A DNA stretch of 64,000 bases. It comes from Albugo candida. Taxonomy: Eukaryota. The notes beneath the pieces are model-generated. The model worked only from the letters and a program-made list of their open reading frames with translations. It searched no databases and had not been told where the DNA came from. The DNA lies in contig JBDOQK010000043.1 of the NCBI GenBank assembly GCA_040437565.1, positions 124,001 to 188,000 of the forward strand. Reading direction: 5' to 3'. Positions 1 through 64,000 of this stretch are shown here, piece after piece. The stretch's first letter is position 1. Every line of letters starts with the position of its first letter. A program made the position numbers and the translations under genes.

Positions 1-328
1 TGCATAGTGTCTGAGCTGGTAAAAACGAAAATGAAGTCCAATTAGGTCTTTAGTTGAGAACCCTGTGCTAATCTAATCCTACTGACTCTTTTACTGGATT
101 CTTTGCCTGATTGCTAGATGACGTCATTGCTTGCGTAAACATGTATCGTCTTTCACATGACGTCGTGCCCTACAATAGTGAGCGCATTTATAGCCTGAGC
201 TTGAATTTTGTGAATCTCTGCCTAACATGAAATGTCTTTTGATATTAAGCAGAGAAATTGTTTACTCCGAATTGTGACGTTTCTTGATTACAACATATGG
301 TGGCTTATTCTAATTGCTCCTGAATAGG

Positions 329-1013
329 TCATTTAAGTCTACGTCTTTGCGAAATTCGGTCGGAATCGTTCAATTGGGGGTGTTGTCTATCGCACTCTTG
401 TACTTGTTTGTTAAATTTGAAGAACGACATCGGACTTCTTCGTAGATCCAACATTTGCGGTTCACTAGATTCAAATCCTTCAACATTGCACGGTGTTTTA
501 CATGCCAATATTTCATCACACTTTATCATCCATACTATACTTTTCTTGACATCATGCTCAAACACTTCGCAGTAGTCAAAAAAGCACTTGGCACACTCTA
601 GATTGGTATATTTGACGTTGACAATTGCACCTTGTTCGACCATATCTTTAGCTTTCTGTACTTCCCGTGAAGCAATACCTCCACAATACCCCGCTGTTTC
701 TCCAACCACAAAGCAACATCGTCCCGTGAGTAAAGAAACGATTTTGTTAATGTCCAGTCTACCTTTCGACCAAACGGAAACCTTAGCATTCCCGCTTTTG
801 ATTTCAGGCGAGAGTCGAAGCACATCATTTTCAAGTATGAGCGCATAGCAATCATAGAAGTGAGGAGTAATAGGTGTCTTTCGATTTTGCAGGATCCGAT
901 GAATTTTGAAGCTGATTTATGATATTCGAGGTCGTCGAAGAAAGAACGACCAAAATGAAACCATACGATCGGATGCACAGTCACAATAACCATACTCGCA
1001 GAAACGTTCTCAT
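329..1013 (-). pseudogene. Frameshifted member of the secreted Cys-rich candidate-effector family (member 1)
   Basis: Three frames join into a family protein: MRTFLRVW / TVHPIVWFHFG (signal) / PHFYDCYALILENDVLRL...LECAKCFFDYC...CKTPC...PMSFFKF. Frameshifts lie near 990 and 870-900. Confidence 0.75.
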
Positions 1014-4000
1014 CGGGTTGAATTCGCTAACTGTGAAAGGATTTATACAGCACTATCTGATATAGGGTTTGATCTATAGAACCATTTGCACGTTGCGATT
1101 AGCACAGAAATATAATTCAATTGGTTACAACATGTTTCTTTTTTTTCCAAGAAAGTTTAATCCTCCAATCAATTGCACGTCGCGAAGCTCACATTTTTCG
1201 AAGAAAATCTCTGTCTCAGCATGAACATCGGGTCACTCAAGTGCGTCGTCGCTCAAATACGCGTCACGGTGCTTGAATGACCCATTGTCAAATTAGTCGA
1301 TCAATGGATGTCGAATTTGCGCAAATCGTAGCATTTGGTCCAAACTTCGGATCACTTGACTCAACAAAATGTCTCGGAATATCATTGTCCGATCAAGATG
1401 CCGTGTCTTCAGATTCGCGACATGAGCGCAGCCAATTTGAGTCGCATTTAGCAGAATCTCACACAATGTCTTCTACTTTCACATCACGTTTACCCGCAGC
1501 ATTAAAGACGGATATCGCAGAGTCTCTATCTAGCGCAAATATGACGTGATGGAAATGGAATGGACATTTTTTTAATGTAACGTGGTCCAAAGCTTCGAGT
1601 GTGTGGCATCAAAGCTGAAGGAAGTTGAACGGTAATCCGTTTGTAAGATTGGCTAAATTGCGACGCGTCCACTTCTCTGAGCTGTGCGTGCTGATCAAAT
1701 CATCAAGACTTTGCCAATTCGCAGAAAACTATTTTTACGAGGATAGATAGTGCGCACTCATTGGGGATCAGCGAATACGTTGATTTCATATAGATAACAA
1801 TCTGACGAGTACAATACCGATCGATGTCAATGTCATTTGTTCGCAATTGCGGATTTGACCTATTGAGCTTCTGAAGTGACTCGATGCTACCATATCATGT
1901 CGCGGCTGGAAATGGATACAAAGAAGCTTTGTTTTACGGTGATCAATCGGATCCATTCAGATCGAACCGATGAGCATTTTATCTCCAAGCACCTCCATGT
2001 ACTGCATATCGATTGAGAATAGTTGTATTGTACTTCCTTCTTTAGTAGAGGAAACACATCAGGTTGTGCTGTAGGCGTTTAACAAAAATCGGCGCCAAGT
2101 CCAACGAAATTGGTCTACTGCTAGCAATGGGCACGATTGTCGATCGTTTGAATGTGCGATTGACCAAATTTGGTACCCATCTCTTGTTGATCAAATGTCC
2201 AATAAAAAAAAGAAGCGACGAGCAGTCATAGAGCACATCTAGTATTGCCACCGACACCGGAAGAGATCGGAAATCAGACTATCAGCCGAGTGTTGACCTC
2301 ATCCACGATACCATGTCATCCGTCAATTGGGGGTAGCCGCACTCCATACATGTTGTACTCCTGATCGAAGGAAAATCTTCTATAAACTGATTGATACTTC
2401 AAGGTCGTGCCTTCATGATCGATCAGATCTCACCACTTTTCACTCGTTTCTGTACTTACTATCGCTCCAGTTAGTCATTGACTCGCCGTTCTGTGCGACA
2501 AATGATGACTTGATTTGTCGCGTTTCTCTTCAGTTGAGTTGGTATCTTGCGGTGTTTCAAAGCATTTTGACATCTCTAATACGTCAGAGTCCCTTTATAT
2601 TTTGTTCCAAAAACTCTTACTATCCGATCGTTCATAACAACTTCTCTATGCCATGATCTAATCCAGTCCTTCATCATCTGATCCTTTTCAATTCTCAACA
2701 ACGGTGATTGAGTCATCAATGGAACAACACTCCAACACTGAGGTTTTCCAGAAGAGACGCATTCGGAATGTGATCGCAAATCAATGTATTGCTTTCCATC
2801 TCATTGCACACATTGAAAGTCTCTTTTTTTTGACGCACTAAAGCTCGATACCGATGATGAATTCACTTGTACACTTCGTATTAGCTTCAATTCGAGAAAA
2901 AGAAGGCCACAAAGGACTTGGTACCGGACACTAGCCAATACTGTCCTGCATTCAGTCGAGAGCGACTAAGAAACTTGAGCATGGGTGCACTAGACGTACG
3001 TGAGTACCTCTGATCTTCAACATCTGCGTGAGTATTCATCGTTACTAGTGATAGTGTATACGCGCAAAATCGAGTAATAGTAATTGCTCCTTTTGCTTTA
3101 GTTCCAAAGCGCGGAGATCCGGTGCTAAATGATATCGATGAAGCAAAGAATGCCTTAACACACGCTTCGTTGTGATTTGATGGATAGTACTATGCTACAC
3201 GCATCAGAGTGAACATATCCATAAGGAACAAACGATAAGTGACTTGATAGTGACAGGAAAGTAGAGCAAATTACTGTCAATATGTTGCAAGCATTACGCC
3301 AAAAGTGAGCCTTTCATCTATTTCGGGCAATCACTGATTCTAGAAAACGAGATACGATGCTGCGTATTGGATCCATTGTAACTCCGTATAATGACGATTT
3401 TGTCGCTGCTGGCCACGATCGTTTCTTTCTCGTTTCTGCGAAAGACTGATCTCAAGCAGTTTTTCTAAAAATTCGATGCAACTCAACTTGCGTCTAAAAA
3501 TGGTGTTTTCGCTGCAGCTCTGAACTCAGCTTTAATGCCAAAGTTATAATCGCATGATGCCCGATCATTCCTTAATCGACCGCTAAATATACGTACAGTG
3601 TCATTGAATTGGGTTGTACCTTACCGACCCCGTAGACTTATATGTAGCTCTTTTTATGTCCTGTGAGAGGAATGAGTGGAATTTAATGAATTGCCCTGTA
3701 AATGTCGACACCACCCGCCAATTGCGAAGTCATTAAGTGAGCTCTACGAATTCTTAGTGCCGAAGAGTAGCGTGTACTTGAACATAAATGTAGGATAGAG
3801 ACACACACCAGTGGTACNNNNNNNNNNNNNNNNNNNNNNNNNNNNNNNNNNNNNNNNNNNNNNNNNNNNNNNNNNNNNNNNNNNNNNNNNNNNNNNNNNN
3901 NNNNNNNNNNNNNNNNNGTGCCGAAGAGTAGCGTGTACTTGAACATAAATGTAGGATAGAGACACACACCAGTGGTACATGAAACGAGGGAGATTGTGAT

Positions 4001-4166
4001 GATTTGTTTGTTCAAATGGAAGCAAAAGAATTGCCAAACAACCCGAAGCGATGTCAGTACGGGCTAAATACTCACAAAACAAGATTTAGTACGACATATG
4101 TCAGAAATTAGCGATCATAGCGCATTTTTATTAAAGTCAAGTCGAATGGAAGTCGCCCTTTGTCTT

Positions 4167-4760
4167 TCATGCTGCCTTAAATTCAGAAAACTTCATTGGA
4201 TAAGGTCTGGGTAGAGATATTACGCTTGAAGGCAGATGATAGATAGCGAATTCCTTCCCACATGCCTTTATGCAAAACAACTGCACGTCTTTTGCATCCA
4301 TATGTGCCATCAGGAAAAACAACTTCAAACCGGGTATATGGAATGATATTTCGCAGTAATTGAAAAGGCACTCGCCACATTGATCATTCTTGTAAGTAAC
4401 TGGTGTTACCAAGTCTTTCGTGCGATCAACATAATTATCCTGCTCATCCAATCCCATAAATTTTTTTAGATTGCATTTCTTCGTCACTAATTTCCCATGC
4501 AAGACATCTTCACGTACTTCTTTTTCTGTCAAGACTATTAGATTCACTCCTTCTTTCTCGATCAACATGGGCATGAGCCTTATCGCACCCATTTCGATCA
4601 GAATCTCATAGCATTCATGGTACGGGAGCCCATCTTCACCCACGCTCACAACCAACTCGTACAAGAAGTTGCTTTGAAATTCCATGGAACGTAGCCCGAA
4701 CGTAAACCATACGATCAGATGCAAAGCGGCAAATATCAGTGGTCTTCGCCTCTTCCCCAT
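4167..4760 (-). CDS. Secreted Cys-rich candidate effector (member 2), 197 aa
   Basis: Intronless ORF with signal-like N-terminus ALHLIVWFTFG and motifs PYHECYEILIEMGAIRL, QCGECLFNYC, CIKAC, PMKFSEF shared with paralogs in the window. Confidence 0.85.
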   Translation of the reverse strand: MGKRRRPLIFAALHLIVWFTFGLRSMEFQSNFLYELVVSVGEDGLPYHECYEILIEMGAIRLMPMLIEKEGVNLIVLTEKEVREDVLHGKLVTKKCNLKKFMGLDEQDNYVDRTKDLVTPVTYKNDQCGECLFNYCEISFHIPGLKLFFLMAHMDAKDVQLFCIKACGKEFAIYHLPSSVISLPRPYPMKFSEFKAA

Positions 4761-7359
4761 CAGGTTGTTCTTGATTACTCTCCACGATTCAAATTGTGAA
4801 ATGGGTGGGTCATTTCATTGTTAAACATATATCGAATAATCAAATGTTGTAGAGTAGACACCACGTGTCATTTTTGCAGTTAGGGAGGGCTTTTCAGAAT
4901 TTGGATTACCGATACGTTGTTGTCAAGAAGCGAAGAGTAGGACTTGATGAACATTTGGCTGAGTTTTTGCAAGCGTCATTTATATCAGACAGCATTCTTT
5001 TCTGTAAGACACGGATAAACGAACCATTTCATTATTTTTTAGTGAGACAGATGTTCTATATACAAGAAAATCCTATGGCAAACCTGATTACGAGGTCTGT
5101 CTCTTTCAAAGGTGGCAAATTTCAAACTTCAGATTGCTTTCTGAAGTTGCGTAGAGCTTTGCTAGAATAAAGGATCACTGGGTCTCGACATGACACATAA
5201 CTGCATCTGACATCTAATTTGGATAAAAATGCACATGAATCTTCATACTCGTGCAGTTGTTCACGTCGCGTTTATTCCTCGCTCACTCGATACAATCACT
5301 GGGATTGATTCTCGTACGTTTGTTTAGTTCATGCAAGGCCTCGGTGCTGGCGGTACCAGCTCTGATACTTGCCATGGGAGGTTCTAATTGAAAAAAACTG
5401 TCTGAATAGTGATGCCGCACGATTGATCTCGAAGTAGGAAGAATGGTCAGACATCAAGAGGCGCCACCAACAGCGAGGACAGTGGTTGATACTAAAGAAC
5501 ATTGTCAATTTTAAATCTGTGCTAATGAGCGCCCCATTTCGAGTACGATTGCTGTTGTGAAGTGATATTCTGCAGACTGCTGTATGTATGATTGAGATAA
5601 AGGAGAACCGCTTGATGACTTGTAAGCACTGGTTTGATGAACGCAAAGGCTTGTGGTTCTTTGAATTGGTCCTTTGTATATGCAGCCGGTCTTTCTGATT
5701 TGTACTTTTGTGTGATCGGCTTACGACGTTTATGCTCATGACAGGTAAAAAACTTACTTGATATATTCGACTTCTTCGCCCCAGCGGTACGATCCTTGTC
5801 TTATATTGACCGCATAATCGCAGTAGTATCAAGTCGCTTCGTCTCTAGCAGGTGACGTTGCTTTTTTTTATACAGAGCAAATTTCATTTGTGTTCACTGT
5901 GAAATAATTGCGAGACCAATGTCGTTTCGTAATTACACTTTATCGCAGTATCGATTCGGTGTGAAGGATGCTACTTCGAAACCAATGCAAGAATCTGTTG
6001 ACGCCTGCCATCATGACATCACGTAACGACCACGATACTCCATTATGGCAGTGATGAAATTAAACGAAGGCGTAGATCATACCCGACCCAAGCCGTTGAG
6101 ACTTTCAACACGTCTCCAGTTTGCTATTAGCGCAGATGCTTGAAGCTAATGAGCCAATCTGTACGAGACTGAGAATTAAGGAAGCATTCATCAATGCATG
6201 CTGCTTTGTTTCACGCTGTAATATGTCTCAGAAGCATCATAGCCATCGATCATACTGATCTTATCAAAAACTTGAAAACACGCAGTGGATAATGGTAGGA
6301 GAGTAACAAAACAATGAAATCCCGCATTATCACCTCATGCAAAGATTTACACCTGGACTGTGTCCCTCATTGATTCCGACAAATTCAATCCCGCAAATTA
6401 AATAGGATTTCGGTTCTATAACGATTGAAATCTCGCTAATGTGTGCCTCAACGTGCATAATATATGACTGTTTTCCTTCTACGCTGAGTGCTTGATAAGA
6501 TTGACATTCAACTTCAATATTATCTGCACTTTCGTTGAAGCTTCTGCTACGACGCGCTGAAGTCACGATTCTCAATCCTTGCTTCTTCCTCTTGAACTAT
6601 GCACATATAACGTAACGCTTGATTGCACGATAAACCAGATTTTGCTGCCCGCTGAATGAATGACATGTTTTTTCTGCTCTACTTGTTAGAGCCTAGAGAG
6701 TGGCCGGAAAACTATCTCTACGATGAGATAGAAGGCACGAAAGTGTCGACAGCACTTCTCAAATATCTTTACAACGTACTAATTCGATATTTCGAACATC
6801 GCAATGCATGGATCGGAAGATAACAGCGCTTTTACGGAAACTTGAGAATGGTGAACACTGAGCGTCAACTCATCAATCTCCAGGGCGAAGTACACCAGGA
6901 AAAGTGATCAGAGGCACCATTTCGCTCTACTATTCTTCAGGACAGTTGTTTCGGATCACAAGGCAGATATGCGTTTTTCCTTTGCAACGAATTCTGAGGA
7001 TCATGGTTCATTGACGTGGCATCCGCACATTCTCAATCTAAGATGTGATTGATCTAATTTCGAAATGAGAGTGAAGTTACTTGCATAGATATTTGTTCCG
7101 GTCATCCTTCTTGAACGAGACATGAGAATTCGTCCGAGTAGTATGTTTTATACAAGGAAGAAGCGCCCCATATTGCTGGTGTTGAAGCATGGAACTCAAC
7201 ATATGCAACCTTTGCAGTTTTGCAAGCTTGACAAAAAAAGAGAATGCCCGCAAATGCAGGTTTTATTGCGACCTGTGCCAGAGACCAGCAAGACTCGCTC
7301 AGATTTATTTCGATTAGACACGCATGCGCATTAGAAGTAGGTCGACCGGTCGAGATTGG

Positions 7360-8157
7360 TCACGTGAGTGTCGAATTGAACTTGCGCTTTGTCTTGTTCA
7401 AAATGTAGCCTGGGATCCGAGCACGAAAATGTTTGTAATTCTTATATCCTTCTTTAAAATCGGAAAACTTCATAGGTTTTGCAGGCAGAGATTCTAGTTG
7501 TTCTCCGTGAAACTGTACATGATACGCTTTTCCACAAAACGATATGCAATTCGATTGCAACTCCTCTGGTTCTGGATGTGGGACCATCCGTAGTGATGAG
7601 ATTGCGGGTAAATGATAAAAAATCTCACAGTAGTTGAATAGACACTCGGCGCATTCGATATTGCTATATGTTATTTCGCCTATTGTATCCTTAGTGTGGA
7701 GGAATATCTGCTGCTTCTTCAAATGATCGGCCATGTGCCTCAATAAGCAATCTCCTTCGATCAATGATTCGCTCAACGTCTCGTGTCCAATCTTTTCCTT
7801 CGTTGCGATAACGATAGTAATCCTTCTATATTTTTTGACATCCTCCGCATTCTCCACATTCTTCACATTCTCCACATTCTTCACATTCTCTACATCCTCC
7901 ATATCCTCCATATCCTCCATATCCTCCATATCCTTCATATTCTTCACATCTTCGTCGATATCGATCAGCACGAGCCTTCTCGCGCCTATGTTAATCATAA
8001 TCTCATAACAATTGTGGTATGGAATTGTCTCAGGCACGAGCACTTTCAATTCGTACTCGAAATATATTCGATCGTATGCGAAGCACAAGTCAGGCGAAAA
8101 CCATGAATTTAGAAGCATAGTCGCATAAAAGCATGACCATTGTATTTTCCACGTCAT
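7360..8157 (-). CDS. Secreted Cys-rich candidate effector (member 3) with tripeptide-repeat insertion
   Basis: ATG at 8157 (MTWKIQW...), hydrophobic N-terminus, PYHNCYEIMINIGARRL, ECAECLFNYC, CISFC, PMKFSDF. Confidence 0.85.
   Translation of the reverse strand: MTWKIQWSCFYATMLLNSWFSPDLCFAYDRIYFEYELKVLVPETIPYHNCYEIMINIGARRLVLIDIDEDVKNMKDMEDMEDMEDMEDVENVKNVENVKNVENAEDVKKYRRITIVIATKEKIGHETLSESLIEGDCLLRHMADHLKKQQIFLHTKDTIGEITYSNIECAECLFNYCEIFYHLPAISSLRMVPHPEPEELQSNCISFCGKAYHVQFHGEQLESLPAKPMKFSDFKEGYKNYKHFRARIPGYILNKTKRKFNSTLT
7835..7950 (-). repeat. In-frame 9-bp minisatellite encoding (D/N)(M/V)(E/K) units
   Basis: Plus-strand units atatcctcc / acattctcc / acattcttc, about 13 copies; protein DVKNMKDMEDMEDMEDMEDVENVKNVENVKNVENAEDVKK. 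Confidence 0.95.
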
Positions 8158-8713
8158 GTTTAGCTTTAATTCTCTCGAATTGTGCTGCAACTAATGACTT
8201 TTTTGCAAAAGAAGGGAAATGCTGGTTTTGAGAAAAACGACTTCGCTTGAGCTTTGCAATGAGGTGAAGATTCGTGGGTGGACAAAATTCCTATATTCCA
8301 AAAACGGTTGGTGGCAAAGCAGCGCACTAAACCTGCACATTCTATTTTTTGTAGGTGATCGAACAGACCAGCATTTATCGAAAACATTTTATTACCTTGC
8401 ATTCAGTTTTATTTGAGAAATCCTTCCATTTATATTGACAAACGTAATTATTAACTCTCAAAGGCATTTGGGCGTAATGAGCAATGGGTACTATACTTGC
8501 AAATTACAGATTATCCATTAGTGTCCTCTTCTTTCACGCTTGGTCGAGTATCTTCCAAATCGATGTATCAATAATGTACTGGAAGTTATTCGAGAGAGAG
8601 TAACGAAAGGCATCTTATCATGGTAACATTACACTGAGATGATGTCGAAGGACTTTTATATTAGGCTTTTAGTGCTTGTGAAGCGAATTCCTTCACTATC
8701 GAGCGCATAAAAA

Positions 8714-8769
8714 TTGGAAGGGTCTGAATTGCCAGACTTTGATAATTGACTTCTCTAAAATGCCTAGGC
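8714..8769 (-). mobile_element. Old 5'-truncated remnant of the LINE 3' end
   Basis: ttggaagggtctgaattgccagactttgataattgacttctctaaaatgcctagg aligns with the LINE 3' termini at 39803 and 43768 (ttgaagttgtctatattacgagaattagacgtaaatgacttctctaatgcctag). Confidence 0.55.
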
Positions 8770-11700
8770 CATTTACCTCATGGAGATGCATTACTGCCTA
8801 ATTGACAGTCTTGAAGAATCTGCCTTTACAAACCCGATTGTGATCATTCTCAAACACATATGCTTTTCGTAAATTACCTTCGTAGAAGCGCGTCTCCGAT
8901 GTCAATTTGCCAAGAAGGATGTCATTGAGCTCAATCTCGAAGTCAACAGAAAAATCACTCGGTCGCATTCGCTGCAAGCAAGATGGTAATTGACATTTTC
9001 GTCTTATTCCAACCGCATGCATCTCAGAAGGACCTTGAAATCGGTGTTCCGTTTTGATTCCAGCCTATTATCTGTAGACTGGCAAAGTACCAACTTATTG
9101 GAAAGGATCAAGTACGTTCTTGTAGAGGAGAAATATGTTTGTGTCCTTTGTTCAACTACTCATTTCGATGAAGCTTTTGCGTTCATTGAAAATTTAGAGA
9201 AACGTATTTTTGTAGACGTATCTGTTGTGAGGCATTCGAAGTAGTGGTATTTTTCGCTATACTTTTCAAGGTAGTATTTATTGTTCCACCTGTTGAAAGT
9301 AGACATGCACGGGATCTGAATGGGAATAGCGATAATGAGATGCTTAATACAGCTGTTCTCAACAAGATATCTCTGGACCGGATCAGCCCTAAATGTATAA
9401 CCATAAAAATGGTCGATTCTTCGCTACGAGACATTTACGATCTCCAGAATGAGAGGATTATAAGTTTCAGAGATGTCATTCACATTTATAAAAGCATTTC
9501 TGCGATATAAAGGGTGTCACAATCACGCATATCAGACGCATCGCTTTCTACGCTAATGAAAGGATATTAAATAGCTGGATGACAGCATTGCAGCAGGTAC
9601 CAAAAAAGTCCATCAGTATGCTTTACTTGTATGCTACAGTAAAGTCCGCTACTCAATGTTGATATAACTGGAATCTAGAGTCAATTGCGACCCATTTTAT
9701 AAAGGCTCCGACCACGAATCCTGATTATGACAGCGTAGGGTTATATAGGTGCTTACATCCATCGTCAATACACTGTATGGGTGTTTTTACTTAGTCTTCT
9801 TGTTCTTTGACGATACTGGGTCATGCAAGGCTTGTGAATGGTTTCCGTTCGATTAAAAATGTGTTGCGCGACATGATCTCACCCAACCAAGTTTGATATT
9901 TCTGGCAGCATTCTAGACCTAAATTTCCGACTTTAGTGGCAACGTTAGCCTGAAGAAATAAATAAGAGACTCAGTATGATGAATGAATGCCTGTCCTTGC
10001 ATGGCTGACCAAGCCGTCTTGTTACGTGTTGTTGGTGCATTTGCACTTCTTTGAGCCAGTCTATTTTACTTGTGTTTTCATGGTCTCGGATGGTAGCAGC
10101 TTTTCACACACATGCCAATCAGCGCATGGAAAATGATCACGATACTATAATGATTTTCGTTACTAAAGCCTGTATACATCCCAATAACACAGAACATAGA
10201 ATCACATCTGCACACTATCGCGAGCGATATCACGCGCGGACTTTGTAAAGAGAGGTGGCTTTCCGTCAACGAGCATTCTTTCGGTCGAACGCATCAGTGT
10301 CCATCTACCACCTCACACGTTCCAACGCAATCACTGCAAGTATTGTCAATCTTGTCTTCTTGTGTAACGCCGGCAGGAGGAAGCAGAGGAAGATAATTGT
10401 TGGCGGAGCTGTATTTGATAAAAAATGGAAAGTGAGATTTTTAATCAAAGAATTTGGCTCACCTATCTGAATATATAGAACTATGCATGCATGTACAATG
10501 GAGGTTGTTACACCTTGTGAATAATTCTCTTATTCAGATGAGCTCTCTCTGAAGGTTGTAAAGCCGTTTCTCCAAGAATACATGCTCATCTGACGTCTTG
10601 ATGCGGATCCACGATCTTCTGTCGTAAGCCCTCTCTTGAGGTGGAGATGAGACATATCCATAGCGGATGTTGCTCGCCTATATAAATAGATCTTCTCGAA
10701 ACGCGATAAAGACCGCGTAGAATAATCCCGAGGTTATTCTATCGCTGTGATACGGGAAATCCCACGACGTTAGCAATAACACTACCACATTTGCGTCGAA
10801 TTTATACTCAGCGGATTATATATTAGGGTCATCGTGAAGCTTTTTGTAACTTTGGACCGCGTGTACTAATAACGACAGAGAAAATTAATACAATTATATC
10901 TCAATTACTTTTTTTTGGTTGCATGCTCAGTGAGGATGTAATCTTCCGCATATGTTTTAGTCCACATAGACGAGTTGAAGTTTCTCGGCTCGGGTTAACT
11001 CGTTACTTTTCCGAAAGTAGAGATTAAGCAGTTGCATTCTGCGTTATTTAGCCGATACAACATATTTTGTTATAGTTTCTCAGGAAGTCCGAAACGATGA
11101 CGAGCTATCCAGGAGGAGATCGAAAGGCACAAAAGGGTACCATTTTTCGATTTAAAACGTTAGGGGTTCATCGTTTGGCAGCATTTGTAGTTTACATAAG
11201 AGCGTAATACAGCGAAATATCGATATGGGCTGCTCGCATACACACAAAAATCTAATCAGCAATGGTGAGCTCACTGTCACAACGAAATCGTTTTCAGGGA
11301 GATTGGCCGGTTGAGACGACAATATTGACTACCGCATGTGCGCGATCTATAACAAATTGCCCGCAATGGTGGAAATTGGCAAATTTGTTGAAATAACGCC
11401 ATTGTATTCGAGTAACTATGTCTCGGGTATCGAAATCTGAGGCACATGGAAGCTACTTGATAAAGAAGCTAGAAGTAAAGCAACGACGAGTTAAAAATGC
11501 ATTCGTAACAAAGTTGCCGGTCGTAATATCAATGGTTCTTGACAGCACACATTGATTGCGTCGGAATTCGCTTTGAATGAGAACATCACATACAACTGAA
11601 TGACTTCAAAACTGTATTGTGTCAGATGAAAGACCCTCGTTCTAATTTTGCACTTAAGTCAATCGCTTTCACACATTGCTAAAGAAATTGGGCAGCGTTT

Positions 11701-12189
11701 CACAGAACACTCGGATTTTACTGCAAATTAGAGCCATAAGAATGCTCTCTGCAAGAATGCACACACAAAACTATAAAAAGCAGTTCCTAAGATGCAAGCA
11801 TGTGTTTCTCTCAATTAAGTCATTTCTATCGTGCAATCTGTCGCGTGTGAGTAATTCTGCTCCAAAAAGTAGTCTTTTACTCGATTAAGTGTAAGGTGTC
11901 CTACGGTTTTCATCCACTGAGCTTAAATATGGCACGATCATACCACACCGACATCACATAGAATGCGGTCAAATCTCATTATCTTTTAGCCACTTAGATG
12001 CAAGATGACCAGCATCATCTCCAATTGGTCAAAATACTTCCTATCCAACTTGATTGGTCAAAATAATTACACCGATCAAATGCGCTTCCAAGCGGCGCAT
12101 ACACTCGCTTCGAATTCTATTTTGAGCCGATAGCACTCGATAACAGCTGACCAAGCGCATACATCTAACCGGCACATGTACAGCAATTG

Positions 12190-12904
12190 ATGGGATCCAC
12201 GTTTTCACGTCGAGTAGCGCGTGTATGGACGCGAAATGATCGAAGATTGCTTCTTATTGGGTTGGATGCGGCAGGCAAAACCACCATTCTCTATAACTTG
12301 CGTCTGGGGAAAGCGATCACAAGCATTCCGACAATGGGATTCAACGTAGAGACCATTCCATTTGACAAATTCACCCTTTACATTTGGGTAATATTCCTTC
12401 TATTCGCTCAGAATCGATAGAAATTGTTCTCTTTTTTGTAGGACGTTGGAGGTCAAGACTCTTTGCGACCGTACTGGAGACATCACTTTACAGGCACGCA
12501 AGTAAGCCAAAAGCCATATGCGATCGATTGCGTCCGACTGATTTCTCGAACTTGAAGGGTATCATCTTTGTACTAGATAGCGCAGATAACGAGCGAATCA
12601 AGTTGGCAAAGGCCGAGTTGCATGGCGTCTTGCAGGATAATCAACTCAAAGTCGGTACTTGACGATTCATATTTTCACATTGCTGAAGGAATGGATTGTG
12701 TAGGATGCATCTTTGCTTGTTCTTTTAAATAAACGCGATCTCAATCAAGCACAAAGCATAGAGAAACTGGTAGCTGATCTTGAATTTGTACCAATTTGCC
12801 AGGAAACAGGTCGACAATATTTTGTACAGCCAACAATTGCGACCACAGGAGAGGGATTACATGAAGGTGTGAGATGGTTATGTGACCATATGAGTGAGTT
12901 GTAA
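12190..12904 (+). CDS. ARF/ARL-family small GTPase, 4 exons
   Basis: MG myristoylation start, GLDAAGKTT, TMGFNVE, spliced W|DVGGQ, NKRD, ATTGEGL; GT-AG introns near 12389-12441, 12502-12557 and 12651-12703. Confidence 0.9.
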
Positions 12905-13009
12905 CCATGAAATCATAAATTTGTGTGCTTTTGATTGGTGTTGGAAGTCATAATGAGACGAGTTCGATCTGTCGAGAAGCAATACTCGCAATACTTGTTG
13001 ATCGATATA

Positions 13010-14863
13010 CTATACATTTCGTCGATTCACTGCCACCCAATCGTATGTGTACGCCACTCCTTCATATTTGTGATTGCCAGGAACTTGAGTCTCGGGAAGA
13101 AGTACATTGCCAGATAGATCAAAAATTGTGAGATATGAATTTTGGAAATCGTCCTTTTCGATTTCTTCGCTTTTGACAGCCATAATGATCGAGTCGTCTG
13201 TACGCGGTAGAAACTTGAAGGAAGAAAAGCCTCGAGATGGAGTCAGAACTCCAATTTGTACGATTTCAATACTGCTAAAGTCTTCACTTGCAATCACCAT
13301 TTTGTTGGATCCGCGAAGTTCATCCTCTCCTTCCGTATACGCTTCCGTGCTCACTCGACGTGGAAGAAGGAACCATCGACGATGCACATTACTCCATTCA
13401 ACAGCCTCGTGCACCACGTACCCAGGGTACTCGGAACCCAATGCCTTTCGAATAAGTTCATAATTCCCTGTCCAGTCTTCGTGTCGTATGTTTCCATTTT
13501 TTTCCATAATTGCAATCCACTGAAACCCATTGCCGAGAATGTTGCCTTTACTATCTGTAAACTCTTTTCCAATACTTCCCATATACAGCTCTCCATCTTT
13601 CACAGTAGCCCATTCATGTTTCTGTCCCTTTGAACTCAATCCATCNNNNNNNNNNNNNNNNNNNNNNNNNNNNNNNNNNNNNNNNNNNNNNNNNNNNNNN
13701 NNNNNNNNNNNNNNNNNNNNNNNNNNNNNNNNNNNNNNNNNNNNNCATCGACGATGCACATTACTCCATTCAACAGCCTCGTGCACCACGTACCCAGGGT
13801 ACTCGGAACCCAATGCCTTTCGAATAAGTTCATAATTCCCTGTCCAGTCTTCGTGTCGTATGTTTCCATTTTTTTCCATAATTGCAATCCACTGAAACCC
13901 ATTGCCGAGAATGTTGCCTTTACTATCTGTAAACTCTTTTCCAATACTTCCCATATACAGCTCTCCATCTTTCACAGTAGCCCATTCATGTTTCTGTCCC
14001 TTTGAACTCAATCCATCACGCTCCATCACGATGCTCCTTGGAATCAGTTGAACGTCTTTCCGTCCATCGAATCCTTTGATCTCAAACATGATTCCTGTCC
14101 GATCATCGAATGTGAGGAGTTTATGATCAAACCAAACAAGCTCGCTTAGCTCGCATCCACGTCCTGCTTCATTCATTGCAGTTGAAAACTTGTACTTTGC
14201 TCCCCAAGTTACTGCGTATGTATCGACACCAGGAAACTTCTTTTCCGGAGATGAAGTCGATGGTGGAATGGATTGAGCTGTTTTTGTAATTTTGATAGCT
14301 GCGTGCTGTAAATACGAAATGAATTGTAATCTTTCACTTTTGATATCCCTCGACTTTTTATCAAGGTCCGCAACTAATACAACTCCAATTGAGTCGGGTC
14401 GGGTCAGCCCGTAAGGGAGCACGGGTGGAATTCTGCTTCGAGCAGACGGCGCAGCAGCGGCGGAAGGTATCGACGGAACGCCATTGTTTGGCGTGTTTTT
14501 ATCTGTGTATGTTCCGTTGTTACTTCGAAAAGGTGGTGATTTCTGAGCTGAGGAAAAGGAGAAATAAGACGACGAAACGAGCGATAGAATCACTACGACT
14601 AGAAGTATAAGGCCAATAAAACACATTCTATAGCGTGTGAAAATATCCAAATTATTTGTAGATGATGCAGAAAGTGCAGAATTACTTCTTCGAAGTGTGG
14701 GCGCTGTGGTTCCCTCAATATCGCTGTTTATCGTGTTGAGATTTGGTACGCTACGTGCAATTTGTAAGCTTCGTGGCAGTTTGGGAGCGCCTTCTTCTGT
14801 CCACATGTTCGTTTCTACTTCGCTCGTTTTGCGCTTCACACGGTCCAAACGCAATGGGAACAT
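13010..14863 (-). CDS. Ca2+-activated nucleotidase/apyrase (CANT1-like), type II membrane anchor; internal duplication is a gap artefact
   Basis: ADLD, GRGCELSELVWF, DDRTG, KHEWATVKDGELYMGS, HEAVEWS, RGFSSFKF, KYEGV motifs and an N-terminal TM helix. Confidence 0.92.
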   Translation of the reverse strand: MFPLRLDRVKRKTSEVETNMWTEEGAPKLPRSLQIARSVPNLNTINSDIEGTTAPTLRRSNSALSASSTNNLDIFTRYRMCFIGLILLVVVILSLVSSSYFSFSSAQKSPPFRSNNGTYTDKNTPNNGVPSIPSAAAAPSARSRIPPVLPYGLTRPDSIGVVLVADLDKKSRDIKSERLQFISYLQHAAIKITKTAQSIPPSTSSPEKKFPGVDTYAVTWGAKYKFSTAMNEAGRGCELSELVWFDHKLLTFDDRTGIMFEIKGFDGRKDVQLIPRSIVMERDGLSSKGQKHEWATVKDGELYMGSIGKEFTDSKGNILGNGFQWIAIMEKNGNIRHEDWTGNYELIRKALGSEYPGYVVHEAVEWSNVHRRXXXXXXXXXXXXXXXXXXXXXXXXXXXXXXXXXXDGLSSKGQKHEWATVKDGELYMGSIGKEFTDSKGNILGNGFQWIAIMEKNGNIRHEDWTGNYELIRKALGSEYPGYVVHEAVEWSNVHRRWFLLPRRVSTEAYTEGEDELRGSNKMVIASEDFSSIEIVQIGVLTPSRGFSSFKFLPRTDDSIIMAVKSEEIEKDDFQNSYLTIFDLSGNVLLPETQVPGNHKYEGVAYTYDWVAVNRRNV

Positions 14864-15099
14864 AAAACTATTTCCCGCACAAACGAAAGAATCTTACATT
14901 CACTCTGTGGGGCACCGACTAATATTCAACCGCCGTGCACTGCCCTAACCAGATGACGGTATTTGACCAATAAATATTGAGGTAAGACATACACCAGTAT
15001 ACCGGTGACGCAAGTCCATAGGATTTGTAGCGACGTATACTTTCAAAGTATATAAATGGATAGTCATTCTAGCATATATCTATCTTTCCTATATTACAT

Positions 15100-16874
15100 T
15101 TAGGAGCTATTTTCATTGCCAACTTTATACAATCTCGGAATCATTCCACTCTTTACTGCCGATCGAATGATGGTCTGCACTCCCTCCGGACTCAAGTAAT
15201 TGTCCTCTAAACCCAAAAATCGCAATTGAGGGCACGCTGAACTCGATAAAACAGAAGTGAACGCCGATACACAATTATCTGTGATGATATTTCCACCAAG
15301 ACATAAATATTTGAGCTGTGTAGCCGACTGTGCGCTCACGACTGACATCAGACGTTTCAGTCCAAGCTCTCCAATATAATTACGACGCAAATCGAGACGC
15401 TGTAGCTTTGGAATCGCTTTAGAATGAAGCACGCGGGCGACATAGAGACTTCCAACGTCGCCGATACTGTTGCCACCAAGAAGTAAATCTTCGATTTCGG
15501 GGCATTTTCCTTGTGNNNNNNNNNNNNNNNNNNNNNNNNNNNNNNNNNNNNNNNNNNNNNNNNNNNNNNNNNNNNNNNNNNNNNNNNNNNNNNNNNNNNN
15601 NNNNNNNNNNNNNNNCCACCAAGACATAAATATTTGAGCTGTGTAGCCGACTGTGCGCTCACGACTGACATCAGACGTTTCAGTCCAAGCTCTCCAATAT
15701 AATTACGACGCAAATCGAGACGCTGTAGCTTTGGAATCGCTTTAGAATGAAGCACGCGGGCGACATAGAGACTTCCAACGTCGCCGATACTGTTGCCACC
15801 AAGAAGTAAATCTTCGATTTCGGGGCATTTTCCTTGTGAGAGAACACCACATAGAGCTCGTAAACCGTTTCGATGAAATGTGTTGGTGAAAAGCGCAACG
15901 AGATGGAGTGTATGTAATCGTTCACAAGCACCGTATCCGATTGCAGAAGCCAATGAATGAGTGACTTTTTCACCGATATTATCCTCTGAAGCATCCAATT
16001 CGGAGCAGCTCCAAGCTCGAAGCGCTCGAGAGTTCGATTGAGCATCCAAGAGAGTCGGATCATTGTCTTTATAGATCACTAGACGACGCAAATTTACAAG
16101 CGTGGGGATAGCTCCAAATGCCGTTTGGCCATTGGTAAACGATTGAGCCATGGATCGAACATTCACTCGAAGAGAAGTGATGCAAGTAGGAGCAAATTTT
16201 GCCGTGAATCGATTGATTGCTCGCACTCGAATGATTTCTTTTCCGTCGAGAAATGAATATATCGTTCGGACGGAATTTTCATCAAGTGCACAAAACATAC
16301 ATTCAGTCTCTTGCGACCTTAATGGAAGCACACAATGTCGTTTCGCCTGGAATGATGGTACATTTCGAAAAAACGAGGGTTTTGCCGAATCACGCTTTGA
16401 CAAAGCTTGTTCGTTGATAGCTGCAGTTTCGTGATAACTGAACGAGATCAATGCTTGTAATCTTCTTCGTAATGTGCTCAGATTCTGATACTCTTCCAAA
16501 GAAGCTGCTCGCGAATACAGAGACAACTCGATCCGTTTTGCAAGCGTAACAAGTGATTCACGTTTTTGTCTTTCAGTCAAGTTGTTAGAGCCACTCCCGT
16601 TTTGTAACGAGCCGTATGGCTGCGCCAAAGCCATAATTTGCTGTAGAATCAAGCGACGCTGCGGCATATCATTCCTACTGTCTTGCCAATGACTTGTGTT
16701 GGCCAAGACTTCCTGTTCAACCAGTGTGACCTTTGCTTTCCCATCCATCTCATCATACGAGCGCTTATAGTGGAAACTGCTGGTGGAAGATTTCGGAGAG
16801 CCATTTGGTAAGGAGTACAGCGAACTCACTTTATCGATTGGTGTGCTTATGTGAGGAGCAGAGTACGTTGTCAT
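15100..16874 (-). CDS. KIX-like + F-box-like + RNI-type LRR protein (gap-duplicated C-terminal part)
   Basis: WQ..RRLILQQI...AKRIELSLYSRAASLEEYQNLSTL (KIX_2-like); LDENSVRTIYSFLDGKEI (F-box-like); LxxLxLxxNxI repeats. Start Met assumed at MTTYS. Confidence 0.75.
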
Positions 16875-17529
16875 GGTGCTGAGTTGAAACGTTTGGAGAG
16901 ATTCCTTTAGTAGGAAAATAGGAGAATGTAAGAGTGAATGCGATCGTAAAAAGAGTGGAATGTGTATTTTAGGTTTAAAAACAGTCGATTCGACAGCATC
17001 AGCCGATCGAACTTCATAATGTTGCAATGTACGACTATGTTGCGCTTTTGCAGGAAAATGCATCGGCACGCCGTTGCAATATGACGAAACGTGCACCGTG
17101 GTCTTGGCAATTTGATTGGACGAAAAGAAAGCCAGACCTTCATGCCGTTATCCATGATAGGCTCTAGAAGGTTCGATCAACGCGACTTGCGTTCTATTTA
17201 TACTGACACGTGTCGGTTCCTATGGAAGCAAAAATTTTCACAATTGGTGGAAAAAGAAATGTGTAGTTGTGCACCGTTCTCATCGTAAGACTGGCCAAAA
17301 TACCCCAGCCCCCTTAATAGGAGCTATAAAATTGTGTGGTCGCTGTCTAATCTACCTGAAAGATCAATACATCAGCTTTACGGATGGTACGGTAATGCAC
17401 CTGGCATACTAAGATAGGTAACTCGCTTCCAGTAAACACAAGCGTTCAATTTTTATCGTATAGCACACTACTATTGCAGCATACGAACCGTATACTATAC
17501 CACCACTTGTTCAATTCTAACGTTCTATC

Positions 17530-17778
17530 ATGGAAGATGTGCCGAAAACGGAAACTGGATATGCAAAACTGAAGCGACGCTGCATGCAAGAACCATTCGT
17601 ACCAATTGGTTGCCTTGCGACAGCAGGAGTTCTCACCAGTGGTTTATTATCATTTGCGCGTGCGGCGGATCCACGCACACAACAAAAGTATATGCGCGCT
17701 CGGGTATTTGCGCAAGGTAGCACTGTTATTGTGATGGTATTGGGTTCTTTTTTGGCATTGAATCCGCAGAAGAAATAA
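17530..17778 (+). CDS. HIG1-domain protein (Rcf1/HIGD2-like)
   Basis: EPFVPIGCLATAGVL...QQKYMRARVFAQG signature with two TM helices. Confidence 0.9.
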   Translation: MEDVPKTETGYAKLKRRCMQEPFVPIGCLATAGVLTSGLLSFARAADPRTQQKYMRARVFAQGSTVIVMVLGSFLALNPQKK

Positions 17779-17842
17779 TACATGCTTTTTTATTGCCACA
17801 TTTCTATATACTTTATTTAAATGAAGATCAGAAACTCTCGTT

Positions 17843-19045
17843 TCACGCCAATACAAACAAAAAGAAAACAACAAATACAAAAAGAACCGCAAACACTTTG
17901 AACGCAAGCGTCCGCGTATTCGATAAACTGGAGAGGTACTTTAATAATTCATTTTCACCCGCAGAGATATTGCGTACCATATCGTCAACGTGATCATCGA
18001 CGCTGTAAACATTAAAGATCACTTATGTATAGCGGAGTGAGTTACATTAACAGACGTACCGCTGTACTTGTTCGCCTTGTTCTGATATCAAAGTGGACAA
18101 CCGACCAAAAAGCTGATTGATATCGACAATGTGACTTTCAATTTGTGACACAGCTTCCATCCGTGAAGCTGTGTAATTCTGCTCAGTGGATACGAGTTGC
18201 TCGGTCGCGATCCCTGAGATCAAAGGTTTACGCTCTTGATCTTCTTCAACCGTATCAGATACTGTAACACCATGTGGTCGAGGTAACATGTTTGATGACT
18301 TATTCGCAAAAATGAGTGGTTTTCCAAGTGAACTGGATGTTGGTTTTCCATACTTTGCTCTACGATCTTGCTGAAGCTTCAAATTCTGCTGCCGAGTCTG
18401 TAAAATATGTCAAAACTCGTTGGATTTCAGAAACGTATTCATACCTCCAAGATGTTCTTGAACCCTTGTGTAGCATCCATCAAGTCCGATTTCATTTGCG
18501 AAACAATGGCTTCAGAATGAGTAGCTTGCGATTTCGTAACATTCCCACGACTGTGGACGTACTCCTACATTTGTAATGTTAAAGACCATGCGTCATATTA
18601 GTACCAAATAACCTGCAACTGATCTAACTGTTTCGTTATGGATGTGATATCCTTCTTAACAAGCATTGTGGTCTCATTGATCGCTTCGGTTGGATCATTA
18701 AAAACGCTGTGCTGCCGCACCACTACAACGTATCGATCAAATTGGGACTATAGAAGTGGTAGCGCTACAGACATTGTGTGAGCGTTTGCAGACGTCTTGA
18801 CGCTTGACTGATTTCTTTGGAAATATCGCTAGCTGCCAAATTAAATTGGATGTTCTTTTGTATTGGGTCAAGTCCACGCTACACAAATGCAATAGATTGC
18901 AGCAAATATCAATACACGTTATTGCAAAAGAATGTTCTAACGTATAGCAGACATGTGATGTAGTGCTTGGAAGTGTCTTGTACGCCGATTGACTCGTATA
19001 GCGCTCACAAGTTTCAATAAAGTCGCTCGTACGATCGCATGCCAT
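17843..19045 (-). CDS. STX5: Syntaxin 5 (Sed5/SYP3 family), multi-exon
   Basis: MACDRTSDF N-peptide, SVFNDP, SNARE motif SRMEAVSQIESHIVDINQLFGRLSTLISEQGEQVQR|VDD and a C-terminal TM. Confidence 0.9.
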
Positions 19046-19127
19046 CTTTAAGCTGATTTTCTGCTCAGTTGTGTATATTGACTGTGCTACATATCCTACA
19101 TGTACGTAACATACACTAATTCCGTGT

Positions 19128-19746
19128 CTACGATAGCTGAACATCCGCCGATTCAATACACTTTCGTAGCGGCGTGAGCGCCTGACGGAGTTGTTCACCG
19201 AGTAAGGACAGGACCGCGGCTTGTGGCGATCGTATCGCAATAATTGTGATCACCAGCGGCATGTCATTCACGTGGATAAGGACAGTATTTCTGTAATAGG
19301 CGGTCACAGTTTTCACAGCTCCAAAACGCAACTTTCCAACCTACACAATGACATACATTCAATAGTGAAAACAGTATTCGAGTACATTCCTACTTGGTCT
19401 GCAGCTCGCGCCAGTATGGTGGGAAGAATCGTCTCTGCGGCTTCATAGGTAGACCCACCGCACCGTTCAGGCTCTACAACTAAGAAATAGCTGTGTCAGA
19501 TTTTGTAACAAACGACAAAAAAGCATTACCATTTATCAAAGGTACACCTTCCCATGTGCAAATGAGAATTGCCTGTATGTCATCGAATCTAGTAATCGAG
19601 TTTATTTGACGATATTGAAGCGCTAAGAGGGACTTGTATACTTGTCTAGAAGTGTCTTGAGCTGTTGAGAAAGCTCCTTGCTCTATATTGATATTCAGGC
19701 TTAATACTTTATATAATACACAGCAAATTGAATTGATAGAAACCAT
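19128..19746 (-). CDS. LAMTOR3: Ragulator subunit LAMTOR3 (MP1), multi-exon
   Basis: Spliced reading M|SKELSQQLKTLLDK|FDDIQAILICTWEGVPLI...ARAADQ|VGKLRFGAVKTVTAYYRNTVLIHVNDMPLVITIIA resembles MP1; the start could instead be 19767. Confidence 0.75.
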
Positions 19747-19836
19747 TTCCGCGGGATCCGATGTCATGTCTGAATGTACCGTGACTTGCAATAACAAATA
19801 GAGCGTATATATTGGAAGACAAGGTAATACAAACTC

Positions 19837-20328
19837 CTATTGCGGCATTTTTTCTCCTGTTCTTTTCTCGTACTCTATACGTAATGCTTCTTTTATCGCT
19901 TTCATCTCGGCATTCTGCCATTCTTCCATAATATCGTCATAATCTTCTGGATCTGCGAATTGGATTCCACGCATCTGAGCCAATTTGCTAAGAAATCGAT
20001 TGCCTTCCACTTTTTCATATTTTTCGATAAGCATTTCATACGCTTGCTCCTCAGGAACACCTTGTTCAATCAAAGTAAGCTGCTCATCGGCAAATTCCAT
20101 TGCGGTCGCTGTATCAATCGCTCCATTCCGTCGACTTACATATAACTCTGCCAAACGATCTTGTGGGAACGATATCACAGGAATTCGATCCCTATCGTTT
20201 CGCGGGATGGGAGGTGGTGGATATCGATGTACCATCGGCAGCCAATCCGGCTTTTTCATTCCTCCATTACGCACTAATCCTTCCACAAGGCGAAACATTG
20301 GCATCGTGCGATTCCGAGCTCTTCCCAT
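19837..20328 (-). CDS. Mitochondrial ribosomal protein mS23-like
   Basis: FRLVEGLVRNGGMKKPDWLPMVHRYPPP...ISFPQDRL...FADEQLTLIEQGVPEEQAY fits the MRP-S23/Rsm25 pattern. Confidence 0.8.
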   Translation of the reverse strand: MGRARNRTMPMFRLVEGLVRNGGMKKPDWLPMVHRYPPPPIPRNDRDRIPVISFPQDRLAELYVSRRNGAIDTATAMEFADEQLTLIEQGVPEEQAYEMLIEKYEKVEGNRFLSKLAQMRGIQFADPEDYDDIMEEWQNAEMKAIKEALRIEYEKRTGEKMPQ

Positions 20329-20439
20329 GATTAATCTAATTGGCTAATGACGCACCCATTAATAGCCAATCCAACGTCTCCAATATCATTGGTTCGCAGT
20401 ACATTTTCATCGGCACACAATTATTCGGATTCAGAAACG
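20329..20439. promoter_or_regulatory. Bidirectional promoter (mS23/RACK1) with CCAAT boxes
   Basis: 111-bp head-to-head spacer containing ATTGG twice and CCAAT twice. Confidence 0.6.
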
Positions 20440-21396
20440 ATGGCAGACACATGCAACATTTACCTCCGCGGAGAACTCGATGGACACAATGGGAAATGCG
20501 TTAGCTCCATTGCAACCAGTCGTGAAAACCCCAATATGCTCCTAACAGCGTCTCACGATAAATCGGTGCTTGTTTGGCAGCTAACCAGCGATGGCGAAAA
20601 CTGTGGGTTTCCTCGTCGACGTTTGTTGGGACACGCTCATTACGTTCAGGATGTGGTGATCTCTTCGGACGGTCAATTTGCACTTTCGGGATCGTGGGAC
20701 AGTACTTTACGTCTTTGGGACCTTAACACTGGAAACACTACTCGACGATTTGTTGGACACTCGAAAGATGTTCTTTCGGTAGCATTCAGCGCCGATAATC
20801 GTCAAATTGTGTCTGCTTCTCGTGATAAAACAATCAAATTGTGGAATACACTTGGAGAATGTAAATACACAATCACAGAAAATGGTCACTCGGAGTGGGT
20901 TTCATGCGTTCGATTCAGTCCTTCCAGCTCCAATCCTCTGATTGTATCATGTGGCTGGGATAAAGCCGTCAAAATTTGGAACCTTACAAATTGTAAGTTA
21001 CACACAAACCTTCTCGGTCACACTGGCTACCTGAACTCGGTGACGGTCTCTCCGGATGGATCAATTTGTGCTTCAGGTGGAAAAGATGGTACCGCCAATT
21101 TGTGGGATTTAAATGAGGGAAAACGGCTGTACTCATTGGTCGCCGGTGACGTCATTCATGCGCTCGTATTTTCACCCAATCGATACTGGCTCTGTGCAGC
21201 GACCTCCAGTGGCATCAAGATTTGGGATCTCGAATCCAAAGCTGTGGTGCATGAGCTCAACCCGGACCTCGAGCCTCCAAAGGGAAAATACGCGCGTGTG
21301 CCACATTGTGTCTCACTGGCGTGGTCGGCTGATGGATCCATTCTGTTCAGTGGGTACACGGATGGTATTGTCCGTGTTTGGGCTGTCGGAAACTGA
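20440..21396 (+). CDS. RACK1: RACK1 (40S-associated WD40 scaffold)
   Basis: Seven WD repeats; [49 protein letters not shown]. Confidence 0.97.
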
Positions 21397-21486
21397 GAAA
21401 GCGAATGAAAGAATAATTGGAGTCAGAAACAATTTATTCAGTTCAAATTGCTATAACATTCTGAATCTGAATCTGAGTCTGAGAAT

Positions 21487-21926
21487 CTACTTGAGTTTTT
21501 TCTTCATGCGTAATTGACTGCTGTGTCCGCATTTTTTCTTCCGACAGTTTGTCGCACTGATTGGAAGACGCGCATAACAAATACGACAGATCTTCTTCTC
21601 CGTGTTCTTTTTCTTGGCGAGCGCTGCGAGTGTTGGCTCAATGGCACCACCACGAAGTCGAAGGACCAAATGAAGGGTGGATTCTAATGAGAATTGCGTG
21701 AGGGAATGTAACGCGAGAGAAATGATATAAATGTACCTTTTTGGATGTTGTAATCCGCGAGCGTTCGGCCGTCCTCCAATTGTTTTCCTGCGAAAATCAA
21801 ACGCTGTTGGTCGGGAGGAATTCCTTCCTTGTCTTGAATCTTCGCCTTCACATTATCGATCGTGTCGGATGATTCGACCTCAAGAGTGATTGTTTTCCCG
21901 GTGAGTGTCTTGACGAAAATCTGCAT
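21487..21926 (-). CDS. UBA52: Ubiquitin-60S ribosomal protein L40 fusion, 2 exons
   Basis: [11 protein letters not shown]...[18 protein letters not shown] followed by the L40 zinc finger CRICYARL...CRKKKCGH. Confidence 0.97.
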
Positions 21927-22020
21927 TCTTAAGTAGTTCTGAGGTGTTTCAACTCTCTGCAACCAATCCCTTACAATGACCTAAATTTAAAAGTGGTAAG
22001 TAATGTGTGAAACATTAAAT

Positions 22021-22278
22021 ATGGCGGACACGTACCAAGTGAGCGAACATTTTCCGCGCGTTACGAAAGAGTGCGCAAAACCGGCGAATTTATTTTTTGA
22101 TTGTTTTTATAAAAATGGCAAGCAGGAAAATGGTGTAGCGGATCCCGATATTGGAAATAGAGCATTGCAATTATGCGCTACATCGCTTCAGCAGTACAAT
22201 CACTGCATCGATCAAAGTGCTGCAAAGAGTATTAAACCACTCACACGAGCGCCAGAAGTGTATCGCGTACGAGAATAA
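22021..22278 (+). CDS. Small twin-CX9C protein (probable mitochondrial intermembrane space)
   Basis: CAKPANLFFDC and CATSLQQYNHC form two CX9C motifs in 85 aa. Confidence 0.7.
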   Translation: MADTYQVSEHFPRVTKECAKPANLFFDCFYKNGKQENGVADPDIGNRALQLCATSLQQYNHCIDQSAAKSIKPLTRAPEVYRVRE

Positions 22279-22586
22279 TGGAAGAGGAGACTATGCGACC
22301 CAACTAAAGCTTTTGCTACAACCTATTTAGCAATGTCGACTTTGATATTAACTGATGGTAAACACATGCTTGAAATTGACCTCATTTCATAGTTTCGTCT
22401 CGTACTTGATAGCAAAAGTTCTTCAACTGATACGGTCGATACTCACCGATTTATCGCTATTTGAAAAATACTTGATTTTGATACCCTGTTAGAGTGAATG
22501 TGCATGCAACTGCAAAAAGAGTGAAGCTACTTGGCTATATTCCTCAATCAAAGTATTGTTGTTATAGCAATTGTAAACGACTGAAT

Positions 22587-23009
22587 CTAAACTTGATAGC
22601 CGCTCTTTGTCGAACCTGCGAGACGATCGACCACACTTCTGATGCCAGGAAGGTTTAGTATCGTACCGAGAATAGGCATTTGACGCATAAATGCGACAGC
22701 TACGGGGAAAAATGATCCAAACAAATTGAGAAATCCAAATGATTGAAACACCATCCCAACGACTGGCCATCGTGCCATGACCAATATGATTCCGCCTAGA
22801 AAACAAAGAATCCCTCGCCATCGCTCCCTCCGTGTGAAAAAGCGGATTGTTCGCTGGAATCCGATTGTCAAAGCGACACCGGACAACAGTAATATATCCC
22901 CAAGAGCTAACAACGCCGCATCGAAGAACAAAATAACACCAAGTAATAGAAATCCAAAACCAATTCCCAGCAACAGCGTTCCAATCTTTCGATTGTCATC
23001 AAAACTCAT
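22587..23009 (-). CDS. GOT1: Got1/GOLT1 vesicle transport protein
   Basis: DDNRKIG...FFDAALLALGDILLLSGV...FGFLNLFGSFFP; four TM helices. Confidence 0.92.
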   Translation of the reverse strand: MSFDDNRKIGTLLLGIGFGFLLLGVILFFDAALLALGDILLLSGVALTIGFQRTIRFFTRRERWRGILCFLGGIILVMARWPVVGMVFQSFGFLNLFGSFFPVAVAFMRQMPILGTILNLPGIRSVVDRLAGSTKSGYQV

Positions 23010-23181
23010 TTCGCGTGCGGGAACGTGAATACTGTTCTCGACTACAATTGGAAGAAAACCTTACATCTACTCTCGGATTGGTTGAATCATTTAGTAAAAG
23101 CGGATTGGCTATAAAGCTCTCCTTGTTGCTTATATCATCCAATCACAATGAGGACGGCTCTATCATACAAAAGTGCGCAGC

Positions 23182-23955
23182 TCAAAGACCGCCGTCGTCT
23201 TCATCCAAACTTTCGTCGGTTGACATGGTGTCTTCCTCGATGTCTGCGCTTCCCGTTGGTAGAAGATGGAACATTCTCTTGCTTTTAGCGACCAAATAAT
23301 CCTTGCTGTGTTTTCCAGGTGGCATAATGACTGGAATACGTCCTTCCACATCAATAAACAGCTGACCGAGTAGAAAGAGCTTTCGCGGATTGTTTGTCAA
23401 CAGCCTTATAGATTTAATTCCAAGATCGCGGAGAATGAATTGAACAGCTTCGTAAGATCGATAATCGTCTTGGAATCCCAGGACACGATTTGCGTCGACT
23501 GTATCATACCCGTTTTCCTGCATCGAATATGCTTTAATTTTATTCGCGAGTCCAATGCCTCTTCCTTCTTGAGGCATATATATGACAACGCCTTCATGTT
23601 CCAAAATGTACTCTTTGGCGTATTGTAATTGCTCTCGACAATCACATTTTAAAGATCCAAACACCTCGGAAGTCGCACATTGATCATGAACACGAACGGG
23701 TACACTCGTACGACCTTTAAGATCGCCCACCACCATTGCGATTGGTTCGCTCTCCCGCAAGGATCCTTTTGACCGATACGCACGAATTCGAAAGTCTCCG
23801 TCTGTGGTTGGTAAAAGTGTCTCTGCCACAAATTCGGTACGAACGTGTGATCCCAAGCACGTAAGCCCCGGAGAAGCTGGTCCTTTGATCGGCGGGAATC
23901 TTAATGCGCTGATGGGATTTACGGGATCTGATTGGTGGCAATTTTGACAAACCAT
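23182..23955 (-). CDS. ribA: GTP cyclohydrolase II (riboflavin synthesis)
   Basis: VRVHDQCATSEVFGSLKCDCREQL, QEGRGIGLANKIKAY, DTVDAN, LLTNNPRK. Confidence 0.95.
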   Translation of the reverse strand: MVCQNCHQSDPVNPISALRFPPIKGPASPGLTCLGSHVRTEFVAETLLPTTDGDFRIRAYRSKGSLRESEPIAMVVGDLKGRTSVPVRVHDQCATSEVFGSLKCDCREQLQYAKEYILEHEGVVIYMPQEGRGIGLANKIKAYSMQENGYDTVDANRVLGFQDDYRSYEAVQFILRDLGIKSIRLLTNNPRKLFLLGQLFIDVEGRIPVIMPPGKHSKDYLVAKSKRMFHLLPTGSADIEEDTMSTDESLDEDDGGL

Positions 23956-25914
23956 CTTCAAGTTGATCGGAAGTGCGTTATTATCCAGGGATCTACTGCA
24001 ACCACACAGAATAATGCGTGTGTTTACAGTGGTAAATTTGAATTTGTGAGAATGTCGTGGAGATGGATATCCAAGTTTTCAGGAATTCAAAAGAGGATCG
24101 CTAAATACGGATGGAAGTTACGATATGCGTGTCTAAATATAAGACGATAAAGTCGCTCTCCTCTTTTTGCTTTCTGATCAAAATGTATAATACTATATGG
24201 ATGTTGCGTGAAGGTGTGGGGGAATATTCAGTATACCTAGCTAAATGTATATTGCACCGAATAATTATAGTAACATCGAAAGTCATGTTTTCGTAATGTA
24301 CAATTATACTAGTTCTAACTACCACCGCCGATCATGTACTTTGCTGCGGCTATGGATAAGACACAGATTTTGGCAATTGCGAGCGAAAACTAGTAGTTCA
24401 CGACACCGAATAGTGGACTCTATCGACAGCACTCTTTCTTGCTTGTATTATGTACGAGACACCGCAGAAAATTTAATTACAAAAATTTATATTTGTCTTA
24501 CAAGATCCGTACATTTTTCTCATCTTGACCTAATCAAATGTATTGTTACGTCAATTACAATAATTACGCCAAGTATCCATCTTGCTTGACGAGGCCACGC
24601 ATTTCCTAGTTTCAATGATCGAAACATGCAACAATAGAAGATTTAAGATCAAATGTGTTCTTGAGTATCGCTATGGTTTATGCTACGACACTCTCCCTTA
24701 TTTGAATTCTTCCAGTCCGCCAGGATGGCGCTCCAAATTAAGATCTGCCATAATCCTAGTCCTGATTTTGATGCACGAGTGTCGACCTCAAATACTGCCA
24801 GGGTCATTTTTGTGCAGGGAAAAGTTCAGGTAATTATATTTATATGCAAACTATTTACAAAACTGGGTATAACATCAATTTGAAATCGATTGACGAAAAT
24901 CCTTAGGTTCAATTCATTTAAGTGCTTCAGCTGGTTGCCATCGCCACAGGACAATATTATATCAACAAGTATATATTTCGCCGTCAATATGGCTATAGCA
25001 TCTTTGCTCAAAGCATACGGAGTTCTTTGTGAAGGAGTTATGCACAATTTGATCGTCAAATCAACCGCACGGATACGGGTACATCGCCCACGCGATTACT
25101 GTGTGCTGATTACTGAGAAGCACAAATAGCTGTAGGAAGAACTTTGAAAGAAGAAAAACTTGCCCGCAAGCGATGTACCAAGGCGTCGTATTGAATTCCG
25201 TGGGAATAAATCGATAAGCAAATGCAACGCAAGATTTCGCTTTGAAGTTTGGGCGGACTTTGGCATCGCGTCAGCACACCACGCTACCGAATTTTGTATC
25301 AGCTGCTGATACCGATCAATTCCAACTATTTATTATCGCGTAAAACAGCGAGTGTTGCGCACCACATCGCCAAAAAAGACGTTTATCAGACTCGATGCAG
25401 CTGTTCGATATGCTTGCGTTCATCGAATGAGATGCATCAACAAATTCTAAGAGCGCGTGGAATCGTAAGGGATGGTTTAACGTTATACGTCAATGATGGC
25501 CGTCAGTTAGGGCTCATCGAGCACACTATTGCTTTTTCAAACTTATTTCGGAACGCATGTTGTTAACTTATAAGCGCATTGAATATATCATTACAGTAAT
25601 GTGTCATAAATTGCATTAATGTCCTACATAATATCTTCCTTTTTTTTTCTACTCAATAGACGATTCCTTCATAAAGTTTCCATTGTCTGGTCATTTTCTG
25701 TCAACTCAATCTTGAATTGGTCAATTCCCATCTAAATTTGCTGATTTATATCCGGGCTTTATCACGACACTAGGAATTACTATAGAAATTGGCGACGACG
25801 ATTTTTCTTGCTAAGAGACTCAATATGATGCTGTTCTTTTTCTTCTGTCGTATTCTTTCGTCTTCGATGCTCAATCCTATGACTGCTTTCATTCTCACTA
25901 TTCAATTACTTACG

Positions 25915-26765
25915 ATGAACACCCGACAAGCAACAACAAACTCACGGCTAAAACCCGCCAACATGCGCCGCGTTGGTGGTGGCTATGTTCCAATTCAGGA
26001 GCAGCCACACCAGCGAGCCCGGCCAGCAACCTCAGCAATCTCAGCGACCGTCAGCACCGAGCTCCAAAGACTCCGCAAAGAGAACGAGTCGCTCAAGAGA
26101 GAGATTGGTCATCTCAGGGCTNNNNNNNNNNNNNNNNNNNNNNNNNNNNNNNNNNNNNNNNNNNNNNNNNNNNNNNNNNNNNNNNNNNNNNNNNNNNNNN
26201 NNNNNNNNNNNNNNNNNNNNNCAAAGAGAACGAGTCGCTCAAGAGAGAGATTGGTCATCTCAGGGCTTCGAAGGCTCAATCAGAGTCAGCATTTGCGCGC
26301 CAGAATGATGCGCTACTCGAGGTAACAGAAAGGAATCAAACTTTGAAAATGCGACTTCAGCAGCAAGCAGCCGAGGTTGCTGACCAAAAGGATTGCATTG
26401 ATAAGCTTTCCTCGCAACTAGAGACGACTTTATCAGAGCTAGTGGACCGAAAAATCAACCTCTCAAAAGTTCAAACCGAGTATCAGAACGCAGTACGACT
26501 ACTTGGTGATTATCATCAGCAACTACAGCAAGTGTCAGCCAACAGTACTATCGTCTCAGAGCGTCCTGATACCCAAACTAATGATGAAACCTCGCCAACT
26601 TTCTTTAAAAAGCTTAATAGAGCACTCAGACTCGAAAATGACGAGTTGCATCGCAAAGTGGATGAATTGCGCGCAATGGTTGAGCACTTGCAACGTCAGA
26701 TACAGCAACTTCAGCAACTTCTGGCATCGAAAAAACAAACAATCAATGTAGGTAGGAACAGCTAA
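25915..26765 (+). CDS. Uncharacterised coiled-coil protein (gap-interrupted; a further 3' exon near 26868-26948 is possible)
   Basis: Heptad-rich ORF reads continuously once the 50-bp duplication around the N gap is collapsed. Confidence 0.65.
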
Positions 26766-27803
26766 TATTCTTCTTAATTAAATAAAATCTCTTTTTCTAA
26801 TTTGATTGCCAAAAAAATAACGTCGTGTTTTTCTATGTTGTTGCATTCTCTCCGTGATTATCGACAGTCGGCGCCGGTTGATACCGGTAAGAAGAGTGCA
26901 AGTGCAACTCCGATCCTAGTACTACCTAGTACTAGCTGTTCAGCGTAGTGTGGTGGACATGAATGTGAAGAATACTGTACTTCATTTTATTACCAATTGA
27001 TTACAATTTTTTTTTGAATCTATCAGCAAAGCTCGGAATTCGTTCATCAAAAGAATCTTGCATTTGTAGCCATTTTTTAGGTTTTAATATATTGCAAAAT
27101 CAGTTTACTAGTGGCGCGCATTGAGATTAGAATAGTATTATTATGTTCCAGCTACCGATTGTCCAATTTGCCACTATAATCCTCCAAAGCGAATCTTTGC
27201 ACATTGCTTAATGTACTCTCCGCCGATCCCGAAAAGCTTAAGCGTTTGCGAAAAATGCAAAAATACATTCTGGATCCGCAATCGTGTCCTATGTCTCACA
27301 AGCTACGCGTAGGAAACATTTCTGTATCGCGATATATGAAGTGGCCCTTTACATAACTTATTTGATATTATTATTTCGTAGAGACAGCAAACATCATTTA
27401 AAGCGACAGTAACGTTTTGAATCCTTTCGCCACGAAAATAGCCAATTCTTCATTCTCAAACTCAAGATCCAAGCTTCTTTTCTCCGTTACAAGCGAAATA
27501 TATAGANNNNNNNNNNNNNNNNNNNNNNNNNNNNNNNNNNNNNNNNNNNNNNNNNNNNNNNNNNNNNNNNNNNNNNNNNNNNNNNNNNNNNNNNNNNNNN
27601 NNNNNNACATTGCTTAATGTACTCTCCGCCGATCCCGAAAAGCTTAAGCGTTTGCGAAAAATGCAAAAATACATTCTGGATCCGCAATCGTGTCCTATGT
27701 CTCACAAGCTACGCGTAGGAAACATTTCTGTATCGCGATATATGAAGTGGCCCTTTACATAACTTATTTGATATTATTATTTCGTAGAGACAGCAAACAT
27801 CAT

Positions 27804-29093
27804 TTAAAGCGACAGTAACGTTTTGAATCCTTTCGCCACGAAAATCGCCAATTCTTCATTCTCAAACTCAAGATCCAAGCTTCTTTTCTCCGTTACAAGC
27901 GAAATATATAGATGAGAGCATTCTTTCTTTCCTGAGCGCTTCAACACATTGGTTTCTTGACCGCGTTCGACTCGAATAACGTCACAAAGCGCTAAACTTT
28001 GATCGATTGTGGGACGCTTCAAGTAACTGCCACTTTCTGTTCTCTTCTCCTTCGGATTCTGCCAGAATACTCGTGAATAATCCAGATCAGTATACACCGT
28101 TCGAACGTGTGGTCTTCCTCTTCGTCCATGCTTCTTTACGTTGAACCCGTCCTCGAGCATCATCTTGAACCGCGTGATTAGTTGACCATCCCGATCAGCA
28201 ATGTCTTTCTTTGCCATTTGGACTCTTTTTACCGCTTGCTCTAATGAAGTTACAGCTTCATTTGCATCTGATTTTAGTGATGCAGGTTCGTCCTCCAGCC
28301 TCTCTGAATTTATATTCTTGGATGAGCAAATAGAATTGCAAATTGGAGACATCCCTTTCGAGTCTTTCTCACTAAATTGAAGTTCCACGGCCGTTTTCTT
28401 CCACATGAATTTCGGATCTAATTGAGTGTCTTCTTCGATCTGATTATCACTTTTATTTCGATTGCCTTGTGATTGCTTTATGAGACGACATACTCGTTGA
28501 TATACTGAATCCATATCTTCTTTCGCGTCGATTCGAGACGCCACCACTGAATATTGTAGATTGATTGACTCTCCATGCGTTCGATACGCTTCCATTCTCG
28601 GTAGTATCATTTCCAGCGCATCATCCTTCCTTCTGCTGAGTCGCTTCTTCACATCCAAACCCGAGGGAATATGATATCGCTCATGGTAGATTTTCTTTGT
28701 CACCGAATCAAACATTCGTCCTGTAATCCGTTTAATACATTCACTTTCGTCTAATTCCAGCACGAAAACAAGTGACGGGACGATTTGCTTTTGGCACATT
28801 CCAATACATTGCTCCGCAGTTCGCGGGAATCCATCCAAAATCCATCCCCTTTTCCCATTATGTGTACATTCCAATACCGTCTCAGCCACCATTTCGATCA
28901 CGACTGCATCAGGAACGAGCTCTTTTCGGCGAATGCAATTGCTGGCTATCAATCCTAACTTGGTGTGGTTCACGATATTATCACGCAATATAGTGCCAGT
29001 AGCGATATGCTCAAGATTGTAATTTTCACAAAGACGTTCCGCTAGCGATGACTTACCAGCGCCCGGAGGACCGTTGATGAGAAGCTGAAGCAT
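27804..29093 (-). CDS. Adenylate kinase fused to a C-terminal PH-like domain
   Basis: GPPGAGKS, GWILDGFPRT, LID RITGR...IYH; C-terminal VKKHGRRGRPHVR...VIRVERGQETNVLKR...SLVTEKRSLDLEF. Confidence 0.9.
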   Translation of the reverse strand: MLQLLINGPPGAGKSSLAERLCENYNLEHIATGTILRDNIVNHTKLGLIASNCIRRKELVPDAVVIEMVAETVLECTHNGKRGWILDGFPRTAEQCIGMCQKQIVPSLVFVLELDESECIKRITGRMFDSVTKKIYHERYHIPSGLDVKKRLSRRKDDALEMILPRMEAYRTHGESINLQYSVVASRIDAKEDMDSVYQRVCRLIKQSQGNRNKSDNQIEEDTQLDPKFMWKKTAVELQFSEKDSKGMSPICNSICSSKNINSERLEDEPASLKSDANEAVTSLEQAVKRVQMAKKDIADRDGQLITRFKMMLEDGFNVKKHGRRGRPHVRTVYTDLDYSRVFWQNPKEKRTESGSYLKRPTIDQSLALCDVIRVERGQETNVLKRSGKKECSHLYISLVTEKRSLDLEFENEELAIFVAKGFKTLLSL

Positions 29094-29270
29094 CAAATTG
29101 CAACGATATTTCTTTTCAAGAGAATTTGTAGCTTTATGGGATTGCAGGATGCTTGAAGAGCCGAAAATGAGTGAAACCGCGTGGCATTTCACATTCCTAA
29201 TACAGGAGTTGGTAACTCCTGAATGAACTTTAGTTAAGCTCGGTCAAACGTACCGTACTTAAAGCTTGCT

Positions 29271-30169
29271 ATGAGTCAAAATGCGATCGACGCGATGCTT
29301 TCTACGGCGATCCACGCTGCTAAAGAAGCAGGAAATATCATGCGATTGAACCTCACCTCCTCCACAATCGAAAAAGAAAAGTCTTCTAAAGACGATCTTG
29401 TCACTATCATCGACCAGCAGTGTCAAAATATCATTGCAAAAGCGATTCAAACTGCTTTTCCATTGCACGATTTTCTCGGAGAAGAAGATGTGGAGCCTGG
29501 TAGTGACGCATCCGAAAAAGCCTTTCGTGAATTCGAATCAAAGGAATGGCTGTGGATAGTGGATCCAATTGATGGAACTACAAACTTTGTTCATCATCGA
29601 CCCAGTAGTGTCGTTTCTATCGCACTGGCGAATCGAGGAATGGTAATGCTGGGAGTCATTTACGATCCCTATCGAGATGAGATGTTTTCAGCTTGTCGGG
29701 GTCAAGGAAGTTTCTTGAATGGAAAGGCAATATCTGTCAGCTCGGAAAAGTTGTTTTCGGAGGCGTTGATTGGTTTTGGGATTGGAACGAAAGAGAGTGT
29801 TCGAGTGCCCATGCTCGAGTGTGTCACAAAATTCGCATCACAATGTCGTGGAATTCGACTGCAGGGAGCGTCGGCACTGGAGCTAGCGTGGGTTGCGTGT
29901 GGACGTCAAACGGTATGATCAAGCTTTCAAAGATCTTATAAGACTGATTTCGTGTGACTCAGGCATTTTACGAGCTCGATTTGAATTCTTGGGATATTGC
30001 TGCTGGGACATTGCTGGTACAAGAAGCAGGAGGGAATATCACGGATGGAATTGGCGCTTCTTTTGCGCTCCATATGCGTCATATCGCTGCTTCGAATGGC
30101 GCTTCCGATGTGCATGATACGCTGATTCGTTTGATCCAGGAAGCAAATGCTCATAAAGTGCGTATTTGA
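29271..30169 (+). CDS. Inositol monophosphatase, 2 exons
   Basis: DLVTIID, GEE, WIVDPIDGTTNFVH, ELAWVACGR, WDIAAG; intron at about 29913-29962. Confidence 0.95.
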
Positions 30170-30220
30170 TGCGCATTTAATTCACGTACCTTGACCTGCA
30201 TAAGTCTGACACCCCAGTCG

Positions 30221-31075
30221 ATGGCTCGGTATGCTCTTTGGCCTGCGCGGCTTACTTGGGCGAGTCTTCATATTTTCATATACGCTGTTATTCTTACCAA
30301 GACTACAAATCATGACGTCGACCCTCCTCTAATTCTATTCGCATCGTTAACTGTGGCGACTTATCTTGCACTACAGCTCTTGGATCCCGGATTTCTCTCA
30401 CGGGATAAAGATAGGTCATCTCTTCCTAGCTATCTAGATCAAGATCGTATTTGTGAGACGTGCAGCAGACGACAACCATTGCGCACAAAACACTGGCAAG
30501 ATTCTTGATAAAAGTATGCGTAAAGTGTCTAACAGGTCGCTGATCTAGCATGCTATGCAATCGCTGTGTTGAAGTATACGATCATCAGTACGTGTACGCA
30601 TATTGTTTCGTAAACAGTTACGATATACATGTATAGTTGTAGCTGTATGAGCACATGCATCGGTCGACGTAATCGACGCGTCTTTGTGCTATATCTAGCA
30701 TTACAAATGATGGAAGCCTTCTACATATTGTGTGTGTCGACCGGATTATTTGTGGCTGCCTCGACACTGGACGATTGGATCTCATCTAATGCCATTATTC
30801 TCAGCATCACAATGCTCACATGTATGGTATACCTTATTAGCACAATTTTATGGATATATCAACTGTATCTCATTTCAACGAATCAAGTAAGAACTTACGA
30901 TACTTTTATCCAACCGAATTGACTTTCCACGATGCGATAGACATCTTGGGAGCATGGTCGAAGGCAAGCAATCTCGTATTTACAAAATCAAGACGGCGTA
31001 CCATTCAACCGCGGATTTTTGCGAAATTGGTGGCACGTTCTCAATGCAACCGAAAATAACGCTAAGCACTATTAA
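30221..31075 (+). CDS. DHHC palmitoyltransferase, multi-exon
   Basis: CETC..QPLRTKH / CNRCVEVYDHH|CSCMSTCIG, NQ|TSWE and PFNRGFLRNW motifs. Confidence 0.88.
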
Positions 31076-31164
31076 GTGCGTGAGGAAATATCGCAAGTGG
31101 CTCATTCTCGTAACATAGAGCGCGTTCAGCTTCTTCCTGCAGATAGATATCAAGTAACTTGTTG

Positions 31165-32090
31165 TTAAAGAAGGCATCCGCTTACCTGGGTCGTATCGAA
31201 TGTGAACGATTGCATTCCGCCAAGCGTAAGATCCGCTTGAGATGTACAGTTGCCTGGGACCACTTCTTCGCTCTTGCAGTCTTCTTCGGATAAGACTTGA
31301 CGCAAAGAAGGCTTCCACAAATCAGGATCTTCTTCTTCCGTAATTAGTAGACGCCAGTTGTGTCCCGTTTTATTTGGATCATTAAAGTCATACACTTTTG
31401 ACCAGAGATTGCAGTGCGGGTCCAAACGCGCTTCGTGAAATTGCTGGAAAATATCTTAGTCGTGAATAAACGGGATGAAGGGAGTAATGTACTGTTGAGA
31501 GTTGTCGATACATTCCGTTAAAAGGAGCGAAACGCATCTCCGAAGACGTTTCAATGATCGGAGCCGTAAACGAATAAAGATACACGGTGCAGTTGATGCA
31601 ATCTCGAAAGCGGAGTTGCTTACTGCTTGATTCGTCAGTAATTTACTTGGAAAAAAAACGCACCTACCACGCGATTGTAAACACGCAATCGGAACAATTT
31701 CGAATGAAAACAGAAGAAGAAGATGGCCCGAGGAAAACTTTTGTGGCTACTACATGATCCACCTGAACCTGATCGGTATGGTCCAACAGCATCACGACAC
31801 AGTTCTTCAGATCCGACACATCAAATGGCTGACTAGAAAAGTAACAAACTTAGTGAAGAGTGCAAAGCAGTGAACAATACTTACCCGCAGATCGATCCTG
31901 GTAATTTGATCAGCGTTTCTTGTGCTTGATTTCGAAACGTGTAGTTCGTCTCAAATTCGTATTTTCGCCACTCATTTCGATCTTCAAACTGCGTACCATC
32001 GCTCGCTGTAAACTAATAAAACTTTAGCAATTGTATGGCACGCTACAAAGACGAACCACTTGCATCTTCGATGAGACGGTTAATGACCTT
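31165..32090 (-). CDS. RP2: RP2/XRP2 tubulin-cofactor-C-domain protein, multi-exon (both ends approximate)
   Basis: LIKLPGSICG|QPFDVSDLKNC...VFLGPSSSSVFIRNCSDC...KQLRFRDC...PIIETSSEMRFAPF...NLWSKVYDFN. Confidence 0.82.
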
Positions 32091-33267
32091 TCACGACTTG
32101 TAGGTACCTGTTACCGTTCTGATATCTCTTAACTTGATGATAATTACCCGTAAATAAGTCAAAATTTAATGCTATGTGAGTTGGATCGTGCACAAGCGTT
32201 ATCGTACACATAGCACTGACTGCAGGCAGCATGATATCTGTTTGGTATCAGGCACATTAACTATATAATTTCACTCCCTTGCCAACTCGCTGGAAGCTGC
32301 TCCACATATAGTTAGTTTGTCCTCCTCAAAGCTTATGGCTTCCAGCCGTACTTACTCGCAAGGAACCTTTCTTAGGAATTTTCAAGTATCTGTGGGAGGA
32401 TAGTAATAGCGACACTACGAGGTCGTGCCTCAATACAACATGGAACACAGAGTCTAAGATCAAATTATCTTGGATAACAGGAAATCGCTAAGTTCTTGGC
32501 TATGTGAATCACTATGGCTTCAAATGTCAGAGTAGACTTTTACCTCCTTCGACTTGAACTACTGCCCAGCACTTTCATTTTCAAATGTCGCTCATAGTCA
32601 TTCGCAAAGTGTAGCGGTAGCACGATCACATAAATATTATACTAACAATTTGCGTCGATATATTGTTAGTGGTACACCGACTGCAGTCGAGAGCTCGAAT
32701 CTGAATGTCATCAGATAACTCAGAGGCCCAAGTATGAAATCTGTAAGCAGCGGATCATTCTTTGCTCCTTCCCTACTCAGATGCATTGTATTTTTTGAGC
32801 AACCGTAAGGATCTAGGTCAAATAGATGACGCACACGACGTAAAGAAGCGTTAATGACTGTACGAGTACGGCTATTAGCAATACAAACAATTATTCGCTT
32901 GTATAAAATGTCCTCCATAACTGCTGTTGCTGCATCTGGTCTGATAACGTAACATAAAAACACAAAAACTAAATTCTGATGACCAATTATATTTGTCTCA
33001 AAGTAAAACACATTTCTTCGAAGTGATGCTTTTTGCTAGCAGCTGATCGGACTTTGCATGTACATTATTCCTCTCGTACCTTCTACCAACCAATAACATC
33101 ATAATGGAATTCTCTGTTGTCACATTGTGAGGCTTTCCGCTAATTAAAACAGTTCTCATCCTTTCCGCTGAATAGAATTTTTCCATACGCTCATTTGGAA
33201 TTTATCCATATTCAAATAATTGTTCATACTTGAATTCGACTTGTAAAGTGCAGACAATATACACATT

Positions 33268-34015
33268 ATGGGACTAAGTCAACAAATGTGGATTTATGCT
33301 ACTGAATATCTACTCGTATGGTTGTCGTTTGGATCAAGCAATCCAGAGCAAACTGAATATTATGTTTACTCTATGACAGTGAAGGCGCCTGATTCTGTCT
33401 ATTACAAGTGCTACGAGCCTATCATCGACGCAGGTGCGATTAGAATTGGCATATGGGGTATTGACGACATAGAAGGTAGCATTGTGCTCAATTTATTTGA
33501 GGGAGCAAGGACTATGATTGAAGAAGACATACATGCTGCATTTCGGGGACCAAATGCAGTCTACTGCGTCTTGCTTATCAGCCCCGTGGTGAGTTTTTGC
33601 TTCAATTCGATTTGACAGCATTGAACAGAATAGTCTCTAAAAGAGTCGAATGTGTCACTTGCCTTTTCAGATACTGTGTAGTTTATGAGGCTTTTCTCCC
33701 TTCGGAGAAATATATTTTGATCCGAATTCATGTTTGAAATATTTTCAAAGATTTGCAACGAGTCATGCGGAGATTTTAAAAGTGGAAACTTGTACAATAA
33801 CGTTTATACCCGAAATGCCAGTCAAGTATTCTACGTATCAAAGCATGGACGATAAATACCTACCTTTACGATATCGAGCACAGAAAGACTTTCAAGTCGC
33901 TTCCACTGGCCCAAAATGCGATGAAAGTTTGGCTTCGGAAGGACCTGAAAATAAGAAGGAACACCGGTTAATGTCAAAGCTGATTGAGAAAATGGCTAGA
34001 CTCAAGCGTACATGA
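33268..34015 (+). pseudogene. Frameshifted member of the secreted Cys-rich family (member 4)
   Basis: YLLVWLSFG and VYYKCYEPIIDAGAIRI in frame 1. VECVTCLFRYC, ICNESC and PEMPVKYSTY lie in different frames (at least 3 frameshifts between ~33545 and 33790). Confidence 0.8.
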
Positions 34016-35910
34016 AGTATATGCTAGCTTCTGTGTTTAGTGCCATCGATGAATTTTTGCTAATACAAGAATCATTTTACCTCGAAACAGTTGTTCTTTG
34101 ACATATCGAAAGTTCGACCGAAACACGTCTTGAGCCTAGATAATCTCGCTGCAATTCTGCAGTACGCCCTAATACGTCTATTTAATGAATTCGTTTCGGA
34201 GAGACCTTTCTTGCTTGCGTCTTCTTTCGAATTTATTTTGTGAAATGAGAAGAAACGCACGTCAGTCTTGCAACCATGCTTTATCTGTCACCGGTGGTGA
34301 CTGAGCACAGACACATGCTGCGCCTCGCCACCCGGATTCGTTAAGCTCATTAGAAGACTACGAAACAGTAGCGAGTGCGAAACAGCTGCTTTTAATGAAC
34401 AAAAGGTGGTGAAGTACGTTTTGAATGAACTTTCACAGTTGATGTGTGCGGAGCAAAAGATGACATCGGTACGATATTTGCAGTCACTTTCTGGACCTCC
34501 CTCACCTTCTGTTTATCGGCTGACGATCCAGCGCATCAATTCGTGGAGAATGATGATTTAATACGTTGTGCTCACTTCAACCTCGTCCGGAAACGCATTG
34601 ATCTTCATCAAATGAGCGCAAAGGTTTCTCTTGCATTGTGTGTCGATATATGGCAACAAATGCTGAGATTTCATGTTGAGATAAATTACGATATCTTTCT
34701 CATCGTAGCGATAGTTCCCGGTCTTGCTGTAGCTATTATGGAAAGAGGGAGTATGAAAACATAAGAACAAAGCCAAGAACCCTCTTGAATGAGGAATCAA
34801 AGTGATAGACATATCGAATGTAAGGCATCATAGTAAAATAACGCTTGGACTATCCAGCAGGATCGTCAAAGGTGATGAGTCATCATGCAATAGAGCTATC
34901 GCGTTACTGGTAATTATATCCACATTGACAGAGCAGACATGTCAGGCTTTTACAAAAATGAAAATGAACCCATTTTAGGTAGTAGCTTTAATAAAGTGTT
35001 GCTGCGCTGTGCGGAATTGCAATGGATGGAATTGTATCTTGTTCTAAATCCAGAGCTTATCTAGAACCGATCTATTGGCGTGCCTCCAAGGTCATTGATC
35101 AACTTGTTTGGCAATATCAAGTGATTTATCTTCTCGAATTTGAGTTCGTGTTCGCCAAGATATATATGACCTCCATGCTCTGATATCTTTGGCATGATGT
35201 AATAGCAAAACACAAAGCAGCAAGGGGTGAGTCACGATTCCACCATTCTCATCCAGCACCTGATCACCGGGCGTTGATGTTGAAGGAACGGAGAACGCAC
35301 CATCTCGACTTGTCCGTAGGCACTGTCGCTGTAGGCACTCTCGTGTGACTATAATCATTGATCGGTATCGCATCAAATATTCAGTGAACGCACGTCAAGG
35401 GCCGTACACAACCAACGCGATTGGTGGGTCATGATTCGTATCGAGATGAATGCCGAGATGATATATACTTTAATAGAAACAATTTTCATTGTTGTCGTTA
35501 CAGACGCCTCGACTGTATAAGCCCGCTGATGAAGCGATATGATCCGAAAAGTTTGTAGGCTTCTTTAGAAACAACTCGATGTCTGAGTATTGTTGCCTTG
35601 ATGAGATCAATTTCCTTTATCGATTCCTCAAGGAGTGCAAAGCATCGAGAACATCTCGTCGGAACACTTCCAACCTCAAGATACTGGAACACGGCAACAC
35701 TCCAAGAGTATAACAGATGAAAATTTCTTTGCAGCTACCGCAAGGTGTCGATCCAAACGAAAGGGAACAGGACAAAGCGGCTGCGTTATCTGATCGCATA
35801 CGAGGGCGAGTCAATCCATCGAATAGGCGATACTTCTTTTCTGTACAGCATTATGATGGAAAATTCATGCTATCCGATGATCGAGAAACACACGGACCAA
35901 ACCCTAGGCA

Positions 35911-35950
35911 AATGAAGCTTTGAACTAATGAAGCTTTGAACAAATGAAGC
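35911..35950. repeat. 16-bp tandem repeat, ~2.5 copies
   Basis: aatgaagctttgaact aatgaagctttgaaca aatgaagc. Confidence 0.8.
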
Positions 35951-38461
35951 ATATGCGGTGAATGATGGCATCAACTTGCAATCTTTCCGCATATTCTCCG
36001 AAAGGCTTTCTTTGATCAAAGTGCAATAGCAGATGACCGACCCAACATTGACGGATGAAGCCGTTCCGTAAACGAGGTTGGCGCTTGGCTAGAAATCTCA
36101 TGTTGGAATCTCTTCGGGTGTCGCTCGCAATCCTATATCTGCTTATCGATTTCTCATCGCACCTAATCGTAATTATTCGAGCAAGAAGAAATCTGTAGTG
36201 AGCTTATCGTTCGCAAAGCCGAATCAACGAGCACTGCATAAATTCTGCTTTGGAGAAACGATTTTATTGCAAACGGTACAAAGTACATTGAGTTGCTTGT
36301 AGAGAGATTGTTTATCATCCCGATCTGATGCTTGAGATGAAAGCAACGCATATCATTCTTTTTCGATTTTGTGTTCGTTTCTAGAAAGCTATATCTCAAT
36401 GGAGCCAATTATCGTAGCAAATCTTTGTGCTCTAGCGCAATGGAAAAACGTCAACTGATCTAAATAGATCAACAAGATTGACGGAAAATTAAACTTCGGT
36501 GTGTCCTGTTTCAGCTGCGACACGACACAATAACATCGAGTACGCAACCGGGTACATTTGAAATCGATCGATGTGCTTTCAACGTATTAACTCAATCTCT
36601 ACGAAACGCGACAGAAGCGCCTCGTAGAAATGCTTACTGCGACTTTCTCAAGAGACCGAACGAGTTGATTGTCAAGCAAAATTTCTGAGGTGGACACTTG
36701 CATTTTTATCCCTCCTGTCTCTTATCTGTCGATTTAATAGAAAGTTTTTGATCCTTTTCGGTGTTTGTATCATGTCCTTCGTTACCGCAAACGCTTCGCA
36801 GTTAGTTGACGTCATCCTTCCGACCATGTTGCTTATTGGCAGCATCATATCGGCTTGACATCAAACGGGAAGCAAGCCACTGAATATGAAAGTTCATCCT
36901 CTTGCCAGCTATTATATCTTACTCCATGTGTATTGAGCGAGCCCTCTTCAAAAAAATCTGTAGACTGCCGAATAAAATAAGCCTACACTTTTGAAATTGG
37001 AACACATGTTTTTGGTTTCCTATGCACTGAAGTAGCAGAGGAACATCGCCCAAAGAATCCCAAAACAGATTTTCAAGTACCTACGATCATACGCGATTAC
37101 GGACAATCGTATTATGAGTTGGCAAATGAGCCGCTCTATTCCGATGAGCCAAGTAGCATCCTTGCAGGGATAACAGCAGCGACACTCCGAGCTCGGGCCT
37201 GAACGTTACCCCATGGAACCCAGAATCTGGGCCTAAACTCTATCAGTAGGTAAGGGGATCAGGCTTCCAAGTAATGATGGCGTGCACAAGCCTTTATGGA
37301 TCATTAGAGTATTTGCATCATCTTGATGCTGGCCTTATATTGTTTTGTATTGTAGTATTTCAATGAAGCGTTTATAGCTAGAGCTTGTACTTCATAAAAC
37401 AGATGATTCCGGACCAAAAAAGTGTGAACAAATGCATTTGTGATTATGAATTGCATTACTTATAGCTGTAGATACTCATGTTCGTGCCTATATCATTAGC
37501 GATCATTTCTATTTCCTCAGTGCGATCTCTTGATTCCTTCGACGTGCAGTAGCGCAGTTCCAGAAATATTGCACCAATATTTTACGTCCATCCATGGTTA
37601 TGGGTACAGTGACTACAGTCTAAGACTCGAGTCTGAAGTTGGACTGTGATAATGATATCTCTTAGAAGTGGAATATTCTCTACTTCTGCTAGATCGAGAT
37701 GCATCGTAGTTTTGAGTAACTACGAAGACGACATGTACGTGACAATGTTTCTATAGAGATCGATATTCGCACTTGTCAGGTCAAATATTTTAGGCATATC
37801 AAGTAGAAAGTGAAAAGATTGATTCGTGAAAAAGTCTCAGTTTTCGTCTTGATCTCAGCGACTATGTCTACTCGACTGCCGAAGTAAAGCAGTTCCTGAC
37901 TGGACGAACACAACTATATAATTGCCTATATTGTGCGCATGTTAGCGGGTCCACGACCCAGATAATGCATAGCTTTTAGCACTACAAATTATTGAGGATC
38001 ATGTTCCGAATCCGATGCGAAATACACTTCATGAACAAGACTGCATGTGAGTGAAACGAGACTCTTAGGGATAAAGCCTCAGAACAGCGAAGCGTGAAGT
38101 AAGGACCTTTGACATATTGTATTACTTGCAAGTTCAATGGCGAGATAAACAACTTTACGCTTCATTCTTTATTTTGCCTGTCAAAAATAATCGATCTGGT
38201 CTGATTGCGTAACAAGAAACTATAGAAACTATTTTTTTGTGACCAATTGTATTTTCGTCTAAAGTACGACTTGCAAGTGATGCTCTACTCCGCCACGAGC
38301 AGCTGATTGGATGACTTCGAATGTATGAATGTATGTTTCTTTCATCACATCGTAGTCCTACATTTGAGTTGAAATATTCTCATCCATCCGTTCAAATCTC
38401 GTCCATTGTTGAAATAATGTTCATATTTGGATTGGGCTTGTATAGTGCAGACAAAATAAGC

Positions 38462-39178
38462 ATGCTGGGATTGAACAAAACATCATGGGTTTACGCACTA
38501 AAATTCTTTATCGTTTGTTTTACGTTTGGCTCACGCTTCCAAGAGTGTGATGGACAACATTTTAACGGAATAGTATTCAGAACGATCAGTGGTGTCTATC
38601 ATGAGTGCTACGATGCTATCATAAATATGGGGGCGACTAGGCTTCTCATACTGAGTGTTGACCAGCCTAGTCATCAAGTCGGCATACTTCTGGCAACAAA
38701 AGAAGCGATCACAAAAGATAATATAGATTCTGCATTTTCAGGGACCAGTTGCGAACTAGAAAGTATGCATCCCGGGTATGGCGCAGATTTATTGAATCTC
38801 GAGAAAACTACATTTGCGATCGCGGAGTATGGGGAAGATGGCTGTGCCGAGTGTCTTTTCAACTACTGCGTGATGTATTGGATGTTTCCCCGCTTGAAAG
38901 AACTATCTATTGACTTGGAAACATCTCCTAAAGAGTGCTCCATGGTCTGTATCAAGTTTTGCGCAAACCGACCTATACGCATTTGTACATCGGAGTCGTT
39001 TCCCGTCAGGCCACTCACTTTTTCTAACTATTTATCCTTATCAGATCCGGAATACAAATCTTTAGAACAAGTCGCACAGGAGTACAAGGTTTTCAAAGCG
39101 AAATGTAAAGATTGGAAAGATGCTGTACGTTGGACTGATCTTGTAGAAATGCTGAGTTCAAGAACATATCCGCAATAG
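38462..39178 (+). CDS. Secreted Cys-rich candidate effector (member 5), 238 aa
   Basis: The ATG at 38462 aligns with paralog starts (MLGLNKTSWVYALKFFIVCFTFG); VYHECYDAIINMGATRL, GCAECLFNYC, CIKFC, PLTFSNY. Confidence 0.85.
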   Translation: MLGLNKTSWVYALKFFIVCFTFGSRFQECDGQHFNGIVFRTISGVYHECYDAIINMGATRLLILSVDQPSHQVGILLATKEAITKDNIDSAFSGTSCELESMHPGYGADLLNLEKTTFAIAEYGEDGCAECLFNYCVMYWMFPRLKELSIDLETSPKECSMVCIKFCANRPIRICTSESFPVRPLTFSNYLSLSDPEYKSLEQVAQEYKVFKAKCKDWKDAVRWTDLVEMLSSRTYPQ

Positions 39179-39802
39179 GCCAAACGCATGCTTGCATCAA
39201 TAAAGAAGTAAAATGTTAGACTTAATGTACTAACTTCACCAATCACGGCGTTTTATTGATATAGAAACATTCTGCTCGAATCAATTTTTCTTTGACCCCA
39301 AAATCGTAGGAATCCGATGAAGCTGATCGAGTTCATTAGAGCCTGGAAAAAGCATTCAAAAACGCAGACTGGAACACTTCTTAGACCTAGGCAATTCCGC
39401 TTCGATGCCCTCTCTACATCCTTTTGATCCGCTCTGCGAAACGCCCTTCGGTCCTTGCGGGCTCCTTTAGTATTTCCTTGGAAAACAAGGGAAAGCGCAC
39501 ATCAATCTTGCACTCATACTTGATGATCACCGCGGTCACTTGTACCTGAGAGTTCATCGAATAAATATCAAACTAGCGAATGCAAACTGTTGCTTTTACA
39601 GAGGAAATGAGTTGAGGAACGTATCGAATTGACTTAAACGACAGACCTTTTTGCCATATAAATCGAGCGAAAAATGGAAGTGAACCAGCTTCCCAGTACA
39701 TCAACTCATAGAAAATGATGAATCGATTCTTAGTGTTCATCTTCCAACTCTTCTGGAAAGTCTTTTCTTGCGATGTTATGGCAACAGATGCTGACAACTT
39801 CA

Positions 39803-40472
39803 GTTGGAGGTGTATATATTACTAGAATTAGACTAACTGACTTCTCTAGTTGCCTAGGCTATCTTGAATAACATATATACNNNNNNNNNNNNNNNNNNNN
39901 NNNNNNNNNNNNNNNNNNNNNNNNNNNNNNNNNNNNNNNNNNNNNNNNNNNNNNNNNNNNNNNNNNNNNNNNNNNNNNNNCAGTATAGCCTCGATATCCG
40001 AGGCTTTCGGCTTTGCGAGCTCCACGCGAAATTTCGCTCTAGCTCTAGCCTGGTCCTTACGCAAGGACTCCTGTGACTTGATAAGGTCAGCAAGAGTGGG
40101 ACTTTTAGTGTCGTCCACACTTGCAGTTGCCTTCTGGTCACCCTGTGACGAGGCAACGACAGTGCCGCATGTACCACCGGTACCACATCCTATACCGGTA
40201 GTACAGGTATTAACCTGTACCGTCACACTGGGGGTGGGGGTACTTTCCACGTCATCACACAGGGGTGATGACTCATCAACAATCATGCAATCACCCAAAG
40301 CTGGGTGACTCATGAGGGTTGCCACGTCACTACAAGTGGACGCTAGCACCCTTGGTTGTGTCGATATGTCGACTTGAACCATTGTTTTCGAGAGGAAAGA
40401 GTTGAAAAAAGGAGGTTTTCGAGTTGTTTTTACTAAATTGGCGGGTTACGTAGTAGCCGGCAAATTGAGAAG
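39803..40472 (-). mobile_element. Full-length-ended non-LTR retrotransposon (LINE), interior collapsed into an N gap
   Basis: 14-bp TSD tgctgacaacttca at 39789-39802 and 40473-40486; an ORF1-like start at 40382; the 3' UTR matches the L1/Tx1-type copy at 43768. Confidence 0.8.
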
Positions 40473-41128
40473 TGCTGACAACTTCATTCGGTATATGCTG
40501 TAGCTTTTTCTCAATCTGGGGATACTTTTCGGGGTTACTGTAGCAATTTTGAAAGAGATGCAGCATGAACATTAAGAGAATACACGTGGAATCAGAGTAG
40601 GCGACTCAATTGATTTTGTAAACATAAAGATCTACGGTTAAACTGTCTATAAGGTACCACTCAATGCAATGACGCCGTGTATATATCCAGCGGGATATCA
40701 AGAAGCGATGGGGCAGGCAATATCGCTTTTGCGTCTTACTGATTCTGAGTTCAACATCGAATGGCTGACACCACTTTACACTAAAGTTGCACTCATTGAA
40801 TTCGATAGGAACAAAACTTTTAAAAATTATAAGACCCGGTTTCCACACGAACGACAATGAACCCGTCTTGGCTAGCAGCGTTAATGAAATAGTCGTTGCG
40901 TTGTGCGGAATTGCAATGGATACAATAGGAAGATTGTATCTGTCTTCTCTGATTAGAGGTCGTACGAAACCGAATAAAGGCTTGGTTCTGGGATACTGCT
41001 TGCAGCGCATTGGTACGAAGGTATAAAATAATAGTGGCGACATCAGGTACTTTTTTATCTTTTGTAATTTGAGGCAGCGTTCACTAAGACCGAATACTAC
41101 CGCTACACTCTGATGCTTGCAGCATAGC

Positions 41129-43189
41129 CTTTAGCAAGGCGCAAAGCAGCATGGATTGAGGCACATAATCACCATACTGATTTGGCACCTGATATCGGCA
41201 GTTGATGCTCTGGCACTAATGTTAATGAGCAAGTACTATCTCGATCTTATATGATGTACGGTCACTAAAAACGATGAAATGTGCCAAGCTTTCGAGAACA
41301 AAACGTACTCACGTACTTCTTGTGCAGCCATGATCAGGTCTCTTCTGCTGGAAGCAGGACTATAGTGAACAGAATCTGTCATTTCTTCCGTTCTGACCTT
41401 CCTCCATTGAATCGAGACATCAGCAAGTGTAGCACTAGATTTTTTTCGGTGCCGCATGCTGTTTGCAGCGAAAGCAACGAAAAAAAATTAATTTCCCATG
41501 CACAAGAGCATGCTTGGTGTTTGGGCGTTTTGCGTTGCACAATTGTCTACTAACTAAGTGGATGGCACCAGTTACGATTCGGGACGAAATGCCAAGATGA
41601 AGCACAGTCAATCAGATGCAGTTCTCGTTTTATTTTCACTTGAGACACGTCTATATGAGCCAGCAGGTGAACTATGTATTATATTTTCGTAATTACATTT
41701 CGAATGCGTCTTGTTCGGCAAACCTCAAATAGGTCATACTATGAAAATTTCTTTCACAAGAGTGGGTGACGGGTGTGGACCGAGAATCTGTTGCGCACGG
41801 CTGAGAGAACACCTCTCAAAATCAAACAGGAACGTCTCGGAACGTTTCGAATACAACACGATGGTTTGTGACTATAGTGAACGTACGCCATCAACTAGAA
41901 AGAAGGGCGAAAAGCGATCGCGAAATGTCAACACACAGGATGACGAGTCAATCAATCCGTCTAGCGATAGTGCTTTTCTGTACAACGTAAATGAGTGTAA
42001 GCAATGATATGAAGGTTACTAAGATAATCAAATCTTTCGGCGAAAATAACGAGAGTATACGGTGAATGATGGCATTAATGAAAAAAGGTCCCTTGATTGT
42101 CAAGGATTCNNNNNNNNNNNNNNNNNNNNNNNNNNNNNNNNNNNNNNNNNNNNNNNNNNNNNNNNNNNNNNNNNNNNNNNNNNNNNNNNNNNNNNNNNNN
42201 NNNNNNNNNCTTTAGCAAGGCGCAAAGCAGCATGGATTGAGGCACATAATCACCATACTGATTTGGCACCTGATATCGGCAGTTGATGCTCTGGCACTAA
42301 TGTTAATGAGCAAGTACTATCTCGATCTTATATGATGTACGGTCACTAAAAACGATGAAATGTGCCAAGCTTTCGAGAACAAAACGTACTCACGTACTTC
42401 TTGTGCAGCCATGATCAGGTCTCTTCTGCTGGAAGCAGGACTATAGTGAACAGAATCTGTCATTTCTTCCGTTCTGACCTTCCTCCATTGAATCGAGACA
42501 TCAGCAAGTGTAGCACTAGATTTTTTTCGGTGCCGCATGCTGTTTGCAGCGAAAGCAACGAAAAAAAATTAATTTCCCATGCACAAGAGCATGCTTGGTG
42601 TTTGGGCGTTTTGCGTTGCACAATTGTCTACTAACTAAGTGGATGGCACCAGTTACGATTCGGGACGAAATGCCAAGATGAAGCACAGTCAATCAGATGC
42701 AGTTCTCGTTTTATTTTCACTTGAGACACGTCTATATGAGCCAGCAGGTGAACTATGTATTATATTTTCGTAATTACATTTCGAATGCGTCTTGTTCGGC
42801 AAACCTCAAATAGGTCATACTATGAAAATTTCTTTCACAAGAGTGGGTGACGGGTGTGGACCGAGAATCTGTTGCGCACGGCTGAGAGAACACCTCTCAA
42901 AATCAAACAGGAACGTCTCGGAACGTTTCGAATACAACACGATGGTTTGTGACTATAGTGAACGTACGCCATCAACTAGAAAGAAGGGCGAAAAGCGATC
43001 GCGAAATGTCAACACACAGGATGACGAGTCAATCAATCCGTCTAGCGATAGTGCTTTTCTGTACAACGTAAATGAGTGTAAGCAATGATATGAAGGTTAC
43101 TAAGATAATCAAATCTTTCGGCGAAAATAACGAGAGTATACGGTGAATGATGGCATTAATGAAAAAAGGTCCCTTGATTGTCAAGGATT
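41129..43189. repeat. ~980-bp apparently identical direct duplication around an N gap (assembly overlap)
   Basis: 41129-42109 is repeated at 42210-43189, with identical ORFs in both copies. Confidence 0.9.
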
Positions 43190-43418
43190 CCATTACACTG
43201 TTTATATGGTTCTTTAACTACCTTCCTTATCCTATCATGAGCCCCTGACTGTGTGAATATCACTTAAGTCTGACTTCAAACCTAGGGAGGCAAATTTTTT
43301 TCAAGCTTATTACTTGGGTGGGCTCAAACCGCTGCCCACACTGCCGGGGATCGAACTAACGACCTCAGGCAGGGGGTCCGTGCGCTCACGTGGTTAGCCG
43401 ACTGAGCTGGGTACGGGT

Positions 43419-43733
43419 CCCGTCGGGGGGCTTAGCGGTTAGTACACATGTGTTCCGACCATGTGTGCCCCGGTTCGAATCCCGGCGGTGGCAAAAGGGC
43501 TGCGATGGGGCCCCTCGGCGGAGGCAAAGATTCCTCCACGTAAATATCAATCTACTCAATGAAGATATGGACGTGTCAAGACCGCTAGCAACTACACCAG
43601 AAAATAATTGTTCAGGAGTTGGACCGGGCTCTTCAGAGCGTTACATACTAGTGATTAGAATAGAGTAGATAACCATCAAACTGTGGTAACAGAACGGTGT
43701 CTAAATAAAAGTACTACGGGCGAACACCCTTAA
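43419..43733 (+). mobile_element. tRNA-derived SINE 'B' (~315 bp)
   Basis: A-box ggcttagcggttag, B-box ggttcgaatcc (43472-43482) and cloverleaf-like stems; flanked by the 17-bp duplication actgag(c/a)tgggtacggg. Confidence 0.75.
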
Positions 43734-43767
43734 CTGAGATGGGTACGGGAACCCGTCGGGGGCTTAG

Positions 43768-44223
43768 TTGAAGTTGTCTATATTACGAGAATTAGACGTA
43801 AATGACTTCTCTAATGCCTAGACTACAATAAATCAACAATATACATGCAGGATTGATAGATACTAGTCTACACCGAGTTTAATCGGACTGGAAAGAAGTA
43901 GGTGTTAGAAGAAACGCTACTCATGAGCGACTTACAATCTTTAACGTCGCCGAACTTGAAGAAGACTGGGCCGTGCAGAGAATTATCTCCGTGCTGATCC
44001 AGTATGTTGATATGACTCTAATTCTTTTTCTAAGTGCTCCAGCTGTTCCGTAGCATAGCACTGCCGTTGATAAAAATCGTATATGAGCACTTAGTGTGCT
44101 ATAAATCACCGAAACAGCTGGGGCAGTTGGCGTCGAAGTGCCGTGGGCGAAAAGTCTGCGATTCCGATCCGTCCAAATAAAATGAATCGCGACCGCGACT
44201 AATGTAAACCAAAGATCCTCCAG
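43768..44223 (-). mobile_element. L1/Tx1-type LINE: ORF2 C-terminus and 3' UTR
   Basis: Minus strand reads LEDLWFTLVAVAIHFIWTDRNRRLF; the IWxxRNxxxF motif follows the zinc finger in L1/Tx1 ORF2. The 3' UTR ends ...agacaacttcaac. Confidence 0.8.
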
Positions 44224-44323
44224 NNNNNNNNNNNNNNNNNNNNNNNNNNNNNNNNNNNNNNNNNNNNNNNNNNNNNNNNNNNNNNNNNNNNNNNNNNNNN
44301 NNNNNNNNNNNNNNNNNNNNNNN

Positions 44324-44483
44324 TGAGTTGAGTGGCTAGTCTACTCAACCGTCTTCAACCGCGCCAAGTTCACTATTTGTGATTTTTCAGGACACATCTG
44401 CATGTATTATATGTTATTTATTGTAGTCTAGGCATTTAGAGAAGTCATTTACGTCCAATTCTAGTAATATAGACAACTTCAAC
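44324..44483 (+). mobile_element. 3' UTR of a second LINE copy in the opposite orientation
   Basis: 44400-44483 is a near reverse complement of 43767-43850. Confidence 0.8.
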
Positions 44484-46553
44484 TGAGCTGGGGAGGGACC
44501 CGAAAAAAGGTCCGTTGAGCACTTGATGGCAAAATAGATAATATTTATTAAGGTCCTTAGTTCGCCAACTCTGTTTCTACTGCTACTACAAGCCTTCTGC
44601 TACTACTAATCAGCGAATGCCACGTCGATGCCCGTCTTGAAACCGCTTTTAAGCTGGCACTTTCAAGCAGTCATCACTTGATGACTGCTTTCACCAGTAC
44701 CTACCGGTAAGTTCCTGCTGGCCGAGGCGCTGCTTCGACAACAGGCATCACCTTCTAGTATATTCGCTCATTTTGAAAGATCTCCCTCTAGTCAAGAGTA
44801 CAATATCATCTGGTTAATCCAATCTGAGTGATGAAATCGTATCGTAAGCGAGAGAAACACTCGTCTGATCTCTTCCGTCTCGCTAATGATTTTGAGCAAA
44901 GGATCATTCAGAAATCTGTCGTGCAACTTTCAGTCACAAACTCCAATGATTGACAAAGATCCTAATCGCGAGCAAGCTGATCTCGTCGATGTCAGAGGCA
45001 ATGCTTTGTTTCAAGTGGGCAAAGCCAATACAGCACAATTCCTTTTACTCTTCTTTGCAATTATGAGTCTGACAAAATCGATACGCCGTATTTGAAGGTT
45101 CTTTCTAATAGATTGTTTACCATTGTTACGTGAAACTAACCGCTATCTTTATCCTTATTTCTTGTGTCTATTTGATGGAAGGCTGTATTTCAATGGAGCC
45201 CTTTATCGTATCAAAAGCTGTTTATTCCAGTACAATGAAGAGTAGCTGATTGATGTAGAAGTGTAGCGAGGCCACCGCAAAACAACCTTTTATGTGTTCT
45301 GTTCCAGCTGTGTCAAACAAGGCTACATCGAGTCACGACAGAAGCTTAATATCTCAGAATACGCAACCGGGATATTCGACATTAACATCGATCGGTAATG
45401 TACTCATCATGTTGCTATCGACATTACATCAACGCGTTCGCTCAACTTCTATGAGAAGTGCATCTATCCATCGTCGTAGATTGTGATGGGTTGGTTGGTA
45501 CGTACATTATAATCAGACTGGGTGCTCTCATTTTGGTCAAGCTTGCCTCTCAGCTTCCGGGTTGAAATTAATATTGTATCGCTCCGTGTATTATGCTCAA
45601 GCATCATTGCAGACAAACTACATTTATTTCGTCTTATCCATCCAACTGGAAGTTCTATTATCGTAGTTTTTCGACAAACGACGCGCCACACGTTGACTAT
45701 GAAATGTTGTCCCCTTGCCAACTCGCAACTTGGTGATCCATGCGCAATGTGTTGGCTCTACTCAAGCAAACAGGACCCAGCCGATCTCTATTGCACACTT
45801 TGCGTTGCAATGCACCGAAAATTCAATGGTTCTGATGTTTGATAGATCGTACTATAAAAGGAGCCTTGCAATCTCGCTCAATGAATATCAAATCCGATTT
45901 TCAAGTATATGCGCAGTGGTAGCAACAGCGACGCTACGAGCTCGGGCCTGGTGAGAAGAAGCTTGAGGGCACACCCAGAGTTGGGTCTCAATCGCTGTTC
46001 TCAGGTAAGGGGTTCCAACTTTCAAGTACGTGATAAGGACGTATACAAGCCCCTCTGGCTTATCAAAGCACTTCCTATTATCTTCACGCTGGTCGTTATA
46101 GTATTCGTATCATAGTCCTCAATATAACTCATCTAGCTAGAGCTTATGCATCGTGACAAAATAAGTGGCGGATCCACGGCCCATGCGCTGGCTAGTTTAG
46201 CAATACAAATAACGTATTGCTTCTATCCACTGTCTGCCATGAATGCTGCTTTTCTGATTACGCAGCATAATAGAATATAGAAAGTATATTTTCATTATTT
46301 TTGTCCATAAGTACGACATAGTTCTTATAAGTGATGCGTTTTGATTTGCTGCGAGCAGCTGATTGGAGCTTTATATGCTGCATTTTCCTCTCATTTATTT
46401 TACCAACCGAAAACATCATCATGGAAGCATTCATTGTCACATCGTCATCCTTTCTACTAGATAGAAAAATTCTCATCCATCTGATTTAATTTCATATTGT
46501 GCAAATAAAGGCTCATATTTGATTTCGACTTGTAGAGTGCAGCCAAAACAAAC

Positions 46554-47258
46554 ATGAGAGGACTGAGTCGACGATCGTGGATCTACGCGACGACATATCT
46601 AATTGTATGGCTTTCGTTTGGGTCAAGCGCTCCAAATAAAATAAAATATTATGGTTACGCAATGGCAGTGAAGGTGACTGGTACTCCCTATTATGAGTGC
46701 TACGAGGCTATCATCAAAGCAGGTGCAACAAGGATTGCCATACTGTTCATTGACATCGACAATAAAGTGCTCCATATGCTTTTCGGAGCAACAAAAAAGA
46801 TTAGAAAAGATCGCATATGGTCTTTGTTTTTGAGTACTCAATGTCACCCACTTACAATATATGATCGAAGGGCTATAGAGAATTGGATTCCCATCGACAA
46901 AACGTCATTGGACATCATAGTCTCTGGAAACGACGAATGTGATGAGTGCCTTTTCAAATACTGTGTAATTTATAGGTTTTTACCCTCAAAGAAAGAACTA
47001 TATGTTGATCCAACTCCATCTTTCAAAGGATGTCTTCCGGTCTGCAACGAGTATTGCGTAAAGCTTGGCACTTGCTATTTAACGAACATACTTCAAGAAA
47101 AGCCCATCACATTTTCGAACTATAAAAATCAATTTGAGGGATCCAAATCTTATCCTCAATGTGAAGGAAACAAAAGACAAAAATTATCTCATGACGAAAT
47201 AGAAATGAGCGATTATAACCAAACTGACTCAACCTCAGATTTGATCAACCCCGGCTGA
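46554..47258 (+). CDS. Secreted Cys-rich candidate effector (member 6), 234 aa
   Basis: TYLIVWLSFG signal; PYYECYEAIIKAGATRI, ECDECLFKYC, CNEYC, PITFSNY. Confidence 0.87.
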   Translation: MRGLSRRSWIYATTYLIVWLSFGSSAPNKIKYYGYAMAVKVTGTPYYECYEAIIKAGATRIAILFIDIDNKVLHMLFGATKKIRKDRIWSLFLSTQCHPLTIYDRRAIENWIPIDKTSLDIIVSGNDECDECLFKYCVIYRFLPSKKELYVDPTPSFKGCLPVCNEYCVKLGTCYLTNILQEKPITFSNYKNQFEGSKSYPQCEGNKRQKLSHDEIEMSDYNQTDSTSDLINPG

Positions 47259-50200
47259 CTCCAAGAAAGAATCCGTCATCGGCCGGACTCTACCTTGTAT
47301 GAGCGTACCATACATTTTATAATCCATGCTCCAGCCTCGCCATTCCCAGCGCTCGTTAATACAAAAAGCATTTATTTCTCAATTTTTTTTGACATTTAAG
47401 GAGATCGTCGAGAACACGTCCCACACCTGGATGTTTCGCTTTGATTGTACAGCATACCCTGATAATCATCAAATTGGGCTCGTGTGGATACTGCATCTGT
47501 CCTTGCATGCTCCTTTGATGTTCTGACCAAGAGAGAATGCACGTTCATCTTTGAAGCATACTTGATGAACTACCCGTGTAATAATGTATTTCACACTTGT
47601 CATAGACACACACGCTATGCACCGGCATGCGAAATACGTTGGGCTTAATGTATGAATGTGGTGGTTGCGTGCAATGAACGGTATTCTTCGAGACTACTAT
47701 GCTGAAGTACTTTGTAGATTCACTTTGGCGGCGGGCCTTCCTTGTGTATCAACTGAGTGAAGCTCGCAAAATAGATCAACTTTATAGTGTATAAATTTAT
47801 ATAGATCTATGGATGGGCTTTCAGTTTCTTCACTTCAAGCTCTTCTAAAAGGCGTACTTAGAATCAACAGAGCGTCGATATCATCTCTTGCAGTGTTGGC
47901 TGACACATGGCAAAGATAGGTAAGATGAGAACATGCGAACACAGTCAGGCTTTAACATAGAAGTAGAATTGTAAATTCAGTTCATTACAATAATCAAAGA
48001 TCAATTTTTGAGCTTCAGGATCTATGAGATCTTTCCGACTCAGCGACAGCATATAAATCCATCAGGAAACCAAGAGCATCACGCAAGAATCTTCTGCGTA
48101 GCGATTACATTGTGGTCGTCCGAAAAATCAAAATACAATTATGTTTTTGCGCTTCTCTGGTAGCGAGTCCGATCAAGTTGCTTGCATGGTAAAACACTTT
48201 CCTGAGATCCTTTTTCACCCAAACTACCCATCGTGACTAGTAGCATGATGAGAGGCTTGTTCCGCTATCTGATACTACAATAAATTGATCAAATACTATC
48301 AAGAGCCGTTGAAAGGCTCGATTGATTGTCAAACTATCCTGACAACATCAAGTGGTTTATCTGGTGCATGTTTACGGCAGCGTTCACCGTAGTTTCATAC
48401 TATTGTTATACTCTGATGACTGTATGGTATCGGTTAGCTCCTGATCTCGGCGCTTTGCACCGAGAGCAAAGTGAACATGTGCTAGCTCGTTTTTGTGTCT
48501 ACACACGAGAATCATTCGAGCATAAAGGTACTCATGTACTTCCAGTGCAGTCATGACCAAGTTTCTATATAAACGTTCTTGTAACTTTTCGTTAGAGGTA
48601 CGAGGAAAGTGCAAATAATCTGGCATTGGTTCGGTGGTCGCCTTTACTCCGTTAGGTCGGACCTGCGGCAAATTCTATACTTTCATATTAGTGGATATCG
48701 CGTAATTTATGCGATGAGCGCAATTAAAGCTTTTCGATACGAACAAGAGCGCTATTGAACTTCGAGATTTATGAGACGCTTGTGCGTCTCAATACCGTGA
48801 TGATGTATACTCGAACAAATGCAAGTCTCCTTTCTCGTTTGAATATCAATTGTCTTACACTACAAGTCCACACGTGAATCGAGATGTTTTGCTTCGGCAG
48901 TTGCATTCAATGGAGTCTCGTTCGGAACACCTCGATAGGAAGTACTATCTTCTTGATGATATCAGTTTTTTTGTACGTTTTGTTGAGCAATGTAAAGCAA
49001 CAGACGGTAGGACCTTTAAACGGATTATATCATAAGAGATTCGCTATAAGTATGCTACAGTTGTGAAGAAGAGAACTGGCACGCACGTCTGGATTTGACA
49101 CTTCTCAAGCAAAAAGGAACGAATCTCAATAGACTAGAGTTAAGAAGCTCTGCTACTACCGCGAATGTTTGCCATCAGCTAGAAAGAAGCACGACAAATC
49201 GATCGAGACATTTGAAGACACAGGACGACGAGTCTAGAAATCTCTTTAACGATTGGGCTTTGCTAGACAACATAAATGAGTTAAAGTAAGTATATCAGAC
49301 AATTAGCGCAACCTATTTGGCATATCTACTTTCAAAAAATTTCAGACGTATGCATGGAATGAAGCTATCACCTTGAATCATTCCATTGTTCGCTAAAGCA
49401 TCTCCCCATATTCATAAATAAAGTGCATGTCAATAACCCAAACTGAAAGATGAAATCGTAATGTGAACGAGGGCAACACTCAGCTCGAAGTCTGACTTTC
49501 GATCTCTTCCGGAATTGCTCACAATTTATATCTGCGCTGCCGTTGCCTCTCGATGTTTTGCTTTGAATACTTGATCAAGAAGAAAATAAATTGCGCTTGT
49601 CAATCCCGAAGCCGATCGTCAACAAAGAAGCTCAAGTACAATCGATACGCATTGTACGCAGTTGAATGTAGATAGCTTACTTATCAGTATGACCTGATAT
49701 CTTGAAATAATTCAACGCATCTTTTTCTCCTTCGATCTTGTGTTCACCTTGTGAAAAGCTATTTTCGGTGTAGTCATATAAAGTAGTTAAACTACTTGCT
49801 GCCATGTAATAGAAGATTGCATGCAGGTGTAGGAGTGATGTGAAGTCTCTACAAAACAAAGTTATATTGGTCCTATCTAGTCTATCTGCGATCCGCCAAG
49901 GATTCATCGAGTTGCCGCAGAAGTTCATATCTTCAACTCCGCTACTATGGCATCTGACATCGATCGGTTATATGAATCATCCCCGTGAATGCTGATATAT
50001 AAAGACTTGGAAATCGAGATCAGTTTATTCACATGCATTGTTTCACAGAAGTGGAGGCGTCACTTTTCGATCATGCCTGCAAAAGAATTCCCATTTAAGT
50101 TTTTCCATCTTTATAACTCCATACACACAAAGTTTTGAATAAATATATAGCGGCGGGTAAAGGTGACATCAACTCAATTGGATATGTTACGTAAGATTCA

Positions 50201-53200
50201 TGCTCAGTGTGTCGTCTAAATCGATCGTAGAATGGGTTTGTGAACTAAGCGGAGCAGAATATATTCACGCGCATCCGAATATTAAAGCTCGACTAAGCTG
50301 CTGAAAATGAGGCTTTTCTTTTGAGATATGAATCTGTCGAGAACTTTAGTGCATGGTGCTGATTGTCGAGAGCTATTGAGCGTGCACGTCCATGACTCGG
50401 GAACCTGGGTATCTGAGCATAACGAAGTGTGAATGATAAAGGACGCATTTTGATGACCAAATGCTCTCGGAGAAAACGTTTGTAAATTCGTCACATGAGA
50501 ATCCTTGCTTTGATTATATGACCTGCCTGCCTTATATCATGATTGGCTGCTAACGACATACAGCATACTCGGGCAGAAACCTCGAAAAAGATGATTTGGT
50601 TCGGCGTGAGCAAATGAATGGCGAATCTGACATTCTTACAAAAGAAGATACAGGTTCCGGAGACTTTCCGAACGAATAAAATCACATCTCTTGTTGAATT
50701 GCAAAATGAAAGATTCTATAATTCCTTCCTTACGTGATAATGTTTCTTATTCAGCAGTTCCATTGGAAGTGCTCCAAGAAAATTAATTCGACGAGAACGA
50801 TTCAGCTAACACGGTCTATTACGACGATGCATATGATCGTATTGTTTCCGTCTGGCCGTTCCGGCTGGAGGGCTATGTGTATCATTAACCTTGCTTTATG
50901 CTGCATCGGATCCGGTCCCATGAAACACTCCAATTCTCTCGTCACTTCTATGATTGGTCTACGATCATACTTGAGGAAGGTGCGGTTAGACATTTCACCT
51001 GAAGCGATGGCGTGCATTTCAAGATTTCTGTCAGGTCGTTATAGAAAGCTGAACATTGAGAAATCATTTTGAAACTCGTCAACAAGATTGCTACGTGGGT
51101 CCAAATTTCCAAGTTAACTATACAAATTTAAAGTTCCAACTGTTTTTTTACTTCTGCAAATCCTTTGGGTAGGATTACAATCGAAGTAAAGCAGGTATGA
51201 GTAAGTGTAATGGAATTTTGGCTTGCAAAATGTTATCCAACGTTGCACATTTCAATTCACTGAAGCAATTTACAGGATTGACAAAAGATCGAACTCCGTT
51301 TTTTGAACTCGAATCATGAGGTACGAGTTCCATAGTGTGAAAGAAAATTCCAGGCTTTACACGGTTGCGACTAGAGCTGAAAAGGCTCAGAATCGAATGA
51401 TTTGACGATAAGTGATTGTAACAAGCCAAAACAAGTTGTGCTGAGAGATCAAAAACGTTTGATAGTAAAGCGTCTTCGTACGTCATTAATTCTAGTGCTG
51501 TTGTAATCTGAGCTTTAGCAATAATGGCCATAAAGTGCTACACTTAGGCTGATGTGAAAGCAGCCATTTGGCGACCCAAATCATTACTATCGATATCGTT
51601 GTACGTCGTTTGCCGCTTGAAATCCAATTGATCGACACACTCGTCCAAAAGTTTCGATATAACGATACCATTTTTCCTCACTTCGTAGTGAGACATGCTT
51701 GCCTATCTTTAAGTTACTACGCATCCGTTCATATGCTCCACCTCTACTCCAATGGTGTTCCGTTGATTCCATAACCCAACGTTGTCATTCTAGCCTGAAT
51801 GGGTACATTCGTGGAAGCTACGTACCTCAATAAAAGATTCAGAAACACTATATATAGCATGGGATTCATCGTAGTCGATACGGAAACGTGCCACCCTTTT
51901 CAAAATGCCTAATTGTTATTTCAAGCAAAGTGACTGTGAAGAGAGATACTCTGATGCCTAACGTCTTGTTGACAGCTTAGTGAGTATCGAACGCTCGAGC
52001 ATTAAGGCGCTCATGTTGCACTCTATTTGACCTTAAAATCTAATGTCTCGCGGAATATTCTCGGGAGCTATATCCTGTCTTCTCTGGTTGTATTTGCATT
52101 CTTCGGTGCTTAAGATTTGCCGAATTCATACACGCCATTGCTGCTAGAGTCAAAGAATTTTATGCACACATTCAGAACAAAGATTTTTCGTTATGAAACT
52201 CGCGTCACCAAGTCAGTCCACTCTCTTGACGCAAGTCCTACAGGATTTGTGAGCCTCCTGGCATCTGAAAGAAAGAGTACCGGATGCTCGAGTGTATAGT
52301 CAGCAAGGAGGATTGGCGGATTCAACTATCTATCAAACAAATGATGTGTGTCATGTAAAGAATATGAAATGCAGTACGAATATGATCGATGGTCTGAAAT
52401 CAAGAAATGAATCCAACAATTGCATTTTGAGCTGTTGGGTACATATTTCATGTTTCAAGCCATGAAACGGTTCTTTGATCGGCGTATTTAACGCTGCTTG
52501 GATGCAATATGCTTGGTCTCTCAGGAGTCCAGATATATTACTTTCATGAAGAGATCATGTAGTCACGATTTCCTGAGGTAGATATGTGCATTACAGACTC
52601 TCAAATCCATGAACAACATCTCTGGGCCAACTTTTGATCTTTTGCGGGTCTTCCAGGTCTGATCACATATGATGCCAATAGGGATTATAGCTTGGTATCT
52701 CGTAGATATATCCGTAACGGTGGTTTCTCTATAATCTATTTATCTGAGTGGGTGATGCAGAAGTTACAAGTCTACAATCGTTTCCTCTTCTGTGCTCAAG
52801 CATTATGGGAAGGTACGCCATTCTGACCGCAAACCATAGCTGTCTCTATATTTGATCTTTGCTGGATTCTTAGTCATCGAAGAGAATGATTTTTGAAGCT
52901 GCTGTGTTCTTACTGGAAAGAGGAAAACCGATACTAAGCCGCTAATTGATATTTTAGTCCTTTTTCAATGAGGATTGAGCTAAGCAAGGACACGTTAGCC
53001 TCTATAGATCGATGATGATCTAAGGAATCAGTCACAGCGTTTCATTGCTGGCTGAACGTCATGCAAAGATTTGAATATATATATGATGCTGAGGCCACAG
53101 TTCTTAGAGCAGCTGATAGAAAATAGCGCGACGTGGCACTGAAGTTGTATGCATTGAATGTGCTTACGGAAGAGCGATTTTCTACTTCTGAGAAAGATGA

Positions 53201-55348
53201 TCTTTCCCTGTGCAAAATTCCAATTGAAACAATAAGCGAATCGTATCTTGCTTCCTGACTTAATCATTGTTGGGAAGCGATACGGGGGTTCATTTTTTAA
53301 TAATTTGAAGTACTATTCTACCTAATTCTCTTTTAAAGGTAAGGCAGCGTCCACCAAGGATTTGATCACTACTGAGATGCTATGATGCTTGAGTAAAATA
53401 TTTCAGTACCGATCAAAGAAGAATCGATCAATGAATGCTTTCACCATTCTATATGGCATATCGCATTGGTACTTGATCAATAACATAATCGTGAGGAAGA
53501 GTTACTTCTATTTGCTCTGTTTTACGAGCACCAGTAACAATCAAAGAGGTCCTCATGCTTCTAAGAAGTGATTGACTCGCGTATTTCTACTGCAGTCATA
53601 GTCAGACTTATTAGTACTTCCTTGTAAGAAGTAAGGTGAGAGTGAAAAGGTTCTGGAAATGTTTCGCAGTAGGAATACTTTCTTCACATTGGGACTATAA
53701 TATAGTATCATTGCAAAGCTTTATCGATATCGCATCCTTTGTGTCCATCATTAATGTGAAATAAATTTAGACACTCTTTCGTGAGAACGTTCCGAATGCG
53801 TCTCTTAAAAAACTCAGTGTTAAAGTTTTGTTTGCTTAACTTGTAAGGAAGGTTTAGATGATGATACACAAAGATGGATCGTACTATGCAGCTTTTGTCA
53901 GAACAGTGGGCGACAAGCTTAAAGCAGAGAAGCTGGAACGTACGGCTGGACAAAATACTTTCGGGACAAAACAGAAAGGATTCGTCGTCGTAAAGACGAC
54001 ACATGCTTTGAAACTATCTCGAGGTATCAACGCAACGGAAAGATAATGCGACAAAGTGAGATGTTATTCGAGCGCACATGACGGCGACTCAACAGTTCGA
54101 TTGAGCGATAATGCTTTTAATACATCAGAAGTGAGTGTGAAGTGATGTTATTTGACGACCAGAACCCCTGGAACAAAGTGCATGGCAAATGAGCTTCTGG
54201 ACACCTCAAGCGCATGCGGTGAATGAAATCGTCACCTTGGAGTATTCCCTCATTTGCTGACGATTTAACTTCGATCAGGGGTGCAAATATAAGGATGAGG
54301 CCAAGACTCGACTAATAATCTGATATTAATCTATACCGACGTGGCTTGCAGTGCAATCACTTCACTATGCTATTCTTCGCTTTTGCTTTCAAACATCCGA
54401 AACACGAGACGATGTTTAGCAGCTTGTAATCATAAAGATACCCAACAACTTGCGAACAATAAACCAATTTCGCTGAGATCGGAGGGAAAGCTTGGATTCG
54501 GTTAGATAAAGCCAATCTCTACCAAACGCGAATAGCACAACCCGATGAATTTCCTTTTTGGTGGAATACAATCGATTCGGACTACACCAGCTGCTTGGAA
54601 GTAATTCGCTTCTCAGTACGATTTGATTTCTAAAATGCTGGATTTGTGTTTGTTCATGGAATTTTGCATGTCAATGAGACCATTTAGCATACTTGATGTA
54701 CGTTTCCACGTCAATGTCCAATAGCCAACTGAGATACGTGGACATGAAGCGAGATCACCACAAAACGAAACTTTGATTTATCGTGTTCCAGCTGTCATCC
54801 GACAAGGTTGCGAGTCATAGAAGCTTGGAGCTTCGAAATACACAACTGAGGACGTTTGACATCTATCGATACCGTACTTTCTACAATATTGATATGTCAT
54901 GAACGCATCCGCCAGAAGAGTCATATTTGTTTCCGTGGACCATATCCATTTCCCTGGATAGCCATTTTTGCGTCTGACGAGTTGATCAGTACGCCCAGTT
55001 CAACAAAGTTGGAGAAGCGGACATGTCGCAGTTCAGTAAAAAAGACGAGGTAATGTGTAATATATCACATCCTCCACGTCCATACACTTGGAGCACCAAG
55101 GACGCGTCTCAATAATCGAACGCTCTAACTTACCTTACAAATTACTTTTGCTAAGCATACCACATAATCGAGCCTCGAGTAGATAAAATGGGATAACTTT
55201 GTTCGATAAAGCGACTCGCATATGTGATTGGTGGACTGAATGTTGCATAAAATTATTCAATTTTGTGATCGCAAAATGAATGGCTGTGGATATCGAACCG
55301 TTTGTCAGATAAAATATCAATTTCCAATTCAACTGAGAGAGCTCCGAC

Positions 55349-55774
55349 ATGAAGAATTTGATGAGATCGAGTCAGCAGGTATGGTTTACTTCCATTGTGC
55401 ATCTGATCGTATGGTCTCGGTTTGGTCATCTTTTCGTGAAGTGTGACGAAGCTCCGTTGCCGTTATACTGTTTTACCGTGTCGATAGCAAGACGCCTCGC
55501 ACTTCCAATTGCGGAACAAGCACACTCGTTATCTGTGTCGACATCGCAGTCTAGTACGCCGGCATATCCAAACTGTCTCAGGGTCTTACAAGATAGTCAC
55601 TTTGAGGTTATAATGAGTCACCAGGTCAACCACTCAGTTAGATGTTCTGTCCTGTACAATGGTGACAATCCGTGGAATTCGAAAGCCTTTGTCGAGAACT
55701 TTTGTGGCAATGGGGCTTTTTTCTCAGATGGCTTTTGTCACGAGCATTTATCGCTTCAGAATGTCTGGATTTGA
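55349..55774 (+). CDS. Short divergent secreted protein related to the family (member 7)
   Basis: Shares the signal pattern QVWFTSIVHLIVWSRFG and has AYPNCLRVL in place of YxxCY; lacks the CxxCLFxYC half. Confidence 0.55.
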   Translation: MKNLMRSSQQVWFTSIVHLIVWSRFGHLFVKCDEAPLPLYCFTVSIARRLALPIAEQAHSLSVSTSQSSTPAYPNCLRVLQDSHFEVIMSHQVNHSVRCSVLYNGDNPWNSKAFVENFCGNGAFFSDGFCHEHLSLQNVWI

Positions 55775-57739
55775 AGGATTGCGATGATTGGAATTAGAGT
55801 GGCGTACATTAAATGAGCATCCAGAAGCATTTGAATCAGGACAGGACACAAGCATTGAAAAGTAAATACATCCGTTCTTCTTTGCTAGCTTTTCTATCGA
55901 GCTGGCACAATACATATCATTATCTGCTATCTTCATGCGAATATTTGCTGGTAACAGTTGACACGATAGACATTCTCACATAAGCTCCGATACAACGTGC
56001 CCTCTTACTTTTACTGCGTAGTGAAACATGTTGAAACGTACACTGTAGTTGAAGCACCGAGTGTGTAGTACACACGACATGCGAAACGACGACTATGAGG
56101 TATGACACATAATTCGAGAGGTAGTGATTAGTTGCCCGTAGGAGACTGTTGACCTTGATAATATACTTCCCCTTTCGAACGAAAATTAACAAAACATGCT
56201 TGCCCGTCCCAGTAACATGCTCTTATATTTTTCCTGAACCAATGTAGTCAAAAGTCGCCTCTATGAGTAGCTTTCTACAAATTTTGTACTCACTATTCGA
56301 TTGATATGCACAACGTTTAGCACGGAATTCATCATTCGCTCTATGTAAGGCGCGGAAAGCTTCAGAGGAAGTCTCGCAGGTACTCGCACTTCCGTGTGTG
56401 TAAAGAGACACCATCTTTGTGTCCAATCTCCAGTTGACACCTTACTTGTGAATTTTATCAATTTGTAACACAATGAACGCACTACCAGTAAAATTATTTG
56501 GCATTGGAGGCAGCGTTAACCAAATTCGATAACTATCGGCACGCTCTGATACTTTCACCATTCTCATTTGCCACGTGAGCGCCGTACGTTGTTAATTACA
56601 ACGAATTTGGAACAGAAAGGCTCGATTTTCTCTGCCATACGAATGCCAATACCTATTAGTAAAGAGGCCCTGAAGATTCGCAGATTCCATGTCGCTCCCT
56701 TTAATATTCGACAATATTGGACGGAATATCACATAATGACGTGTCGAACTTCCCTTTATCGATTTGAGATAAAGCAGTGTTGTATCTGTGACCAAAAACG
56801 CTATGAAACCGGACCGAACGGTAAGATAGCACGTGAGCTATTCCGTTATTATCGTGTGAGATACGTCTCCGCTGCCGATTGGGGAGGAGTTGCAGACTGC
56901 AGGCATCAAGCAGAGCTTGTTACAGGTAAAGCGGTGACTGTGCCCGCTCCCGTCTCCCTTGTTCTTGGATAAATATGTGGAGTGCTTTAGCTTACCAATG
57001 ACACTGTGATTTTGTGACAAATAATTGATAATTGCAGGGTCCAAAAACAAAATGGCGATGCATTTTGACAGTATTTTTAAGGGTGTAACTTACGGATATA
57101 GCTATTTGAATACTGCTTGAGCAACGAATGTAATAAATGGAGTCTTCGTTTGAATGGTAAGAATAACCGAGTCCACAATTTTTGGGATTCGTACAATGCA
57201 CTACCAACCATACTGAGTCGCATTTAGTGCATGTGATCGCTTAATTAGACAAGCAAGCTGTTTATTCTCAGAGCACTGCAAGTGCCACATCGAGCGTTTC
57301 ATTTCGAGTATTGATTCGCTGGTTCTGCATAACGAAATCAACTGACTTTGCGAAGTTACGGTCCAACCCGCCGTTCATAACAGAGCTTAACGTCAACAGT
57401 GCCTATTCGGTCCAAGTGTTGCGTCTTTTTCCAGTAAATACACGTTTTTCAAGGGTTGGAGTAATAACTTTGAATTAATAAGCTTTTGGTAAACTACGAC
57501 CGAAAAGATTCCTGCTTGAATTTCTGACAGACAACAAAAATGTTATATCTTTAGGATTCGAGTCTAACCCGAGATATACAGCGATGAAACGTATGACTTC
57601 AGAATCATGATTGTGGCTGGTGATACGTTACGAAATCGATCAAGTTTTGCATGAGAATAAAGCAAAAGTATCAAATTTGAATGGCCTCGAAGAAATCAAA
57701 ACTACCAACGGTCAATGTATATTCGGTCACTTCAGCCTT

Positions 57740-59238
57740 TTATTCCTCATCGCTATCTTCCACATTGGCTTGACCTCCGCCAAAGAATCCCTGGAGTAGT
57801 GCTTGGGGATTCTGTCCTGCCATTTCTTCCTGAGCTTTTTTTAATTCCTCAGGATCTAGACCGCATAGAATTTAATTTACATCCATATACATTCGAATTA
57901 CGCACCCATCATGCTCTTGGAAAGTTTTGGAAGGAGATACATCAGACCGATCGGTAATATAACAGTAAGGAAAGATGGATTCATGATCATACGAAGTATA
58001 TTCAAACTTTCTCGTTTCTGGTCAAAGCGTAGCGTGAGCGTGGTGCTAGAGAGAACGGAAACGTACCTCAAAGTAGTCAATCTCCGTGAGTGGTTGAGTT
58101 GTGATGGGATACTCAATGGGCACCGATGGAGCGTCTACGTAGAAGCGGTTGGTTACGAAATTCATCAGTCATATGTGCGAGTATGTGAGCAAACCTGGGA
58201 ATTTGGTTTCAAAGGCTTGAATTGTGCCATCTGGCGATATGTTGATCGTAAACTACAGGGCATTGATTTGTTGTATACGCATATTTGTGTAGTAGTTTGT
58301 AAATACCTGACTGAAATAATATTTTGCAGAGGGAATCTCAAGTGTATGCGTCCCCTCTGAAACGTTGAAGAACGTAAATCTCCCGTTGTAGAGTGTGTAG
58401 GTGATCTTCTCTTGTCCATTTAGAAGAAGGCGAAGTGGTGGCACTGGAATTTGATTCGGAATGGAAATATTTCCATGAATCTCAAACGAACTTTACAATA
58501 AGATCAGCATTCAGTCGCTGGAAGAANNNNNNNNNNNNNNNNNNNNNNNNNNNNNNNNNNNNNNNNNNNNNNNNNNNNNNNNNNNNNNNNNNNNNNNNNN
58601 NNNNNNNNNNNNNNNNNNNNNNNNNNACTTTCTCGTTTCTGGTCAAAGCGTAGCGTGAGCGTGGTGCTAGAGAGAACGGAAACGTACCTCAAAGTAGTCA
58701 ATCTCCGTGAGTGGTTGAGTTGTGATGGGATACTCAATGGGCACCGATGGAGCGTCTACGTAGAAGCGGTTGGTTACGAAATTCATCAGTCATATGTGCG
58801 AGTATGTGAGCAAACCTGGGAATTTGGTTTCAAAGGCTTGAATTGTGCCATCTGGCGATATGTTGATCGTAAACTACAGGGCATTGATTTGTTGTATACG
58901 CATATTTGTGTAGTAGTTTGTAAATACCTGACTGAAATAATATTTTGCAGAGGGAATCTCAAGTGTATGCGTCCCCTCTGAAACGTTGAAGAACGTAAAT
59001 CTCCCGTTGTAGAGTGTGTAGGTGATCTTCTCTTGTCCATTTAGAAGAAGGCGAAGTGGTGGCACTGGAATTTGATTCGGAATGGAAATATTTCCATGAA
59101 TCTCAAACGAACTTTACAATAAGATCAGCATTCAGTCGCTGGAAGAAAACGTATATACAGAATCTGCTTTCTGGGATGTAGGAAACGTACTTCAACACAA
59201 TCACATAAAGCTGTAAGAAAAGCAAACGGTATAGCCAT
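57740..59238 (-). CDS. EMC7: ER membrane complex subunit 7, multi-exon; middle duplicated by a gap artefact
   Basis: Signal peptide, LNGQE...NGRFTFFNVSEGTHTLEI, KRESLNILRMIMNP-TM-PKL, DPEELKKAQEEM. Confidence 0.85.
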
Positions 59239-59571
59239 TGCGCCGCACTCATTGTATTGTACAGCTTTGAGTTCTAGATGAATGGTTAAGTTTCGTTAAG
59301 TTCGCTCTCTTCTTTTTTGCATAGACATTCATGAAATATATAGAAAAGCCCGCCGGGCATCCTTTTTTGCTAAAAAAGTTATCAAAGTAGCTTACATATA
59401 TAATCAAATGTATCGTTCTACCCAGCTTTGTCCGAGTCAACACGCGATCTCATTCATGTAAACGCATGATAATGATCCCTTCGCGTGCACCACATCAATG
59501 CATCCGGAAGGTGACACGAATGTAAGAAACAAACCACGCCGCATTGAGGTGGAAGGAAGGTACATAAAACG

Positions 59572-61755
59572 ATGGCTCCTGCCAAAAAGTTGGATGTCAT
59601 CAGCGACAATCGATTCAGTAAAGTTCACTATGATCCCGTAGGTACAAAATAATGTATGCATTCTTTACAGAAGTAGTCACCACCTCTTTCACTAGCGCTT
59701 CATCAAAACTTCTCGCAAACGCGAGAAAATTGCGATTGATGCTCGATTCAAAAGCATGCTGACCAGCGATGCATTTCAAAGCACACACGGTACTATACGT
59801 TTATTACAAAATAATTGACATACAAAGATGCATACGATCCATTACAGGCTCATGCGATAAGCACGGACGTTCAATTCAAGAGAATGAGAGTCAAACAAAC
59901 GATATGAAGAAGTTTTATCGAATTGATGATGAAGAACGCCTTGACTATCTCACTCAAATGGCCAGAGGCGAGATCGATAAAGATGAGGAAAGCTCTTCTT
60001 CCGAATCAGAACTGGAATCAGACGCGATGGATTTAGCCAACTACGAAGACGAGAAGCAAGTGGAAGACATTGCCATGGGCGAGATCACGAAGCGATTCGC
60101 TATCATGAATTGCGATTGGACTAGACTTCGGGCAGTCGATATATTTGCGCTTTGTCAGGTAGAAATCCGTGAAATCATCATTTAGACCAATCAGCTGACG
60201 CAAATAGTAGTCATTCGCACCTGCGACAGGATCCGTAAGTGATGTGACAATCTATCCGTCCGACTTTGGTGTCCAGAAAATGGTACAATCCCATGTATAT
60301 GGCATTCCAACTCAAAGTATAACATGTTTACTGTAGAAAGAAGAAGCGAGGTACGGTCCACGCGAATTAACCGGTGAAAGCAGTTCGAAGCAGTTAGAAT
60401 CAGAAAGTGAGAATGGAATCGTCGAATCAGAGCCTGAGAAAGAAATCGAAGAAGCCGAATCTGACAATGATGAGGCTGTCTCAGATTCTGAGACTGCATC
60501 CGATTCCGAATCCGACCAAGATGAAGATGATCCGTTGGGCGTGCAGCAATCGGCACAAAGCGAGGAATTGGGAGGAATCGATCAAGAGAAGCTCCGCCAA
60601 TATGAATTACAGAAACTACGTTACTACTACGCGATCGTAAAATGCGATTCAGTGAAAACTGCAAAAATAATCGCCGACCAATGCGATCAAATGGAGTACG
60701 AGACATCGTCAAATGTGCTGGATGTGCGATTCGTACCGAATGACATGGAATTCACCAACCCACCCAAGGAATCCTGTCAAAGCATACCGGATGCCTATAA
60801 GCCATCTCTCTTTGCCACAAAAGTTCTCCAGCAAACCGATGTGGAATCCACATGGGAACAAGACGATCCTGATCGAATTGAAAAGCTTACCAGTTGGTCG
60901 AATTGGAACGAATTGGAGGATAATGATTTCTCTACGTATTTAGCGTCCAGCAACTCAGAAGGTAGCGATGTTGAAGACTTTAAAAATGATATCAAGTCAA
61001 AAATTGCGAAAAAACAGTACCGTCAAATCTTACTCAATAGCGACACTGAGCAAAGTGATAAAGAATGCATGCGCAACGAAGTATCTGAAGACGAAAAAGA
61101 ACTTACTTTCCACCCAGATGCTTCTGACATATTGAAATCGAAACACGCACGCGAGCTTGAGTCTTCCACCACACCTTTCGAGAAACACGTTCGCGAAATG
61201 AAGCAGAAGAAGAATCAGAAGCGTCACGAAAAACGTGCAAAACATCAAGAATTGGCTCGTGAGCAACGTACAATCATGCGGTCATCCAAAACTACTGACA
61301 GTGAATCAAATGTCGCCTTACTGCGAAGCGCAGTGAATGAAGAAGTCACTGACGAGAATGCGGGGGACGATCGAGATTTTGATATGAAACGAATTGCAAA
61401 ACAACAGAAACTTGATCGGTTACATGGAAAAGCAAAGAAAAAAGCACTCGAAAGACTTAAGAAGCAGCCTCAGTGTGGTCTCCAGCGAGATTTTCAGTTC
61501 AATGCGGAGGATGAACGTTTTGCGGCCTTGTATCGTGAGGGTACAGCGTTTCAGTTAGACCCGACCGAGTCCAAGTTTAAACGAACTGCTGCGACGGAAA
61601 AGATTTTAGAAACTCGGCGTGAGCGTGTGAACAAACAAGGATCAACGGAAAGCGGTGCAGAGAAAGACGTGGTTGAAGATGTTCTTTCGTCTTTGAAAAG
61701 AAAAGCACAACACTCGGCGAAACATTGGGCTAAGAAGAATAAACGATCTGAATAG
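59572..61755 (+). CDS. ESF1: Pre-rRNA processing protein ESF1, multi-exon
   Basis: DNRFSKVHYDP|RF, IDARFKSM, TKRFAIMNCDW, IYPSDFG, EKLRQYELQKLRYYYA, NUC153-like DERFAALY...FQLDPT. Confidence 0.93.
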
Positions 61756-61794
61756 AATTGTAATTTTTGGTTTGTCTGGAGACTTTTCGAGTTT

Positions 61795-62847
61795 ATGGGA
61801 CTTTGTGGTTCACGTTCCAAGGTCCCGTTTGTACCAGAATGTACCGCATTGGATTTAGGACATGGTGACAGACTCCATGACGTGACTTCACCGCTAAACA
61901 CAATCGCGACAAATTCGACATTACAGATTACTGGGCCGTTATGTGTTGCTGGATGGGACGATGGGACGATACAAGTTGTAGATACAGAGAAGCAGTTAGC
62001 GATAGTTTCCTTCCAAGGACATGAAAAAAGTATCAATCGTGTCGTACTCGGTTGCAACAGTGTGTACACATGTTCCAGAGATCGTACCATTGCCATGCAT
62101 TCTATTTCAGTGCAGACGAAGGATACGGGGGATCTTGGCGGTGAGATACAACCTCTCGAGGTATTTTCTGGCCATTCTCTTAATGTGTCCGGTCTAAGTG
62201 TCGACACAATGGAAACAACAATGTGCTCCGGAAGCAGAGACACGGAAATCATACTTTGGGACATCTCAACTACAAAAATTATAGCTAGAAATAAAACGTC
62301 ACAAAACGTCGTCACTTGTTGTAAGTACGTTTCCACGGAGCCAGTTGTAGCTCAAACGAGTGAAGATCTTACTATCAGAGTATGGGATACACGGTGCGGA
62401 TTGAGAGCGCCGGTGCAAGTGTTGTACGGTTACGTTTACTTTGCGCTGGATCTTGATGTTTCAATGGATTCCTATTATTTCCTTACGTCTAGTAAAGGAT
62501 TCAATGGTTTTGGTGCGGAGGTACGTGTATGGGACCGTCGCAATGGAAAAGAGGTGGCAATGCTTTGTGGTCATCAACAAGATGCAACAGCATGCTGCTT
62601 TTTGCCCAATCTCAACCTTGAAAAAGTAGAATCTCAATATATCCCGATTTCCGCATCAAAAGATGGAACCGTTCGCATTTGGGACGCTAATAAGAAAGTA
62701 GCTGTCGGTACATTTCAAGAGCAAACGGGCGGAATGTTTACTAGTGTATGTGTCGCGAACGGTACGACAGTGTTGGCTAGTACGTTACAAGGACGGATAC
62801 GTTCGTATGATTTACCGTCCTCAATGAAGAGCCAAACTGAAATTTAG
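61795..62847 (+). CDS. WD40 protein, WDR31-like
   Basis: MGLCGS acylation-type N-terminus, WD repeats, NVVTCCKY...AQTSEDLTIRVWD, SKGFNGFGAEVRVWD. Confidence 0.8.
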   Translation: MGLCGSRSKVPFVPECTALDLGHGDRLHDVTSPLNTIATNSTLQITGPLCVAGWDDGTIQVVDTEKQLAIVSFQGHEKSINRVVLGCNSVYTCSRDRTIAMHSISVQTKDTGDLGGEIQPLEVFSGHSLNVSGLSVDTMETTMCSGSRDTEIILWDISTTKIIARNKTSQNVVTCCKYVSTEPVVAQTSEDLTIRVWDTRCGLRAPVQVLYGYVYFALDLDVSMDSYYFLTSSKGFNGFGAEVRVWDRRNGKEVAMLCGHQQDATACCFLPNLNLEKVESQYIPISASKDGTVRIWDANKKVAVGTFQEQTGGMFTSVCVANGTTVLASTLQGRIRSYDLPSSMKSQTEI

Positions 62848-63588
62848 ATTTTAAGGTTTTTAGTGTTCGTTCTGAAGATACGTGGCGCGATTTGAGGTTA
62901 TATTTATTTTCACAAAGTATTTGCAATTTTGTTCCCGCTTACTCGTGAACAGCTTGAGAAATTTCGAGATGGTAATTTATCAATATGGCGTCATCATTTA
63001 TTTTGATTACGTGCGTTTTCTTAGGCAACCGGTCCACTTTCCAACAAAAAGCCCGCACCTTCCGCCGCTGAAGCTGGTTCTGCAGCAAGCNNNNNNNNNN
63101 NNNNNNNNNNNNNNNNNNNNNNNNNNNNNNNNNNNNNNNNNNNNNNNNNNNNNNNNNNNNNNNNNNNNNNNNNNNNNNNNNNNNNNNNNNTCATCAACAA
63201 GATGCAACAGCATGCTGCTTTTTGCCCAATCTCAACCTTGAAAAAGTAGAATCTCAATATATCCCGATTTCCGCATCAAAAGATGGAACCGTTCGCATTT
63301 GGGACGCTAATAAGAAAGTAGCTGTCGGTACATTTCAAGAGCAAACGGGCGGAATGTTTACTAGTGTATGTGTCGCGAACGGTACGACAGTGTTGGCTAG
63401 TACGTTACAAGGACGGATACGTTCGTATGATTTACCGTCCTCAATGAAGAGCCAAACTGAAATTTAGATTTTAAGGTTTTTAGTGTTCGTTCTGAAGATA
63501 CGTGGCGCGATTTGAGGTTATATTTATTTTCACAAAGTATTTGCAATTTTGTTCCCGCTTACTCGTGAACAGCTTGAGAAATTTCGAG

Positions 63589-63973
63589 ATGGTAATTTAT
63601 CAATATGGCGTCATCATTTATTTTGATTACGTGCGTTTTCTTAGGCAACCGGTCCACTTTCCAACAAAAAGCCCGCACCTTCCGCCGCTGAAGCTGGTTC
63701 TGCAGCAAGCGGCTTACGAAAGTAAGCTGAAGTAGTACGATACTCTGACATAATTTATTTATCATTTTCCGTTACAGACGACCTCAAGCGTCCGCAAAGA
63801 ATGCCAATGCAAATACTGGACGAGGTATGGGTGGGAGTAGTGCAGGTATCTTACGGTTCTACACGGACGACTCACCAGGACTTAAAATTGGACCAACAAC
63901 GGTTCTAGTGCTTTGTTTGGTATTTGTGGGGCTCGTGGTTCTTCTCCACGTCTGGGGAAAGTTTAGGGGTTAA
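63589..63973 (+). CDS. SEC61B: Sec61 translocon beta subunit, 3 exons (missing from the ORF track)
   Basis: ATG exon 63589-63591, exon 63645-63721, exon 63778-63973: ...AGILRFYTDDSPGLKIGPTTVLVLCLVFVGLVVLLHVWGKFRG. Confidence 0.93.
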
Positions 63974-64000
63974 AGCAATAGAAAATAATCATGTGCACAC

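Follow-up and report, generated by a model that had tools for sequence, protein, structure and literature searches.

A nest of tRNA-derived SINEs and LINE 3′ ends lies at 43161-44518 of a 64,000-nucleotide stretch of Albugo candida DNA (contig JBDOQK010000043.1; the whole stretch is called the window here and all positions refer to it). The structure is real, and it was probably built by target-primed insertions that were repeated, ran antisense to their hosts and preferred the sequence of the A-box/D-loop. The junction alignment took in all four AAC-ending 3′ ends of the window, and in three of the four a SINE head follows in reverse complement, cut at the same A-box position each time. The place and the orientation in which an insert enters the head are fixed: the three head insertions are all antisense, and the break falls between tRNA-like head positions 14 and 16–17, before CGG, which is inside the head and within the A-box and not at a distance from the tRNA gene. 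The duplications in the nest are 16–20 nt long. Antisense inserts, a common A-box cut and duplications of this size had been proposed in a sequence-only reading of the window, and all of these were recovered. The features are as follows.

43161..43177, no strand: left copy of the outer target-site duplication of SINE-A, 16/17 identical to 44502-44518
43178..43417, minus strand: SINE-A body with the first head 17-mer copy (43401-43417); tRNA-derived, very high copy number
43419..43732, plus strand: full-length SINE-B with tRNA-Arg-like head (ARAGORN), exact B box and AAC end; multi-copy in four runs
43733..43749, no strand: second SINE-A head 17-mer, the right-hand duplication of SINE-B, 16/17 identical to 43401-43417
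43752..43767, plus strand: SINE-B′ (second SINE-B), first 16 nt, cut after GCTTAG; within the 35-nt direct repeat
43768..44223, minus strand: 3′ part of a LINE judged L1-like (ORF2 C-terminus by translation matches, 3′ UTR, AAC terminus), entering the gap
44224..44323, no strand: 100-N scaffold gap inside the nest (N run)
44324..44483, plus strand: tail-bearing element, 3′ end with AAC terminus, either a LINE subfamily or a SINE with the same tail; only the last ~85 nt match the minus-strand LINE, 93%
44482..44501, minus strand: third SINE-A head copy with the extreme 5′ end of SINE-A, adjoining the right outer duplication
44502..44518, no strand: right copy of the outer target-site duplication (repeat finding)
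39804..39880, minus strand: fourth AAC-ending tail, of an abundant subfamily, with non-tRNA 3′ flank; 81–82% identical to the other tails

The anatomy of the nest as first read, i.e. its duplications, 17-mers and the order SINE-A, SINE-B, LINE, was reproduced by direct reading and repeat finding, the outer duplication included. The head 17-mer of SINE-A is present three times (43401-43417, 43733-43749 and 44482-44497), the copies differing by one mismatch in one comparison and by one mismatch and one indel in the other. The repeat finding also gave a 35-nt direct repeat (43401-43435 and 43733-43767, period of 332 nt), which is composed of the 17-mer, 1–2 nt and the first 16–17 nt of SINE-B. 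The 16-nt stub of SINE-B′ runs directly into the reverse-complemented LINE terminus; a 53-nt inverted repeat, 94% complementary, pairs the minus-strand end (from 43768) with the plus-strand one (to 44483), and their tails are 93% identical across ~85 nt. An AAC terminus is common to all elements inserted in the nest. The terminal letters of the third head copy agree with the ACCCC that stands after the head in other SINE-A copies (contig loose ends behind 43416), and the flank left of the 43161 duplication (bin 43100-43150) has single-copy depth in four runs. Two claims about these parts stood only in part. The tails of the two supposed LINE 3′ ends do match, but the likeness of the plus-strand element is confined to its last ~85 nt and it may belong to another subfamily or be a tail-sharing SINE; duplications had been described for all three junctions, but only SINE-B shows both copies, and the partner of the minus-strand LINE falls in the gap.

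The 3′ flank of the minus-strand LINE is the SINE-B head (TAAGCC...) and not the SINE-A head, so these letters come from the host and do not belong to the element. The 17-mer stands on both sides of SINE-B, 16/17 identical, with its left copy continuous with the SINE-A body. The three 3′ junctions noticed at first are indeed antisense at the A-box, but the fourth AAC tail, which adjoins another gap (39881-39980), had been overlooked and its flank starts with TGAAG, which is not head-like; its site is ACTTCAG in non-tRNA sequence and has only TTCAG in common with the heads. GCTYAG occurs 33 times in the window, including four sites in the nest which are the only ones in tRNA-like heads. None of the other 29 sites in the 64-kb window carries an AAC-ending element, so the 6-nt motif by itself is not enough to account for the nest, and chance is ruled out as its origin.

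A different history, which we regard as unlikely, would combine a short nick motif (about YTYAG, with 413 sites in the window) with chance or local effects, the nest arising by tandem duplication, unequal crossing-over or gene conversion of one SINE-B-in-SINE-A insertion and being partly an assembly artefact. The 35-nt repeat with its 332-nt period could come from a 1.1-copy tandem duplication, and TTCAG is all that the off-target copy at 39804 shares with the heads. Ten 100-N gaps interrupt the scaffold, one of them at the centre of the nest, and it has at least one demonstrable joining artefact, an unmerged 981-bp contig overlap ~1 kb upstream of the nest. Against this, SINE-B and the plus-strand tail element occupy the same head position and the minus-strand LINE sits in a different head, and different elements at the same head position are not producible by duplication; the 29 empty GCTYAG sites argue against chance use of a short motif, and the same kinds of junction are found at other, diverged loci in four runs. 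A false join is opposed by the outer duplication, which matches with the SINE-A body on the left and its extreme 5′ end on the right, complementary halves which assign the sequences left and right of the gap to a single SINE-A.

The contig evidence comes from four public runs, in which contig depth is not equal to copy number. The nest-type arrangement recurs at other loci, as had been supposed. The AAC|TGAGCT junction is seen at many loci; a second locus shows tail(+), SINE-A-type head, SINE-B head and tail(−) in the order of the window (tail-to-tail); and a diverged contig (~82–85% identity; X10 record 9, X3 record 25) crosses the SINE-A/SINE-B head-to-head junction. At the SINE-B 5′ end 30–64% of the depth continues into a SINE-A-type head (43417/18 versus 43432: 776/1207, 466/1535, 1791/5967 and 227/752), and the last ~55 nt of the plus-strand tail (to 44483) have very high depth in the four runs. 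No piece bridging the gap 44224-44323 was seen among the 32 of ~3600 contig pieces listed, and scans of sequence collections and protein searches with the junction ORFs returned no matches.

Joints were counted only where both sides fall on the nest, and in this biased sample five of the seven distinct joints go on with head-like letters after TGAGCT or TGAGAT. On the other strand, two of these five have a 7-nt stem starting with G, then T and AGCTCAGT, resembling genuine tRNA 5′ ends. The remaining two of the seven are not head-like after TGAGCTG or TG. In three more joints the SINE-B 5′ end stands 12 nt after the tail and TGAGCT, which is tandem insertion around one duplication; three 12-letter variants are found after TGAGCT at different loci, while the distance to the start of SINE-B stays constant. 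Among 24 of 779 loose-end rows the tail breaks only after TGA (8 contigs, X1) or TGAGCT (11 in X1 and 10 in X13) and never at AAC itself, and the bin after the tail keeps 0.42–0.47 of the tail-bin depth, with ~0.14 expected if alignments ended at AAC. The proposal of a sequence-specific A-box preference agrees with three of the four window junctions and five of the seven joints but not with the fourth tail, the two other joints or the random flanks of SINE-A, the main host, and the preference of AAC-ending elements is not absolute. In PMC4494074 the specificity criterion used is more than 20% of family flanks being of one sequence type.

It is rather improbable that TGAGCT onward is itself part of the retroposed unit, as a conserved 3′ end or a read-through, with no target preference and with the head likeness reflecting the origin of the tail. 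The X1 and X13 contigs have TGAGCT in common after the tail before their flanks part (agreement 0.45), and this near-universal TGAGCT fits such a reading equally well. The depth ratio of 0.42–0.47 suggests that most depth-weighted copies run on into head-like sequence; one joint has TGAGCTG and then letters that are not head-like. A unit-borne TGAGCT does not, however, account for the minus-strand LINE being followed by a SINE-B head, for the TGAAGT... after the 39804 copy, or for the 17-mer left of SINE-B, which is continuous with the SINE-A body, a family sequence found in 45–70 contigs. The three 12-letter variants with their fixed SINE-B distance also speak against it, and the outer duplication adjoins the third head copy, as would be expected of a SINE-A 5′ end but not of a LINE 3′ end that had a SINE-A 3′ end as its partner.

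We give hardly any credence to reverse transcription primed by D-loop-cut 5′ fragments of tRNAs or SINE RNAs, by which 16–20 nt of Pol III transcript would stay at the cDNA end and the target would be a copied primer: the head pieces do stop within a few nt of the head 5′ ends (the third copy at the SINE-A terminus), two joints carry apparent tRNA positions 1–16 and the cut is located in the D-loop, but an end near the head 5′ end follows by arithmetic from insertion at nt 16–17 with duplications of 17–20 nt, the 17-mer lies to either side of SINE-B, as expected of a target duplication, with the left copy running into the SINE-A body, copies 1 and 2 are without the last 3–4 nt of the SINE-A 5′ end, and two joints have 4 extra nt past the presumed tRNA +1.

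SINE-B has the tRNA-like head with A and B boxes of a tRNA-derived SINE (SINE2): ARAGORN calls a tRNA-Arg(ccg) at 43418-43494, the exact B box is at 43472-43482 and folding of the head gives z = −3.1; the Rfam tRNA model had no match to this head at E ≤ 1. SINE-A carries AGCTCAGTCGG, an A-box-like block, and a B-box-like site with one mismatch at 43347-43357, and ARAGORN made no tRNA call on it. The only B-box-like sites within the 64-kb window are those of SINE-A and SINE-B, and no further SINE-A copy was found in it. Both are dispersed multicopy SINE families with target-site duplications, matching at 16/17 for each in the window. The contigs matched to the stretch number 688–1135 per run with varied flanks, with up to ~75 contigs per single position on SINE-A and ~5–20 on SINE-B; the summed contig depth of SINE-A is hundreds of times the unique depth, and its loose ends have random flanks at both termini (24–32 contigs per run at the 3′ end, 13–21 at the 5′ end). 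The last 11 nt of SINE-B match the 39804-type LINE tail weakly (8/11 positions), with a GTCTAA block also in common. Comparison of the SINE-A 3′ end with the LINE tails gave no similarity, and folding of the tails gave no significant 3′ stem-loop.

Of the minus-strand LINE only ~100 aa of the ORF2 C-terminus are kept (43921-44223), with a frameshift near 44075 indicated by two overlapping tblastn pieces. The translated remnant matches Albugo laibachii proteins and a 1398-aa ORF2 with APE and RT; this relative (P0004), 70% identical to the window LINE, has the domains Exo_endo_phos and RVT_1, and judged from it the LINE family has an APE endonuclease and a reverse transcriptase. Its best solved relative in PDB is human L1 ORF2p (E = 3e-48 over EN+RT), and by this similarity the family appears closest to L1. 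Contigs extend beyond 44223 with 0.73–0.75 agreement.

In the mechanism that we favour, the tRNA-derived SINE-A would have inserted first with a 17-bp duplication, and AAC-ending retroposons (the L1-like LINE family with its APE endonuclease, the tail-sharing element and SINE-B) would then have entered one by one, always antisense to the host. Each time a SINE head would be nicked at one place in its Pol III A-box/D-loop, between tRNA positions 14 and 16–17 and just before CGG, the first 17–20 nt of the head would be duplicated, and the duplication would recreate the target. Each new SINE-B would also supply its own head, that of SINE-B′ then being struck by the minus-strand LINE; the self-nucleating step of the sequence-only reading is borne out by this inserted SINE-B′, itself struck in its own head. 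The preference may arise because the endonuclease recognises a site close to GCTYAG(T)CGG, and the RNA 3′ end, or read-through target sequence, may strengthen it by pairing with the nicked strand; 3′ read-through homology would yield the same pattern as a preference conferred by the endonuclease. SINE-B may be mobilised by the L1-like LINE family. A bolder extension, which we consider doubtful, is that the D-loop/A-box of every Pol III head, in a tRNA gene or a SINE, is a precise target for this LINE family and the SINEs that accompany it, which are guided by a read-through antisense head on their own RNA, and that insertion splits and silences the host promoter while recreating the target, giving "SINE-killing" nests that police a rival high-copy SINE and erode tRNA genes.

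Pol III-directed targeting is known for Ty3-type elements. Host proteins bring TRE5-A-type elements to sites some way off the tRNA gene, and Dewa (Tx1 clade, zebrafish) targets a tRNA-Leu spacer (PMC3706591). The association of a retroelement with tRNA genes is shared with Dewa and TRE5-A, but the Albugo break is inside coding/promoter sequence at a fixed nucleotide; Pol III-complex-directed integration of the TRE5-A/Ty3 type does not fit, as the breaks are inside the head within the A-box. The Dada-tI/tY DNA transposons of Perkinsus marinus likewise have the A-box core as target, and their reported duplication TAGCTC overlaps the Albugo site; however, Dada are DDE transposons with 6–7-bp duplications (PMC3706591), and the Albugo elements are retroposons with 16–20-bp duplications and no inverted termini. 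A Dada-type DNA transposon does not fit the duplication length, the APE/RT-related coding remnant and the AAC ends without inverted termini.

Among non-LTR elements the tRNA-gene-specific NeSL group, with NeSL-1_TV (tRNA-Pro), LIN15_SM (tRNA-Arg) and LIN25_SM (tRNA-Glu), likewise has specific insertion sites within tRNA genes (PMC4640811). NeSL elements have a restriction-like endonuclease and, as reported, one tRNA species each (PMC4640811), whereas the relative of the window LINE has an APE endonuclease and the hosts seen are two different SINE heads and possibly several tRNAs. The closely comparable pair SINEU-3 and Tx1-Mar of crocodilians has one common target, a 16-bp duplication and tandem insertions sandwiching it (PMC4494074). 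In both systems one target within another repeat serves a group of APE-type LINEs together with a non-autonomous element, with ~16-bp duplications, insertion opposite to the host element and tandem insertions around the duplication. The crocodilian target, as described there, is a Mariner DNA transposon and the SINEU-3 heads are snRNA-derived (PMC4494074); in Albugo the target is the Pol III A-box and the inserted SINE-B brings a new copy of it. The novelty claimed at first was therefore overstated, as tRNA-gene-specific non-LTR elements, a Tx1/SINE pair with one target and A-box Dada elements are in print (PMC4640811, PMC4494074, PMC3706591).

If the preference is genome-wide, an APE-type LINE/SINE consortium would have found a safe harbour in that part of Pol III genes which is conserved best. 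This would be a natural case of a SINE supplying new targets to its own mobiliser and of an endonuclease with a long, defined recognition site, and it would explain the retroposon nests and many assembly gaps in small, compact pathogen genomes. To our knowledge oomycete SINEs and LINE targeting have barely been described, and LINE/SINE partnerships that prefer one target, though known from other organisms, are apparently undescribed in oomycetes. Annotation would also be affected if the preference holds genome-wide, since SINE heads, whole or split, are easily mistaken for tRNA genes.

The architecture of the nest, a cluster of retroposons at about 43161-44518, was checked by direct reading of 42900-44800 along with a repeat finder, and the feature list of the sequence-only reading was reproduced. 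The window has 42% G+C and ten 100-N gaps, and it contains common eukaryotic housekeeping genes, among them those of apyrase, GTP cyclohydrolase II, adenylate kinase, WD40 proteins and ESF1. In the features given below, the head is the tRNA-like 5′ part of a SINE with the A-box, the 17-mer is the first ~17 nt of the SINE-A head and the tail is the AAC-ending 3′ end shared by the LINE and a plus-strand element.

39804-39880, minus: fourth AAC-ending tail, adjoining the gap at 39881-39980 and overlooked by the sequence-only reading
43161-77 and 44502-18: outer target-site duplication, 17 nt, 16/17 matching (repeat finder)
43178-43417, minus: SINE-A, between the copies of the outer duplication, with a B-box-like site and the block AGCTCAGTCGG in its head
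43401-17, 43733-49 and 44482-97: three copies of the 17-mer
43419-43732, plus: SINE-B, flanked by the first two 17-mer copies
43752-67: first 16 nt of a second SINE-B head (SINE-B′), placed 2 nt past the second 17-mer copy and interrupted after GCTTAG
44224-44323: scaffold gap inside the nest
ending at 44483, plus: tail-bearing element beyond the gap, adjoining the third head copy

The third 17-mer copy holds the extreme 5′ end of SINE-A and adjoins the right outer duplication. The head of SINE-B is tRNA-Arg-like by ARAGORN with an exact B box, and that of SINE-B′ is interrupted by the 3′ end of the LINE in reverse complement. The likeness between the plus-strand element and the minus LINE is limited to the last ~85 nt (93%), and the terminal alignment has AAC at the end of all elements of the nest. 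Rfam returned no tRNA or other relevant family on 42000-46000, with one chance-level lncRNA match, and folding of the 3′ tail gave no structure beyond shuffles and no significant stem-loop.

Three of the four AAC termini abut heads at one nucleotide position, and this cannot be chance. The fourth, at 39804-39880, is an off-target insertion because its 3′ flank, which begins TGAAG, is not tRNA-like. Motifs were counted over 62,019 countable bases of the window, which hold 413 matches to YTYAG and 33 to GCTYAG; four of the latter are in the nest, the other 29 are without such an element, and a nick motif of 5-6 nt alone does not explain the nest. AACTRAGC occurs in the window no more often than expected (4 sites vs 4.1), B-box-like sites are found there in SINE-A and SINE-B only, and a head-shaped pattern with 2 mismatches allowed gave SINE-B as its only match beyond chance level.

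Logan contigs of four public sequencing runs (X1, X10, X13 and X3) were aligned to 43100-44600 at 80% likeness; this evidence is contig-depth based, taken from listed rows and biased towards nests, and it supports recurrence and gives no rate. At the 3′ end of SINE-A, 24-32 contigs per run have a flank agreement of 0.41-0.43, and at its 5′ end 13-21 contigs per run start with ACCCC and are random thereafter. SINE-A is a very high-copy family, and its random flanks mark it as a host rather than a site-specific element. In the contigs the final ~55 nt of the tail occur at very high abundance. Among the loose ends listed (24 of 779 rows) the tail breaks after TGA in 8 contigs of X1 and after TGAGCT in 11 of X1 and 10 of X13, and none breaks at AAC; the depth of the bin past the tail relative to the tail bin is 0.45, 0.47, 0.42 and 0.46, where ~0.14 is expected if alignments ended at AAC. 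This near-universal presence of TGAGCT is what would be seen if the block were part of the element itself, but that explanation fails on the flank of the minus LINE, which is the SINE-B head, on the copy at 39804, on the two-sided duplication around SINE-B and on the outer duplication.

Seven distinct joints were found in which contigs link two parts of the nest with letters in between. In three of them the 5′ end of SINE-B is placed 12 letters past the tail and TGAGCT, and two of these three 12-mers, read on the other strand, have 4 letters, a 7-nt stem starting with G, a T and then AGCTCAGT, so that they look like genuine tRNA 5′ ends. One joint is a different locus with the order of the window (plus-strand tail, SINE-A-type head, SINE-B head, minus-strand tail), and another has an AAC element adjoining a different SINE-A-type head. 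The remaining two do not conform, one having unrelated letters after TGAGCTG and the other a sense-oriented B-box region after TG. Where the 17-mer meets SINE-B (43417/18), the contigs have 64%, 30%, 30% and 30% of the depth found 14 nt inside SINE-B, and the head-to-head junction is also spanned by a diverged contig (X10 record 9, X3 record 25). The position, orientation, duplications and recurrence of the insertions are matters of direct observation.

The scaffold is partly trustworthy at the nest. The 981 bases at 41129-42109 and at 42210-43190, which flank the 100-N gap at 42110-42209, are 100% identical; they represent a contig overlap that was left unmerged, which makes the gap an assembly artefact and means that joins in the scaffold can be faulty. 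The first of the two overlapping contigs ends 13 nt into SINE-A. The two sides of the gap inside the nest have a matching outer duplication and complementary halves of SINE-A, the body lying left of the gap and the extreme 5′ end right of it, which argues that they belong together. Contigs extend the minus LINE into this gap (8 contigs in one run and 11 in another, agreement 0.73-0.75), and among the pieces listed for the four runs none bridges it or spans the whole of 43100-44600. A local duplication combined with an assembly artefact is able to generate the 332-nt period but not to bring three different elements to a single head position, and the diverged second loci also stay unexplained by it.

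The window has a single LINE coding remnant, an ORF2 C-terminus of ~100 aa (43921-44223, minus), for which the protein search gave 7 proteins at E ≤ 0.001 among 272 candidates. Two of these are named proteins of Albugo laibachii Nc14, which points to an Albugo-like oomycete as the source of the window, and one, of 1398 aa, carries Exo_endo_phos and RVT_1 domains, which identifies the LINE family as APE-type by domain content. Among solved relatives of the family human L1 ORF2p ranks best, at E = 3e-48 across endonuclease and RT, with R2 at 1e-20 over RT alone. The C-terminus at 43953-44223 (minus) is split near 44075 into two overlapping frames, and so the copy in the window is, as judged from its reading frames, dead.

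The junction letters are given here for the host's tRNA-sense strand, the one from which reverse transcription is primed. They are ...AGCTCAG(T), ...GGCTTAG and ...ATCTCAG(T), and next to each comes the complement of the terminal AAC of the element. Because the letters past the junction are CGG in each intact host, the nick is placed inside the A-box/D-loop, between tRNA positions 14 and 16-17, where 1-2 nt could pair with the RNA end. A second break is 17-20 nt off, so that the duplication covers the head nearly to its 5′ end. Every insertion regenerates the site on both sides, which accounts for the tandem order of duplication, SINE-B, duplication and SINE-B′, and SINE-B contributes its own head, in which the minus LINE has inserted. 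We infer an extended recognition site, roughly GCTYAG(T)CGG, for the APE endonuclease, and read-through target sequence may help insertion. SINE-B may use the machinery of this LINE, as suggested by the agreement of 8 of its final 11 nt with a tail of the type at 39804. Priming of reverse transcription by 5′ tRNA or SINE RNA fragments would account for head pieces ending near 5′ termini, but it is contradicted by the two-sided duplication, and such endings follow from arithmetic alone, with insertion at nt 16-17 and duplications of 17-20 nt.

Target-preferring LINE/SINE pairs are already known. According to passages of PMC4494074, Tx1-Mar LINEs and SINEU-3 have a common target in a Mariner element with a 16-bp duplication, their tandem insertions sandwich the duplication, and the criterion for specificity is 20% of flanks. 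PMC4640811 describes elements of the NeSL group whose specificity is for tRNA-Pro, tRNA-Arg and tRNA-Glu genes. In passages of PMC3706591 the duplication TAGCTC of the Dada transposons of Perkinsus forms part of the A box, Dewa is located in the tRNA-Leu spacer, and targeting of the TRE5-A type acts at a distance. The tandem SINE-like tRNA clusters of the downy-mildew pangenome, as portions of PMC11540230 present them, are a different phenomenon from the nest. No description of A-box retroposon nesting in oomycetes or Albugo was found in the literature, Repbase lying outside the search. The interpretation of the sequence-only reading is partly supported, and the elements of the nest work like such a target-preferring pair in the APE enzyme type, the fixed site and the tandem insertions around the duplication, the contig data giving no rate.

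Exact-pattern scans gave no copies of a 25-nt tail stretch in metagenome_contigs, nor of a 25-nt SINE-A stretch in viral_contigs, metagenome_contigs and genome_contigs. Protein-word searches gave no candidates for a 45-aa ORF through the tail and its flank, nor for an 84-aa ORF running from reverse-complemented SINE-B into the SINE-A head.

Some minor observations were also made. The tail at 39804-39880 belongs to the subfamily predominant in the public contigs. A weak tail-like match at 8722-8767 (79% over 48 nt), within otherwise unrelated sequence, may be an old degraded tail. One joint, 43738/44490 (X1, X13), has a SINE-B-type 3′ end and the tail 3′ end placed tail-to-tail ~11 nt apart; its spacer would be near-palindromic around AGCT. 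The right flank of the nest (44519-44600) has 6-11x the unique depth in the four runs, with the left flank being single-copy, and it may be a low-copy, weakly tRNA-like repeat near whose 5′ end SINE-A itself inserted, an idea based on one B-box-like 14-nt block of this flank, 93% complementary to the B-box region of SINE-A. Other copies of SINE-A share ~3-7 nt past its 3′ end at 43178, with the consensus ...TACT (plus strand) in all four runs, and so the copy in the window seems to be without the last few nucleotides of the family's 3′ end.
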